NCBI GenBank assembly: GCA_026134085.1
Contig: JAOQIN010000001.1
Span: forward strand, 85,344-145,514
DNA: 60,171 bases
Direction: 5' to 3'
Origin: Candidatus Methanoxibalbensis ujae
Lineage (GTDB): Archaea > Halobacteriota > Syntropharchaeia > Alkanophagales > Methanospirareceae
In this document: piece after piece, positions 1-60,171 of the stretch
How positions within the stretch are numbered: the stretch's first letter is position 1
Layout: each line of letters opens with the position of its first letter
Translations under genes and position numbers: made by a program
Notes under the pieces: generated by a model
The model's database searches: none
What the model was told of the DNA's origin: nothing
What the model saw: only the letters and a program-made list of their open reading frames with translations

Positions 1-128
1 TTGAGGGCAGTTGCGCTCCTGACATGGAGGAGGCAGCAGATTATGCTGATGCTGCGTGGAACACGCCGGTGAGGCGCGCTGTCAAAAGCGAGCACACCAG
101 CATTTTCTTTTTGCTGAAAAAAGGGTGA
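1..128 (+). CDS. 3' end of a CDS entering the window (unknown product)
   Basis: Frame 3 is open from the edge to TGA at 126-128 (EGSCAPDMEEAADYADAAWNTPVRR...KKG*); too short to identify. Confidence 0.35.
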   Translation, partial: EGSCAPDMEEAADYADAAWNTPVRRAVKSEHTSIFFLLKKG

Positions 129-244
129 GCACAGAACATGCTAAATGATTTATTTAATGAGATTATGATTTAAGTGGAATAAGTGGGATTATGATAGCAA
201 AGCAATGGATAAATAAAGGTGAGCGACAGATAATGACGGAGGGA

Positions 245-318
245 GGGTCCGTAGCTCAGCCAGGTGGAGCGCCCGGCTCATAACCGGGTGGTCAAGGGTT
301 CGAATCCCTTCGGACCCA
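245..318 (+). tRNA. tRNA with CAT anticodon, most likely tRNA-Ile2 (agmatidine-modified) rather than Met
   Basis: Acceptor stem GGGTCCG/CGGACCC plus discriminator A, D-arm TAGCTCAGCCAGGTGGAGC, anticodon arm CCGG-CT-CAT-AA-CCGG, T-loop GGTTCGAATCC. G1-C72 excludes the archaeal initiator tRNA (A1-U72); the overall pattern resembles archaeal Ile2 tRNAs. Confidence 0.93.
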
Positions 319-339
319 TCCCATCACTCATGGATCATG

Positions 340-1593
340 TCACGAGCATAAGGACAGCATGAATTCCCCCGATTCAATCATCTTCTTGAGCAATATGCAT
401 AGTTTTCTCGCCTTTTCCCTGCTTGAGAGGCGCAGGGTGACGGGTATGTTTCTTCCTTCAACCTCAACCGAGCCGAGATCACCTGTGAAAGCTCCACCTT
501 CGCATGCGAACACGCAGAATCCGCAGTTGAAGCATTTTTTATCGATGCCAACATCTCTTCTGAATGCGTTCACGGGGCATTTTCTCTCAACGGCACAGAC
601 ATCGCACTTCAGGCATTTTGCACTGTCAAACTGAATTTCAAGCGATGTGTTCTGCCATACGCGTCCGTAATTGCTCTCTGCGATCTGAGTTCTGCGTTGA
701 ATTTCGGCGATGGGCATTTTCACCTCCTCATCAAGAACTCTCAGATGTCTCATATTCCCAATATTGGGAACAGGCACTGCGATTGATGTGATGCATTCGG
801 GTCCTGCGGATGTGATGAAGCCACCCATGAACTCAGGATTCATTTTTTTCATCTCTGCAACGACTGCGATGTTTCTGCGTTCAGGCGTGCTTCTTGTGCC
901 CTCACCCGTTATGAGACCCTCAGCACCATTGACCATTATTTTTGTTCCTTTTCTTATGATGCGCATCTCAGGATCGTTCTCAAGCGGGTTTATCTCGCCA
1001 CAGCCGCACACAGAAACCTCTTTAAGCGGTCCTCGCAACCCCGACACGGAGAATATTGTTTTCACGATCCCCTCATCTGTGTTCACGAACCCCATGTAGT
1101 TTCTGAACGCGCTTCTCGTGGTGAAAAGCCGTGCGAACATGAAATCCTCAACTGTCGCAGTTCTCCTGAAAACTGAACCGCCCGCAGCGCGAACCTCAAC
1201 ATCCACTTCTTTTCCTGAGACGATGTCATGAAAGAGATGACCTCCTCCATAACGATCCGAGCTGCGTGATGTGCCGAAAACTGTTACATCAATGACGCCA
1301 AGACGCTCGTTGGGACATGGGCCTGGAAATGCGGGAACTCCGTTGAGCCATGCTGCTTCCGCACGCTCAAACGCACCTCTTTCGGCAACCTCAATTGAAA
1401 ATATCGCTGCTGTCCCGGACATGAGGCCGCATGTTCCTGTTGTCACGACATCAACCTCACTCAGCTCATCCTCACATCCATCTCGCACCTTTCTCTTGAA
1501 CTCCTCCGCGGTCAGCACCACAACATCTCCCCGCTTTATCCGCTCGTTTATGTGAGAAATGCGCTTCCTCAGATCTTCATCATCGGCACTCAT
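340..1593 (-). CDS. Methanogenesis marker 16 metalloprotein (homocysteine-biosynthesis-enzyme-like domain plus C-terminal 2x[4Fe-4S])
   Basis: DVVTTGTCGLMSGT, GPCPNERLG, GCGEINPLENDP; C-terminal CLKCDVC...CP and CFNCGFC...C. Start moved to ATG 1593 (ATGA overlap with the speB stop). Confidence 0.85.
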   Translation of the reverse strand: MSADDEDLRKRISHINERIKRGDVVVLTAEEFKRKVRDGCEDELSEVDVVTTGTCGLMSGTAAIFSIEVAERGAFERAEAAWLNGVPAFPGPCPNERLGVIDVTVFGTSRSSDRYGGGHLFHDIVSGKEVDVEVRAAGGSVFRRTATVEDFMFARLFTTRSAFRNYMGFVNTDEGIVKTIFSVSGLRGPLKEVSVCGCGEINPLENDPEMRIIRKGTKIMVNGAEGLITGEGTRSTPERRNIAVVAEMKKMNPEFMGGFITSAGPECITSIAVPVPNIGNMRHLRVLDEEVKMPIAEIQRRTQIAESNYGRVWQNTSLEIQFDSAKCLKCDVCAVERKCPVNAFRRDVGIDKKCFNCGFCVFACEGGAFTGDLGSVEVEGRNIPVTLRLSSREKARKLCILLKKMIESGEFMLSLCS

Positions 1594-2600
1594 CTCCCGT
1601 GCACCTCCTGATGCCTCACGCATGCATCCCTCACACATGCATCCCTCACACATGCATCTTTCTCGCATGCATCATGGCACGCATCATGAAGCCCGGCGAG
1701 TATCTCCATCACTATCCTCGCTGCACATATGCTCGTCGTTCCCGTCGTGTCTTTGCGGGGATTCACCTCAACAACATCCGCAGCGACAACATTTTTTTTC
1801 CTGATTATATCGCCGAGAATTGAGATGACATGCTGCATGCTCAATCCACATGGCTCCGGATATTCCACACCAGGCGCTATGCTTGGATCAAGCACATCTA
1901 TGTCAACTGAGATATACGATGCGGTGTTGCCGCAGTGCACGCATTCATCTTCGCCCATTTCATTTATGTCAGAGAGCACGCCTTTCAAATCGGTTGTAAT
2001 TTCCTCCGCATCATACACGCGCACGCCATTCTCACGTATGAAATCATATTCATCCGCTGATGCAGAGCGCACACCAATCAAAACCACATTTTCAATGCCC
2101 ACAATCTCAGCAATCCTGCGAGCTGCACAGGCGTTTGAATAAACGTTTCCCCTATATTTATCTCTGAGATCCGCATGAGCATCCATAATGAAAACTTTCA
2201 GATGATATCTCTCACAGAGTGCTCTCACCAGCGCAACAGACACAGAATGATCGCCGCCTATGAATACTGTTCTCCTGTCTGTTCCCCCACACACACGAAA
2301 GAGCTCGCCGCTTTCGGCATGCTTGCCCGCATCGCTCTTTCCGTTTCTGTTCACGCTCTCTTTAAGTGCCATAATTCCCGTCCGCTTTAATGAAATATCG
2401 CCAGCATCGTAAAACCGCATGTCGGAGATTTCCATCTTTCTGTGCCACAGGAATGTTTCAAGCGAGTGTGATGCCTTTCTCACTGCCCCCGGAGCCTTTG
2501 CAGCACCTTTCTTCACAGCATTACCATCAAAAGGAACGCCCACAACCTCAAACAACGCCTTCTCTCTCTCCTTATCCGAAAGTGAGCCCGCGAATCTCAT
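1590..2600 (-). CDS. speB: Agmatinase (ureohydrolase family)
   Basis: GVPFD, GGDHS, DAHAD and SVDIDVLDPSIAPG metal-binding motifs. Confidence 0.88.
   Translation of the reverse strand: MRFAGSLSDKEREKALFEVVGVPFDGNAVKKGAAKAPGAVRKASHSLETFLWHRKMEISDMRFYDAGDISLKRTGIMALKESVNRNGKSDAGKHAESGELFRVCGGTDRRTVFIGGDHSVSVALVRALCERYHLKVFIMDAHADLRDKYRGNVYSNACAARRIAEIVGIENVVLIGVRSASADEYDFIRENGVRVYDAEEITTDLKGVLSDINEMGEDECVHCGNTASYISVDIDVLDPSIAPGVEYPEPCGLSMQHVISILGDIIRKKNVVAADVVEVNPRKDTTGTTSICAARIVMEILAGLHDACHDACEKDACVRDACVRDACVRHQEVHGR
1621..1680. repeat. 15-bp tandem repeat (catgcatccctcaca x2 plus 2 degenerate copies) encoding DAC(H/EK/VR) repeats in the speB tail
   Basis: Read directly from the sequence. 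Confidence 0.85.
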
Positions 2601-2666
2601 ATCTCATATATTGTCAAGCATGAAATCAGCACTTTGTGATTATAAAGGTGCGAGGAGGTGTGAAAA

Positions 2667-3557
2667 ATGATAATGATATGCGGACTTGCGGTGGTTATGC
2701 TGCAACAAACAGCGGCGAGTAAATTTCTTGAGTTTGACATTCTGTCATCCTCCTATTTCCACGATGCACTCAGGATTTTGATTGTGATTGCAGCAACAGT
2801 TCTGATAGCGACAATCGTGAACAGGGCATTGAGAGAGCAATTCAGGATATTGAGCGAGCATTTGAGAGTTGATGAAACAACTTACACAGTCATAAGGAGG
2901 CTTATTGTCGCTCTCATATATGTTGCGGGCATTACAATTGCTGCATTTTCAATACCGGGATTCGGAGATGTTGTTGTTGGGCTGGCTATGAGCGCTGGAC
3001 TGGTGGCGATAATAATCGGTCTGGCTGCACAGAGCGCACTTTCAAACATACTGCACGGTGTTTTCATCGCGATATTCAGACCTTTCCGGGTCGGCGACAT
3101 CGTTGAGGTGGAGGGTGAATACGGCACCATAGAGGACATCACTCTCAGACACACAGTCGTCAGAACATGGCAGAACAAGCGGCTTATCATTCCCAACACC
3201 AAAATAGGAGAGGCGACCGTCGTGAACTGGTCAATTTCTGACCCCTCCGTTCTGTGGTTTGTGGATTTCGGCATAAGCTATGACTCGGATATTGAATCCG
3301 CAAGAAATATAATCCTTGAGGAGATCATGAAGCATCCGAGTGTTATGAAGGAGAAAGATGTCAAAGTATTTGTCACAGAGCTCGGCGATTTCGCAGTAAA
3401 CCTGCGTGCGCTTTTCTGGGTGCAAGACCGTCCGTCAGCATGGGTGGCAGGCGCTGAGATAAGGGAAGCTGTGAAAAAGAGGTTTGATGCAGCCGGCATT
3501 GAAATACCATTCCCATACCGAACACTCGTTTTCAAAAAAGCACGGCAGCCGCAATGA
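2667..3557 (+). CDS. mscS: Small-conductance mechanosensitive channel (MscS family)
   Basis: Three TM helices, GLAAQSALSN, RPFRVGD, GIEIPFP. Confidence 0.92.
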   Translation: MIMICGLAVVMLQQTAASKFLEFDILSSSYFHDALRILIVIAATVLIATIVNRALREQFRILSEHLRVDETTYTVIRRLIVALIYVAGITIAAFSIPGFGDVVVGLAMSAGLVAIIIGLAAQSALSNILHGVFIAIFRPFRVGDIVEVEGEYGTIEDITLRHTVVRTWQNKRLIIPNTKIGEATVVNWSISDPSVLWFVDFGISYDSDIESARNIILEEIMKHPSVMKEKDVKVFVTELGDFAVNLRALFWVQDRPSAWVAGAEIREAVKKRFDAAGIEIPFPYRTLVFKKARQPQ

Positions 3558-3682
3558 ATGCCTGTGCTTCAGATGAAAAAAGAAGAAAAGAAAAGCATAC
3601 ACGGCTCTCTCATCTCTCCTGCTGCATACTGCTGCATGGATTGTGTACTGCTGCATGGATGGTGTAATATGATGAATTATGA

Positions 3683-5878
3683 ATGATGAATGCCATGAGA
3701 TGCGGGAGGTGCGGCGGCATAATCGGCATTTTCGGGAAAAAAAATGCGAAGGAAATTGCACTTGACGCATTGCGCCGCATGAGCACCGAGAATGCGATGT
3801 TCCTCATTATCAGCGATGACAGTGATGCGACATTCTCCGATCTGGATAGTTGCGAGATTGAGGAATGCGAGAACATAATGGCGTGTTGCATGTGCGGAGA
3901 TTTCGAGCGATTGAGGAGGTTATTTGAGATGTGCGGCGTCAACAGGGTCGTGGCAGATGCTGAGATATTCAACACTGAAAATCTGGAAAACGTGCTGAAG
4001 GCAAACAGTTATGAGCTGACAGCGTTGATAAATGTGCTTGACGGTGCTTATGCGATTGCATTTTGGAAAGATGATGGGGAAGTGTGCGTGTTAAGGGATG
4101 TTTTCGGTCTAAAACCCCTGTATTTTGCGCATTTCAATGGATGTTTCGCATTCTCTTCCTGTAGAGAAATAATAGAAATGAATTTTCCGCATGCATTTGA
4201 AGTTGAGCCGAGAACTCGCCTTATATTCAGCGGAGGTCGCTTGAGATTTGAATCACAGTCGCTTATGGATTCGCTGTCAGAGGCGATGAAATGGCAGGAG
4301 GTGATTCAGGAGAGGAGAGGGAAAGAGTCAGAAAATCACAGCAGGATTCGTCACAGCCAGCGATCAGCGGACTGTGAGGAACTGAGATCAGAACTTCTCA
4401 GTCTTCTGTGCGAGAGCATATCACTCAGAATTCCTGATGAACGCTTTGGCATTTTGTTTTCAGGAGGTCTTGATTCCTCTCTCATCGCGTTTTTGTGCAG
4501 GCAGATGTGGAGTCATCGCCATGGAGATGCGGCTGCAGTCACATGCTACACAGCGGTGTTCTCAGGAGCAAAGGAAGCATATGACCTCATATACTCGCGT
4601 GAGATCGCGAATGAGATTGGCATAAGGCACGTTGTCACTGAGATCGGCACAGAGGAAGTTGAGAGATATCTGAGGGAAATTGTGCCTGTGGTGGGTGCTG
4701 ATGTTGTGAATGTTGGTGTTGCGCTGCCTCTTTTCATCGCCTGCGAGAGTGCGCGCTCAGAGGGCATAAGCACACTTTTTTACGGAATTGGCGCTGAAGA
4801 GCTGTTTGGAGGATACGAGCGGCACAGGAGAGCTGCTGAAAGAGGCAGACTGAGGGATGAATGCATCTCGGGCGTTGAGAAAATGTTCAGGCGCGACTTG
4901 CTCAGGGATGCAGCCATCTCACGAAATCTCTGCATATCACTGCGAGCTCCTTTCATGACGAAGAAAATCGCATATTTTGCGCTAAACCTCCCGGACGAGA
5001 TGAAAATAAGGAAAAATCTTGATAAAGCAATTTTGAGAGATGTTGCATGGCATTTGGGATTGAAAAGAGCAGCTTCAAGGAAGAAACGTGCAGCTCAATA
5101 TGGCTCAAACTTCCATAAAGCGCTGAAAAAACTTTCTAAAAAGAATAATATGAGGATACGGGAATATTTAAGGAGCTTTCATCCTCATGCGAAGATGAAA
5201 CTCGGCTGCCTTTTCAGCGGTGGAAAGGACAGCACTCTCGCACTTCACGCTATGGTTGAGTCAGGATACATCGTGGACTGTCTGATCACAGTGAGATGCA
5301 TAAATCCCTCCGCCATGATTTTTCACACAGCCGCGATTGAGCTTACCGAACTGCTCGCAGATGCCATGGAGATTCCGCTCATCACGCGCAGGAGCACATG
5401 TGAAAGCGAGGAGGAGGAGATCTCCGCTCTGAGAGAGGCGCTGAGCGATGCAATTTCGCAGTTCGGGATAGAAGGTGTTGTCGCAGGAGCGCTTTGGAGC
5501 GAATATCAGCGCAGCAGAATTGTTCGCATATGTGAGGAGATGGGATTGAAATGCTTTTTCCCCCTGTGGCATATTGATCAGGAGACTGAGATGCGCATAT
5601 GCGTGCGCGCATTTGATATGATATTCACAGGTATAGCAGCGCTCGGTCTTGACAGATCATGGCTCGGAAGGAAAATATGCGACAATGATGTCAATCGTCT
5701 CTTTGAAATCCATAAAAAATACGGGATAAACATCACGGGAGAAGGCGGTGAATTTGAGACGCTCGTGCTTGACGCACCTCTCTTCAGAAAAAGAGTATCT
5801 GTAAAAGGTGAAATTGATGAAATAGATGCAAATACAGCAAGATTTGTCGTGAAAAAAGCGGAATTGGTGGATAAATAG
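3683..5878 (+). CDS. Fusion of an asparagine-synthetase-like region (class II GATase plus PP-loop) and diphthine--ammonia ligase (Dph6)
   Basis: CGGIIGIF, RDVFGLKPLY, SGGLDSS, GAEELFGGY, RKKRAAQYGS; then SGGKDS, GALWSEYQ, GEGGEFET. Confidence 0.85.
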   Translation: MMNAMRCGRCGGIIGIFGKKNAKEIALDALRRMSTENAMFLIISDDSDATFSDLDSCEIEECENIMACCMCGDFERLRRLFEMCGVNRVVADAEIFNTENLENVLKANSYELTALINVLDGAYAIAFWKDDGEVCVLRDVFGLKPLYFAHFNGCFAFSSCREIIEMNFPHAFEVEPRTRLIFSGGRLRFESQSLMDSLSEAMKWQEVIQERRGKESENHSRIRHSQRSADCEELRSELLSLLCESISLRIPDERFGILFSGGLDSSLIAFLCRQMWSHRHGDAAAVTCYTAVFSGAKEAYDLIYSREIANEIGIRHVVTEIGTEEVERYLREIVPVVGADVVNVGVALPLFIACESARSEGISTLFYGIGAEELFGGYERHRRAAERGRLRDECISGVEKMFRRDLLRDAAISRNLCISLRAPFMTKKIAYFALNLPDEMKIRKNLDKAILRDVAWHLGLKRAASRKKRAAQYGSNFHKALKKLSKKNNMRIREYLRSFHPHAKMKLGCLFSGGKDSTLALHAMVESGYIVDCLITVRCINPSAMIFHTAAIELTELLADAMEIPLITRRSTCESEEEEISALREALSDAISQFGIEGVVAGALWSEYQRSRIVRICEEMGLKCFFPLWHIDQETEMRICVRAFDMIFTGIAALGLDRSWLGRKICDNDVNRLFEIHKKYGINITGEGGEFETLVLDAPLFRKRVSVKGEIDEIDANTARFVVKKAELVDK

Positions 5879-6093
5879 AATATGATTATGACAGCAATAT
5901 TGAAAGGGAGATGACGCTGTGCAGGCTGTGCAGGAAAAATAAGAGATAGAGAGAGGCATGAGCGCATATGCCATTGACATTGAGAATGAGAGAGAGAAAA
6001 TGGATGCGCATGCACACGCTCTCAGCTCGGCAAAAATAACTAAGATGCTTCAGTATCAAACGAAGGCGCTGACGTGTCGGTGAAGGTGTTGGA

Positions 6094-7602
6094 TCACAAC
6101 AGATATTCAAGCGTTTTTGCATATGCAGGTCTTGTCACGAGTATTCCGATGAGGAGACCCACAATTGTCACTATTGCGAATCCGCGCAGCACTCCGAGAG
6201 CCATTGATGCGAGAGTGAGCATTGCCACAATTGTCGTCACGACTGATGCGAATATGATGCTGTATGCGAATGAGACGCGCCTGTAATAGACTCTTCCTGA
6301 TGTTTTTCCACCCGCCATCGCTTCATCAGTTATCATAACGAGCTGATCAACGCCAGTTCCTATGACTGTGATTATTCCTGCGATGCTCGGAAGGTCAAGC
6401 TGCCATCCTATGGCTGCTGCGAATCCAAGCATCATGATGACCTCGGAGAGAAGTGTGAGGACAAGAGGCATCACAACCCTCACATCCTTATATCTGATCA
6501 TGATCATCACGCCGACAACAATCAATGCCAGTATGAGCGCGATTACAGAGCCCTCTCTGAATTTTTCACCGAGGGGAGGTGTGACCTCTCCGGATGCGAG
6601 TATTTCGACAGGAACGGGAAGAACACCAGCACGAAGGTGTATGATGAGCTCCTCAGCTTTCTTTTTGCCCTCTTCTCCAAATCCTGTTTCGGCTATCCAT
6701 TCTTTTAAGGGCTTGGAACTCAAGCTGCTCGCAGCTGTCGGTTTAAGAGGAGCACTGTAAATGACGATATCATCAAGAAGCATCACAAGCTCGTGATTAT
6801 CGGGGTTTTCCACAGCTCCGTATTTTATTGCGGCGTTCCGCAGTTTATCTGCACCATCATCGCTCAGCTTGAATGAAGCTCCCCATTTGCCATTCTCTCC
6901 CCTATGAGGCATTGGATCAACATATACGATGTCCTCCCCGTACAGCACGTGCACCGTCATGTTTTTTATCTCGCTCAGCATCTGCCCCTCGGAGATATCA
7001 CCCTTATCGCCTACTGTCTGCATTCTTATCTCAAACTTCCCCGGCGTCCCTATAATTCTGCGAGCCTCATCAATCGGAACACCTGCGAGGTCTATCATGA
7101 TTATGTTGTCAGCGACAGTTCGCGTTACAACGCTCTTCAATCCGAGCATATTGAGCTTTGTTTCCATTATTTTGCGTGTTTCTTCAACTGTCTCCCGCGT
7201 CAAACCTTTAAAGAAGAGAGGTTTTCCCTGTCTATCCAGACCAATACTCGCGTTTTTCTCCTTCAAAATTTCCTCTAACTGCTCCTTTGTTATATCTTTT
7301 CGTATCTCATACATTATTTCGCCTTTATATCTGACCGGAATGACTTCGGCACCTGTTCTGTTTTGCAGGAAATTGCGTATCTGGCTTTCATTCATCCCCG
7401 GTGCATCAACCTTCACAATCACGCCTTTGAGCTCCACCTGCAGCCTTGAGCCGCCTACGAGGTCAAGCCCGAATTTCAGGTTTCCGCTCGGACCGCCGAG
7501 TATGCCCGGACCGAGCGGTGAGGGCATGTATATCACGACAAGTGCCGCGGCAAGAAGCGAGACAAATATCACAACACGCACATCGCGGAGGAGAGATGCC
7601 AT
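6094..7602 (-). CDS. secD: Protein translocase subunit SecD
   Basis: LKFGLDLVGG, HLRAGVLPV, LDLPSIAGII-GTGVD, LRGFAIVT. Confidence 0.93.
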   Translation of the reverse strand: MASLLRDVRVVIFVSLLAAALVVIYMPSPLGPGILGGPSGNLKFGLDLVGGSRLQVELKGVIVKVDAPGMNESQIRNFLQNRTGAEVIPVRYKGEIMYEIRKDITKEQLEEILKEKNASIGLDRQGKPLFFKGLTRETVEETRKIMETKLNMLGLKSVVTRTVADNIIMIDLAGVPIDEARRIIGTPGKFEIRMQTVGDKGDISEGQMLSEIKNMTVHVLYGEDIVYVDPMPHRGENGKWGASFKLSDDGADKLRNAAIKYGAVENPDNHELVMLLDDIVIYSAPLKPTAASSLSSKPLKEWIAETGFGEEGKKKAEELIIHLRAGVLPVPVEILASGEVTPPLGEKFREGSVIALILALIVVGVMIMIRYKDVRVVMPLVLTLLSEVIMMLGFAAAIGWQLDLPSIAGIITVIGTGVDQLVMITDEAMAGGKTSGRVYYRRVSFAYSIIFASVVTTIVAMLTLASMALGVLRGFAIVTIVGLLIGILVTRPAYAKTLEYLL

Positions 7603-7624
7603 TTCGCCTCAACCTCATTCTCTT

Positions 7625-7716
7625 TTATCGCTCATCGCTCATCGCTCATATTGCTCATATCTCTCATATCGCACATTATCTCTCATTATCTCTCATGATC
7701 GCTCACTATCTCTCAC
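7625..7716. repeat. Degenerate 7-10-bp tandem repeat (ctcatcg / atctctcat) between secD and the nitroreductase gene
   Basis: Read directly from the sequence. Confidence 0.6.
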
Positions 7717-8296
7717 TGAAGAAGCCTATCGGAAAAATGTATAGGGGACGATGTCTCTCAGGAAGCGAAAGGACGCTCGCAACCTCATCATCGTGGAAAG
7801 CGCCGATTGCAACAGTCGCAAGGCCGAGCGACTCGCACTCCAGATATATGTTCTGAGCGGCGTGTCCTGCTTCCATATGAACATATCTGACCCCGCGGTC
7901 TCCATATCTGCGTGTTGTCCTCTCGTATTCCGCTGCGATAACGACTGTCAGCGGTGCGTCTGCGATGAACATCTGATGGAGCGATGCAACTGCAAGTGCC
8001 TCTCTGAAGTCACCCCGTTTGTGCACCTCCAATCTTTCGCCGCGCATGTGATAAACTGCGGCATCAACACCTTCAACAGCATTGTCGCCGATTACAGCGT
8101 AAAACTCAAGCGGATACAGCGCGCCTGCCGATGGTATGCGAGAAGCCGCCCAGAGAACATGAGAGAGCATCTCAAAAGTAAGCGCTCTCGCGGTGAAACG
8201 ACGTCTTGATTTTCGCCTCATGATAGCGGATTCCACAGTGATCCCGCGCTCCAATCTCTCCTCACTCGGAGCTCTTAAAACAATTCCGCTCATCAT
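7706..8296 (-). CDS. SagB/ThcOx-type FMN nitroreductase-family protein
   Basis: RRKSRRRF, PSAGALYPLE, MEAGHAAQNIYL. Confidence 0.9.
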   Translation of the reverse strand: MMSGIVLRAPSEERLERGITVESAIMRRKSRRRFTARALTFEMLSHVLWAASRIPSAGALYPLEFYAVIGDNAVEGVDAAVYHMRGERLEVHKRGDFREALAVASLHQMFIADAPLTVVIAAEYERTTRRYGDRGVRYVHMEAGHAAQNIYLECESLGLATVAIGAFHDDEVASVLSLPERHRPLYIFPIGFFSER

Positions 8297-9913
8297 TCAC
8301 ACCTCCTCTGCGTTGTGTTGCGTCGCATGTCGCATGCAAGCCGAAATGAATGCTCTGAAGGGAGGGGAAGGTCTATCCGGTCTCGATCTGAACTCGGGAT
8401 GGAACTGAGTTGCGAAGAAGAACGGATGATTTGGAAGCTCAAGGATTTCCATTTTGTTTCCGTCGCTGTCTGTGCCTGAGAACAGGATTCCAGCATCCGA
8501 GAGCATATCCAGATATGAGGGATTGACCTCATATCTGTGTCTGTGCCTCTCAACGATTTCTGTTTTTCCGTAGATGCGATGTGCGAGAGTGTTCTCCTTT
8601 ATTATGACGACACCATTGCCGAGCCGCATTGTCCCTCCTTTTTTCATGATGCCGCGCTGCTCATCAAGCAGATCAACCACTGGATGAGGTGTGTCATCGC
8701 AGAACTCTGTGCTGTTCGCGTTTTTTAATCCGGCGAGATTCCTTGCAACCTCAACGACTGCGAGCTGAAATCCGAGACAGATGCCGAGAAATGGCTTTCC
8801 ATGCACCCTCGCAAACTCTATAGCTCTTATTTTGCCCTCCGTCCCCCTTGTGCCGAATCCTCCCGGCACGAGGACGCCGTCAGCACGCTCAAGCTTCCGC
8901 ATAGCCCCTTCATCCGTTTCAAGGTCCTCAGCCTCAATCCACATTATGTCAACATTGCAGCGCAGATCCATCATAGCATGCTTTATCGCCTCCTTTATGC
9001 TCAGATAAGAATCCTCAAGCCCCGCATATTTGCCGACGATAGCCACTTCAGTTTCACCGCTCAAATTCCTGCATTTCTCAACGATGTTCTCCCAATAAAA
9101 CCTCTTTTCTGATTTATTGAGCAGCATTTTATCACGAATGCTCTCAAATATGCCTTCATTCTCAAGCAAAACAGGCACTTCATATATTTCGTCGGTGTCA
9201 GGTGCGCTTATCACATCCCGTTTATCAACATCGCAGAACATTGCGATCTTCTCCTTGACATCCTCTGCGAGTGCTCTTTCACACCTGCACACGATTATAT
9301 CCGGCTGCAGACCGAGCTCTCTCAGCGCCTTCACGGAGTGTTGAGTGGGCTTCGTTTTCTGTTCTCCCAGTTTTGTAAGAGGGACGAGCGTCACATGAAT
9401 GAGCAGGAAGTTCTCTCTCGGCTCTTCACGTCTCATCTGCCTCACAGCCTCAAGGAATGGCATGCTCTCTATGTCTCCAACCGTCCCACCTATCTCAACG
9501 ATGCATATGTCCGCATTGCTCCTCGCAGCCACCTCCCTTATGCGTAATTTTATCTCGTTGGTCACATGAGGTATTATCTGAACAGTCTGACCGAGATATT
9601 CGCCATTCCTCTCACGGTTTATAACAGATAAAAATATGACGCCAGTCGTGATGTTGTGCTCCCCGCCGAGCTCTATGTCCATAAATCTCTCATAATGCCC
9701 GAAATCAAGGTCAACTTCAGTCCCATCAGCAAGAACATATACCTCACCATGCTGAAAAGGATTCATCGTGCCCGCATCTATGTTTATATATGGATCTATT
9801 TTCATGGGGACGACATTGTATCCTCTGTCCTTCAATATCCTTCCGATGGATGCTGTTGTTATTCCCTTGCCCAATCCGCTTATCACACCACCCGTGACCA
9901 CTATATACTTCAT
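8297..9913 (-). CDS. pyrG: CTP synthase
   Basis: [38 protein letters not shown]. Confidence 0.98.
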
Positions 9914-10007
9914 ATCTTCATCATCGTCGGTGCAGCATCTCTACTTCTTTTCTTCATCTCTTTTCTTCATCACGCCTTTTTTATACTTTTGCTGGAGCTC
10001 TTCCCGT

Positions 10008-10063
10008 CGCTTTCGCTTTCGCTTTCGCTGCGCCTGCAAGCCTGCAAGCCTGCAAGCCTGCAA
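10008..10063. repeat. Microsatellites (cgcttt)x3 and (gcctgcaa)x4 in the divergent pyrG/mvhD intergenic region
   Basis: Perfect copies visible at 10008-10025 and 10032-10063. Confidence 0.9.
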
Positions 10064-10148
10064 GCGCTGAGATGCGCGATGTCCTCCCACGAAATGGGAG
10101 GAGAGAACCGTGCTTTTTTTTATTGGGATCCGTGCAATTGGAGAGGAA

Positions 10149-11327
10149 ATGGATGCGGTTGCATCGTTATGGGGATATGAGTATGGCATAGAAGTGAACT
10201 CTGACATCTGTGCGACATGCCGTATGTGTGAGAAGGCGTGTCCTTTCAACGCAATAAGTTACAATGAGAAAACAGAGAGAATGGAAGTTGACATAGAGCG
10301 CTGTCAGATGTGTGCGGTTTGCTACTCCACATGTCCTGCAAGCGCCATCCAGTATTTGTATTATGATCTCGCATCAATTGAGAACAGCATTGAATTAAGC
10401 AGTGCGCCCATGATCGTCGTGGCATGCAGGGGAAATGTGCCTTCTGAAGAGAATCTCATGCGCCGTCTGGGCGTGAGAAGCGAGGAAGAGCTCCACAGCA
10501 ATTATTTCACAATGCTCCTTCCATGCGTCGGGCGTCTCCGTGCCGAGTTCATCATTGATGCGGTTGTTTCAAGAGGCAGGAAGGTCGTGCTCATGCCGTG
10601 TGAGGAGGATTTCTGCCGGTTCGTGCGAGGAAGCGAGGCACTCATGAAGAAAGTGCAGATGCTCAGGCGAATTTTCAGTGAGCTTGGCATATCTCCCGAG
10701 ATTGAGGTGCGTCGTGGAGTTCTGAAGGTTGAGTTCAAGCCATACCGCTGCCTGGGATGTGCGGAATGTCAGGCTTTCTGCCCGACAGGCGCTGCACGCG
10801 TGATTCACCCGGGGCCTGTCGCAGACTTTGACATGGATATCTGCAAGGGATGCGGTATATGCGCAGCTGTATGTCCCGCGCATGCTGTTGACCTGAAAGG
10901 ATGGGAATTTGATAAGATCTCAGCGAAAATTCACGAGATCTCTGAGAAGAAAGTGAAACTGCTCGTTTTCTGCTGTCAGTGGTGCGAGTTCGGCGCTCTT
11001 GATAGAATTGCTGAGCGAAGAGAAGAAGGTATAGAGATAATCCCGATGCCGTGCTCAGGCCGTGTTGACCCTCTTCATGTCATTCAGGCACTTTATGAAG
11101 GCATAAAAGGAGTCATGATAATTGCATGTCCCGAAGAAGAATGCAAACTTGATGAGGGCAGCAAGACAGCACTCTATTTCACAATGGAACGCCTCAATGA
11201 GACACTGTCCCAGCTAAACCTTGAAAAAAGAGTGCGCATATGCTTCACATCTCCAAAATATATAGGGAGGTTTGATGAGGAATTGCAGAAATTTTTGAAA
11301 GATATTGAGGAGATGTCAGCCACCTGA
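10149..11327 (+). CDS. Tandem [2x4Fe-4S ferredoxin + MvhD/FlpD-type domain] x2 protein (hydrogenase/Hdr electron-transfer subunit)
   Basis: Four CxxCxxCxxxCP clusters; two MvhD-like units (LPCVGR...CEEDFCRFVRGS and FCCQWC...PCSGRVD...CPEEEC). Start moved to ATG 10149 after GAGAGGA. Confidence 0.8.
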   Translation: MDAVASLWGYEYGIEVNSDICATCRMCEKACPFNAISYNEKTERMEVDIERCQMCAVCYSTCPASAIQYLYYDLASIENSIELSSAPMIVVACRGNVPSEENLMRRLGVRSEEELHSNYFTMLLPCVGRLRAEFIIDAVVSRGRKVVLMPCEEDFCRFVRGSEALMKKVQMLRRIFSELGISPEIEVRRGVLKVEFKPYRCLGCAECQAFCPTGAARVIHPGPVADFDMDICKGCGICAAVCPAHAVDLKGWEFDKISAKIHEISEKKVKLLVFCCQWCEFGALDRIAERREEGIEIIPMPCSGRVDPLHVIQALYEGIKGVMIIACPEEECKLDEGSKTALYFTMERLNETLSQLNLEKRVRICFTSPKYIGRFDEELQKFLKDIEEMSAT

Positions 11328-11340
11328 TAATCACATGACA

Positions 11341-12678
11341 TCACACGACAAGAAGTGAGTCCATCCCGTTCCTGACAACACCGATTTTTACTCCATCTTT
11401 CTCCTTTTTTTGAACCCTTTTTTGAACCTTTTTTTGAATCATGGAGATTTCCTCCTTTATCGCGTCGTTTATGTTATCGTATGATTGAATTCCCCATTTG
11501 TGGAGTGTTTCACTGTTCAATGAGGAAACGATGCAGATGCGTATTCTGCGCATTGTCTTCCGCAGATAATATGCCTTGTGTCCGCCGAGCACGAAATTCG
11601 TCTTGACAGCCTTCTCAGCATCCTCATAATCATATGAGTTCATCCATTCCTCAAAAATCGCATCTCCTATGCCGTCCCGACATTCGGCGACGAGGATCAG
11701 CGTGCCACCAGATACGACAGCGCTCTGGCAGTGCTCTATGGCCTTTGATGCCTGATAGAGATTTCTGTCCTTTGGGAAGCCACCTGCACTCACGATAAGC
11801 ATGTCATATTGTGGAACGCGTCTTATGAAGATTTCAGAGGCCACAGAAACTCCTCGTCTGAAGACCTCATCCATGTCACCTGCGAACGCAGCAACGATTC
11901 TTCCGGCGGAATCAGATACGATATTGAGCACGAAATCAGGAGGCGCCATTGCAGCGACTTCACACATGTCCTCGTGAACAGGATTTCCCTTTATGATGCC
12001 CGTCCTTGCGTTTTCATCGGTGAGCAGTGCGTGATTCCTCTTTATCGTCTCACGACCTGAGATTCCGGGGAGAATGCTCTTCCTTCCGCCTCCGAATCCC
12101 GCATAATAATGAAGTGTGATGTCTCCTGTGAGCACACGAACAGCGGCGTTCATATATGTGCTGTTGACAAATACGGGCGTTCCTCTGCTTGTCTCCCCAA
12201 GATAAACGAGCGATCTCTCATCATCACAGTCGTGAATGCACACACGAAATCTTCCATAATGTTTTCCGAGTATCCTTTTCAACTCATGTTCACCGGGCGC
12301 CGCATGTGTTCCGCATGCGACAAGCACAATCACACGCTCCGTATCTATTTCAATTTCCTCAACAAGCGCATCAATCATTTCCTCAGTCGGCGTGTTCCTC
12401 GTGTGGTCATCCACGACAATAACTATATCCTTCTTTTTTGCCTGTGCTCCTGCTTCATCGCTCTCGGGTGTCTCAAATTCAAATGCACAGGCGACAATCT
12501 CACGAAGCCTCTTCGTCTTCAAAGGATGCTCAAGCGCATATCTGAGAATCTCACTCGCATCCGCAGGCGCTGCTGTTTCATCGTCCAGATCCAGAATCTC
12601 CACAGTCGCCTCACCAGTCACATCGACATCTTCAACACTGAAATCCACCGTGTTTGACCCGTAAGGCAGCCTTATCAT
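11341..12678 (-). CDS. larA: Nickel-pincer-dependent LarA-family racemase/epimerase
   Basis: DDHTRNTP, ACGTH, HYYAGFGGGRKSILPG, GGFPKDRNLYQASKA, GGHKA. Confidence 0.9.
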   Translation of the reverse strand: MIRLPYGSNTVDFSVEDVDVTGEATVEILDLDDETAAPADASEILRYALEHPLKTKRLREIVACAFEFETPESDEAGAQAKKKDIVIVVDDHTRNTPTEEMIDALVEEIEIDTERVIVLVACGTHAAPGEHELKRILGKHYGRFRVCIHDCDDERSLVYLGETSRGTPVFVNSTYMNAAVRVLTGDITLHYYAGFGGGRKSILPGISGRETIKRNHALLTDENARTGIIKGNPVHEDMCEVAAMAPPDFVLNIVSDSAGRIVAAFAGDMDEVFRRGVSVASEIFIRRVPQYDMLIVSAGGFPKDRNLYQASKAIEHCQSAVVSGGTLILVAECRDGIGDAIFEEWMNSYDYEDAEKAVKTNFVLGGHKAYYLRKTMRRIRICIVSSLNSETLHKWGIQSYDNINDAIKEEISMIQKKVQKRVQKKEKDGVKIGVVRNGMDSLLVV

Positions 12679-12730
12679 GTCTGTTCCTTCATGCGATTTT
12701 TATACATTTTTTATGCATTGTGCAGAGAGG

Positions 12731-14557
12731 CTACTCCTTCTTCTCCTCCTTACCCTCCTCAGAAGTTTTTTGTTCTTCAGCAGCCTTTCTCGCAGCTTCC
12801 TGATAAACCACAGTTGATATCTCATGCATGACTTTTGTGAGCTCATCCATTTCTGTTTTTATTTTTGCGATGTCCTTCTCCTTCAGCGCGTCTTTGAGTC
12901 TGTCTATCTGTGATCTCGCTTTTGATCGCTTTTCTTCGCTCAATTTTTCACCGAATTCCCTCAATGTCTTTTCAGAGCTGTATATGAGAGCATCCGCCCT
13001 GTTCCGAAGTTCAGCCTCCTCCAATCTTTTTTTGTCCTCTTCTGCATATTTTTCAGCGTCTTTTATCATTCGCTCAATTTCCTCTTTTGAGAGTTTTGTT
13101 GATCCCGTTATTTTTATTGAAGTTTCCTTTCCGGTGCCGAGGTCTTTTGCGCTCACATTCAGTATGCCGTCTGCGTCTATGTCAAATGTGACCTCTATCT
13201 GAGGGACGCCACGAGGAGCCGGTGGAATGCCGTCAAGAATGAACCTGCCGAGCGATATGTTATCGGCAGCCATCTTCCTCTCACCCTGCACGATATGGAT
13301 CTCAACGCTTGTCTGGTTGTCCTCTGCTGTCGTGAATATCTTTGAGCGTTTCACGGGTATTGTTGTGTTTCGCTCGACAATGGGAGTTGCGATGCCACCG
13401 AGCGTCTCAACTGAAAGTGTGAGAGGAGTCACATCAAGAAGCACGATATCACGCTTTATCCTCCCGCTGAGTATTGCAGCCTGAATTGCAGCTCCTATCG
13501 CAACGCTCTGAAGAGGATCAACACCTCCCTCAACCTTTTTACCGAGTATCTCCTCAAATCTGCGTCGCACTGCCGGCATTCTTGTGGAGCCTCCGACGAG
13601 TATGATTTTTTCTATGTCATCAGGCTCTTTCTTGGAATCCTTGAGCGCCTGCCATATGGGAGGCTCAAGACGCTTGAGGACGGGCTCCGCCAACTCCTCA
13701 AGCTTGGCCCTTGTGAGCTCAACCTCAAGATGCTTTGGCTCACCGTTCACAACAGTGATGAACGGCAGAGATATCGTCGTGGAATTCGTGCTTGACAGTA
13801 TGATCTTCGCCCTCTCCGCTTCATCCTTAAGCCGCTGCATTGCAGACGCATCATTCCGGAGATCAACCCCTTCACGCTCCTTGAAGATGTCAACAAGATA
13901 GTTTATGATGACCTCGTCAATGTCCTTGCCTCCGAGATGAGAGTCTCCCGATGTCGCGAGAACCTCAAACACCCCTTCACCGATGTCCATTATTGTGACA
14001 TCAAAAGTGCCTCCTCCAAAGTCAAGCACTGCAATAGTCCCTTCAAACTCCTTGTCAAGACCGTAAGCCATTGCGGCAGCAGTGGGCTCGTTTATTATGC
14101 GCTTCACCTCCAGTCCAGCAATTTTCGCAGCTTCTTTCGTCGCATATCGCTGATTATCATTGAAATAAGCAGGAACTGTTATAACAGCACCTTCCACTTT
14201 TTCGCCTAAATATGCTTCAGCATCCTGTTTTATCTTCTGAAGGATCATTGCTGAGATCTCCTGAGGTGTGAATTCCTTGTTTATCGTCTTCACATACACT
14301 TTTTGAGATGTGCCCATGAGCCTCTTCACTTCCATCACAGTGCCTTCAGGGTTCAAAACAGCCTGCCTCTTGGCGGCAATACCCACAAGACGCTGACCGT
14401 CCTTCGTGAACGCCACGACGGAGGGAAAATTCTTGCCTCCATATGGATTGCCCTCAGCACTCGGTATGATCTTGGGAGTGCCACTCTCATCAACATACGC
14501 CGCTTCTGAGTTTGTTGTTCCGAGATCTATACCTATTATCATCATTATCCCCTCCAA
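12731..14557 (-). CDS. dnaK: Chaperone DnaK (Hsp70)
   Basis: [49 protein letters not shown]. Confidence 0.98.
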
Positions 14558-14671
14558 TCATACATTTATTTTTCCTGTAACTCACACGCTCTTCAAACTC
14601 AAAAATTGATCAGTGCAAAAAATAATGGGAAGTTGGAAGAGTTGGAAGAAATGGAGGAGGTGGAAAAAATC

Positions 14672-16315
14672 TCAGAACTCCTCACCCATGCCCTCCTCTT
14701 CAGGGGTTGGCGGTTTCCTCTCCTTCTCCTCTTTCTCCTTTGATGCTGCGATGACATCATCTATGCGCAGTATCATCGTTGCCGCTTCAACAGCGGATGA
14801 TATTGCCTGCTTCTTCACACGGAGAGGCTCCATCACATTCGCATCAAGCATGTTCACCGCTTCTCCGTTGAACACATCAAGCCCTGCGTTCTTGTCGCCT
14901 GCCTCATGAGCAGCCCGCAAGGAGACGAGCATGTCAATCGGGTCAAGCCCTGCGTTCTCAGCGAGTGAGCGCGGTATCACCTCAATCGCATCTGCAAACG
15001 CCTGAATTGCGAGCTGCTCTCTTCCTCCCACCTTTGAGGCATAGTCACGCAGATTGAGCGCGATCTCTATCTCAGGTGCGCCGCCGCCAGGCACATATTT
15101 TCCGTCCTCAATCGTGCACGCGACCACACGAATGGCATCATTCAGCGCCCTCTCAGCCTCATCAACAACATGCTCAGTGCCCCCTCTTATCAGAACTGTC
15201 ACAGCCCTGGGGTTCGGGCAGTCCTCAACGAATATCATCTCCTCGTTCGCAACCTTCCTCTCCTCAACGAGTCCCGCTCTGCCGAGATCCTCCTCCCGAA
15301 TCTCCTCCAAGCTCGTGAGTATTTTTCCGCCTGTCGCCTGCGCAAGCTTCTTCATGTCACTCTCCTTCACCCTGCGGACAGCCATGATGTTCTCCTTCGC
15401 AAGATAATACTGAGCGAGATCGTCAATTCCCTTCTGACAGAAGACAACATTCGCACCGCTCTCCTTTATCTTCTCAACCATCTCACGAAGCATGCGCTCT
15501 TCCTCATCAAGGAAAGCCTTCATCTGCTCTGGCGAAGTGATTTCAATCTTCGCATCTATCTCAGTTTTCTCAATCTCAAGCGGTGCGTTTATCAGCGCAA
15601 TCTTTGCATTCTCAACACGCTTCGGCATTCCCGGGTGCACTCTCTCCTTGTCCACGACCATTCCGCGTATGAGCTGTGTGTCAAGTGTGCTTCCTCCTAT
15701 CTTCTTCTCAAGTTTTATCATGTCTGTGTCTATTCTCTCGCCCTCCTTGCGGTCACGGGCAATTATCTTCACGGCCTCAACAGCGATCTCGGAGAGGTGA
15801 TCCTTCGCAATCTCCGCACCTTTTCCGGTCATCGCAGTCATCGCAATCTTCTTCAGGGTCTCAGTGTCATCCGGTGAGACATCATAGGCGATGTTCTCAA
15901 TGATCTCATGTGCCTTCTCAGCAGCCATCCTGAATCCAGCCGCCACGACAGTCGGGTGCACATCCTGCTCAAGAAGCTCCTGCGCCTTTTTCAGAAGTTC
16001 GCCGGCGAGCACAACTGCGGTTGTGGTTCCGTCACCCACCTCCTCATCAATTGTCTTCGCAACCTCAACCATCATCTTGGCGGCGGGATGCTCTATGTCC
16101 ATCTCCTTCAGAATTGTTGCACCATCGTTCGTTATGACAACATCCCCCATCGAATCAACAAGCATTTTGTCCATCCCCTTCGGTCCAAGCGTCGTGCGGA
16201 CAGCCTCAGCAATCCCCTTCGCCGCGAGAATGTTCCTCGTCTGCGCATCTCTTCCTGTCGTCCGCTCCGTCCCTTCCTTCAACAACAGTACAGGAACTCC
16301 TCCTAACTGCGCCAT
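14672..16315 (-). CDS. thsA: Thermosome (group II chaperonin) subunit
   Basis: [34 protein letters not shown]. Confidence 0.96.
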
Positions 16316-16350
16316 CGCTTCCTCACCTCTTCCTCTTGTAGATCTCCCCT

Positions 16351-16367
16351 TCTATATAAATATTTCG
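16351..16367 (-). promoter_or_regulatory. BRE-TATA promoter of the thermosome gene (possibly also dnaK)
   Basis: Minus strand reads CGAAA-TA-TTTATATAGA about 35 bp upstream of the ATG; GAGGTGA SD also present. Confidence 0.65.
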
Positions 16368-16570
16368 TCACATGGGCACGAGGCGAGGCAGTCCGACAGC
16401 GCGGTGCATGGAGGCTATAAAACTCAGTTTTAATCTGCTTTTCTCACGGCAAGGCTTTTTCACAGAAGAGGGAAAAAATCACTCAGATTTTGCTGTCGTG
16501 AGCGGACATTGGCATCTCCGCGTGCGGGGTGCTGATGGATGATGAGAGCGCCTGAGGAGGGAGAAGTGCG

Positions 16571-16975
16571 ATGGTCAAGCGTTTGATTGTGGACACTGAG
16601 AGATGTGTGGGCTGTCAGAGCTGCATGTTCGCGTGTGCGAGGGCATTTGGGGAAGTGGGGCTTGCGATGCCCCGCATATTCGTGCGATCTGCAGGCGGCA
16701 TGGAGCGAGGGTTTGTTGTGATCGTGTGCAAGGCATGTGAGGAACCGCCATGTGCGGATGTGTGCCCGACAGATGCACTTACGCCGCGGGAGGGAGGTGG
16801 TGTTCGCCTTAACCTGAACAAATGCATAGGTTGTGGAAACTGTAAGCGGGCATGTATCATAGGATGCGTGTTCTGGAATGAGGAGGTGAACAAGCCGCTC
16901 ATATGCATTCATTGCGGATACTGCGCAGACTTCTGCCCCCACGGTGTTTTGAAGGTTAAAACCACCAGCGGTTAA
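16571..16975 (+). CDS. 4x[4Fe-4S] ferredoxin (DmsB/HycB-like; type usually paired with aldehyde:ferredoxin oxidoreductases)
   Basis: CVGCQSCMFAC, CKACEEPPCADVCP, CIGCGNCKRAC, CIHCGYCADFCP. Confidence 0.88.
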   Translation: MVKRLIVDTERCVGCQSCMFACARAFGEVGLAMPRIFVRSAGGMERGFVVIVCKACEEPPCADVCPTDALTPREGGGVRLNLNKCIGCGNCKRACIIGCVFWNEEVNKPLICIHCGYCADFCPHGVLKVKTTSG

Positions 16976-17057
16976 TTGACGAAAAGGCACTCTTTTTTTC
17001 TTTTTTATTTATTTATTATGTTCAATGATGGACGAACGAAGGATAAATGATTGATAG

Positions 17058-18128
17058 TTATATAATGTTGTCAACAACAGGTATTTCAGCTCCGCATTTA
17101 GGACATTTTCCCTCTTTTATGTAATTGCGAATGACATCAAACACATATCTTCGTATCAGCATCTCGCCGCAAGCGTGGCAGTATGTGTTCTCATATCTGT
17201 GACCCGGTATGTTTCCGAGATAGACATAGTTCAATCCCGCTTCTTTTCCGATGCGCCATGCTTTCTCCATGATTTCAACAGGCGTGGGACCTGCAGCTTC
17301 GGCGCTCAGGCATTCAAGCGCGTTGTAAGCCGGGTAATAGCGTGTGATGTGCCATGGAGTGTTCTCTCCCGCCTCCTTTTTTATGCGATTCGCTATATCA
17401 CGCAGGCAATTCTCATCGTCATTCACGCCCTGTATGAGGAGAGTTGTCACCTCAACATGAACATCGCGTGCAATTCTTATATTCCTCCATATCTTCTCAA
17501 CATCCGCACCGCAATATACTCTGACGCTGTCCTCACATCCCTTCATATCAACATTCACAGCATCCAAACCATTTTCAATCAGCATTCTCAGCGCTTCCTC
17601 ACTCATGTATCCGTTGGTCACGAATGTGTTGTATAGTCCTCTCTCATGAGCATATCTGAACACATCAAGCGCATATTCAAGCATCAGCGTCGGCTCGTTG
17701 AAAGATATTGAAGTGCCCCGGCAGCCGAGCACCTCAGCTTTACGCACGAAGCTCTCCGCAGACATGAAATTGCAGCCCCTCATCGAGGGCTCAGTCTTGC
17801 TTATCTCCCAGTTCTGACACCATGGACATGTGAAATTACACGAATAGCTCCCAATAGTAAGCGCTTTTGTCCCGGGATAAAAGTGGAAAAGGGGCTTTTT
17901 TTCTATCGGATTCGCACTTATTGATGATATATTTCCGTATTCAAGCGTGAAAAGCCTGCCTCCCACATTCACTCTCGTCCTGCAGAACCCGTAATTTCCC
18001 GGTGAAATCACACATCTTCTCTCACATAAATTGCATCTCACAGCGTCATCCTCTGTTCTCACCCAAAACAGCGCTTCCCTCGCACAGGGATTCTCGCGCA
18101 GAACCTGAAGAAGATGCACCTCGTTCAT
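17058..18128 (-). CDS. AmmeMemoRadiSam-system radical SAM enzyme (PFL-activase-like)
   Basis: CNLCERRC...GFCRTR, PIEKKPLFHF, CNFTCPWCQNWEIS, C-terminal CHAC/CPKC. Confidence 0.88.
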   Translation of the reverse strand: MNEVHLLQVLRENPCAREALFWVRTEDDAVRCNLCERRCVISPGNYGFCRTRVNVGGRLFTLEYGNISSISANPIEKKPLFHFYPGTKALTIGSYSCNFTCPWCQNWEISKTEPSMRGCNFMSAESFVRKAEVLGCRGTSISFNEPTLMLEYALDVFRYAHERGLYNTFVTNGYMSEEALRMLIENGLDAVNVDMKGCEDSVRVYCGADVEKIWRNIRIARDVHVEVTTLLIQGVNDDENCLRDIANRIKKEAGENTPWHITRYYPAYNALECLSAEAAGPTPVEIMEKAWRIGKEAGLNYVYLGNIPGHRYENTYCHACGEMLIRRYVFDVIRNYIKEGKCPKCGAEIPVVDNII

Positions 18129-18169
18129 TCCTGTCCAATCCTATCTCATCCCTGCTCAATCCCATTCAA

Positions 18170-19696
18170 TCATGATATGATCTCGTATATTTTTTCCATA
18201 TTCAGATTCTTTCGCACGAATTCCGCCAGCTTATCTATTTCCCTGTCCCAGTCTATCCCGACACTTCTCCGTCTTTTTCTTCTGCTTTTTCTTCTGATAC
18301 TTTTTCGTCTTCTCCTCATGTCAGATATGCGATTCTCAGCGAATTCTATGAATGCAGTTCTGAAATCGTCGTTATCAAAGATTCCGTGTATGTATGTGCC
18401 TATGACATTTCCGCGCTCCGCGCCATCACGCACACGCACATCCTTATTTGAGCGCTTTATTATGGTGAACGCATGCTTCTCACTCTCTTTGAGATGGGTG
18501 ACACCCATGTGTATCTCGTATCCCATCACAGATCCGTTGAAGAAAGGCAGGTTTGAGCGTGCAAGCACCTGATGAGTTGTTTTATCGCTGAGGAAAACAG
18601 TATCTGCTCTGAACAATCCGAGACCCTCATATTCGCATTCCGAGGATTCAACGCCTCCTTCGTCAATTATGCGCTCTGTCATCATCTGAAATCCTCCGCA
18701 TATCCCAAACACGACGGCATTGCCCGAAAACGCTGCTTTTTTTATTTCATGCGCTATTCCTCTTTCCTCAAGCCACATCAAATCCGCAATCGTGTTCTTT
18801 GAGCCCGGCAGTATGATGACATCCGCACATCTCAGCACATCCGCATCCGTCGTGTATATCAGGGAGACATCACGCTCGGCGCTCAACGCATCAAAATCAG
18901 TGAAATTTGATATGTGCGGCAGCCTTACCACTGCAATCCGCACGTTTCCCCATCTCCCATCCCATCGCACATTCTCAACCGATAAAGAGTCTTCCTCCTG
19001 AATTCTTATGTGATTGAAATAGGGGATGACCCCTATAACATGCCTGTTCGTTCTTTCCTCAAGAAAATCCAATCCCGGCTGCAAAATACTCAGGTCGCCT
19101 CTGAATTTGTTTATTATAAATCCCTTCACGAGCCGCTTCTCATCTTCATGAAGCAGTTCAAGCGTTCCTATGAGGGAGGCAAACACTCCACCTCTCTCAA
19201 TATCCCCGACAATGATGACAGGCGCATTGAAAATCTTCGCGATGAACATGTTCACGATATCATTTGACCTCAGATTGATTTCAGCAGGACTTCCGGCACC
19301 CTCTATGACAACAATGTCGTTATCCGCATCAAGCTTCGCGAAGCACTCCCTTATCGCAGCCACTGCTCTTTCTTTGAAGGCATAGTATTGGAGGGTGGTC
19401 ATGTTTCCCACAGGCGTTCCTTTCAGGATTACCTGAGAGCCTTTCTCACTCGTGGGCTTCAAAAGTATGGGATTCATCTCAACAACGGGCTCTTTACGAG
19501 CGGCAAGCGCCTGAAATACCTGAGAGCGGGCAATCTCATGACCGTCAGCAGTGATAAATGAGTTCAAAGACATGTTCTGCGACTTGAAAGGTGCCACCTC
19601 ATATCCTTCGTTTGCAAATATGCGGCATAACGCAGCTACAATCACGCTCTTCCCCACATGTGAGCCTGTTCCCTGTATCATCAGCCGGCGAGCCAT
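18170..19696 (-). CDS. cobQ: Cobyric acid synthase
   Basis: GTGSHVGKS, PFKSQNMS, EGAGSPAEINL, ISNFTDFD, GICGGFQM, GTYIHG. Confidence 0.96.
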   Translation of the reverse strand: MARRLMIQGTGSHVGKSVIVAALCRIFANEGYEVAPFKSQNMSLNSFITADGHEIARSQVFQALAARKEPVVEMNPILLKPTSEKGSQVILKGTPVGNMTTLQYYAFKERAVAAIRECFAKLDADNDIVVIEGAGSPAEINLRSNDIVNMFIAKIFNAPVIIVGDIERGGVFASLIGTLELLHEDEKRLVKGFIINKFRGDLSILQPGLDFLEERTNRHVIGVIPYFNHIRIQEEDSLSVENVRWDGRWGNVRIAVVRLPHISNFTDFDALSAERDVSLIYTTDADVLRCADVIILPGSKNTIADLMWLEERGIAHEIKKAAFSGNAVVFGICGGFQMMTERIIDEGGVESSECEYEGLGLFRADTVFLSDKTTHQVLARSNLPFFNGSVMGYEIHMGVTHLKESEKHAFTIIKRSNKDVRVRDGAERGNVIGTYIHGIFDNDDFRTAFIEFAENRISDMRRRRKSIRRKSRRKRRRSVGIDWDREIDKLAEFVRKNLNMEKIYEIIS

Positions 19697-20159
19697 GTCC
19701 CCCGCCCCTCAGCTCTATATTCAGTTATCTCAATCACATAATCATAATCATAACGCAACAATCATAACGCGACACAAGAAGCGATGGACAGCCGCAGATG
19801 CAGTTTCAGGCATCATCCAGCAGTGCTCTAATTGCTTCAAAAACATCCTTCAGTCCAGATTATCATCAATACATCGGACTCTTGGCAGACTTGCAGTTCC
19901 TTCATCGTTTTCAATTATATAAATGCTCAACAATAACATCATTTGTATGAGATAGGGAAGTGATGATTATATTGAGGAGCACTGTTCATGCGATTGTTTT
20001 GGAGGTGTAGTCGTTGAATGAGAGATGATCAAGTAATAAAATGAGAACATTCAAAACCAATGCAGGAACACAATGAAGCTGATTATGGCATCATGCAGGT
20101 GTTTTGGATGTGGATATGATACAATGAGTGATATATGACTGCATCTATATATGACTGCA

Positions 20160-20922
20160 TCTCAAACCTATCTCCCAGAAACACTTATCACCCATCATCA
20201 ATCCTCCTTTTTGCAAAAGATATTGATTCTGAGGGATTTAGCAACCGCCTCTTTCAGCTCTTCAGTATTAAGCGGAGATTTGAAATAACTCTTTTAACTT
20301 CCAGACATTGGATTCAAGTCAGGGGAGTAAGGAGGCAAATAAATCGGCGAAATATTCAGCTTCTCAGCCTCCTCTCTTTTCTTAGCATGATGCGTCCTGA
20401 AATTGTCCAACCACGATCCTCTTCTCATTTGCTTCCATTATCTTTCTCAGAAACGCTGTAAAGTCTTCAGCTTTATCAAAATCCACTACACTTCTAAAAT
20501 AAAACCCTGCATAGCTTGGAGATACAACAGGTAAAGCTCCTCTTGCTGTGTTTGCATTTGCTTTAACTGTCATCTCATCCGCACCAACCCAGCCTGATCC
20601 CGGTTTTATCTTTTATCGGGTTTTCTGTAATCCTTTATCTCAAAATTCTCCCCGCCACGAAGAATAGCTGACTCCAGACTCCTCGATGCCCGAACCTCCT
20701 TCGTCGTCCATTCTTTTTCCTTGAACATCTCTCTGTGTCCTTCCTTCTGATTCTTTGCTTTTTGCTTTGCTGGTCTTCCTCAGAGGTATTAATCCTTCGT
20801 AGCCCATAGCTATGATTTAAGCCATGTGTAACCTGTTGTGTAATTCCAACAAAATCTGTTTCTCAACGCTTTCTCCTCATGGATTGAATTTCTTTTTTTA
20901 AAAAGTTTTGCTCAAGACAATA
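20160..20922 (-). mobile_element. Degraded IS630-family transposase (many frameshifts and stops)
   Basis: Minus-strand fragments GYEGLIP, EWTTKEVR, VGADEM, LDNFRTHHAKK...YLPPYSPDLNP (IS630 DDE signature) lie in different frames; boundaries approximate. Confidence 0.8.
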
Positions 20923-21582
20923 AATCTTCCAGCTCAGACTGCTCAGCAGATTTTGATGATAGCAGATAGAAACCGGAAATCTTTTTTCAATGCGATGAAT
21001 TTTCACGAATCAACAGATCAGAGTTGAGGGAGATCAACTGGTTATGTTGTTGAGATTATGAAAAGGAAGGGGATGTGATGAAAAAGGACAGGAGCAGCGA
21101 GGATAATTTAGGAGTTCGCAACCTCATAAGGAGGGGTTGCGAAGGTTTTTCAGCAGGGAAAAAGCGAGATTGCGGAGCACGAGGGGGCAAGACGAGCAAG
21201 AGGATGAAGAGATTATCAGTGAAGAGGGAAGCTGAAAGTTCACAAAGAAAGTAAGTTTTTTGCGGGGAGGTGTGCGAAGCACGACATCAGAAGGTTTGTA
21301 GGTTACAACATTACAACAGGGAATGGAAGCAAAAGGTGAATTTAGTAATACATAGGGAGAAAGATAAGAGGGCTGTTCATGGGCGGGAAGAGATAAGGAT
21401 GTAAACGCTGCATGCAACATAATAAGGAAAGCGATCCCGGAAGCCTGCAGATATGGATAGAGGGAGAGGGGTTACAGTGCGATATACAGTGCGATAAAAC
21501 ATGAAATCGCACGAAGCATTCCGGGTCCCCCGACCTGCGTCAAATATTTATTGATGTTTCACAGATGTAATAGTGAGGGCAT

Positions 21583-21723
21583 ATGGTAAAATGTATGAGA
21601 TGCAAGCGGGAGGTAAAGGATTACATTGAGGTTGAGGGGAGGATTCTATGCGAAGATTGTTACATGGATGAACTTGAATCCGCAAGCATAGACATGGTTG
21701 GCGAAGCGGACGGTGGCGGTTAA
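21583..21723 (+). CDS. 46-aa zinc-finger microprotein (absent from the ORF track)
   Basis: MVKCMRCKREVKDYIEVEGRILCEDCYMDELESASIDMVGEADGGG*; CxxC-x15-CxxC; upstream GTGAGGG SD-like site and AT-rich TATTTATT. Confidence 0.75.
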   Translation: MVKCMRCKREVKDYIEVEGRILCEDCYMDELESASIDMVGEADGGG

Positions 21724-21740
21724 TGCCGTTGATGTTGTGG

Positions 21741-22067
21741 TTAATACATCTGGAAGAGACGCTCCTTCGCCGATTCTCTCTTCCTCTTTTCCTCCTCTAT
21801 CTTTTTTATCTCATTCAGGAATTGAAAAACTGCTTTTGTGCATGGATTTTCTGTGTTTATCATGACAACTCTTGATTTTCCTATATCCAATTCCTTCAGA
21901 ATTCCTGCAGAGACGAGATCGGAAACCACTTTACGAACGGTAACATGGCTCTTCCCGAGCTGCTTCGTCAGACCTGTGATGTTGTCAAAATATCCGTCGT
22001 TGTTGTAGAAAAGTAACAGCAGTTTCAGGTGCGTCGTGTTCCCGAATATCTTCTTCAGTGTTTCCAT
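21741..22067 (-). CDS. Winged-helix (ArsR-like) transcription regulator, divergent from arlB
   Basis: NITGLTKQLGKSHVTVRKVVSDLVSAGIL HTH plus wing IGKSRVV. Confidence 0.78.
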   Translation of the reverse strand: METLKKIFGNTTHLKLLLLFYNNDGYFDNITGLTKQLGKSHVTVRKVVSDLVSAGILKELDIGKSRVVMINTENPCTKAVFQFLNEIKKIEEEKRKRESAKERLFQMY

Positions 22068-22251
22068 TCTTTATACCTTTTGACAATGTCCTCTATAAAT
22101 ATTTTTCCCAATGATGAAGAAAATTTAAAGTTTTGCAGTATTTCTTTCCCAAAATTGGCACTTATACTTCGGAAATTAGTGGAAAAACTTGCATTCATGC
22201 CAACTCTTTAAAATTCACGCAAAGAAAATCTTGATGGAGGTGATGAAGAAG

Positions 22252-22905
22252 ATGGGAGGAGACAGATGGAGAAGAAAGGGATTTACCGGTCTGGAAGCGG
22301 CGATAGTTCTCACTGCTTTCGTTGTTGTCGCTGCCGTCTTCTCGTATGTGGTGCTTAATGCAGGTTTCTTCACAACAGAAAAAAGTAAGGAAGTCATTCA
22401 CTCAGGTGTAGATAGGGCTTCTCAGTCCGTTGAGCTTGTCGGTTATGTGGTCGGATATGGCAATTCTTCTCTGGCGAACAATCCCAGTAACAGAACGATC
22501 AGCGCAATATCGTTCGTGTTGCAGTGCACTGCCGGTGCGACACCTATGGATCTGAACAAAACGGTGATATCCTATGCAGATGATGATGACTATCTGCCAC
22601 AGTTGAGTTTCTCATGGCGAAAACTGCTCTGGATAAATGAAGAAAGCAAAAATTCCACGGTCATTCTGCCATATGAAAAGGTCCAGATATATGTGAATTT
22701 CAGCGGAGGATCAGCGACTGATGACCCATATGCGGGAACTCCTGATGGCTGGAGATTTATCAATTCCTCAGCAGGATTCAATATCACTACAGAACCGGGA
22801 CCAAACGAGTGGTTCACGGTGGAAGTGAAGCCGCCCGTTGGTGCAGTCATACCGATAAAAAGAATGGTTCCACCACACGTCACAAATGTGACAACGCTCT
22901 TCTGA
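22252..22905 (+). CDS. arlB: Archaellin
   Basis: Class III signal peptide RRKG/FTGLEAAIVLTAFVVVAAVFSYVVL; start moved to ATG 22252 after GGAGGTGA. Confidence 0.93.
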   Translation: MGGDRWRRKGFTGLEAAIVLTAFVVVAAVFSYVVLNAGFFTTEKSKEVIHSGVDRASQSVELVGYVVGYGNSSLANNPSNRTISAISFVLQCTAGATPMDLNKTVISYADDDDYLPQLSFSWRKLLWINEESKNSTVILPYEKVQIYVNFSGGSATDDPYAGTPDGWRFINSSAGFNITTEPGPNEWFTVEVKPPVGAVIPIKRMVPPHVTNVTTLF

Positions 22906-22975
22906 TCCCCGAATCGGGCAGTGTTTATTGTTGTTTCCTCATTTTTTCCTCCTTTTTTGAGAGGAGGGTGGAGCT

Positions 22976-24175
22976 ATGGAGATATTAGAACGAATAAACT
23001 CACTGGAGAAGGAAATAAAGACATTGAAGGGAGAAGTTAAAAAGGTGCTTGTTGACCTGAGGGAATCAATGAACCTGCTTGAAAATCCTTTTGCGAATCT
23101 TGAGCATCTGCGCGCTGTCAGTGGAGACAGTGGAACGAGCATAGACGAGGAGCGATTGAGACATCTTGAGAAGACAGTTGAACAGTTGAAGGAGATGCTT
23201 CTTGAAAATGGAAAACTGGAGCAGATGGAGAGAGAGATAGAGCAGTTGAAGGAGCATGGTGTGCATGGCAGAAGCGATGATGCAGCTGGAAGCGGAAAAA
23301 TTGATGAAATCAGGAGTGAGATAGACGAATTGAAAGAAATGATAAATGCAATACAGAATGAAACAGGTGAAAGTGCTGCATTTGCTGAGAAATTGGGGGA
23401 GATAGAGCGTATGAAGGATGAATTTGAGCAGTTGAAGAGTTTGTTTGAGAATGATTGGAGAAACAGGTTGAAAAATCTGGAGGAAGAGATAACTGCGCTG
23501 AAAGAGCGATTGACGACTTCAGCTGAGGAATCGGAAGATGTTGGGAAGATAATGACTGAAAACGTGACTCCGCTAAAAGAGGCTGCAAAATCAGCTGCAG
23601 GTGATGATATGGCGATCGGTGATGATATGGCGATGGATGACATGGTGGATGACATGACGGAGCGGTCTTCTGCTGGAGATGTTGAGAGTTACGCATCCGA
23701 ATCGGTGAGGAATTTTGATGAGATGCGTGATGACATCGCTGCAAATGCTGCTGATGCGCTGACAGGCAGGGCAGAGGCGCGGGAGGCGCAGGAGGCTCAG
23801 GAGGCTCAGGATAACATCACCGGTGTGAGGCATGATGTGCGCGATGTGCGTGATGTGCTACATGCCAAAAAGAGCAGCGGGGGAGAGGAGATAATGGACA
23901 TGCTCACGCTGTCCCATCTGATGCAGTGGGCGGACAGGACGATCAACATGATAGGGCGTGAGAAAATGATGCAGATACTGGACTTATATGAGATGAGCGG
24001 ACATCTTTCCGAGGAAAAGAAGCGCATAATACTCAAAATTGCAGATATTCCCGATGTTCAGCATGAGAAGGGGCGTGTTGAAACGAAATTTTGTATATTG
24101 GCGATGTATGATCTTGACAGAATACTCACGGGAAGACATCAGGAGCTCTTCACACTGCTTAAAGACATTTTCTGA
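22976..24175 (+). CDS. Archaellum switch/accessory protein, ArlC/D/E-like (coiled coil, acidic linker, FlaD/E C-terminal domain)
   Basis: N-terminal LKGEVKKVLVDLRE..NPF; C-terminal LMQWADRTINMIGREKMMQILDLYEMSGHLS; position between arlB and arlG. Confidence 0.72.
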   Translation: MEILERINSLEKEIKTLKGEVKKVLVDLRESMNLLENPFANLEHLRAVSGDSGTSIDEERLRHLEKTVEQLKEMLLENGKLEQMEREIEQLKEHGVHGRSDDAAGSGKIDEIRSEIDELKEMINAIQNETGESAAFAEKLGEIERMKDEFEQLKSLFENDWRNRLKNLEEEITALKERLTTSAEESEDVGKIMTENVTPLKEAAKSAAGDDMAIGDDMAMDDMVDDMTERSSAGDVESYASESVRNFDEMRDDIAANAADALTGRAEAREAQEAQEAQDNITGVRHDVRDVRDVLHAKKSSGGEEIMDMLTLSHLMQWADRTINMIGREKMMQILDLYEMSGHLSEEKKRIILKIADIPDVQHEKGRVETKFCILAMYDLDRILTGRHQELFTLLKDIF

Positions 24176-24216
24176 TATTTTGGCTGCAATTGGAAGGAAC
24201 GATGGAGGTGAGCTGG

Positions 24217-24696
24217 ATGGGAGAAGCGGCAATATCAACATCAATAATAACGATTGCGTGCGTGGTATGCACTGCTATGGTTGTCAGTGTTGTTTATCCT
24301 GCGGTATCGCGCACTGTATCGTCGTTTGTGCTCAGCAGCGAAAACTTATGTGATAGGATTGAGACATCAATTGATATAATTGCGGAGTCAAATGACACCT
24401 CTTTCATATATGTGTGGGTGAAAAACACAGGTTCTTCAACAATTACAATTTCATCCCTGAAACATACTGATATACTGTTCGGCAACGCAGACAGTTTCAG
24501 GCTTATACCATATGATGCAGATATCTCAAGCGCGGGCTCATGGAACTGCACAATTGAGAACGACAACGGCGATGGAAATTGGGATGCCGGCGAGACATTG
24601 AGAATCATGATAAATCAGACACCTTCCCCAGGAGATTATTATGTGAAAATTGTCCTGAGCAATGCAGTTTCAGACGAGGATGTGTTTTCTATATGA
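24217..24696 (+). CDS. arlG: Archaellum stator component ArlG
   Basis: N-terminal TM (EAAISTSIITIA), WVKNTGS, WDAGETL; start moved to ATG 24217. Confidence 0.82.
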   Translation: MGEAAISTSIITIACVVCTAMVVSVVYPAVSRTVSSFVLSSENLCDRIETSIDIIAESNDTSFIYVWVKNTGSSTITISSLKHTDILFGNADSFRLIPYDADISSAGSWNCTIENDNGDGNWDAGETLRIMINQTPSPGDYYVKIVLSNAVSDEDVFSI

Positions 24697-24748
24697 CGCT
24701 ATATGACGGGGGCTCATGAACGAAAACGCATGCAGAGAGGTGTGAGAA

Positions 24749-25261
24749 ATGGGATTTGGGGTTATAATTGCAGCTGTTATTTTTGTTTCTCTGCTCGCAG
24801 TCGCAACATATCTCGTTGCAGTGAGCGCTATATACACTATGGATTCTCTTTCAGGCGCGCTTGATCGTGCGAGTGAATTTAATTCTGAGCGGATAATGAC
24901 ATCTGTAAGAATTGCAAATGTGAGTATCTTGACGAACAACACCATCAGTGTGATGTTGAATAACACAGGTAGCACAAAAATTCACAATTTGAGACATATG
25001 GATGTTTTCATCCATTACACAGCAAACGAGACGGATGAGAAATTGACGGAGCGACTGCGTTACAACAGCGGTGGCATCAGTGAGCTGCAATATGATGAAT
25101 GGACATGTCTGAACATAACACCCGATGCTGTCAATCCTGGCATTTTTGATCCTGATGAGTGTATGGAAATCCTGCTGAAAGTTCGGGATATAAACAGGAG
25201 CACTGGTGGCTGGATAAAGGTTGTCACACCCAACGGCATCTCTTCTTTCAAATATTTTTAG
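24749..25261 (+). CDS. arlF: Archaellum stator component ArlF
   Basis: MGFGVIIA TM, NTGST, NPGIFDPDE, KVVTPNGIS. Confidence 0.82.
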   Translation: MGFGVIIAAVIFVSLLAVATYLVAVSAIYTMDSLSGALDRASEFNSERIMTSVRIANVSILTNNTISVMLNNTGSTKIHNLRHMDVFIHYTANETDEKLTERLRYNSGGISELQYDEWTCLNITPDAVNPGIFDPDECMEILLKVRDINRSTGGWIKVVTPNGISSFKYF

Positions 25262-25412
25262 CTTTATGATGGAAAATTTTCGGAAATTTGCAAATAAAAT
25301 ATAGCAAGGAAGAGGCTATTTACTTCATTGATTTTTATTGATTTAGAGAAGTGCAACATAATTGAGTGAAGCAATGCTTGGAGTATGCTGTTGGATGATG
25401 TGTGCTGTGCGG

Positions 25413-25452
25413 AGATGTGGCGTAGATGTGGCGTAGATGTGGCGTAGATGTG
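25413..25452. repeat. 11-bp tandem repeat (agatgtggcgt)x3.6 immediately upstream of arlH
   Basis: Read directly from the sequence. Confidence 0.9.
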
Positions 25453-25459
25453 ACCCGGG

Positions 25460-26221
25460 GTGATTATGATGGCAGATGATGAAGATTTTGCGGATAAGGA
25501 AGAGATAAAGCTGAGTTCTGCGTATGATCGCAAGGAGATCATCTCATCGGGGAACACAGAGATAGACAAGCGTATGGGGGGTGGCATTCCAACAGGCTCT
25601 TTAACTCTCATAGAAGGAGCCAACGACACGGGAAAAAGTGTGTTGACGCAGCAGTTGATGTGGGGGGGGCTGCAGCAGGGCTTCTTGTTTTCATTATACA
25701 CGACTGAAAACACCATAAAGAGTTTCCTCAGGCAGATGTCAAGCCTCTCACTTGATGTGACGGATTACTTCATATTGGGCAATCTGAGAATATATCCTAT
25801 ACATGTGGAGGGATTGGAGTGGGCAGCCGACATACCTTTTCTTGATTACATCGTTGCTGACATAAAGATAAAGAGTGCTGAGGTCATTATAATAGATTCA
25901 CTTACTGTTTTTGTGTCAAATGCGAGCGAGAATGACATACTGAATTTCTTCGCTTCATGCAAAAATCTGTGTGATGATGGCAGAACAATAATGATTACCG
26001 TTCACACATATGCGTTCAGTGAGGAACTGCTCACGAGAGTTCGTTCAATATGCGATGCGCATCTGAGCCTGAGGAAGGAAGAAGTTGGCGAGCGACTCGT
26101 GAGGACTATGGAAGTTGCGAAGATAAGAGGTGCGCAGAAGACAACCGGAAACATCGTCGCTTTTGAGGTTGAGCCGTCTCTCGGTCTTCGCATAATACCT
26201 GTTTCCAAAGCGAAGGCCTGA
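25460..26221 (+). CDS. arlH: Archaellum KaiC-like ATPase ArlH
   Basis: GGGIPTGSL, Walker A GANDTGKS, IIIDSLT, KIRGA. Confidence 0.93.
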   Translation: MIMMADDEDFADKEEIKLSSAYDRKEIISSGNTEIDKRMGGGIPTGSLTLIEGANDTGKSVLTQQLMWGGLQQGFLFSLYTTENTIKSFLRQMSSLSLDVTDYFILGNLRIYPIHVEGLEWAADIPFLDYIVADIKIKSAEVIIIDSLTVFVSNASENDILNFFASCKNLCDDGRTIMITVHTYAFSEELLTRVRSICDAHLSLRKEEVGERLVRTMEVAKIRGAQKTTGNIVAFEVEPSLGLRIIPVSKAKA

Positions 26222-26261
26222 GCCTTCTGAGCGCGGGTGAGATGATGTGAGATGATGCGAG

Positions 26262-26561
26262 ATGATGTGGGATGATGGAGGCGGGATGATGGAGGAGATA
26301 TTTGGCGACATTGGCGACACGGATGATGATGCGGAAAGCTGGGATGAATTTGGAGATGATGCGTGTTGTGAGGAAGCAGCGGGATATGGTGATTGCGCTG
26401 ATGATGGAGGAAGTGATTGCGCTGATCATGGGGAGTGGGAGGAGAACGATGAGATGGAGGAGGAAATGGATGGAGTCGGGAGCATGGAGGATGATATGGA
26501 CGCACCGGAAAGAATGGGGGATTGTGTGATGAGAGATGAGGAGGAGCTGAATATTGAATGA
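26262..26561 (+). CDS. Very acidic low-complexity hypothetical protein between arlH and arlI
   Basis: D/E-rich ORF on the operon strand; it could also be a by-product of GAT/GAG-rich repeats. Confidence 0.4.
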   Translation: MMWDDGGGMMEEIFGDIGDTDDDAESWDEFGDDACCEEAAGYGDCADDGGSDCADHGEWEENDEMEEEMDGVGSMEDDMDAPERMGDCVMRDEEELNIE

Positions 26562-26724
26562 CAGCCGCTGCTGACACAGGGATGACAGTCAATGGTTGAG
26601 GCGAGCGGTTGAAGGAGAGGATGCGGAGGAGGATGAGTGGGATGGGGAGGATGAACGGGATGAGGATGAGTAGGATGATAAAGAAAAGGAGGTGAGTGTT
26701 TGGTGAGGAGGGAGGTGGGTTGAA

Positions 26725-28590
26725 ATGCCGCGGACATCTGTGCCTTTTAAGGTGAGAAATGTAAGTGTTGAGGACAATAGTGACCTGATGCAGTGTGGAT
26801 TATACCGTTTGTTGCCATCTGAAGGTAAAGAAGTTGTGAAAAGGAGCACACATGTGCTCCAATATCTGCACATGATACCTCTTGACAGGATAGGAACGCC
26901 TAAATTTTACAGAGAACTTTCAAGAAAGCTCAAGGGCATAAAATATCCAAACATAATTTATCCTGTGAGCGATGAGATAGCGGTGCACATATGTCCCGAC
27001 AAAGACGATGCGCGCAACTATTACATACCGATAGAGCCCCATCTTTTCATTGATTTCAGCGACCTGATTGCTGAGGTTGAGAAGCGCATAGCGAGGCTTG
27101 TTGACAGATATGAGGAGCCTCAGAGTCCTGATGAGCAGAGGAGAATTCTTGAAAAGTGCATAGATGAAGTATGTGTTGTTGTTTCTCCTGCCGGAAAAAA
27201 GACAAATGGCAGGAAGGGTATTTCCTCGTTTTTCACAAACATCAGGGGAATTGCCGTTGCCAACAGTGTGTGGAGCAGGAGAGGAGCTGTGAACCTCGCA
27301 TTCTTCAACGGCTCACTGCATGAGAGGTTGAAAAAGGTCTTTGAACACCTTCCTCTTGACGGACATCGTGATAAAATTCCCGTAACTTCGTTTGAGCTGC
27401 GTGCAATTAGATATCTCATGGTGCGTGATAAAGTTGGATTGGGGATTTTGGAGCCTTTCATAAGGGATCCTTACATAGAGGATATATCATGCTCAGGTGT
27501 GGGAAACATATTTATAGAGCATAAGATATTTGAATCATTGAAAGCGCCCATAGAGTTTGAGAGTGAGGAGGATCTTGATGATTTTATATTGAAGCTTTCT
27601 GAAAAAATAGGAAAGCCTGTCTCCTTCAGGAATCCGATAGTTGATGCAACTCTTCCAGATGGTTCCCGCATAAATATTGTTTTTGGAAAGGACATATCAA
27701 AGAAAGGCTCAAATTTCACGATAAGAAAGTTCAGCAAGAAGCCTCTGAGCGTGCTTCAGCTGATAGAATTCGGAACATTTGATTATCTGATGGCTGCATA
27801 TTTCTGGATAGCGCTTCGTGAGGGCATGAACTGCTTTATAGCGGGTGAAACAGCATCTGGAAAGACGACAACGATGAATGCAATAACTACATTCGTGCCA
27901 CCGAATGCAAAAATAGTGTCAATTGAGGACACGCCAGAGCTTCAGGTGCCCCATCCGAACTGGGTCAGGGAAGTGACCCGCTCATCAGGAGGCAAAAAAG
28001 GAAGTGAGGCTGCGAGTGTTGAGATGTTTGACCTTCTGAAAGCAGCGTTGAGGCAGCGACCGAATTTGATTGTTGTCGGTGAGATAAGAGGGGTTGAGGG
28101 GAACATCGCGTTTCAGGCAATGCAGACAGGTCATGCTGTCATGTCAACATTCCACGCGGCATCAACAGAAAAGCTCATACAGCGCCTCACCGGCGACCCG
28201 ATAAGAGTGCCCAAGACATACATTGACAACCTCAACTTCGTCATCCTCCAGAACGCTGTGCGAGGTAAGGATGGAAAACTCATGAGGCGTGTGACGAGTG
28301 TTTCTGAGATAGTTGGATATGATCCTCCATCTGATTCATTCTCGTATATTGAGGTTTTTCGCTGGAATCCAGAAAATGATTCTTTTGAATTCACAGGAAA
28401 CATGAATTCTTACATGCTGGAGGAGAAAATAGCGGTAAAAAGAGGAATTCCTCCCAATAAGAAGAGGAAAATATATAAAGAACTGGAGAAAAGGGCAAAT
28501 ATATTGAAGAAACTGCATGATTCAGGTGTTGAAGATTTCTATGAGCTCTTCCGCATCATAGCGAGAATAGAGACTGAGGGGGTGATATGA
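26725..28590 (+). CDS. arlI: Archaellum motor ATPase ArlI (T2SS/T4P ATPase)
   Basis: DATLPDGSRIN, Walker A GETASGKT, LRQRPN, VGEIRG, QTGH..STFHA. Confidence 0.95.
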   Translation: MPRTSVPFKVRNVSVEDNSDLMQCGLYRLLPSEGKEVVKRSTHVLQYLHMIPLDRIGTPKFYRELSRKLKGIKYPNIIYPVSDEIAVHICPDKDDARNYYIPIEPHLFIDFSDLIAEVEKRIARLVDRYEEPQSPDEQRRILEKCIDEVCVVVSPAGKKTNGRKGISSFFTNIRGIAVANSVWSRRGAVNLAFFNGSLHERLKKVFEHLPLDGHRDKIPVTSFELRAIRYLMVRDKVGLGILEPFIRDPYIEDISCSGVGNIFIEHKIFESLKAPIEFESEEDLDDFILKLSEKIGKPVSFRNPIVDATLPDGSRINIVFGKDISKKGSNFTIRKFSKKPLSVLQLIEFGTFDYLMAAYFWIALREGMNCFIAGETASGKTTTMNAITTFVPPNAKIVSIEDTPELQVPHPNWVREVTRSSGGKKGSEAASVEMFDLLKAALRQRPNLIVVGEIRGVEGNIAFQAMQTGHAVMSTFHAASTEKLIQRLTGDPIRVPKTYIDNLNFVILQNAVRGKDGKLMRRVTSVSEIVGYDPPSDSFSYIEVFRWNPENDSFEFTGNMNSYMLEEKIAVKRGIPPNKKRKIYKELEKRANILKKLHDSGVEDFYELFRIIARIETEGVI

Positions 28591-30162
28591 ATGGAGTTCA
28601 AATTTCTCGGTCTCAGGCTTCCAAGCAGAAGCGGAGGCGTTTCTTTCAGCAGGAAAAAGCGCATTGATTTTGGTGCGAGGATAAAGGAAGATCAGGCCAT
28701 GATGCTTGACCTGCTCAACATAATCACATACATGTCCTCAATCGCCACATCAGACATAGACCGTGCGAAGATCATAGAACTTGCATCGCAGCAGGACGGA
28801 ATAACTGCAAGATATCTTGACAAGGTGCGTCTGCTCGCTGAAAATTACGGATATGATTATGCAGATGCTTGCAAGACAGTTGCTGAAAATGTGAAACATC
28901 CTGAATTGAAGGATTTTCTCATAAGACTGTCAAATGCTCTCGCAACCGGTGAGGATGAGGAGAAGTTTCTTCGCATAGAAGCTGAGCAGATCGTTGAGAA
29001 ATACACAAACAAATATTTGAGTGATGTTGATACATTGCGCAAATGGACCGACGGATACACAGCGTTACTCGTGTCTGTGACAATGGTAATTGCGATATTT
29101 CTCATCAGTTCCATGCTTTTCAGGATGGGAGATGTCGGTGTTATGGGATTTCTTGCGGGTGTTCTGCTGTGTTTTGTGTGTTTTCTCGGCGTTTACATCA
29201 TATACAGGGTTTCACCATATGAGAAGACTGTGCATTCCCTTGATGTCCGCTCAAAGGAGCAGGATATACTGCATGGCATCAGCAGATTCCTTCTGCCTGC
29301 TGTTTTTGTTGTTCCCCTCGCAATTTTTATGGCTGGCATGGATGAGTGGATGGCTTTTCTCGCTGTATCTCTGCTGCTTGCGCCTATGGGCATAATAGCG
29401 ATTATAGATGCAAGAAACATAGAGAGGAGAGACAGAGATTTATCCTCTTTTCTCAAGAGTTTGGGGGCAGCAGCGGGAATAACAGGCACGACACTTGCTG
29501 TTGCGATAAGCAGACTTGACAAGAAATCTGTTGGAACTCTTGAGAAATTCGTGAGAAAACTTTATAAAAGGCTCATACATGGCATAAATCCGCGTGTCTG
29601 CTGGCATTATTTCGCAGGAGAAACTGGATCAGAGCTTGTCAACAGATATACAAGGGTTTTTCTTGATGCGGTAGAACTCGGAGGAGACCCCATGAAAATA
29701 GGGGAGGTGGTTTCAAACTCGGTGCTCGGCGTGTCGCTGCTGAGGGCGAAGAGGAAGCTTGTGGCAAATGGATTTGTGAATCTCGTGATTCCGCTTCACG
29801 TGACAATGTGCGGTCTCATAATGTTCATATATGAGATGCTCTACACATTCAACAGCGCACTCCTCAGACTCTATCAGGAGCATGGTGAGGACATAAGGAA
29901 AGGGATGGAACATATTTCAACGGGAGGCCTGGGATTTTTCAACATAAGCAACGCATCAGACATAGAATTTTTCTCAAAATATGTCATTTTCGTCATTCTT
30001 GTGCTCACACTGGCCAATGCTTTTGCATCAAAATATGCTGCTGGAGGCAGTAATTACAAGATTTGTTTCTACGCTTTCATCCTTTTCATGCTCTCCGCAT
30101 TCATCATATATGTAATGCCGATGGTATCATCGGTGTTCTTTGTTCCATTTACCGGTTCATAG
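28591..30162 (+). CDS. arlJ: Archaellum platform membrane protein ArlJ
   Basis: Polytopic with two GspF/TadC-like cytoplasmic domains; abuts arlI. Confidence 0.9.
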   Translation: MEFKFLGLRLPSRSGGVSFSRKKRIDFGARIKEDQAMMLDLLNIITYMSSIATSDIDRAKIIELASQQDGITARYLDKVRLLAENYGYDYADACKTVAENVKHPELKDFLIRLSNALATGEDEEKFLRIEAEQIVEKYTNKYLSDVDTLRKWTDGYTALLVSVTMVIAIFLISSMLFRMGDVGVMGFLAGVLLCFVCFLGVYIIYRVSPYEKTVHSLDVRSKEQDILHGISRFLLPAVFVVPLAIFMAGMDEWMAFLAVSLLLAPMGIIAIIDARNIERRDRDLSSFLKSLGAAAGITGTTLAVAISRLDKKSVGTLEKFVRKLYKRLIHGINPRVCWHYFAGETGSELVNRYTRVFLDAVELGGDPMKIGEVVSNSVLGVSLLRAKRKLVANGFVNLVIPLHVTMCGLIMFIYEMLYTFNSALLRLYQEHGEDIRKGMEHISTGGLGFFNISNASDIEFFSKYVIFVILVLTLANAFASKYAAGGSNYKICFYAFILFMLSAFIIYVMPMVSSVFFVPFTGS

Positions 30163-30269
30163 GGCTGGATGGAGGAGGATGGAGGGAGAGAGGAGAGATC
30201 AAAAAAGAAAGCATGCGTGTGTGAGTGTGAGTATGAGTGTGAGTATGAGTGTGAGAGGGAGGTGATTTT

Positions 30270-30620
30270 ATGGAAAATCAGGACCCTTTCAGTGCGTCGG
30301 AAGATGAGATGAGGCGTGTTGAGGAATGGTGGCTTCAGAAGGGATTTGAGGAGGATGTTGAGGAGGAGGACGAGGAAGAAACGGCAGCAGGTGAGGACGC
30401 TGAGGAGGGAGAGAGAAAGGATGCGGATGACCTGATATACGACTTGAAGGGCATTGGCATGGAGGATGAGGATGAGGACATGATGCTTCGTCGGATGATG
30501 GAGGAGCTGGGTGACCTTAGCAGTGAGGAGCTGCTTGACCTCGCGAGGGATGTGCTGCAGAGGATGAACGAGATACATGAGGAGCGTGAGAGAATGTGCG
30601 AGGAGGGCGGTATATGTTGA
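30270..30620 (+). CDS. Acidic hypothetical protein downstream of arlJ
   Basis: Strong GGAGGTGA SD; D/E-rich with an amphipathic C-terminus (LGDLSSEELLDLARDVL). Confidence 0.65.
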   Translation: MENQDPFSASEDEMRRVEEWWLQKGFEEDVEEEDEEETAAGEDAEEGERKDADDLIYDLKGIGMEDEDEDMMLRRMMEELGDLSSEELLDLARDVLQRMNEIHEERERMCEEGGIC

Positions 30621-30824
30621 TGATGATGGAGAAATTGAGGTTGAAGTCATATCGGCTCTCTCTCTTTTATGTTCAAAAGAATCAAATCTATCAAATCTAT
30701 AAAATTTTTTCAAAAATAACACAATTTTTCGGCACATAAAGAGGAAAAGTCATGAATGACAGGTATATGATTTCTCCTGGACGGGGGGATGTGATGATGT
30801 TTTATGTGGCGAGGGTGAAGTGGC

Positions 30825-32585
30825 ATGAGAGATAGGATAAAAGTGTTGCATGTGGAGGATGAAGCTGGTGCGTTGGATATTACGAAGATGTTTTTGAGGA
30901 AGATGGGTCATGGGAACATAGAGATAACACCTGCATTATCCGCGGAAGAAGGTCTGGAGAGGCTTGAAGAAGGGGATTATGATGTGATAATATCGGATTA
31001 CATGATGCCCGGCATGGATGGGATTGAATTTCTTGAGGAGGTCAGGAGAAGAGGAATAAAAACGCCTTTCATAATTTTCACGGGAAAGGGAGAGGAGCGT
31101 GTTGCGATGGAGGCGCTGAACAAGGGTGCGAACAGATACATAAAAAAAGACAGGAAGCCATCTGAGCTGTTTGAGGAGCTTGCTCGTTATATTGTTGAGC
31201 TTGCGGAGGAAAAGCGGCGTGAGGAGGAGAATGAAAAGAAGCTGCAGGCATTGAGTGGTGACGGTGTGAACCCCTTCATCATTGCACTGTCTGATGAGGA
31301 CTGGAGACTGCGAAAGGAAGCTGCTGAGGCTCTCGGAAAATTGAAGGATGAGAGAGCTGTGCAGCATTTGTCTGAGGTTCTTCTGAATGATAAGGATGCG
31401 GATGTCCGCCGTGCGGCTGCATGGGCTCTCGGTGAGATAGGGTCTCCGGATGCCATCTCCGCGCTTGTCCGTGCGTTGGACGATGAGGACCGCGGTGTGC
31501 GTGAGAGTGCGGTTGATGCGCTTGCGAAGATTGGTGCGCTGGATGCGCTTTTGAGCGCGCTGAAGAGCAAAAAAGCACGTGTGAAGAGCGCTGCTGCACT
31601 TGCTCTCGGCAGGATGGGTGCTGAAGATGCGATTCCTCACCTCTCAGATGTGTTGAGAAACGAAAAGAATCCTGAGGTGAAGTGGAGTGCTGCGTGGGCG
31701 CTTGCTGAGATCGGAAGAAAGTCGCTGCGTGCTCTCATATCCGCGTTGAACGATGAGGACGAATATGTGAGGTGGTGTGCTGTGGAGGCTCTCGGAAAAT
31801 TGAAGGACGAGAGAGCAGTTGATCATCTCATAAAACTGCTGAATGACGATGCGAGAAATGTCCGCAGCGGTGCTGCATGGGCTCTCGGCGAGATAGGTGA
31901 CAAAAATGCGATAGAGCATCTGATAAAAGCACTCGGCGACAGGGATGCGATTGTCGTTGAGAATGTGATGGAAGCGTTGATGAGGTTTCCTGAGGATGTT
32001 GTTGTTGATCCTCTCATAAAAGCTCTCGGAGACGGGCGTGTAAGCGCGAATGCTGCTGAAACGCTTGCCAAGCTCTGCAAAAAAAATGAGAATGTGATCG
32101 AGATTCTTTTGAACGCTCTTAAAAGTGCAAAAGACAAGAAAATTCGCATTGGCATTGCGAAAGCACTCTCAAAAACAGGTGATAAACGCGCGGAAAATGC
32201 TATACGCAGCGCGCTTGAGCATGAGAATGATGAGGATGTTATAAAGGCACTGGAAGATGCGCTCTCACACATATCTCACATGAGTCGCCGTGACCCGTCG
32301 CCTGCTTATGTCAGGCGCCTCATAGGGGATGTATGTGGAAGAAGCGAGAATTCAGGGAGGAGGCGGCAGATGGATGAGAGGAGGCCGCACATAAGACAGG
32401 ATGCAGTGCGCTCACTGACGCCAGATCAGGTGAGGAAGCTGAGGAAACTTTATGCGCTCGGTCTGAATGAGGAGGATATAGCGAAGAGATTGGGTGTTCC
32501 GAAGCAGGCAGTATCTGAATTCCTGAGCAGAGAGAGGTGTGATATGATCGGAAAAATGTTGAATATTCACAGGAAAAAGATCTGA
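30825..32585 (+). CDS. Response-regulator receiver + HEAT/PBS-lyase repeats + C-terminal HTH
   Basis: REC: VEDE, SDYMMPGMDG, FTGKG, YIKK; about 10 repeats of the VRxxAAxALGxIG type; C-terminal GLNEEDIAKRLGVPKQAVSEFL. Confidence 0.88.
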   Translation: MRDRIKVLHVEDEAGALDITKMFLRKMGHGNIEITPALSAEEGLERLEEGDYDVIISDYMMPGMDGIEFLEEVRRRGIKTPFIIFTGKGEERVAMEALNKGANRYIKKDRKPSELFEELARYIVELAEEKRREEENEKKLQALSGDGVNPFIIALSDEDWRLRKEAAEALGKLKDERAVQHLSEVLLNDKDADVRRAAAWALGEIGSPDAISALVRALDDEDRGVRESAVDALAKIGALDALLSALKSKKARVKSAAALALGRMGAEDAIPHLSDVLRNEKNPEVKWSAAWALAEIGRKSLRALISALNDEDEYVRWCAVEALGKLKDERAVDHLIKLLNDDARNVRSGAAWALGEIGDKNAIEHLIKALGDRDAIVVENVMEALMRFPEDVVVDPLIKALGDGRVSANAAETLAKLCKKNENVIEILLNALKSAKDKKIRIGIAKALSKTGDKRAENAIRSALEHENDEDVIKALEDALSHISHMSRRDPSPAYVRRLIGDVCGRSENSGRRRQMDERRPHIRQDAVRSLTPDQVRKLRKLYALGLNEEDIAKRLGVPKQAVSEFLSRERCDMIGKMLNIHRKKI

Positions 32586-32809
32586 ATGTTGTGAGGAGAA
32601 TTGAAAGGATAGCTCCATTTCCTCATATCTTTATATTTTGGCATTTGTCTGAGAAAGCAAATTGCACAGTTGCATCAATCAAGAGGCAGACGAAACCTGA
32701 GGCTGTTGAATGCGGAACTGCTTTGTCGGGATGTTCGCTTGAGCAGAAAGAGTGGAAATAGGAAAATGAAAGATGAATTGAAATTAACCGGATAGATCAG
32801 GAAATTGAA

Positions 32810-32885
32810 AAAATTAAAGAATAAAAAAATAAAAAATTAATAAATTAATAAATAATAAAAAATAAATAAATAAAAATAAAAAATG
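32810..32885 (-). terminator. Long T-rich tract (minus strand) downstream of mtd, probable archaeal terminator
   Basis: A-rich run on the + strand directly after the mtd stop. Confidence 0.5.
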
Positions 32886-32893
32886 TTCCGTTT

Positions 32894-33748
32894 TCATGCG
32901 GAGGGTCTCTCCATCAGTTTGACTTTTCTGAGTATTTCGCCTGTTTTTGCATGAGGAGTTCTCAGCAGCGAGTCATTACACTTCTCAATTTCACGTGCTT
33001 CCATTGCGAGTTTTGCTGCTGTTTCAAGCATTTCATGCGCTGCTGCGATGAGAAGAACATATTTATCAGGATCCTTCACGACGAAGCAACCTTGCACATC
33101 CAAATCTGCGACCTTCTCAGCCATAGCGTATGCTGCGATAGCTTTTGCCTTCGCATAAGGATTTGAGAATCCTGCACGCTCAACGGCATACTCAGCGGTT
33201 ATTTCAATCTGCGGCAGCTTCAACTCCACACTCTCTCCGGCTTTACGCCTTTTTATCTGCGAAATGACAGAATCCAGTTCCTCATGAAGTATGCGAACGA
33301 CGCCTGTTGCCGTCAGAACAGCGAGTATGTTTGCGTTGAACATGCTCATCTCAACGGCATCCAGAAATTCTCTGCGAGCGCCTATCATGGGGTCTCCCAA
33401 TATGAGGATGTATCCGAAGCCATTTTCCTTCAGCGATTTCACTGCTTTCTTAGCAGGCGCATCAGATATGACGATACATGGAATTCCCTTTGAAGCCACA
33501 ATCTCACGCGCCTTTTTGGGACCCGGGAGCGCTGCATTCGGGCTCACCACCACGACAAAATCGGGATTCCAATCAACAACTGCGGTCGTTGCATCCGCAT
33601 GCTCAGGCGTGAGCTTCGCACCTGTCTCAATGGAGAGGACATCAACATCCTCCCTGTCCGCACGCTCATCGAGCACGAGATCGACAATCCTTGAAGCGCC
33701 GATGTTTCCTAATTTCACAAATCCCACCTTCACAACCTCTTCCGCCAT
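32894..33748 (-). CDS. mtd: F420-dependent methylenetetrahydromethanopterin dehydrogenase
   Basis: KLGNIG, LDERADRED, SPNAALPGP, DPMIGARREFLD, AAHEM, RTPH. Confidence 0.95.
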   Translation of the reverse strand: MAEEVVKVGFVKLGNIGASRIVDLVLDERADREDVDVLSIETGAKLTPEHADATTAVVDWNPDFVVVVSPNAALPGPKKAREIVASKGIPCIVISDAPAKKAVKSLKENGFGYILILGDPMIGARREFLDAVEMSMFNANILAVLTATGVVRILHEELDSVISQIKRRKAGESVELKLPQIEITAEYAVERAGFSNPYAKAKAIAAYAMAEKVADLDVQGCFVVKDPDKYVLLIAAAHEMLETAAKLAMEAREIEKCNDSLLRTPHAKTGEILRKVKLMERPSA

Positions 33749-33900
33749 CGCCCGTTCATTGTTTGCTGCGGAAGTAATAAAACATGTGTATAACTGCCGC
33801 TGCGGCTGCTTCAGAGCGCCTCAAGCAACGCCTTGCTATACATAATTGAATAATAAATGAAGGATAAATGAAGGAGAAGGGGGAAGAGGGGTGCATGTGA

Positions 33901-35514
33901 ATGGAGCGCAGTGATGGAGTGTGGAAAATGGAAAAGGAAAGGGATAAGGTTGTGGTTTTGGATTTTGGAGGTCAATATTCGCATTTGATTGTGCGAAGAT
34001 GTAGGGAGCTTGGTGTTTATGCTGAACTTTTGCCCTATGACTATCCCGCCGATGAGCTGAGGGAGGGGATTGAGAGGGAGAGAGGGCATGGTAAAATCTG
34101 CGGAATAATATTTTCAGGAAGTCCTTTCAGCGTTCTTGATGATAATGCGCCGAAATGCGCCTCTGATGTGCTTGATTTTGGGGTCCCCGTTCTCGGAATC
34201 TGTTATGGTGCGCAGCTCATCGCCCATTTGAATGGAGGGCGTGTTCGGAGAGGAGAGAAGAAGGAGTTTGGAAGTGCGGATTTCTTCTTCAAAAAAGAAG
34301 AGCGGCTTTTCAGAGGAATCTCTGATGACGGCGAGCAGATAGGGAAGACGCGTGTATGGATGTCGCATGAGGATGTGATTGAGGATTTGGGAGGCAATGG
34401 AGAGGTGATCGGATGGACCGAGAACACACCTGTCGCTGCATTCCGCATAGGAAGCAATTACGGTGTTCAATTTCATCCTGAAGTGCATCATACGGAGAGA
34501 GGAAAGGATATGCTGCGCAATTTTCTTGAAATATGCGGCTGCGAAAGAAACTGGCGAATAGATGAGGATTTCGTGAGCGAGAGGGTTTATGAGATCAGGA
34601 GTGTTGTCGGCAGCGATGGAAAAGCTGTATGTGCGCTTAGCGGCGGTGTGGATTCATTTACAACTGCTGTTCTCCTGCACAGAGCAATTGGAGACAGGCT
34701 GACATGCATATTCATAGACAATGGTCTTCTGCGTGATGGAGAGCGTGAGGAAGTTCTGGAATCTCTGAGGAATACGGGTATGAAATATGTGTTTGTGGAT
34801 GCATCGCAGCGCTTTCTGGATGCGTTGCGCGGCGTCAGAGATGCTGAGGAGAAGCGAAGGATCATCGGGAAGATATTCATAGATGTTTTTGAGGAGGAAG
34901 CTCGGAAAATAGGAGCTGATTTCCTCGCTCAGGGCACTATTTATCCGGACAGAATAGAGAGTGCGAGAGCTGGAGCATCTGGAGGAAGGGCATCACGCAT
35001 AAAATCGCATCATAATGTGGGTGCGTTGCCTGAGAGGTTGCGAATGAAACTTATTGAGCCGCTTCGTGACCTCTACAAGGATGAGGTCAGGAAACTGGCG
35101 AAGACTGTCGGAATACCTGATAAAATACTGCGAAGACATCCTTTTCCGGGTCCCGGGCTTGCAGCACGTATCATAGGAGAGGTGAATGCTGAAAAACTGC
35201 GAATATGCCGTGCGGCATCTGCGATTGTTGAGGAAGAGCTGAGGAAAAGCGGATGGTATGAGCGTGTCTGGCAGGCTTTCGCGGTGGTTGGCGATGATAT
35301 GGCGACAGGTGTTCTGGGAGATGCCCGTAAAGAGGGCAGAATCGTGATCGTTCGTGTTGTCTCATCCGAAGAGGCTATGACCGCTGATTTCGTGAGGCTT
35401 CCCTATGAAATACTTGAAAAAATGAGCAGGCGCATAACAAACGAGGTTGAGGGCGTCACATGGGTGGCATACGCAATATCCTCAAAACCTCCATCAACAA
35501 TTGAGCCGTGTTAG
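33901..35514 (+). CDS. guaA: GMP synthase, fused GATase plus synthetase
   Basis: DFGGQY, GICYGAQ, QFHPE, SGGVDS, IKSHHNV, RHPFPGPGL, KPPSTIE. Confidence 0.96.
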   Translation: MERSDGVWKMEKERDKVVVLDFGGQYSHLIVRRCRELGVYAELLPYDYPADELREGIERERGHGKICGIIFSGSPFSVLDDNAPKCASDVLDFGVPVLGICYGAQLIAHLNGGRVRRGEKKEFGSADFFFKKEERLFRGISDDGEQIGKTRVWMSHEDVIEDLGGNGEVIGWTENTPVAAFRIGSNYGVQFHPEVHHTERGKDMLRNFLEICGCERNWRIDEDFVSERVYEIRSVVGSDGKAVCALSGGVDSFTTAVLLHRAIGDRLTCIFIDNGLLRDGEREEVLESLRNTGMKYVFVDASQRFLDALRGVRDAEEKRRIIGKIFIDVFEEEARKIGADFLAQGTIYPDRIESARAGASGGRASRIKSHHNVGALPERLRMKLIEPLRDLYKDEVRKLAKTVGIPDKILRRHPFPGPGLAARIIGEVNAEKLRICRAASAIVEEELRKSGWYERVWQAFAVVGDDMATGVLGDARKEGRIVIVRVVSSEEAMTADFVRLPYEILEKMSRRITNEVEGVTWVAYAISSKPPSTIEPC

Positions 35515-35546
35515 AGATCCAGAATAAAAAATAACCCAATGTATTC

Positions 35547-36557
35547 TCACCGTGGGCGAGAGGGAGGGCTCTCATTTTTTTCACAATAAAAAGGCTCTCT
35601 CAGCTTCATAGCATAAATTAATCTCTCAGCAATACAATCCTCATCCTCGCATAAAGGCACTAAATTGTCGTTTCTCAGAAGACATGGCTTTATTTTGCCG
35701 TCCGAAGTGATGCGAAGTCTCTTGCAATGCATGCAAAATGCGGAATTGTCCATCGGTTTGACCACTTCAACAGTCAATCCATCAATAAAATATTTTCGCC
35801 TGTGCTGCAGAGGTCTCGTGGCCATCGCTTTCGCATTCAGTCGCAGCATTTCCTCTATCTCCCGAAAATCAACATTGGAAACTCCACTGGCACTTTTGTT
35901 GAAAAAACCAGCGGCATCATTTGAATTTGATTCAGCGACATGAAAAGGAACGAGCTCTATCAGCTGCAATATCACGCTGTCATCACCGTATTCTGCATTT
36001 AATCCTCTCACAAAGTCCATCATCTCATCTATATCATCTTTATTCAGGTCGAGGACAACCATATTGAGCTTTACAGGAGTCAGATTTGAAGAGATAGCTG
36101 CGTGAATGCCATCTATAACTCTGCTCAGATTCCCTTTTGTCCTCGTTATAATATCATATTTTTCGGCGTTCAGCGTGTCAATGCTTATATTCACGCGATC
36201 AAGACCTGCATCTGCGAGTTCTTCGGCACATATGCTCAGAAGCGTGCCATTTGTTGTGAGCGAAATATCGTCCTCATATGCACGGATATGCTGTATTATA
36301 TCTGGAAGATCTCTACGCAGCAGCGGCTCGCCACCTGAGAACTTCACCTTTCGCACGGAAAATCGCTGAGATGCAACCTTCGCCACCCTCACAACGAGGT
36401 CAGCACTTATGCCGCTTTCATCGTCCTCATGATGGCATTCTTCATTGTCATCGAACTCGCCTTCATGATGGCAGTAAATACAGTTCAGATTGCATTTTCT
36501 CGTGAGTGAGAATCTGAGGCTCGTGATCTCCCTGCCGTATCTGTCAATAAGTCTCAT
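35547..36557 (-). CDS. moaA: GTP 3',8-cyclase (Moco/Wco biosynthesis)
   Basis: CNLNCIYCHHEG, GGEPLLR, FCMHCKRLRITSDGKIKPCL. Confidence 0.93.
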   Translation of the reverse strand: MRLIDRYGREITSLRFSLTRKCNLNCIYCHHEGEFDDNEECHHEDDESGISADLVVRVAKVASQRFSVRKVKFSGGEPLLRRDLPDIIQHIRAYEDDISLTTNGTLLSICAEELADAGLDRVNISIDTLNAEKYDIITRTKGNLSRVIDGIHAAISSNLTPVKLNMVVLDLNKDDIDEMMDFVRGLNAEYGDDSVILQLIELVPFHVAESNSNDAAGFFNKSASGVSNVDFREIEEMLRLNAKAMATRPLQHRRKYFIDGLTVEVVKPMDNSAFCMHCKRLRITSDGKIKPCLLRNDNLVPLCEDEDCIAERLIYAMKLREPFYCEKNESPPSRPR

Positions 36558-36932
36558 GTGACCTCCCCCCTTCCGGGTGCGTGCATTCTACAAAATCATC
36601 TGCCCTGGGGCTTGTTTCAGTATGTGGCTCCATTGTATCATCATTGATCTCCATAAATAGCTTTCAGATCTCATCAAACCGCAGCGCCCTCTCTTTTTCA
36701 GGCGGATGACATCCTGTCTTTCACTTTCAGTTCCCCCTGTTTCTCATCCAATTGCTTCTCTGCCCTCCTGAATTCCATTTCACCACGAGTCGTTCCAGCA
36801 CTCCCCTTCTCAACCTCTCCTTTTCTCCTCCTTCTCATTGTGCTCTCTTTCCATTTCCTCACTGTTGAGTGCCCCCTCACCAAAACGCATCAAAACACAG
36901 ACAATATATCAGATCAAAATAATGTGATTACC

Positions 36933-37088
36933 ATGAAATACAGATGCAGAATATGTGGATATGTATATGATCCTGAGAAAGGTGATCCAGACAGCGGGAT
37001 ACCTCCAGGAACAGCGTTTGAAGACATGCCTGCTGAGTGGGTGTGCCCGGTATGCGGTGCATCAAGGGAAGAGTTTGAGGAGGTGTAA
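36933..37088 (+). CDS. Rubredoxin (51 aa)
   Basis: [14 protein letters not shown]...WVCPVCG; start moved to ATG 36933. Confidence 0.95.
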
Positions 37089-37090
37089 AC

Positions 37091-38269
37091 ATGGCTGTAA
37101 GAATGATAAAACCCGGTATATACAGTGTGGGGGCAATAGACTGGGATAGAAGGCTTTTTGATGAGCTCATCCCCCTTCCGGATGGAACAACCTATAATGC
37201 ATATCTTGTGAATGGAGGTGAAAAGACAGCCCTGATAGATACTGTTGACCCAACAAAGGAAGGTGAACTTCTGACAAACCTCAGGAAAATTGAGGTGGAG
37301 AAAATAGACTATGTAATCGCAAATCATGCTGAACAGGATCACTCTGGTGCCATTCCCACAATACTCAGTGCATATCCAGATGCAAAAGTCGTCACAAATG
37401 AAAAGTGTAAAAAGTTCCTGATTGATCTCCTGCACATACAGGAAGACCGGTTTGAAGTAATTGAAGATGGTGATGAGATCTCACTTGGGGATAAAACCCT
37501 CAGATTTTTTATTACTCCATGGGTTCACTGGCCGGAGACTATGGTTACATATCTCATTGAGGACAGAATACTCTTCAGTTGTGACTTTTTTGGGTCGCAT
37601 CTTGCAACATCAGAACTTTTTGCAGAGCAGGGAGAGGAATTGCTGAGAAGTGCGAAAAGATACTATGCTGAGATAATGATGCCTTTCAGGGCAAATATAA
37701 AAAAGAATATGGAAAAAATATCATCACTGGATATGGAGATGATTGCACCAAGCCACGGACCGATATACAAAAATCCGGACTTCATAATAAGTGCATATGA
37801 GGATTGGATTTCCGATAGAGTGAGGAACGAGGTTGTTGTGTTTTATGTGTCCATGCACGGAAGCACGGAGAACATGGTGATGCACTTTGTGGATCTCCTC
37901 ATGGAAAGGGGCATACCCGTCAAACCTTTCAATTTGACAAAAACTGATGTTGGTGAGCTTGCCATGGCACTTGTTGATGCTGCCACTGTAATTGTGGGAA
38001 CGCCAATGGTTCTGACAGGACCGCACCCATCGGCACTTTATGCGGTATATCTTCTGAACATACTGCGACCAAAAACAAAATTTTTGTCTGTTATAGGTTC
38101 ATATGGATGGGGTGGTAAATTTGTCGAGATTATAAAGGGTCTTTTGACAAATGTTAAAGCGGAACTGCTCGAACCGGTAGTGGTCAGAGGGTGTCCGAAG
38201 GAGGAGGATTTAAAAGATTTGGAGAGATTGGCGGATGAAATCCTTGAAAAACATGAAAGATTCAAGTAG
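37091..38269 (+). CDS. fprA: Flavodiiron protein (FprA, O2/NO reductase)
   Basis: GTTYNAY, NHAEQDHSG, HWPE, CDFFG, PSHG, flavodoxin SMHGST and GSYGWGG. Confidence 0.95.
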   Translation: MAVRMIKPGIYSVGAIDWDRRLFDELIPLPDGTTYNAYLVNGGEKTALIDTVDPTKEGELLTNLRKIEVEKIDYVIANHAEQDHSGAIPTILSAYPDAKVVTNEKCKKFLIDLLHIQEDRFEVIEDGDEISLGDKTLRFFITPWVHWPETMVTYLIEDRILFSCDFFGSHLATSELFAEQGEELLRSAKRYYAEIMMPFRANIKKNMEKISSLDMEMIAPSHGPIYKNPDFIISAYEDWISDRVRNEVVVFYVSMHGSTENMVMHFVDLLMERGIPVKPFNLTKTDVGELAMALVDAATVIVGTPMVLTGPHPSALYAVYLLNILRPKTKFLSVIGSYGWGGKFVEIIKGLLTNVKAELLEPVVVRGCPKEEDLKDLERLADEILEKHERFK

Positions 38270-38848
38270 TGTCACCTCCTTCCTCTTCTCCTTCTATTTT
38301 TATTTTCTTCGTTCTTTTCGTTCCTGTTCTTGACTTTCTGATGCTGTTGAACCACATCAGCCAGTTATTCCGAGACCTTCAATTGCCCGATAGGGATTGT
38401 ATCCACGATTTCACTGCTTGATTATTTTTTTCGCTCTTATAGCTCTTATAACAGATAACTTCGCTTTTATAATAGATGATAATAGATGATAGATGACAGG
38501 CGCATAGGCAGATACGGCACTGACATGAGCAGCCCGTCACAGGAGCCCTCATCGTGAAATGCGCAGATGCAACATCCACACCCGCTGCCCGCTAACACAT
38601 AACAGTTCCACAACACGCATCATGATGATAATTCATTGTCTTAGATAGCAGCCTGTCGGAGCCGACATCCACGCGCGGACGCTCTCGCCTTCATTTTCAA
38701 CTGTGCGGGGTTTCGGATTCAACAGATGTGGTGCGGGGGCTGCGGGATAGGTGATAGGATAGGTGGAGGAATATGCAGGAGAAAAAAAATAGAGGGAGAA
38801 GGAAAAAAGGGAGGAATGAAAAATGAAAAAAAGAGGAGTGATGATGCG

Positions 38849-39271
38849 ATGAAGGCGAGGTTCAGATACATAGAGCATACTTCAGATGTCGGATTTGAGG
38901 CATATGGTGACACACTTGAGGAGTTGTTTGCAAATGCAGCGCTTGCGACATTCAGCTTCATGACAAATGTGGATGAAATAGATGAGGAAGAAGAGCGTGA
39001 GGTGCATTTAAATGCCGAAGATTTATACAGTTTGATGTTTGATTGGATTGATGAGATGCTTTTTTTCTTTGAATCAGAGTCTATTGTGTTCAAAAAATTC
39101 CATTTAAAAATAGATGAGGAAAATTTTTCACTTTACGGCAGATGCATTGGAGGAAAGTTCCATCCAGAAAAGCATTCATCAGGTATTATCATAAAAGCAG
39201 TTACATACAACATGATGGAAATAAAGCGTGAGAACGGCGTTTGGAGGGCGAGAGTGGTGCTGGATGTGTGA
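38849..39271 (+). CDS. Archease (RtcB cofactor)
   Basis: EHTSDVG, IKAVTY, C-terminal LDV; start moved to ATG 38849. Confidence 0.92.
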   Translation: MKARFRYIEHTSDVGFEAYGDTLEELFANAALATFSFMTNVDEIDEEEEREVHLNAEDLYSLMFDWIDEMLFFFESESIVFKKFHLKIDEENFSLYGRCIGGKFHPEKHSSGIIIKAVTYNMMEIKRENGVWRARVVLDV

Positions 39272-39377
39272 TTCTGATGCGGGATTCGGTTTGAAGGGTG
39301 TTGCAAGTGCTGTGGATGTGTGGGATTGTGAGCGCAAGTGCGAGATTTGCATAAGATGCATCAGACAGTGAGGATAT

Positions 39378-40145
39378 ATGAAAGAGGAAACGGAAGTGGA
39401 GATTCTGGATGGAATGCCTGCGGTTATTCTGAGAGAGGAGGATGCGATATGCATTGCCGATCTCCATCTCGGCTATGAGGAAGCGCTTGCATCATCAGGA
39501 ATTTCACTGCCGAGCAGGCAGTTGAGTGATGTTGAGCTGAATTTTGAGCGTGCTTTCAACATGTGCGGCGGGGCATCTCTTCTCGTGATAAACGGCGATT
39601 TAAAGCATGTTTTTGAGCGAGTGAGCAGGCAGGAATGGAAAGAAGTTCCGATGTTCATAGATTTTGCCCTCTCTTTTGTGAAAAAAATAATATTGGTGAG
39701 AGGTAATCATGATACTCATCTCGGTCCTTTGAGGAGGTTCAGGGAAGTTGATGTTGTCAGCACGATAGAAATGGGGAATGTTCTTCTCATACACGGTCAC
39801 AACAGAAATTTTCGCAGCATTTTTTCTTCAAATGCTGAAGAGGTTTTAATTGCGCATGAGCATCCGGTTCTCGTTCTGGGGGATCGTGTGGGTGCGAGGG
39901 TTCGCATCTCATGTTTTCTGAGAGGTGAGTGCATGGGGAAGCGCCTGTGGGTGATGCCAGCGTTCTCGCCGCTTGCAGGAGGAACAGCGGTGAATTTTGC
40001 AGCGAAAAGTGATTTTCTGTCGCCTGTGTTGAGAAGTGAGATTGTGAACACGGATGAAATGGAGGTATATGCAGTTGATTCCTCCGTGGGAACGCTTGCA
40101 TTTCCGCCAATGGGAGTATGGAAGAAAATCTCGCTGTTTTTGTGA
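39378..40145 (+). CDS. Calcineurin-like metallophosphoesterase
   Basis: ADLHLG, NGDLKH, RGNHD, HGH, AHEHP, MPAFSP. Confidence 0.9.
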   Translation: MKEETEVEILDGMPAVILREEDAICIADLHLGYEEALASSGISLPSRQLSDVELNFERAFNMCGGASLLVINGDLKHVFERVSRQEWKEVPMFIDFALSFVKKIILVRGNHDTHLGPLRRFREVDVVSTIEMGNVLLIHGHNRNFRSIFSSNAEEVLIAHEHPVLVLGDRVGARVRISCFLRGECMGKRLWVMPAFSPLAGGTAVNFAAKSDFLSPVLRSEIVNTDEMEVYAVDSSVGTLAFPPMGVWKKISLFL

Positions 40146-41210
40146 TTGCGCGGCAGGAAGGAGGATGTGCACGCGATGCGTTGTGATGGATGTGGCGAGA
40201 ATGGTGATGGATGCGGCGAGTATGATGTTGTGGTGATAGGCGATCTTTTCTGCGACATATCTACGAATCCGCTGCGGGGATATCCTGCAAAGGACAAGCA
40301 GGAAGCGTGTGATTTCATGCTGAGTCTCGGAGGTCAAGCGGGAAACTGTGCGGCTGCATGCGGTGCGCTCGGTCTCAGGACCGCTTTCATATGCAAATGT
40401 GGGGATGACCCCATATCGCACTGGCTTCTCGCCTTCCTGCGGAATAATGGTGTTGAGTGCTTTTATTCTGTGAAAATGGGAGGAAAGCCCGGGATAACAG
40501 TGAGCATTGTATTTGATGATGGAAGCAGGTCAATGCTTTCGGACAGAGGAGCCAACATGGAACTCTGCAGCGATGACATAGACCTATCGCTCGTTGAGCG
40601 TGCGAGGTTTGTGATGCGGGCAGGACACTGGAACACCGAATGTCTGTTTGATGCAAATCGCATGATACTTGAGCATGCAAAGGCGAGCGGCGCATTCACT
40701 GGCGTTGACATAGGCTGGAGCGCATACAAAGGCTGGACGGAGGAGGCGAAAAAAAGCGTGTTTGATATACTGCCGTTCACTGATTTCCTTTTTGTCAATG
40801 AGGCTGAGCTTGATGCACTTTGCGGCTGTCAGCAGCAAAGCCACAGCGGTCAGCAGCAACGCCACAGCAGAACGGACAGCGGGAGAAACAAGAGCGGCGT
40901 CAATGTTGAAAATGTGAATGAAATAATCAGTCGCGGAGGCAGTAATGTCATAATACACAGAGGTTCTGAGGGCTCTGCATGGATTTCCGAGGAGATTGAG
41001 GTTTTCTGTCAGGCATTTGAAGTTCCGATCGTGAATCCGACAGGTGCGGGAGATGTGTTCAACGCCGCATTTATATGCGCTTTCCTCGCAGGTGAATCTC
41101 CTGAATCCTGCCTTAAGTTTGCGAATGCCTGTGCGGCGGTTTTCCTGAGTATGAGAAATCGTGAAAAATATCCGACAATTGATGATGTCAGAAAATTTCT
41201 CATGAGGTGA
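40146..41210 (+). CDS. PfkB/ribokinase-family carbohydrate kinase
   Basis: GGQAGN, VNEAE, PTGAGDVFNAAF; start may be ATG 40176. Confidence 0.9.
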   Translation: MRGRKEDVHAMRCDGCGENGDGCGEYDVVVIGDLFCDISTNPLRGYPAKDKQEACDFMLSLGGQAGNCAAACGALGLRTAFICKCGDDPISHWLLAFLRNNGVECFYSVKMGGKPGITVSIVFDDGSRSMLSDRGANMELCSDDIDLSLVERARFVMRAGHWNTECLFDANRMILEHAKASGAFTGVDIGWSAYKGWTEEAKKSVFDILPFTDFLFVNEAELDALCGCQQQSHSGQQQRHSRTDSGRNKSGVNVENVNEIISRGGSNVIIHRGSEGSAWISEEIEVFCQAFEVPIVNPTGAGDVFNAAFICAFLAGESPESCLKFANACAAVFLSMRNREKYPTIDDVRKFLMR

Positions 41211-41576
41211 CACTTATCAGCGAGTTTGCAGGGCTGCGCGATTGCATGAGGGCTGCGGAGATCAAAGGTTGCGCCTGTTGCACCTGAGCAGCGGAAGTCA
41301 CTCCTGCTGGCAATACTGCTGCAATCTGTTCAAGCCAAGAATGAAATGGATGAGATGGATTTTTCATCCACCAGGAAGCTCGTTCAGGCACCTCCGCCAG
41401 GAAGGCTGAAAGAGCGGTGTGGGTGAAGATGAAAGCTGCGTGATAGCAACAACCAGTTGAATGCTCATATCCATATCATAATCCATCATATCATAATCCA
41501 AAACATAAAACCACAACCAAAACCCCACCGAGCCGAATTTCGGACATGAAAAAAATAAAAAAAAAGTGCCTTTATA

Positions 41577-41822
41577 TCACCGCCTTATATTTTTCCAAAG
41601 ATGTTTCGAGTAATTTTCCATATTTCGCTGAGTCTCTATCTGTCTTTTTATCTCTTCTGATGCTATACGAACGACCTCTCGTATGACGCTGTCATAGTCC
41701 GCGCCTTTGCTCACTTTTATACAGAAAGTCCTTTCAAATCCGCCATATGCCTTCACACCCTCAAGACCTGCGGCGTCGATTGCGGATATTATTGAGCTTT
41801 TGTCTATTATGAGATTTGCCAT
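41577..41822 (-). CDS. Hypothetical protein (frame remains open to about 41951; see findings)
   Basis: ORF with protein-like composition; GGAGGTGA SD lies about 130 nt upstream of the called ATG. Confidence 0.55.
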   Translation of the reverse strand: MANLIIDKSSIISAIDAAGLEGVKAYGGFERTFCIKVSKGADYDSVIREVVRIASEEIKRQIETQRNMENYSKHLWKNIRR

Positions 41823-42157
41823 GCCGCCTATTTTTATACGGTCAGGCGATTCAACGTCCTCACCGCTCAGTCTGAAGCATATGAGAAATGAATCCTCATC
41901 CTCCTGCGCCAGATATCCTCTCAGCTCAAATCTGCCTTTCTCCTCCCTTCCTCATCACCTCCCAGTCTCCCCCTTCATCATCTTACTTCCTCTCAATAAT
42001 ATATGGTGGGGGATACTTTATTTTCTTTCCGCATATAATAGAATTGAATGAAAATCTTTCCAAAAGCAATTTATAGATTTAATAAGTTGTGGCGCGATAT
42101 TATGCATAATTATTGATATTTGTAATTTATATTGCAAATAGGAGAGGGGGAGAGAAG

Positions 42158-42982
42158 ATGACGAAAGATAGAAAGAAGGCTGTAGTGGAGGAGATTCTGG
42201 ACAGAAAAAGGGAGATTATAAGGCGTTTAAGCGTGCGAAGAAGCATGCGAGATGCAGTATTGAATGCGAAAAATGCTGGAAAATGTGCTGTAATTGCGGA
42301 GGTGAAACGCAGAGGTCTCAATGGCAGACAGCAGTTCAGAGTCAGGAATGATAGGTATAATAGGTCTATGCATGTTTACGAGAGTGCGGCGGAAATTGCG
42401 AGGAATATGGAGAGAGGAGGAGCATGCGCGATATCTGTTCTCACGGAATCTGCTTTTTTGGGAGATCTGAGCGATCTGAGGGAAGTGAAAGCCGCTGTTC
42501 GCGTTCCTGTTTTGAGGAAGGATTTCATTTTTGATGAGTTTCAAGTGGTTGAGTCGTATGCGAGCGGTGCTGATGCAATTCTGCTTATAGCGAGGATATT
42601 GAGCGTTGATGACATGAAATCGCTCGCTCTAAAGGCGAGATCGCTTGGCATGGAGACACTTGTGGAGGTTGACCGTGTTTCCGCGGAGAATATTCGCCAT
42701 ATTGATGAAATAGGGGATATCGCCTCGCTTCTCGGCGTGAACAACCGTGACATATTCACACTTGAAGTGGACATCTCAACATTTGAGTCGCTTGCGCACA
42801 GCTTGAGAGATGCGTTTCCGGATGTTCCCCTGGTTGCGATGAGTGGTGTGAAAAGTGCTGAAGATGCCGCTCGCATGTTTGCGGCGGGTGCTGATGCCGT
42901 TCTCGTCGGAACTGCGATAATGGAGTCTGATGACATCAAAGCGAAGGTGCGGGAGATCGTGAAGTGCGCTGAGTGCGGGTGA
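42158..42982 (+). CDS. trpC: Indole-3-glycerol phosphate synthase (stand-alone)
   Basis: IAEVKR, ISVLTE, LRKDFI, GVNNRD, AMSG, VLVGTAIM; start moved to ATG 42158. Confidence 0.92.
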   Translation: MTKDRKKAVVEEILDRKREIIRRLSVRRSMRDAVLNAKNAGKCAVIAEVKRRGLNGRQQFRVRNDRYNRSMHVYESAAEIARNMERGGACAISVLTESAFLGDLSDLREVKAAVRVPVLRKDFIFDEFQVVESYASGADAILLIARILSVDDMKSLALKARSLGMETLVEVDRVSAENIRHIDEIGDIASLLGVNNRDIFTLEVDISTFESLAHSLRDAFPDVPLVAMSGVKSAEDAARMFAAGADAVLVGTAIMESDDIKAKVREIVKCAECG

Positions 42983-42988
42983 CGGAAA

Positions 42989-43885
42989 ATGCGCATTTTG
43001 TTTTTGTTATGCACTCTGTGTGCTGCTTTCCTGTTGTGTGCTGCTCATCAGTCAAACTCGTGTGCTGCTCATCAGTCAAACTCGCCGCGCCATGCGATCT
43101 GCGGAGGCGATTGCATTGAGATAAAGAGGGTGAATATGCTGAGTGAGGATGCAGCGCCGTGCGCTCTGTGTGATGAGGTGAGGTGGAGACCATCAATGAC
43201 AGATCTTGATTTCAATGATGACGGCGTCATAAATCAGACTGATCTTGAGATACTCAAATCTCACTTCAACGAGCGCTACTCCTGTTTTGTGCCGTGGGAT
43301 CTGAACGCTGATCTCCGCTGCGATTATCGTGATTTTTATTATTTTGCGGAGCGTGTCCCTCTTGACCATCTCTTTCGTGTGGCAGCGGAGATTCCTGTGT
43401 GGAATCAGACGAACTTCACGATAGACATCAGGCGAAATGGCACATTCATACTCAATGAATACATACCTCCGAGAAACGCAACCCGCGTTATCACATGGCT
43501 CAGACATTACACCAGCATTGAGCCCCCCAAGGAAGGAGATGTTGTGTGCGTTCATTACACGAGAGACCTGTGTAAAGCAGCATTCAAGGAGCTCGGACCG
43601 AAAAGCATCGCATGGGCATCCTCCGGTGTCCACGCATACGGCATCATATACACGGGAGGAGATTGGCGCGACCTCTCAAACTGGTTCATCATAGACCCCC
43701 TCTGGCAGTTCTACGGAGAAGCAACAGACATATCATGCGCTGTGCATGAGACACATCGCATTGAGATACTGCTTGATGAAGGACGCTTCGGATATTGGGC
43801 AATCCATCTTGATGTCGATTTCAAACGCGGCAGAGTCCTAAATCCTTATAAGGCTGAATTCAGAACAGGCAGTTACAGAGAGTGA
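42989..43885 (+). CDS. Secreted protein with a dockerin/EF-hand-like pair and a putative papain/transglutaminase-like domain
   Basis: Hydrophobic N-terminus; DFNDDGVINQTDL and WDLNADLRCDYRDF; VCVHYT...HAYG...IIDP. Confidence 0.6.
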   Translation: MRILFLLCTLCAAFLLCAAHQSNSCAAHQSNSPRHAICGGDCIEIKRVNMLSEDAAPCALCDEVRWRPSMTDLDFNDDGVINQTDLEILKSHFNERYSCFVPWDLNADLRCDYRDFYYFAERVPLDHLFRVAAEIPVWNQTNFTIDIRRNGTFILNEYIPPRNATRVITWLRHYTSIEPPKEGDVVCVHYTRDLCKAAFKELGPKSIAWASSGVHAYGIIYTGGDWRDLSNWFIIDPLWQFYGEATDISCAVHETHRIEILLDEGRFGYWAIHLDVDFKRGRVLNPYKAEFRTGSYRE

Positions 43886-43933
43886 ACCACGCACTCCTGC
43901 TCCGATGCCCTGTGTCTGCTCCGGTGTCAGAAA

Positions 43934-44947
43934 ATGACAGCGATAGATGTCCGCAACTTGACGAAATGCTTTTCTCCGCAATCTCCTTTCAGGCGGCTCA
44001 TACGGAGAAACCGTGACATTGTGGCAGTTGATAACATATCATTCAGCGTTGATGATGGGGAGATATTCGCACTGCTGGGTCCCAACGGAGCAGGAAAGAC
44101 GACAACTCTCAAAATACTGACGACATTGCTCAAACCAACATCAGGACATGCGAGGGTTGCGGGATTTGATGTGGTCTCTGAGAGGGATGCTGTGAGAAAG
44201 AAAATAGGCATCGTTTTTCAGGAGTCATCTCTTGACCTAAGACTCACAGGTCGTGAGAACCTGGATTTCCACGCGAGAATGTACGGTCTCAGCAGCGTTG
44301 AGAGAAAGCGGAGGACGGAAGAAGTTCTGAAACTCGTTGACATGGAGGAATACGCAGATGTCCTCGTCTCAAAATATTCTGGAGGCATGCGACGGCGCTT
44401 GGAGATCGCAAGAGGCTTCATACACCATCCCGAAGTGCTCTTCCTCGATGAACCAACACTCGGCTTGGATGTGCACACGAGAAGACGCATATGGACTTTC
44501 ATAAAAAAGCTGAATGAAGAGGAAAACATAACAATATTGCTCACCACCCACTACATTGAGGAGGCAGATTTCCTGTGCTCTCGTGTTGCTATCATGCAAA
44601 ATGGAAAGATAATAGCAATAGATGAGCCTGAAAAACTCAAAAATAATGTGAAGGAGGATATTGTAATGATTATATTTGGAAATAGTGAAGATTATATAGT
44701 TGAAAATACGCTCAAAATGTTTTCAGAATTGAATTATGTGCACGATATAATCAGAGAAAACAACACAATCATGCTCAAAGTGGAACATGCGGACATGCAT
44801 ATCGCGGAGATCATTGAGATCGCCCGTATATCGGGTCTTGAGATAAATTCCGTCAACTTCAGAAAGCCGAGCCTTGAGGATGTTTTCATTGAACTCACTG
44901 GAAAGCCGATTCTTGACACACAGCTGAGTTGCATCAGGCATCAATAG
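43934..44947 (+). CDS. ABC-2/DrrA-type exporter ATP-binding subunit
   Basis: GPNGAGKT, YSGGM, LFLDEPT, LTTH, PSLEDVF. Confidence 0.93.
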   Translation: MTAIDVRNLTKCFSPQSPFRRLIRRNRDIVAVDNISFSVDDGEIFALLGPNGAGKTTTLKILTTLLKPTSGHARVAGFDVVSERDAVRKKIGIVFQESSLDLRLTGRENLDFHARMYGLSSVERKRRTEEVLKLVDMEEYADVLVSKYSGGMRRRLEIARGFIHHPEVLFLDEPTLGLDVHTRRRIWTFIKKLNEEENITILLTTHYIEEADFLCSRVAIMQNGKIIAIDEPEKLKNNVKEDIVMIIFGNSEDYIVENTLKMFSELNYVHDIIRENNTIMLKVEHADMHIAEIIEIARISGLEINSVNFRKPSLEDVFIELTGKPILDTQLSCIRHQ

Positions 44948-44989
44948 TCGCATCAGGCATCAATAGATCAAATAATTTTCATCCAGAAA

Positions 44990-45354
44990 TTCTGTTCCTA
45001 TGATGCAACTTCAAGTAACTTCAAGTTCTTCAAGTTTTTTAAACTCCTCTTCTGCGTTCTCTTCTATGGTCTGGTAGGGCTTGGCGTATTTCATGCCAAA
45101 TGATCCGCCTGCTCACGTGCTGTACTCAACACCGACCTTCTCCTCCCTCCGTCGGTTTTAAGCCTTCTGATGTTTATGCTTGAGGAACTGTTGCTCCTTT
45201 AGCTCTTTGATGAAGAAAAGTTTTATCAGGAGTTCTGAACAGATTTTTCTCCTGCCTTCATTCAGTTCTCCTAGGGTCAGCCGCCTGACCACCTCTTTTT
45301 CGGGTTTTCGTTCCATGACAGTTGTTAGTTAAAAATGTTTTGTCTGATACTCTA
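44990..45354 (-). mobile_element. Internally deleted IS630-family remnant
   Basis: Minus strand: ATG 45316 MERKPEKEVVRRLTLGELNE...LFFIK, then KVGVEYS and FGMKYAKPY fragments; candidate left end TA-GAGTATCAGACAAAAC at about 45354. Confidence 0.6.
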
Positions 45355-45419
45355 AATAGGAGATGAATGGAGGATAAGAATGGAAAATAGGATAAGGAAG
45401 AAAATGGTATATTATTCCG

Positions 45420-45898
45420 AGCTCTTCTTCTTATGAAGAAAAGAAGGACGAATATTGCTGCAGGAATTGCTATCGTTGAGAACTCGGGTATTACTGTTGT
45501 TTCAACCGTAGTTGTAACGCGTTCTGTAATGATCACTGGTGGTATAGGTAGTATAATAAGTCCAGTTGCAGTTGCATTGACGGTATGGTTGTAAGTCCCT
45601 GGCGGTGCATCCGAAGGCACATAAATGCTCAGCGTGCTATATTTTGACTCACCAGATATCAAATTCAGCAGGGTTGAATGAGTAACTCCAGATGGGATTG
45701 TCAATAGAAAGAACCACATGCTCGGTTGCTGGATAATCCATCTTACGTTCACTTCGTATGTAGCGGTCTCGCCGGGAAGCACTTCGCAATTGGAGTTATC
45801 TCCATGGTAATTCCAGGGTCTGCTGCAGCTGTCCCTACCATTCCTATATCTACAATGATTAACAGCACAAATGTGGCACATGCTTTTATGTTTTCCAT
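45420..45898 (-). pseudogene. Frameshifted PEF-CTERM surface protein (paralog of 50145-50618)
   Basis: Signal peptide MENIK...AAADPGITMEITPI in one frame; EVLPGETATY...IPEFSTIAIPAAIFVLLFFIRRR in another; shift near 45785; stop after RRRA lost. Confidence 0.78.
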
Positions 45899-46401
45899 TT
45901 TTTTTACAGGCGAATAAGCATCAAACAACATGAATAATGAAAAACTATCTTTTATGGTGACGGTATAGCGGAAAACTGATTGAGTTACTGAAGAAATTTG
46001 ACATTGAAAAGAATAAGATATAGAGACCAAGCAGTGATAGCGATGTATTTCTTCAAGCTTTAGAAGGATAGCTTTGGACATAGAAAGGAATAAAATCATC
46101 CAGATGGTTTATCAAGGAATGCATTGACAGCCTATTCCTTAAGTGCTTGGTGTGAGGTTGAAGAAATCAGATAAAGGGCCATGGAATATCGTTCAGGTAT
46201 TAAACATGAAAGCATTGGAGAAAGGAGCTTGGTTGTGTCTTTAGCTCTTTCAAACAGAGAGCCGAGATTTTCTTTTGCTCCATAACAGTTAAGGAAGAGA
46301 GAGGAAGAGTTTGGAAGTTTGAGGTGGAGAAGAGCTATGGCTGGAACGGGTTCTGCAGGATGTTCGCTACTTCAATGTGGTGAGATGGTGTTATGTATTA
46401 C

Positions 46402-46425
46402 AAAAACGAAATCCTTATATATGAT
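46402..46425 (+). repeat. 24-bp direct repeat, copy 1 (aaaaacgaaatccttatatatgat), BRE-TATA-like
   Basis: Identical to 56227-56250. Confidence 0.85.
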
Positions 46426-46852
46426 GAGTTCGCCTCACGAATGAACTTTGCTATCTCCTCCGCAGCATGCTTTTCAATATCAGATGCGCTCAAAATGAAA
46501 GTTCATTGAATTTCTCGGTGAATTCAGAAAGCTTCAATTCATCCCCTCCATTTATATCATCTCTCAGCGTTAATAATTGAAGATGCGATGATGATTGCAA
46601 ATGCGATGAATGCATTTCATCATGCTCATAATTTCTTATTGCTCTTATTTAAATATTTTTTATATTTTTTAATTCCAGCTTAAACCCCTTGCTTAGCTGT
46701 TACAGTTTAGAGAAGGAGTTGAACAAAGAGGATGCGATGAAGGATACGATATGAGTAGAGATAAGAGCTTTCTTTTCTAGGCAAAGACTGCCATTCCTTA
46801 TGAAATTTTAGCTGAAGAGCTATGATGAAAAGGAAATATTACGGAGAATCCC

Positions 46853-47299
46853 TTATTCCTTATCATTCTCTCTCATACCTTCAGCTTCATCTAATAGTTT
46901 CTTGCAGTTGTTGAATACAAGAACGCACCCGTCAAGTGCCGTTTTTGCGTCTTCAAAGGTGTAAAGCTCATCAGGAGGTAGGGCTAACTCCTCATCTCCA
47001 TACATGCTTGGCTCTCTTTCCCTCCTCAGCACTCTCGAGATGGATGCTACTTTGTCTATTTTCGCCCTGAACCATTCCGGAAAATATTCAGAATTTCTCC
47101 TCAATATCGGTCCTACATCATGAAACTTCGGAGGCTCAATCCCAACAATCCTGAGTGAAGCTTTAAGTGAAAGCTCAACCGCCTCCTGACTCTGCCTGAT
47201 CACATAAGCATAATTTCCATCATTTAAAGCTTCTTTTGCATGCTTTAATCTCTCTTCAGCCTGCCTTAAATACGACCTTGCCATCTGAATGTTATTCAA
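46853..47299 (-). CDS. HEPN-domain protein (toxin of the MNT-HEPN pair)
   Basis: SQEAVELSLKA, KFHDVG, REREPSMYG; overlaps the MNT gene. Confidence 0.88.
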   Translation of the reverse strand: MNNIQMARSYLRQAEERLKHAKEALNDGNYAYVIRQSQEAVELSLKASLRIVGIEPPKFHDVGPILRRNSEYFPEWFRAKIDKVASISRVLRREREPSMYGDEELALPPDELYTFEDAKTALDGCVLVFNNCKKLLDEAEGMRENDKE

Positions 47300-47783
47300 T
47301 CCTTATCACCTCACCAAAACGGTAATCAGGCTTCAAAATCCAATACCACCTTTTACCCATCCTGACCCTCTTTGACCCCAGCTCTCTGAGCTTATTCCTA
47401 ACTCTTTCCAATATTTTTTTGAAAAAGTCTTCCTTGTCGTATGCAATTATCGCATCTTCAATCATATCTAAATAAAGGGGTGAAATCCTCATCGCCTCTT
47501 CTGGCGTCTTTATTATCGGAGAGAAATCAACGGAGTAGCCCTCATCAAAGAGTGCATTCACATAGAATTCTATCTCCCTCTCCACATCCATAAATTCCTC
47601 CTGCCGCTTAATTCTCTCTTCTGGAATTGCATCTATGACTAAAAGCAAGTCTATATCACTATCCTTCCTCATCTCTCCTCTTGCTACGGAGCCGAATACA
47701 ACTAGAGAAATGAATCTTTCACCATATCTCTCCTTCAAAGCCGCGACAAGCTTCTCTATCAACGCCTTATATGGCTCTTTCAT
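47292..47783 (-). CDS. Minimal nucleotidyltransferase (MNT antitoxin)
   Basis: FGSVARG...DSDIDLL; start ATG 47783 or GTG 47810. Confidence 0.9.
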   Translation of the reverse strand: MKEPYKALIEKLVAALKERYGERFISLVVFGSVARGEMRKDSDIDLLLVIDAIPEERIKRQEEFMDVEREIEFYVNALFDEGYSVDFSPIIKTPEEAMRISPLYLDMIEDAIIAYDKEDFFKKILERVRNKLRELGSKRVRMGKRWYWILKPDYRFGEVIRIE

Positions 47784-48007
47784 TTCATCATCAGCCCTCT
47801 TTCCTCCCACCTCGCTCCATCAGACCCCTGCACTCTTCCCCTACTCACTCATTCAAAATTCTCTATGCTTAAATATCGCTTCCACTTTTTATATCTCAAG
47901 CGGAGAAATCGCAAAAAGGAAGAAAGAAAAAGCGAATAAAAGCATTCACACAGGAAATCTAAAAGCGATAACATTTCTTGCTCTTTCGTTTGTTAAAGGA
48001 ACGTCCA

Positions 48008-48184
48008 AGTGCATTCCGATGCGGGAGGAGATTTCCACTGAGAATACCCTTCCTTCATTCCTCCAGCCGTGATAAGACGAACTTTGATGCATGATTTAAA
48101 AGTGCGATTATGAGAGTGGATTTCCACTTGTAAATATCGGGTGAGTGCATTTCAATATGAGAGTAGATTTCCACTTGTAAATAT
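48008..48184 (-). repeat. Three ORB-like repeats left of the cdc6 cassette (48008-48039 degenerate, 48109-48137, 48143-48182)
   Basis: Core GATTTCCACTTGTAAAT; 48143-48182 is the exact reverse complement of 49985-50024. Confidence 0.88.
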
Positions 48185-48503
48185 GCTGCGCAGACGGCGG
48201 CACTGAGGGAATGAAGATGTGGGTCTATACGCTTCGTAGGCTGCCGAATCCTATCCTCCCTCCTGCTCTTGCTTGCTTTTTTCCTTTCACAGGGTATAGG
48301 ACAGTGCCTGCCACTGCGGCGGAAGTAGGGATAAGCTTTAAATAACCTCTTTTTCATTTGAATTATCTTTATTTGAGATTATTAAGAAGGAGAAATGAGA
48401 AAGAAGAGGAAGGAATAGAGGTGAATGAGCATCTCTCCATCTCTTGATTTTTTAGTAAAAAATAGAGGGTTGAGAGAGGGGTCGTCCCGGGAGACCTGCG
48501 GAG

Positions 48504-48814
48504 TTGCGGGATGGCAGGGTCATAAGTGTGTATATGGAGAGGAGACGCTTGAGCGGATTGAGGAGATGGGTGTTGAGCGTTCAGCGTTCATAAGAGGAGC
48601 TGTTGAGAAGATGCTTGGTAGCGATGTTTTTAAGGAGAGGGAGAAACTGCGAGCGGAGGTGCGTCGGTTAAAGAAGCTCTTGCAAGAGAGTGAGCGACGC
48701 ATCAACGCGTTGGAGAAGGAAGTTGCTGAGAAGGAGCGGGTTATCGCAGAGCTGCGAGAGCGTTTAGAAAGGAGGGGGGCGTTAGAAGGGAAGGGGAAGA
48801 AAAATAACAAATAA
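48504..48814 (+). CDS. CopG/ribbon-helix-helix plus coiled-coil protein, apparently with a 1-nt frameshift near 48537
   Basis: TTG-RDGRVISVYM in one frame joins EETLERIEEMGVERSAFIRGAVEKML (RHH helices) and a coiled coil in another. Confidence 0.6.
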
Positions 48815-48926
48815 ATATTAAATACGAGGCAAAGTTTTATTTCAATAGGAAATATCTGAGGCGGGAAGGGAGCCATTTGCAATATTTGAGCGTGGTCTCA
48901 GGATATTCAAGAACAGGGATGCTCTT

Positions 48927-49985
48927 TTGCCGACATGGACGCCGCATCGCATACTTTTCAGGGACGATGAGATCGCACAGATAAGTATAAATCTCGGATA
49001 CTCGCTCATCGGCTCTACTCCTTCTCACATGCTCATTCTCGGACTTCCAGGGACAGGGAAAACAGCAACAGTCCTCTTCGTCATAAATAAGTTGAAGGAG
49101 AAGATAAGAGCAGAGAATATAGAAGATGTTCTCATAAGTTATACAATTTCTGGAAGAACTTCATACAGCACGCTTGTTGAGCTTGCGTCAGACATTGACA
49201 TATATTTGCCGACGAGAGGATACAGTTTCAAGGAAGCTTGGAAGAAGTTCAAGGAAGAGATAAGGGATAAGATTTTCATTGCTGTGATAGATGAAATAGA
49301 TTTGTTAATATTAAATGGAGGGAGAGATATTCTTTATTATTTGTCTAGGACGCCGAAAATGTCAATAATAGGAATATCTAATATTCTCAATGTATTGGAC
49401 TTGATAAAGGATCCGAGGGTGAGAAGTTCATTCTCTCCTCAGATTCTCGTTTTCAATAAGTATAATGCGGAGCAGCTGAGAGGAATACTTGAGGACAGGG
49501 TGAAGGAGGCGTTCTATTCTGGTGTTGTTGAAGAAGGTGCGATCGCACTCTCTTCAGCTCTCTCAGCTCAGAGAGGGGGAGACGCAAGATTTGCTTTGGA
49601 CCTCATGCTTAAAGCAGGCGAGAAAGCGGTCATAGAAGGAAAAGATAAGATAGATGAGTCGCTCATATATGATGTTGTTGATGATGTTGAGACGCTGCAT
49701 GTGAAGCGAGCGATAGAGAAGCTACCTCTCGCTCACAGATATCTGCTCTCAATAATAGCAGCGAATCAGGGATTATCTCCATCTGAGATATATGAAATAT
49801 ACAACAGGAACGCTCCTTCCCCTCTCACTCGGCGAAGACTCTCATCTTTCCTCTCTGAACTTGAACTATTCGGCATAATAAGAATAGAGAGGAGAGGGAG
49901 GGGTCGTGGCAGGGGCATAGAATACAGCGTTTTCCTGACAGAGCCTCAACTCAAGAGGATGCTTGAGGACATTTCACTTTCTTAA
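48927..49985 (+). CDS. cdc6: Orc1/Cdc6 replication initiator (true N-terminus extends upstream to about 48852-48867)
   Basis: In-frame IFKNRDALLPTWTP, Walker A GLPGTGKT, Walker B IDEID, DPRVRSSF, YNAEQL, GDAR, winged helix ELELFGII...GRGRG. Confidence 0.92.
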   Translation: MPTWTPHRILFRDDEIAQISINLGYSLIGSTPSHMLILGLPGTGKTATVLFVINKLKEKIRAENIEDVLISYTISGRTSYSTLVELASDIDIYLPTRGYSFKEAWKKFKEEIRDKIFIAVIDEIDLLILNGGRDILYYLSRTPKMSIIGISNILNVLDLIKDPRVRSSFSPQILVFNKYNAEQLRGILEDRVKEAFYSGVVEEGAIALSSALSAQRGGDARFALDLMLKAGEKAVIEGKDKIDESLIYDVVDDVETLHVKRAIEKLPLAHRYLLSIIAANQGLSPSEIYEIYNRNAPSPLTRRRLSSFLSELELFGIIRIERRGRGRGRGIEYSVFLTEPQLKRMLEDISLS

Positions 49986-50084
49986 TTTACAAGTGGAAAT
50001 CTACTCTCATATTGAAATGCACTCGCACTGCACTCGCATACACCATCATGCATTTACAAGTGGAAATCTACTCTCATATTGAAA
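49985..50084 (+). repeat. Two ORB-like direct repeats right of cdc6 (49985-50024 and 50052-50084)
   Basis: ATTTACAAGTGGAAATCTACTCTCATATTGAAA occurs twice; the first copy overlaps the cdc6 TAA. Confidence 0.9.
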
Positions 50085-50144
50085 CCTCGCCACCTCTATT
50101 AATAAAAATCTGAATAATGTTATTACTTGGTTTGAGAGCGAATT

Positions 50145-50618
50145 CTAAGCTCTCCTTCTTCTTATGAAGAAAAGAAGGACGAATATCGATGCTGCTGGTA
50201 TTGCTATCGTTGAGAACTCAGGGATTACTGTTGTCAGGACATTTGTATAAACGGCCTCCTCAACGGTCCAATGATTCCAAAGACCTTCAGCCTTCACATC
50301 ATGGTAGTAATCTCCGGGAGATGCATCGGATGCAACTGTGATGAACATGTCAACTGTTTTACTGCCCAAAGCGGGCAGATCAAAATCGTTATCGCTGAAT
50401 GTGTAGTTCCATCCAGATATCGGATTTGTGATGCTCAGATGCACTGTTTCGTCTATATCCACCTGACTTGTAACATTCACTTTATAGATTGCTGTCTCTC
50501 CGGGCAATACCTTATCATTTATCGGCGTTATATCAAGAGATATACCAGGATCCGCCTCCACGACAGATGCCGTTAAAGCAAATACAAACACAATACCTGC
50601 CAAAAATATTTTCTTCAT
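50145..50618 (-). CDS. Small PEF-CTERM (archaeosortase-sorted) surface protein with one NEW3/Ig-like domain
   Basis: Signal peptide; PGETAIYKVNV...ASDASPGDY; tail IPEFSTIAIPAASIFVLLFFIRRRRA. Confidence 0.88.
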   Translation of the reverse strand: MKKIFLAGIVFVFALTASVVEADPGISLDITPINDKVLPGETAIYKVNVTSQVDIDETVHLSITNPISGWNYTFSDNDFDLPALGSKTVDMFITVASDASPGDYYHDVKAEGLWNHWTVEEAVYTNVLTTVIPEFSTIAIPAASIFVLLFFIRRRRA

Positions 50619-50652
50619 CTTTTCTTTTTCACCCCCTTATGAGATTAAAACA

Positions 50653-53600
50653 TTATGAGATTAAAACAATTCCGGTGCAATATCCACTCGTCCTGAACCT
50701 CATTGAATCTGCATATACCCTGAACATCTTGTATCCTGATGCTTGTGGTATTGTGACTTCCAATGAAAGCTCAACTGTCTCACCTGATTTCAGATAAATT
50801 TTCTTATCGGTCCAGTTGAATTCAAAGTCCGCTCTGTATTCATCTGGAATTCCCGCATCGCTTATGTAAACATGAAGCTTGTCATCAAAGTTCTCATTGC
50901 TTATTATTTTTATCTGATAAACTTTGACATCTCCAGCACTTGCTGATAACATCATCGGGTCTATTGCAACAGTAAATCCTCCCTGCGGGAACACCACCGA
51001 GTAATCAACACTGGATTCTGCCGTGTTTCCTGCTTCATCCCGGGCTGTTATTGTCAGTGTGTATTCTCCTTCCGGTGTTCCCTCTGGAATGAATATGTCG
51101 CCTTCCCATGTGCTCCCTGTTTTTGTGAGGGTAACACCATCAGCAGTCACCGACGTGACGCCAACGTTATCTGTCGCTTCAACTGTCACATGGAATGATG
51201 AGTTCGGAATGTTTATGTATGTGTCAAGTGTCACTGATTCTATTATAGGCGGCTCTGTGTCAACTGCTGAAGTCACAGTGATATAATCTTCTTTTGTTTC
51301 TGTATCTGAATCTCCATCTGCTTCGTGAACTGTCAATGAGACCTTGTATGTTCCAGCCTCATCGTATGTATAAATCGGATTCTGCTCGTTACTGTCAACG
51401 ATTCCATCTCCATCAAAGTCCCATTCCCATGCAATAATTCCATCGTAAGATTGAGACAAATCGTTGAAATGAACTGTCAGCGGAGCAGATCCAGAAGTTT
51501 GATTCGTTGTGAAGTTTGCTTTCGGTTCTGTATCGTTGATTAAGACGTAGGTTATTGAAGGAGTTGAGTTTTGAATGCTGTCGTTAACTGTTAGCGTTAC
51601 GGTGTAGTTTCCTTCCTGTGCGTAGATATGTGCTATTGTTGATTGATCTGTAACAACTGAGCTCCCATCTCCAAAGTTCCAGTAATAAGTTAGAGGCATT
51701 CCCTCAGGGTCATAGCTTAATGATGCGTCAAATATGACTGGCTGACCTTCTATTCCTTGATACGGGCCGTTTGAATCCGCTATCGGTGGTTGATTTATTT
51801 CTATAGTTTCACTTATATCTGGGCTTCTTACCTCATCAATGTTGCCATCTCCGTCATAATCTATGCTCATCGTATAATTCGTAACATTTGGAACTATCTC
51901 AACCGATGCTTTTGTGGTTTCAGTTACGGAAATATTCTCAAACTTCGTTATCAAAATGTCATTTCCGACTGGTGAAATCCTTGTGAAGTTGAATGTGCCC
52001 GTGTCATAAGCGTCTATATCCACAGAATAAGTAAGGTCTGCTGGCAGGTAGAATATCTTTGTTTCGTTTGTTATGAGCATGCTCGCATTTGGTATTTCGT
52101 TTGTGCCATTGTCTGCGATTATTCTGCCGTATTGGTCGGTGATTGTGGCGTTTACGGGACACTGTATAGCTACTGTCTGTTTTTGGGCTATTATCGCAGA
52201 AGGCTCTGTTGTCAATATTTTCTCTATTTTGTCAGCTTTGATGTAGTATTCGTATTGTTTTTCCCCTTCTTGTTCTACTATTTTAATATCATCAATTATC
52301 CCCTCTACCTCAACAAGTGCTTTATAGGATATATCAACTGTTTGTTTTGGCTGAATGTGGATAATTAAAGAGCCGTATTGCATGGTGAAATCTTTGTTAA
52401 CCAAGTATAATGACTTAATGCGATCGCCCTCATTTGATTTTAGATACAACTCTTCTAAATTGGTATATTCGGGATCCACATCTATTTTTTCAACTTCGAA
52501 TTGATAGAATGTATACCACAGCATATTTTTCTTCTTAATTGTTCCTTCTATGTCTACAACAGCTCCTGCATATGCCCACAATTCTTCGCTGTTAGCATAT
52601 GCCTCAATGAAAGGAAACGTTTTATGTGAATTGCAGAAATTTTGATCTTGAGGTGAATTTGAAATTATTATCATCAAATCTGGTGAAAGCCAGTGTGGTG
52701 GTACCTTACCAATATCAATATATCCTCCAGTAGCTATTTGAATTAAAAGCTGGAGAATCATCCAAAGACTTTCTATTATTTTATAAAATCCATGAGTGTT
52801 CAAATAAACCCACCCACTGGTAACAAATTTTTTGTTTACAATATCGTCTGGATTCTCATTCAACTTTTCTGCTATTTCACCGATTGTTGTATGAGAAAAG
52901 TCAAAATCTAGTAAGTAATGTCTATAGGCAAATACTGAGACTCCAATATACCTGTCATCATCGATATTTTCTTCTAAATAGTTTTTAAGATTCTCGATTG
53001 TACCAAAATCAGATTCATAAAGCCATATTTTATCTCCTTCTTTGTAAGAGACATCAAGTATTTTCCCATCCCCTAAAGCTTCAAATTCATATTGTTTTAT
53101 CCATGCATCCGATACGTATTCTCCAATTCTTTTAAGATCGCTATTTTCTCTAATTTCTTGAAGAGCATCGTTTTCTTCTACTTCTTTCCAAGTACTAAGG
53201 TTGTATAAATACCCATAAGAGCCTAAGCCAATCATAACGTATCTATCATCGCCTAAAACTTCTAACCACTTTTCTAAAAACCTAACAAAATTATCTTTTG
53301 TCCCATCTTTATATACACTCCCATAATAGTACATTGGAATAAAAACATTGACGTATTTTATTAATTTATTTTTAACACAACTTCTATACGCTTCAAAGTC
53401 GATATACTCAGGTTGTTCGGCAGAAGATATTGGTAATCCATTAGCATTTAGGTATACTGTCTTAAGGAAACCTGCATAATGTTTCCAAAATTCTGGGTTG
53501 TCTTTCCAGTTATCTGCGAAATCATGTTTTTCATTGCATATGGGGCATTTAATCTTTCCTCGCACTATTTGGTATGCTATTGAATTGGGTGGTGTCACTT

Positions 53601-55974
53601 TTTCGTCGAAAAGTTGGGAAGGCTCCGCGTCAATATGAATGCCATCGAATTTGTTTGTAAACTTTTTATTATATTCTACAATCTTTTCTGTTTGACTTTT
53701 AGCTGAATTATAAACACCATTATCAGTAATATCAAATATGTTAGCTCCCGATTCCAAAATCATTGCGTGTACGTGTATATTGTTTTCATGAGCCAGTTTA
53801 ATAAAATTATTTACTTTGTCAGTATACTCCGAATCGACTATGAGATTGTCTATTTTAATACTTAAAAGGACAGTTTTAATTCCCATTTCTTTAAGATTAT
53901 CCACTACTTCTACATTATCCCTGGTTTCAATATCGTATAACCAGATTGCTGGAGCTTTAAAGACAGAGATGTCAATCTCACACGCATCCCCAACACCATC
54001 ACCATCTGAATCCGCTTGGTCTGGATTAGCAACAGTTGGGCAGTTATCACAAACATCTCCTAACCCATCGCCATCAGAATCTTCCTGGTCAGGGTTTGCT
54101 AAATTCGGGCAGTTATCTTCCTCATTAGGAATTCCATCACCATCTGAATCAGGTTTCGTAAACTTTAGTTTTATTTCATAGACATATTCATCTTGTTGAT
54201 CTTTCATACCTGCTTTTGGATCCCAGTCATATACCGTGTATACTTCATGTGGCTTAAAATCGGGGCATCCATCAGCACAAAAACAATGACATATTCCGCT
54301 TAAACTCTTTACATAGAATGTTAATTCTGAAATCCCTTCCAACGCTTTAGGATCTAATCCTATCATAATAGATTTCTCTTCCCCAGAAAGCCAGCTTTCA
54401 CTATAAAACTCTAGGACAGGGTCTTCAACGATTACTGTATAGCTTCCATAACCTGCCGAACATTCATCACCTGTCCAACAGTAATCATTCCAAGGCAAAT
54501 TTTCAGATTCCACCCATACACCCTCATACAAGATTCCCCATAAATATATGAATTTTGGGATAACTACTGAAATTTTCTGGAAGAAAGGAAAATACACATC
54601 CTCTCCCTCATTCTTTGCCACAATCACTATCCATGCCATCTCATTTTCATTAATTTCAACCTCAGAAGAAGGATCAAATTCCACACAATCATTAAGGTCC
54701 TTTAAATCCTCCGGTTTATTATAGCATAATAAGAATTTGGTAATCTTAGGTGAAGCAACCAATATGGATGCATCTGTACAAATTTCATAGCTACTTCCCT
54801 TATCTTTATCCACGAAAATGGGTTCCACTATTGTTTTTTGTGGCACTACAAATGGTACTGATACTTCACCCACTGATACATAGGGTTCATAATATTCTAC
54901 AATAATTTTATACTTCTCACCAAGATGAGAAGTTGGCCAGCTAGAAAATGATACCTTTCCTTGACAATCTGGATATCCCTTATACTCAAAATCCCACTTT
55001 TTATTATAACCGTCCCAACTATATACTTCTACTTCTAAGGGGATCTCACCTAAATTACACATCGGTGTTTTACAATCCTTAAAATAAACTGTAACATTCA
55101 AATTGCGTTTGTGTAATGTGGTAATAGTGACGTACTTTTGCTCTCCTTGAGCAACTACTATGTTCTCTGCACTTCCAATAAACATGTTATCCTTATAAGC
55201 TTCAGAGTGATAAATTCCTGCATCAAGATCCGTGAATGTGTATGTACCAGAACTCGGACTTAATCTTTTAATTTCATTCCAATTACTGTCATAGAGAATA
55301 GCAGTATCAGGAGCAATAATATTACCACCTGGATATTTAACCGTTATAGTAATTGAGCTTTTGGGAGGAGTTACATGAACTATAATCGGTATCACGTCAA
55401 ATCCCTGCTGATCCTGTTCTGTACTGGTTCCTGGAGCGGGATCTCTGTAATAATTTGCAGTATCCCAATTTTCATCTTCAGTAAAGTCTACAAGGGTAAA
55501 TCTGGCTTTTATAAGAAAGTCTCCCTCAGAGATTGCCTTGAATGTAACTCTCATCTCTTTTGATGTGCCTGACGGAAAAGAGCTGTAGGCTTCGAGCATT
55601 TCTTCTTTGGCTGGGAATTTACTACCATTCTTGTGCCATATGGAATTGTTTATATAGTATATCCTATCCTTAGAGCTCCAAGATGTGTTATCCACTATAT
55701 CTAATCCATCCTCGAAACTGACTGTTATATGAGACCAGCCCTGATCGTTCGGTGTCCCACCAGTATTCTTTGCAATAAATGTAACTGTGAAGGTATCGCC
55801 CTGGTTAACATTAATCTCCAGTGTGCTTGGAACAAGCTCGGGAGAAGGGTCTTCTGCACTTGCCACTCCAGTAATCATACAGATTAAAAATATTGCAAAT
55901 GATAATAACAGGCACAACCTCTTACAAACCGCAAAATTTTGATGGTATGGAGGAAGTAAGGTTAACCGACTCAT
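50653..55974 (-). CDS. 1773-aa secreted mosaic surface protein: Ig-like domains, TSP3 Ca-binding repeats, glycoside-hydrolase-like barrel, 2x PKD, C-terminal NEW3/Ig-like domain
   Basis: Signal peptide; DSDGDGxxDxCDNCP repeats; [18 protein letters not shown] and [12 protein letters not shown] motifs; no C-terminal TM anchor. Confidence 0.85.
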
Positions 55975-55977
55975 TAT

Positions 55978-56148
55978 CTATCCCTCTAACTTACTTTGTG
56001 GTAAGATTAGCATTGCAGATCCTCCAGTGATACCCCATTCATCCCATCCCTCAACAGAAAACATCACTTCACCCTCTTTAGGATTGGCTAAAATCCCCCG
56101 AACTCCCTCACACTCTGCAGGACGCACCACCCATACCCCATCTGTCAT
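55978..56148 (-). CDS. 56-aa ORF (absent from the ORF track), possibly the remnant of a truncated gene
   Basis: GGAGGT SD; MTDGVWVVRPAECEG...QSKLEG*; stop lies 3 nt before the ATG of the 1773-aa gene. Confidence 0.4.
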   Translation of the reverse strand: MTDGVWVVRPAECEGVRGILANPKEGEVMFSVEGWDEWGITGGSAMLILPQSKLEG

Positions 56149-56226
56149 CTCATATACCTCCAGTTTAGTATGCCAGTATCAACTGAAGATATTCTCTTTT
56201 AAGATTTTCTATTTCTTTCGTATCAG

Positions 56227-56250
56227 AAAAACGAAATCCTTATATATGAT
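56227..56250 (+). repeat. 24-bp direct repeat, copy 2
   Basis: Identical to 46402-46425. Confidence 0.85.
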
Positions 56251-56379
56251 ATCGCTCTGTTATCATCTTCCCGCTGCAGGGCTCCATGCGTAATGGAGAT
56301 GCGCAATGACGGGTTATATTTAAAAACAAATGATAACAACGGAAAAACTTACAAAAAAGTGAAAAGTATGTGAAGTCAG

Positions 56380-57381
56380 ATGTTGAGCAGGTACATATAT
56401 AGAAAATCCGTCGCTGTCATAGTTGCTGTGTGTGTGCTTATCCTCATTTTTGCTTTATGCTGTTTTCCTCAACTTCCATTCATCTCTGAAGAGAGAACAA
56501 AGCAAATCCGAGTCGGTCTATCGTGGAGTCATGAAGCGCAGTTTGCTGGCTTATATTGGGCGGATAAGCATGGATATTATCGTGAGGAGGGGCTGGATGT
56601 TGAGTTTGTTCCGTATACGGGAGAAGATCTCGCGCGTGCGCTCGTCGATCAAAAGTATGATTTTGCGCTGTTGCAGACGGACACTCTTATTCTGGCCAGA
56701 GCCCGTGGATTGCGTGTGAAAGCGGTATTCGCAGATTATCAGCTGCTGCCGACATGTTTCTTCTCAAAAAAGCATGCCAACATCACAAAGCCCGAGCATT
56801 TGATCGGAAAGACGGTTGGAGTTACCTATTCAGAGCGCTATCCTCTTCTCGCAATGCTCATGAAAAAGGGCATAAACCCCAGTTATGTTAAAATTGTTGA
56901 GCGTGACCCATCACTCGGATACAGTGCGCTGGCTGATGGTTCGCTTGATGTTGAGGCTGGATGGATAACTGACGGTGAAACCGTGCGTGCGGCAGTTGGA
57001 GAATACAATGTGATATACTGCTATGATTACGGCGTGAACTGGTATGCAGACATCATTGCCACGACGGACGATATGATAACACATGACAGAGAAACAGTTG
57101 AGAAATTCGTCAGCGCAACAGCGAGAGGATGGAGAGATGCAATAGCAAATGCTGATGAAGCAGCATTGCTGGCTGAGGAATACGAAAGCTCACTCAATGA
57201 ATCGCATCTGAAACATGTGCTCGAGTGCAGTATCCCTCTCATTTTCATTGGCGACAGACCACTCGGCTGGATGGATGAATCTGCCTTCCGCAACGCACAG
57301 GAAATACTTGTGAAACTCGGCACTCTCCAGAAACAAATTGATGTGAACACTTTGTTCACAACTGAGTTCATCAAAATATGA
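56380..57381 (+). CDS. NMT1/THI5 (SsuA-like) substrate-binding protein, N-terminally anchored
   Basis: WSHEAQFAGLYWADKHGYYREEGLDV, LIGKTVG, YGVNWYAD. Confidence 0.88.
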   Translation: MLSRYIYRKSVAVIVAVCVLILIFALCCFPQLPFISEERTKQIRVGLSWSHEAQFAGLYWADKHGYYREEGLDVEFVPYTGEDLARALVDQKYDFALLQTDTLILARARGLRVKAVFADYQLLPTCFFSKKHANITKPEHLIGKTVGVTYSERYPLLAMLMKKGINPSYVKIVERDPSLGYSALADGSLDVEAGWITDGETVRAAVGEYNVIYCYDYGVNWYADIIATTDDMITHDRETVEKFVSATARGWRDAIANADEAALLAEEYESSLNESHLKHVLECSIPLIFIGDRPLGWMDESAFRNAQEILVKLGTLQKQIDVNTLFTTEFIKI

Positions 57382-57559
57382 TTGTTTGTGGTTGTGATCG
57401 TCAAAATAAATGAAAAAATAGATGAACAGATAAAAAGCAAAATAAAGCAAAATAAAACAAAATAAAGCAGACAAAACGAAACTGAACAAAAAGAACAAAA
57501 CAGAGTAAAACAAAACAGCAAAAACAAACAAAAAGAAAAATGGAAAAAGTGAGTAAAAC

Positions 57560-59437
57560 ATGGGTAAAAGAAAGAGCATAACAACGACTTTTGTGATTTT
57601 TATTGTTCTGATAACGGTGATACCTCTCACAGCAATCAGCAGTATGCTTTTTTATCAGAGCAAAGAGGTTATAAAATCGCAAATATTTGATCATATATCA
57701 GCGATCACACTTCTAAAGGAGCATAAGATAAATCTGTGGATATCCTGTTGCGAGCATGCTGTTGAAACACTTGCGAGATTTCCTGAAATTCGTGAAAACA
57801 TGATGAAATTATTAAACAACACAGATAAAGAAGCTCGGGCAGCAATTCTTAAACACTTTAACAACATGATAGGGAGAGATTTTACAGAAATTTTCATAAT
57901 TGATGCGCGCACTGGAGAGGTATTGCTGTCAACAGATGCGAGTCAGGAGGGTAAAATAAAATCAAACCGTGTTTATTTTGCTGAGGGAAAGATGCATACA
58001 ATGGTGACACCGGTATATCATTCCATATCTCACGGAGTTCCAACGATGCTCGTCGCAACACCCATATATAACTGCAGCGGTGCTGGCGGGGTGACAGGAG
58101 TGCTCGTGGGCAGGCTCAATCTCACTCGGATAAATGATATCATGAAGGAGCCTTCTGGATTGGGCCATACAGGCGAGACATATCTTGTGAACGCATATCA
58201 CTTCTTCATAACGGATCCGAGATATGAACCTGGAAGTGCGCTGAGGAAAACTGTTTTCTCTGAGGGAGTGAGAGAGGCACTGACGAAGAGGACGAGCGGA
58301 GTGGGTCTGTATGAGAACTACAAAAACATCCCTGTCATAGGCGCTTACCGTTACATACCGAGCATAAATGCCTGCATAATTTCTGAAATAGCTCAGGAAG
58401 AAGCATTTTCGTGCATTGATATGCTCGGATTGTATGCATTTTCCACATGTTTTGCGATATTATTATTCTCACTTTCGCTGGGATTTGTGTTCATGCAGCG
58501 CTTCACCAGACCTCTGAAGCAATTGAGTGAGGGTGCTGTGCGTGTTGGTCGCGGAGATCTTGATTTTCACATGGACATAAAGCGTGATGATGAGATAGGA
58601 ACGCTCGTGTCGTGCTTCAACAATATGGTGCGTGATCTGAAAAGGTCGCGTGATGAGCTCGAGGAATACAGCAGAACACTTGAGCGCAAAGTTGAGGAGA
58701 AGGTGAAGGAGCTTGAGGAGACACAGCGTCGCATGAGCAATTCTGAAAGACTGGCGGCGCTCGGCAGGCTCTCATCATCCATCGCACATGAGATAAACAA
58801 CCCGCTCGGTGGAATCAAAAACTGCCTTTTCATCATTGAAAAGTTCGTTTCAGAAGAGGGTAAAAAATATTTGAAACTCGCAGAAAATGAAATAGAACGA
58901 ATTTCAACAATTATCCGGAGACTCTCAGACATATATCGCCCGACAGCAGATGTGAAAATGCCCGTTAATGTGAATATATTGCTTGAGGATGTTGTTGAAC
59001 TGCTTGAAAAGGAAATGAGGGAAAAAGGGATAGAGGTCAGATGTGATTTTGACGAAACACCAAATATACTTGCATCCGCCGGGAAATTGAAGCAGGTATT
59101 TCTCAATATTATACTTAATGCCATAGATGCGATGCCAAATGGCGGTAAATTAGAGATAAAAACATTTGCGGATGATTATAATGTGGTTGTGGAAATATCG
59201 GATACAGGTATAGGAATACCAGAAGAGAACATAGGGAGGATATTTGAGCCTTTCTTCACGACTAAAGAAAAGGGCAGCGGACTTGGTCTCTCCGTTTCTT
59301 ACGGCATAATACATGAGCATGACGGAGATATACGCGTCAGCAGCAAAGTTGGAAAGGGCACCAGATTCATCATAACTCTGCCAGCACAGCGAAACAAAAA
59401 GCATGGTGACTGTGATCGTGGTGCTGTTTTGAGGTGA
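57560..59437 (+). CDS. Membrane sensor histidine kinase (Cache-HAMP-HisKA-HATPase)
   Basis: Two TMs, GHTGETYLV Cache motif, HAMP DEIGTL..FNNM, H-box IAHEINNPL, QVFLNIILNAIDA, DTGIG, GSGLGL. Confidence 0.93.
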   Translation: MGKRKSITTTFVIFIVLITVIPLTAISSMLFYQSKEVIKSQIFDHISAITLLKEHKINLWISCCEHAVETLARFPEIRENMMKLLNNTDKEARAAILKHFNNMIGRDFTEIFIIDARTGEVLLSTDASQEGKIKSNRVYFAEGKMHTMVTPVYHSISHGVPTMLVATPIYNCSGAGGVTGVLVGRLNLTRINDIMKEPSGLGHTGETYLVNAYHFFITDPRYEPGSALRKTVFSEGVREALTKRTSGVGLYENYKNIPVIGAYRYIPSINACIISEIAQEEAFSCIDMLGLYAFSTCFAILLFSLSLGFVFMQRFTRPLKQLSEGAVRVGRGDLDFHMDIKRDDEIGTLVSCFNNMVRDLKRSRDELEEYSRTLERKVEEKVKELEETQRRMSNSERLAALGRLSSSIAHEINNPLGGIKNCLFIIEKFVSEEGKKYLKLAENEIERISTIIRRLSDIYRPTADVKMPVNVNILLEDVVELLEKEMREKGIEVRCDFDETPNILASAGKLKQVFLNIILNAIDAMPNGGKLEIKTFADDYNVVVEISDTGIGIPEENIGRIFEPFFTTKEKGSGLGLSVSYGIIHEHDGDIRVSSKVGKGTRFIITLPAQRNKKHGDCDRGAVLR

Positions 59438-59504
59438 TGTTTTGTGTGTGGCGGAGTTCAGATAGATGTCTTAGGATATGTGATTGTTGAGAATCATGTT
59501 CATC

Positions 59505-59545
59505 TAACCCCCTCAAGGAGACCCCATCCGAGAGGGTGGGGAGAA
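59505..59545 (+). mobile_element. IS200/IS605-type left-end hairpin
   Basis: CCCCATCC-GAGA-GGGTGGGG stem-loop at 59522-59541, followed by TATATAAA and the tnpB-like ATG. Confidence 0.6.
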
Positions 59546-59581
59546 AGGGTATATAAATATATTCTTTCCGAAAATATAATC

Positions 59582-60171
59582 ATGGAGGTTGCTAAAAGCA
59601 TAACGGTGAAGGTTTCAGAGAAGGTCAACAAGGATAAATTTCTTTCTTTGAGGAATTTCTTCACCACATATCAAACCATAGCAGGATTTTACTACTCTTA
59701 CATTCTTGAAAATTCTCTGGAAGAGAAACTCTGCTCTGGAGAAATATCCGCTAAGGATTTGAAAAACATTCTGCATAAAAAACTTTACAGACAAATTAGA
59801 GAAACTTTTGATGTTTGTTCTCAAACTGTTCAAGAGATTAGAGATGTAGTTGTGGAAGCTATTAACTCATATGCTCAACTGATCAGAAGGGGTAGAAAAG
59901 CATCTTTGCCAGGAGTTGAGGAATTTACTGTAAGGCTCAATCATCCTCGTGTAGTAAGCGTTTTTGAACATGGTAAATTTGACTTCTTCTTCAAAGTAAA
60001 AGTTAATGGGGATAAGAGGATCGCAATTCCTATTGAATGTGGGGAAATTCAAAAAGGATTGCTTGAAGATACTTTGAACGGAAAGTATAAAATTGGTGCT
60101 TTTCAGTTGGTCAGAAGAGATGGTCGGTTTTACTTCGTTATTCCTATCAAAAAAGAGGTTGAAATCAAGCA
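59582..60171 (+). CDS. tnpB: TnpB/Cas12f-like RNA-guided nuclease, N-terminal 196 codons (runs off the window; absent from the ORF track)
   Basis: Open frame MEVAKSITVKV...LHKKLYRQIRETF..SQTVQE..KASLP..RIAIPI..YKIGAFQLVRRDGRFYFVIPIKKEV, typical of the pre-RuvC region; RuvC motifs not visible. Confidence 0.72.
   Translation, partial: MEVAKSITVKVSEKVNKDKFLSLRNFFTTYQTIAGFYYSYILENSLEEKLCSGEISAKDLKNILHKKLYRQIRETFDVCSQTVQEIRDVVVEAINSYAQLIRRGRKASLPGVEEFTVRLNHPRVVSVFEHGKFDFFFKVKVNGDKRIAIPIECGEIQKGLLEDTLNGKYKIGAFQLVRRDGRFYFVIPIKKEVEIK

Follow-up and report, generated by a model that had tools for sequence, protein, structure and literature searches.

A plasmid-type cdc6 cassette between inverted origin-box arrays, assembled in both orientations among related strains: a candidate captured origin in Candidatus Methanoxibalbensis ujae

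Archaeal origins of replication are pictured as two inverted boxes lying 100-400 bp apart. The origins predicted for the plasmids pCaT2 (NZ_AP011953) and pRMAS01 (NZ_AP025699), whose initiators are the top plasmid matches (38-40% identity) of the Cdc6 protein discussed here, carry tandem outward-facing boxes around an AT-rich stretch, the pair spaced by 246-341 bp and entirely upstream of cdc6, in replicons that exist as free plasmids; no paper mapping these two origins was found in the literature. The same type of initiator is presumably shared by pFV1 and pFZ1. In Sulfolobus oriC1, inverted origin boxes (ORBs) of defined polarity surround an AT-rich element (ORB2-DUE-ORB3) in a gene-free region of about 130 bp (available portion of PMC12141716). 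The oriC2-cdc6E/oriC2D region of Haloarcula hispanica is an acquired secondary origin with a variable number of ORBs flanking its own cdc6, in which the origin upstream alone suffices, and no inversion is described in the available portions of PMC3936714 and PMC3528665. Recurrent archaeal inversions at short repeats are known from Thermococcus, where they require the pTN3 integrase and at least 104 bp (available portions of PMC5495485 and PMC8371274), while homologous recombination in T. kodakarensis is reported at 500 bp (PMC5495485, same portion).

The locus described here lies in the window, i.e. the whole stretch of 60,171 nucleotides of DNA of the methane-oxidising archaeon Candidatus Methanoxibalbensis ujae that was analysed, and its features are collected in Table 1. 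It shares with pCaT2 and pRMAS01 a near-identical box with tail and the outward-facing inverted arrangement of TTACAAnTnGnAA boxes around an AT-rich stretch, and its origin is likewise a predicted one, whereas its strong boxes are 1802 bp apart (compact origins span less than 450 bp), enclose cdc6 together with a small gene, and belong to a chromosomal, inverting segment. The G-string of the canonical oriC1 box is replaced at the cassette by the tail TCTACTCTCA, and both the Cdc6 clade and the box differ from those of H. hispanica oriC2. Compared with the Thermococcus inversions, the repeats are shorter (33-87 bp), and neither the genome nor the listed ORFs of the strain loci yielded an intact integrase. 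The enclosure of an initiator gene by arrays, to which the first-pass annotation had drawn attention as unusual, is present, but it is no novelty, since haloarchaeal cdc6 genes with ORBs on either side have been described (available portions of PMC3528665 and PMC3936714). An ORB-bounded invertible cdc6 cassette was not found in the literature covered, which comprised paper listings and passages of papers.

Table 1. Features of the cassette and its fixed flank, in window coordinates; box functions are predicted
Feature	Coordinates	Strand	Details
Degenerate repeat-unit relic	48008..48039	(-)	81% over 32 nt; <7 bits (subfamily matrix)
Left outer origin box (ORB)	48109..48135	(-)	First 24 nt of the unit only; 22.3 bits
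Left inner ORB	48143..48182	(-)	Left arm of perfect 40-bp inverted repeat; presumed crossover zone
Invertible segment	48183..49984	.	1.8 kb; both orientations among related loci
AT-rich tract, likely unwinding element	48321..48460	.	Peak of 72% AT at 48341-48420
Broken gene of a 110-112 aa protein, likely ribbon-helix-helix (RHH) + coiled coil	48477..48814	(+)	
Weak ORB-like box over cdc6 start	48840..48853	(+)	7.8 bits
Orc1/Cdc6 initiator, plasmid-type clade	48852..49985	(+)	377 codons; TIGR02928, Pfam, alignment, trees
Right inner ORB	49985..50024	(+)	Right arm of 40-bp inverted repeat; overlaps cdc6 stop at 49985
Right outer ORB	50052..50084	(+)	
PEF-CTERM surface-protein gene	50145..50618	(-)	Outside cassette; fixed flank used for orientation

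The repeat copies, the perfect 40-bp inverted pair and its overlap with the cdc6 stop were all recovered as first annotated, and the right side holds two identical 33-bp copies (49985-50017 and 50052-50084). A search of the whole 1.99-Mb genome with up to nine mismatches found four copies of the unit at the cassette and one weak copy elsewhere; this clustering exceeds chance. Perfect inverted repeats of at least 33 bp with arms within 6 kb, counted outside N runs and a single 79-bp contig-end hairpin, occur at two places genome-wide, the cassette and a locus of canonical ORBs on contig C22. The copies of the proposed five-copy array are thus real, but the degenerate fifth is confined to one flank type (A), lies outside the inverting segment and adjoins the cdc6 end in one inverted locus (L032). 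Array copy number ranges from 1 to 5 among related loci, and the spacers vary too. The box spacings (47-89 bp; nine distinct values) appear helically phased, with R 0.78 at 10.5 bp, but this was set aside, since short spacer duplications account for the pattern and the individual spacings are interdependent.

The unit had been taken for a double box with a 4-nt core; it is better described as a single predicted origin box of about 24 nt followed by a tail. TACAAGTGGAAA matches the canonical ORB of the host, TTCCAGTGGAAA, at 10 of 12 positions without gaps, the outer copies next to the variable flank keep the first 24 nt and have lost TATTGAAA, and a single box with the same (TCT/TTC)ACTCT tail is found both in L055, the origin of the sister clade, and on pCaT2. 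A dif/attC-like reading of the unit was rejected. The core TTACAAGTnGAAA forms outward-facing inverted pairs at 11 of the 21 distant-relative loci, against none of the 28 canonical cdc6 loci, so that distant homologues of the gene do carry the boxes. No box pair was seen at nine of these 21 loci, some of them cut by contig ends and three only 29-31% identical, and L085 has a variant repeat only. The gene-enclosing layout recurs in L053 and L054 (40% identity), the latter with eight boxes upstream and five directly downstream of cdc6. The co-occurrence points to the 24-nt unit as the ORB of the plasmid-type Cdc6 clade, which its initiators would bind, although the scoring matrix was trained on sites first found using this cassette's own box and is partly circular. 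A predicted binding box is thus available for a widespread mobile-element Cdc6 clade that includes two Methanothermobacter plasmids, and these could serve as vector replicons.

The cdc6 product scores 260.8 bits against TIGR02928 (cut-off 181.3) and exceeds the Pfam cut-offs for Cdc6_lid and Cdc6_C, with the Walker A/B motifs, the lid and the C-terminal winged-helix domains visible in the alignment. The canonical Orc1 of the host is encoded separately, on contig C34, and the best match of the cassette Cdc6 in 40 relatives is 40%. In an unrooted quick tree, canonical and other Cdc6 proteins are split with an SH-aLRT support of 100, pCaT2 and pRMAS01 fall on the cassette's side, and inside that clade there is no specific sister relation between cassette and plasmids. 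Judged by its sequence, the cassette Cdc6 is therefore not the vertically inherited Orc1 of the host and groups with plasmid initiators; the tree and the co-occurrence of box and initiator together back the acquired origin suggested in the first-pass annotation. All pairs of eight cdc6 alleles give 621 synonymous versus 249 non-synonymous codon differences. Viral contigs yielded neither a relative of the Cdc6 clade nor one of the small protein, phage matches reach only 24-28%, and a tandem-box match among these contigs (L120) proved to be an unrelated 35-bp repeat.

Fifteen near-identical loci could be oriented, ten as here and five inverted, a count that sets aside two 91-93% Cdc6 fragments without arrays (L052 and L057); the invertible segment offered as one option by the first reading is thereby supported. 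The flank on the PEF-CTERM side is present in 13 of 13 loci readable on that side, and the left flank varies between strains. An inverted locus (L035) and one oriented as here (L036) have a flank in common, without a single difference over 400 nt (100% identity), and in a second such pair, L032 and L033, both flanks are common (94% and 96%). The segment therefore lies in both orientations with the same flanks among related strains, as read from assemblies; among the listed pieces of Logan contigs from eight runs, none bridges an array and no strand-switch joint appears. The crossovers fall inside the arrays, whose longest perfect repeats are 33-87 bp across loci. On a 12-row tree (L031, L043 and L044 being too short for inclusion), orientation requires four changes and 0% of 200 bootstrap trees allow one, the tree itself being poorly resolved with one of nine inner branches starred. 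The neighbours of the strain loci are island genes, only 67-79% alike to DNA of the present genome (G000), and the GlmS of L040 has no close match among 79 genomes of the class. In one locus, L034, the left array is separated from the AT tract by a 1.5-kb insertion.

A comparable arrangement is found at the host's native ORBs, which bracket an rpl19e-rpl18-rps5-rpl30 block of 3.3-4.5 kb whose orientation is reversed between the genomes G313 and G024. As at the cassette, the ORBs are outward-facing and kilobases apart and enclose genes in a block flipped between relatives; unlike the cassette, the native pair has the canonical box, an unlinked and vertically inherited Orc1, and ribosomal genes rather than an initiator inside. 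One lineage has two unrelated box/initiator systems with kilobase box spacing, both enclosed segments lie flipped among relatives, and both flips are at repeats far shorter than reported for archaeal recombination.

The copy in the present genome is damaged. The AT-rich tract is where it had been predicted, but here it lacks 18 bp after 48325 and an uninterrupted A/T run, 18-26 bp long in relatives, after 48373, both stretches being present in 10 of 10 aligned relatives. In the small gene, intact in its homologues, AGG stands in the place of the ATG start codon and the frame is shifted by loss of 1 bp near 48538-48540, while cdc6 starts with ATA where relatives have ATG; neither these start-codon losses nor the frameshift or the AT-tract deletions occur in any of the 10 aligned relatives. 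The CopG-Cdc6 pair proposed earlier therefore stands as to the family of cdc6, not as an intact pair. This origin copy is likely silent, the chromosome relying on the canonical Orc1 and ORBs.

On balance, the plasmid-type cdc6 between outward-facing arrays is somewhat more readily explained as a captured origin that flips through recombination between its initiator-bound arrays, probably a side effect of origin activity that involves no dedicated recombinase, than in any other way. Its ancestor, to judge from L055 and pCaT2, would have been compact, consisting of left boxes, an AT-rich stretch of 220-250 bp, right boxes and cdc6. In the derived layout the strong right-hand boxes would now stand behind cdc6, giving a box pair 1.8 kb apart that encloses the AT tract, the small, likely repressor gene and cdc6. 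As the assemblies show, exchange within the arrays inverts the segment; the repeats may be juxtaposed by Cdc6 molecules that occupy both arrays, or by the pair of forks that depart from the AT tract, and once these repeats are brought together an identity of 33-43 bp could suffice for recombination. Firing across 1.8 kb is assumed here, since the ORBs of known origins are separated by about 130 bp (PMC12141716, available portion). A wider reading, less likely than not, is that origins of ANME-1 are stretched, with inverted initiator sites kilobases apart loading helicases, that the captured plasmid origin has converged on this form around its own initiator gene, and that firing, through bridging by the initiator or template switching from fork to fork, recombines the 24-40-bp boxes and turns the DNA between them without a recombinase. 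If so, inversion by the Orc1/Cdc6-ORB pair would be coupled to replication, and the mutations of the module in this genome would be a case of the host turning it off. Since the 2-kb module exists in intact and in naturally decayed alleles, with the compact origin of the sister clade as control, it makes testable the maximum ORB distance for MCM loading and whether initiation drives inversions around origins.

By the logic of Haloarcula oriC2/oriC2D, the working origin would instead span about 660 bp (left array, AT tract and cdc6-start box), the downstream array would only titrate Cdc6, and, as the two arrays happen to be inverted, ordinary RadA-type recombination would occasionally turn the segment round whether or not the origin fires. 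The ORB cluster downstream of cdc6E is reported to repress oriC2 without origin activity of its own (PMC3936714, available portion), several haloarchaeal cdc6 genes are listed with ORBs on both sides (PMC3528665, available portion), a variable array copy number would suit a tunable sink, and compact relatives have a (+) box just before cdc6 of which a weak one is present here. That box, however, scores about 2 bits in two of eight relatives tested (L039 and L042) against 16.6 bits in L035 and L041, and 427 positions in the genome reach at least 7 bits with the subfamily matrix; it is likely a relic of the right-hand box of the compact origin and/or an autorepression site. As the two arrays also share the polarity of compact pairs, the perfect repeats lie far below the lengths reported for archaeal homologous recombination in the sources cited above, and the native origin is equally stretched and flipped with no cdc6 inside, this account is considered unlikely. 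A programmed switch for the PEF-CTERM genes or the origin, worked by a site-specific recombinase encoded elsewhere, appears quite unlikely. Recombination within as little as 33 bp (L040) and a surface-protein gene as the fixed flank would suit it, and G000 has one tyrosine-recombinase fragment. No resolvase was seen in G000, however, and no intact tyrosine or serine recombinase in it or in the ORFs of 12 listed strain loci (checked by visual reading and with tblastn against G000), although one may be absent from the assembly, whose completeness is 89%. The unit is moreover a poor palindrome that is explained as an ORB, the PEF-CTERM gene is directed toward the cassette so that a flipped promoter would not drive it, and a fixed-site recombinase would not cause spacers that vary and yet are identical on both sides in L032.

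It is very unlikely that the cassette is a fixed captured origin whose two orientations arose through chimeric assembly at the repeats in metagenomes of mixed strains: all inverted loci are indeed metagenome contigs from strain-rich samples, and the arrays of L032 share 87 bp, but the five come from four assemblies with differing junction sequences, L040 and L035 are joined across a perfect repeat of just 33-39 bp, both junctions are swapped in L032 and L035, and a flip is likewise seen in the native cassette when the genomes of two separate species are compared. Least credible is the non-autonomous element with terminal inverted repeats, or excisable mini-replicon, still moving between sites or hosts, a kind of element that the first-pass annotation had listed among its options. 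The left flank does differ among strains, a further locus (L083) has ori-cdc6-parA between 92-bp inverted repeats, and a contig assigned to a Ca. Culexmicrobium bin (L031) contains a cassette fragment, 91% similar. Cross-phylum transfer was nevertheless rejected for the last of these, a likely mis-binned contig, as the similarity runs beyond the repeats into the same PEF-CTERM gene. Against movement stand the constant flank, the lack of a target-site duplication beyond a 5-nt AT-rich match, the single copy per genome, the failure to find cassette DNA in 78 other genomes of the class, the absence of a transposase or transposon features at the cassette, and the fact that inverted repeats yield inversion, not excision. 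The 145-kb contig holding the cassette also carries core genes and the strain loci have chromosomal-island flanks, which argues against an extrachromosomal circle.

The small protein gave no Pfam RHH match, and a fold search with its full-length model returned coiled coils only. The model has short helices at residues 22-30 and 35-47, followed by a coiled coil, and for its N-terminal part all 15 Foldseek rows listed are RHH-type by their titles, CopG being first, though none is significant (best E 2.2). An RHH fold is thus plausible, and the gene is likely to encode a repressor.

The cassette encodes an Orc1/Cdc6 protein, as identified by domain and family profiles, that is distinct from the main initiator of the host. 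The second Orc1 of the genome (403 aa, contig C34), located ahead of ribosomal genes whose names were read from translations, groups with the Orc1 proteins of its family. The comparison of the window Cdc6 with the host Orc1, proposed by the first-pass annotation, placed the former apart from the canonical Orc1; two quick trees, both unrooted and holding 50 and 52 proteins, gave the split between canonical and other Cdc6 proteins an SH-aLRT value of 100. The initiators of the Methanothermobacter plasmids pCaT2 and pRMAS01, also the best plasmid matches, fall on the window's side of this split, and ParA-like neighbours, from a reading of translations, lie beside three relatives of the window Cdc6. 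When 300 other genomes of the phylum were scanned with a profile of the window protein's relatives, canonical proteins reached at most 347 bits and four genomes exceeded this range with 361-485 bits; none of the four belongs to the 38 genomes of the same family. No match above 40% was found between the window Cdc6 and 40 relatives, and a DNA search did not detect the cassette in 78 other genomes of the class. Compared over all pairs, eight cdc6 alleles show 621 synonymous and 249 non-synonymous codon differences. One homologue of the small protein bears the source label Methanophagales, and the host is on this account assigned to ANME-1. In one strain (L042:1-2521), the island that holds the cassette also contains, about 7 kb away, another cdc6 (42-48% to the host Orc1) that a TnpB-like gene interrupts. 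Another genome of the family (G008; 92% complete, 5 contigs) gave neither an Orc1/Cdc6 match with the query used nor a canonical ORB match; its replication may be independent of origins, or its assembly may have a gap.

The repeats were recovered at the positions first described for them, as a perfect 40-bp pair, an extra right copy, a short left copy and a relic. With 9 mismatches allowed, the cassette has four copies of the 33-mer and the rest of the 1.99-Mb genome a single weak one, and only a single further locus of the whole genome has a perfect long-range inverted repeat of at least 33 bp within 6 kb.

Repeat units at the cassette (window coordinates) and canonical ORB locus of the host genome
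Feature	Position	Remark
Inverted pair, perfect, 40 bp	48143-48182 / 49985-50024	repeat comparison of window
Second right-hand unit copy	50052-50084	
Left unit copy, shortened	48109-48135	
Relic of unit, degenerate	48008-48039	
Canonical ORB locus (L099)	G000:C22:13176-17042	related loci L121, L122, L123

A search for the repeat around homologous cdc6 genes, suggested earlier, covered 21 distant loci (15 metagenome, 4 genome and 2 plasmid) and found TTACAAnTnGnAA boxes as inverted pairs, with their tails outward, in 11 (L045, L048, L051, L053, L054, L055, L083, L084, L086, pCaT2 and pRMAS01). L085 has a variant repeat of 72 bp, and no box pair was seen in the other nine. In L045, L048, L051, L055, L084, L086 and both plasmids, an unsupervised repeat finder placed the pair among its leading inverted repeats. 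The box was missing from all 28 canonical cdc6 loci when one mismatch was allowed. With a matrix of 24 distant sites, first found with the window's own box, the four boxes of the window rank first of 3.98 million positions. By this co-occurrence the repeat is identified as the origin box of the window's Cdc6 clade, to which the protein is predicted to bind. The nearest outside locus, L055 (63% over 78 compared residues), carries, immediately before cdc6, a perfect pair of 34-bp repeats that are separated by 222 bp and have the tail TCTACTCT as in the window, so that the unit is a single box with a tail rather than the double box proposed at first. The compact form of the origin is likely ancestral. 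The cdc6 of L055 (743-1473), from the sister clade, is frameshifted near 994 into two ORFs despite its perfect-repeat compact origin.

As in the window, arrays lie both upstream and downstream of cdc6 in L053 and L054 (40% identity, likely one element), an arrangement like that of haloarchaeal cdc6 loci, for which ORBs on both sides are described (PMC3528665). In L054 (8900-12260), only cdc6 is enclosed, by eight upstream boxes at 109-201-bp spacing and five or six downstream boxes; a short GATTTC-type repeat makes up the spacers. The predicted origins of pCaT2 (L097:9222-9739) and pRMAS01 (L098:19334-19917), unannotated in their records, have outward tandem boxes around an AT-rich stretch immediately ahead of the initiator. 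In L083 (7929-10904), from a genome of another family, 92-bp inverted repeats (98%) enclose an origin, cdc6, a small gene and a ParA-like gene, all of the same clade, and nested repeats of 22-24 bp are present as well.

The segment occurs in both orientations, in agreement with the invertible-segment option raised earlier. Among 15 assembled loci orientable by their flanks (13 metagenome loci with 98-100% Cdc6 identity, L031 and the window), 10 are oriented as in the window and five inverted (L032, L035, L040, L041 and L044), both junctions being visible in five of the former and two of the latter. L035 and L036, which differ in orientation, have a common flank that is identical over 400 nt, and L032 and L033 have both flanks in common at 94-96% with opposite orientation; a third flank type (L039, L044), only 76% alike, is weaker evidence. 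A poorly resolved tree of 12 interiors needs four orientation changes (shuffled mean 3.6), and none of its bootstrap trees permits a single change. Bases within the first box move together with the interior, and the last box leaves its tail with the flank; thus the crossovers lie within the arrays, which have 1-5 copies at 47-89-bp spacings. At each locus the longest perfect repeat measures 33-87 bp, in contrast to reported minima of 104 bp for the pTN3 integrase and 500 bp for T. kodakarensis homologous recombination (PMC5495485, PMC8371274). A literature search on invertible origin recognition boxes in archaea found no matching paper. An insertion of 1.5 kb separates the AT tract from the left array in L034 (7795-9396) and contains a 338-aa ORF of weak transposase likeness (PHROG 506, E 0.005).

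It is somewhat probable that Cdc6 binds the boxes, that intact alleles would fire as origins and that the flip would be linked to initiator binding or the passage of forks. A compact origin with a titration array, inverted by ordinary recombination, is rather unlikely, although one ORB cluster downstream of a haloarchaeal cdc6 does titrate the initiator (PMC3936714). A recombinase acting in trans is improbable: searches of the 89%-complete genome gave one tyrosine-recombinase fragment and did not detect a resolvase. Assembly chimeras have a slighter chance still: the inversion is seen in assemblies, and the Logan-contig pieces listed bridged no array, but the five inverted loci come from four assemblies.

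A mobile element, the transposon-like reading of the first-pass annotation, is very improbable, with the PEF-CTERM side kept in all 13 loci readable there while the opposite side varies, one cassette copy in the genome, and nothing longer than 5 AT-rich matching nucleotides found as a target duplication. Transfer to Culexmicrobium was rejected, as the match extends at 91% into the PEF-CTERM gene of the same flank and the bin is likely wrong. The variable flank carries a nucleotidyltransferase/HEPN toxin-antitoxin pair (46853-47810), reduced in L032, L033 and L042 to its first codons ahead of a sugar aminotransferase-like gene. This pair and the cassette are flanked by two related genes for PEF-CTERM surface proteins in the same orientation; the left (45258-45881) looks frameshifted, and the right (50145-50618) is interrupted by a TnpB-like gene in L031, L032 and L033.

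The native origin of the host family resembles the cassette in having outward ORBs kilobases apart and enclosed genes flipped between relatives. On contig C22, canonical ORBs with outward G-strings, 3.3 kb apart, surround rpl19e-rpl18-rps5-rpl30, and a 113-bp mini-ORB unit outside each ORB is duplicated inverted (88%). We infer outward G-strings to be the normal polarity from a figure legend of PMC3936714 and the compact pairs. The canonical pattern was matched in 26 of 66 family genomes, with both orientations on one contig in four (G000, G313, G024 and G009); G313 and G024 have the same flanks around oppositely oriented ribosomal blocks, and G009 has nested ORB pairs.

The small protein is predicted to form two short helices and a coiled coil; Pfam gave no RHH match, a full-length fold search returned only coiled coils, and CopG ranked first, without significance, for the N-terminal model. 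The cassette copy of this genome is broken. Its lesions are missing from all 10 relatives aligned with it: 18 bp are lost after 48325 and a pure A/T run beyond 48373, the small gene has AGG in place of its ATG start and a 1-bp frameshift (near 48538-48540), and cdc6 has ATA in place of its ATG start; the end of the small gene also lacks 23-38 bp, and a few bases adjacent to the TATA-like box of cdc6 are missing. Contigs from two sequencing runs match 48199-48477 exactly (X1) and, without gaps and with a single difference, 48159-48736 (X2); one of these runs may come from the source sample. Sequence records include a 360-aa Cdc6 product that begins at a later start codon, so some Cdc6 protein may still be made.
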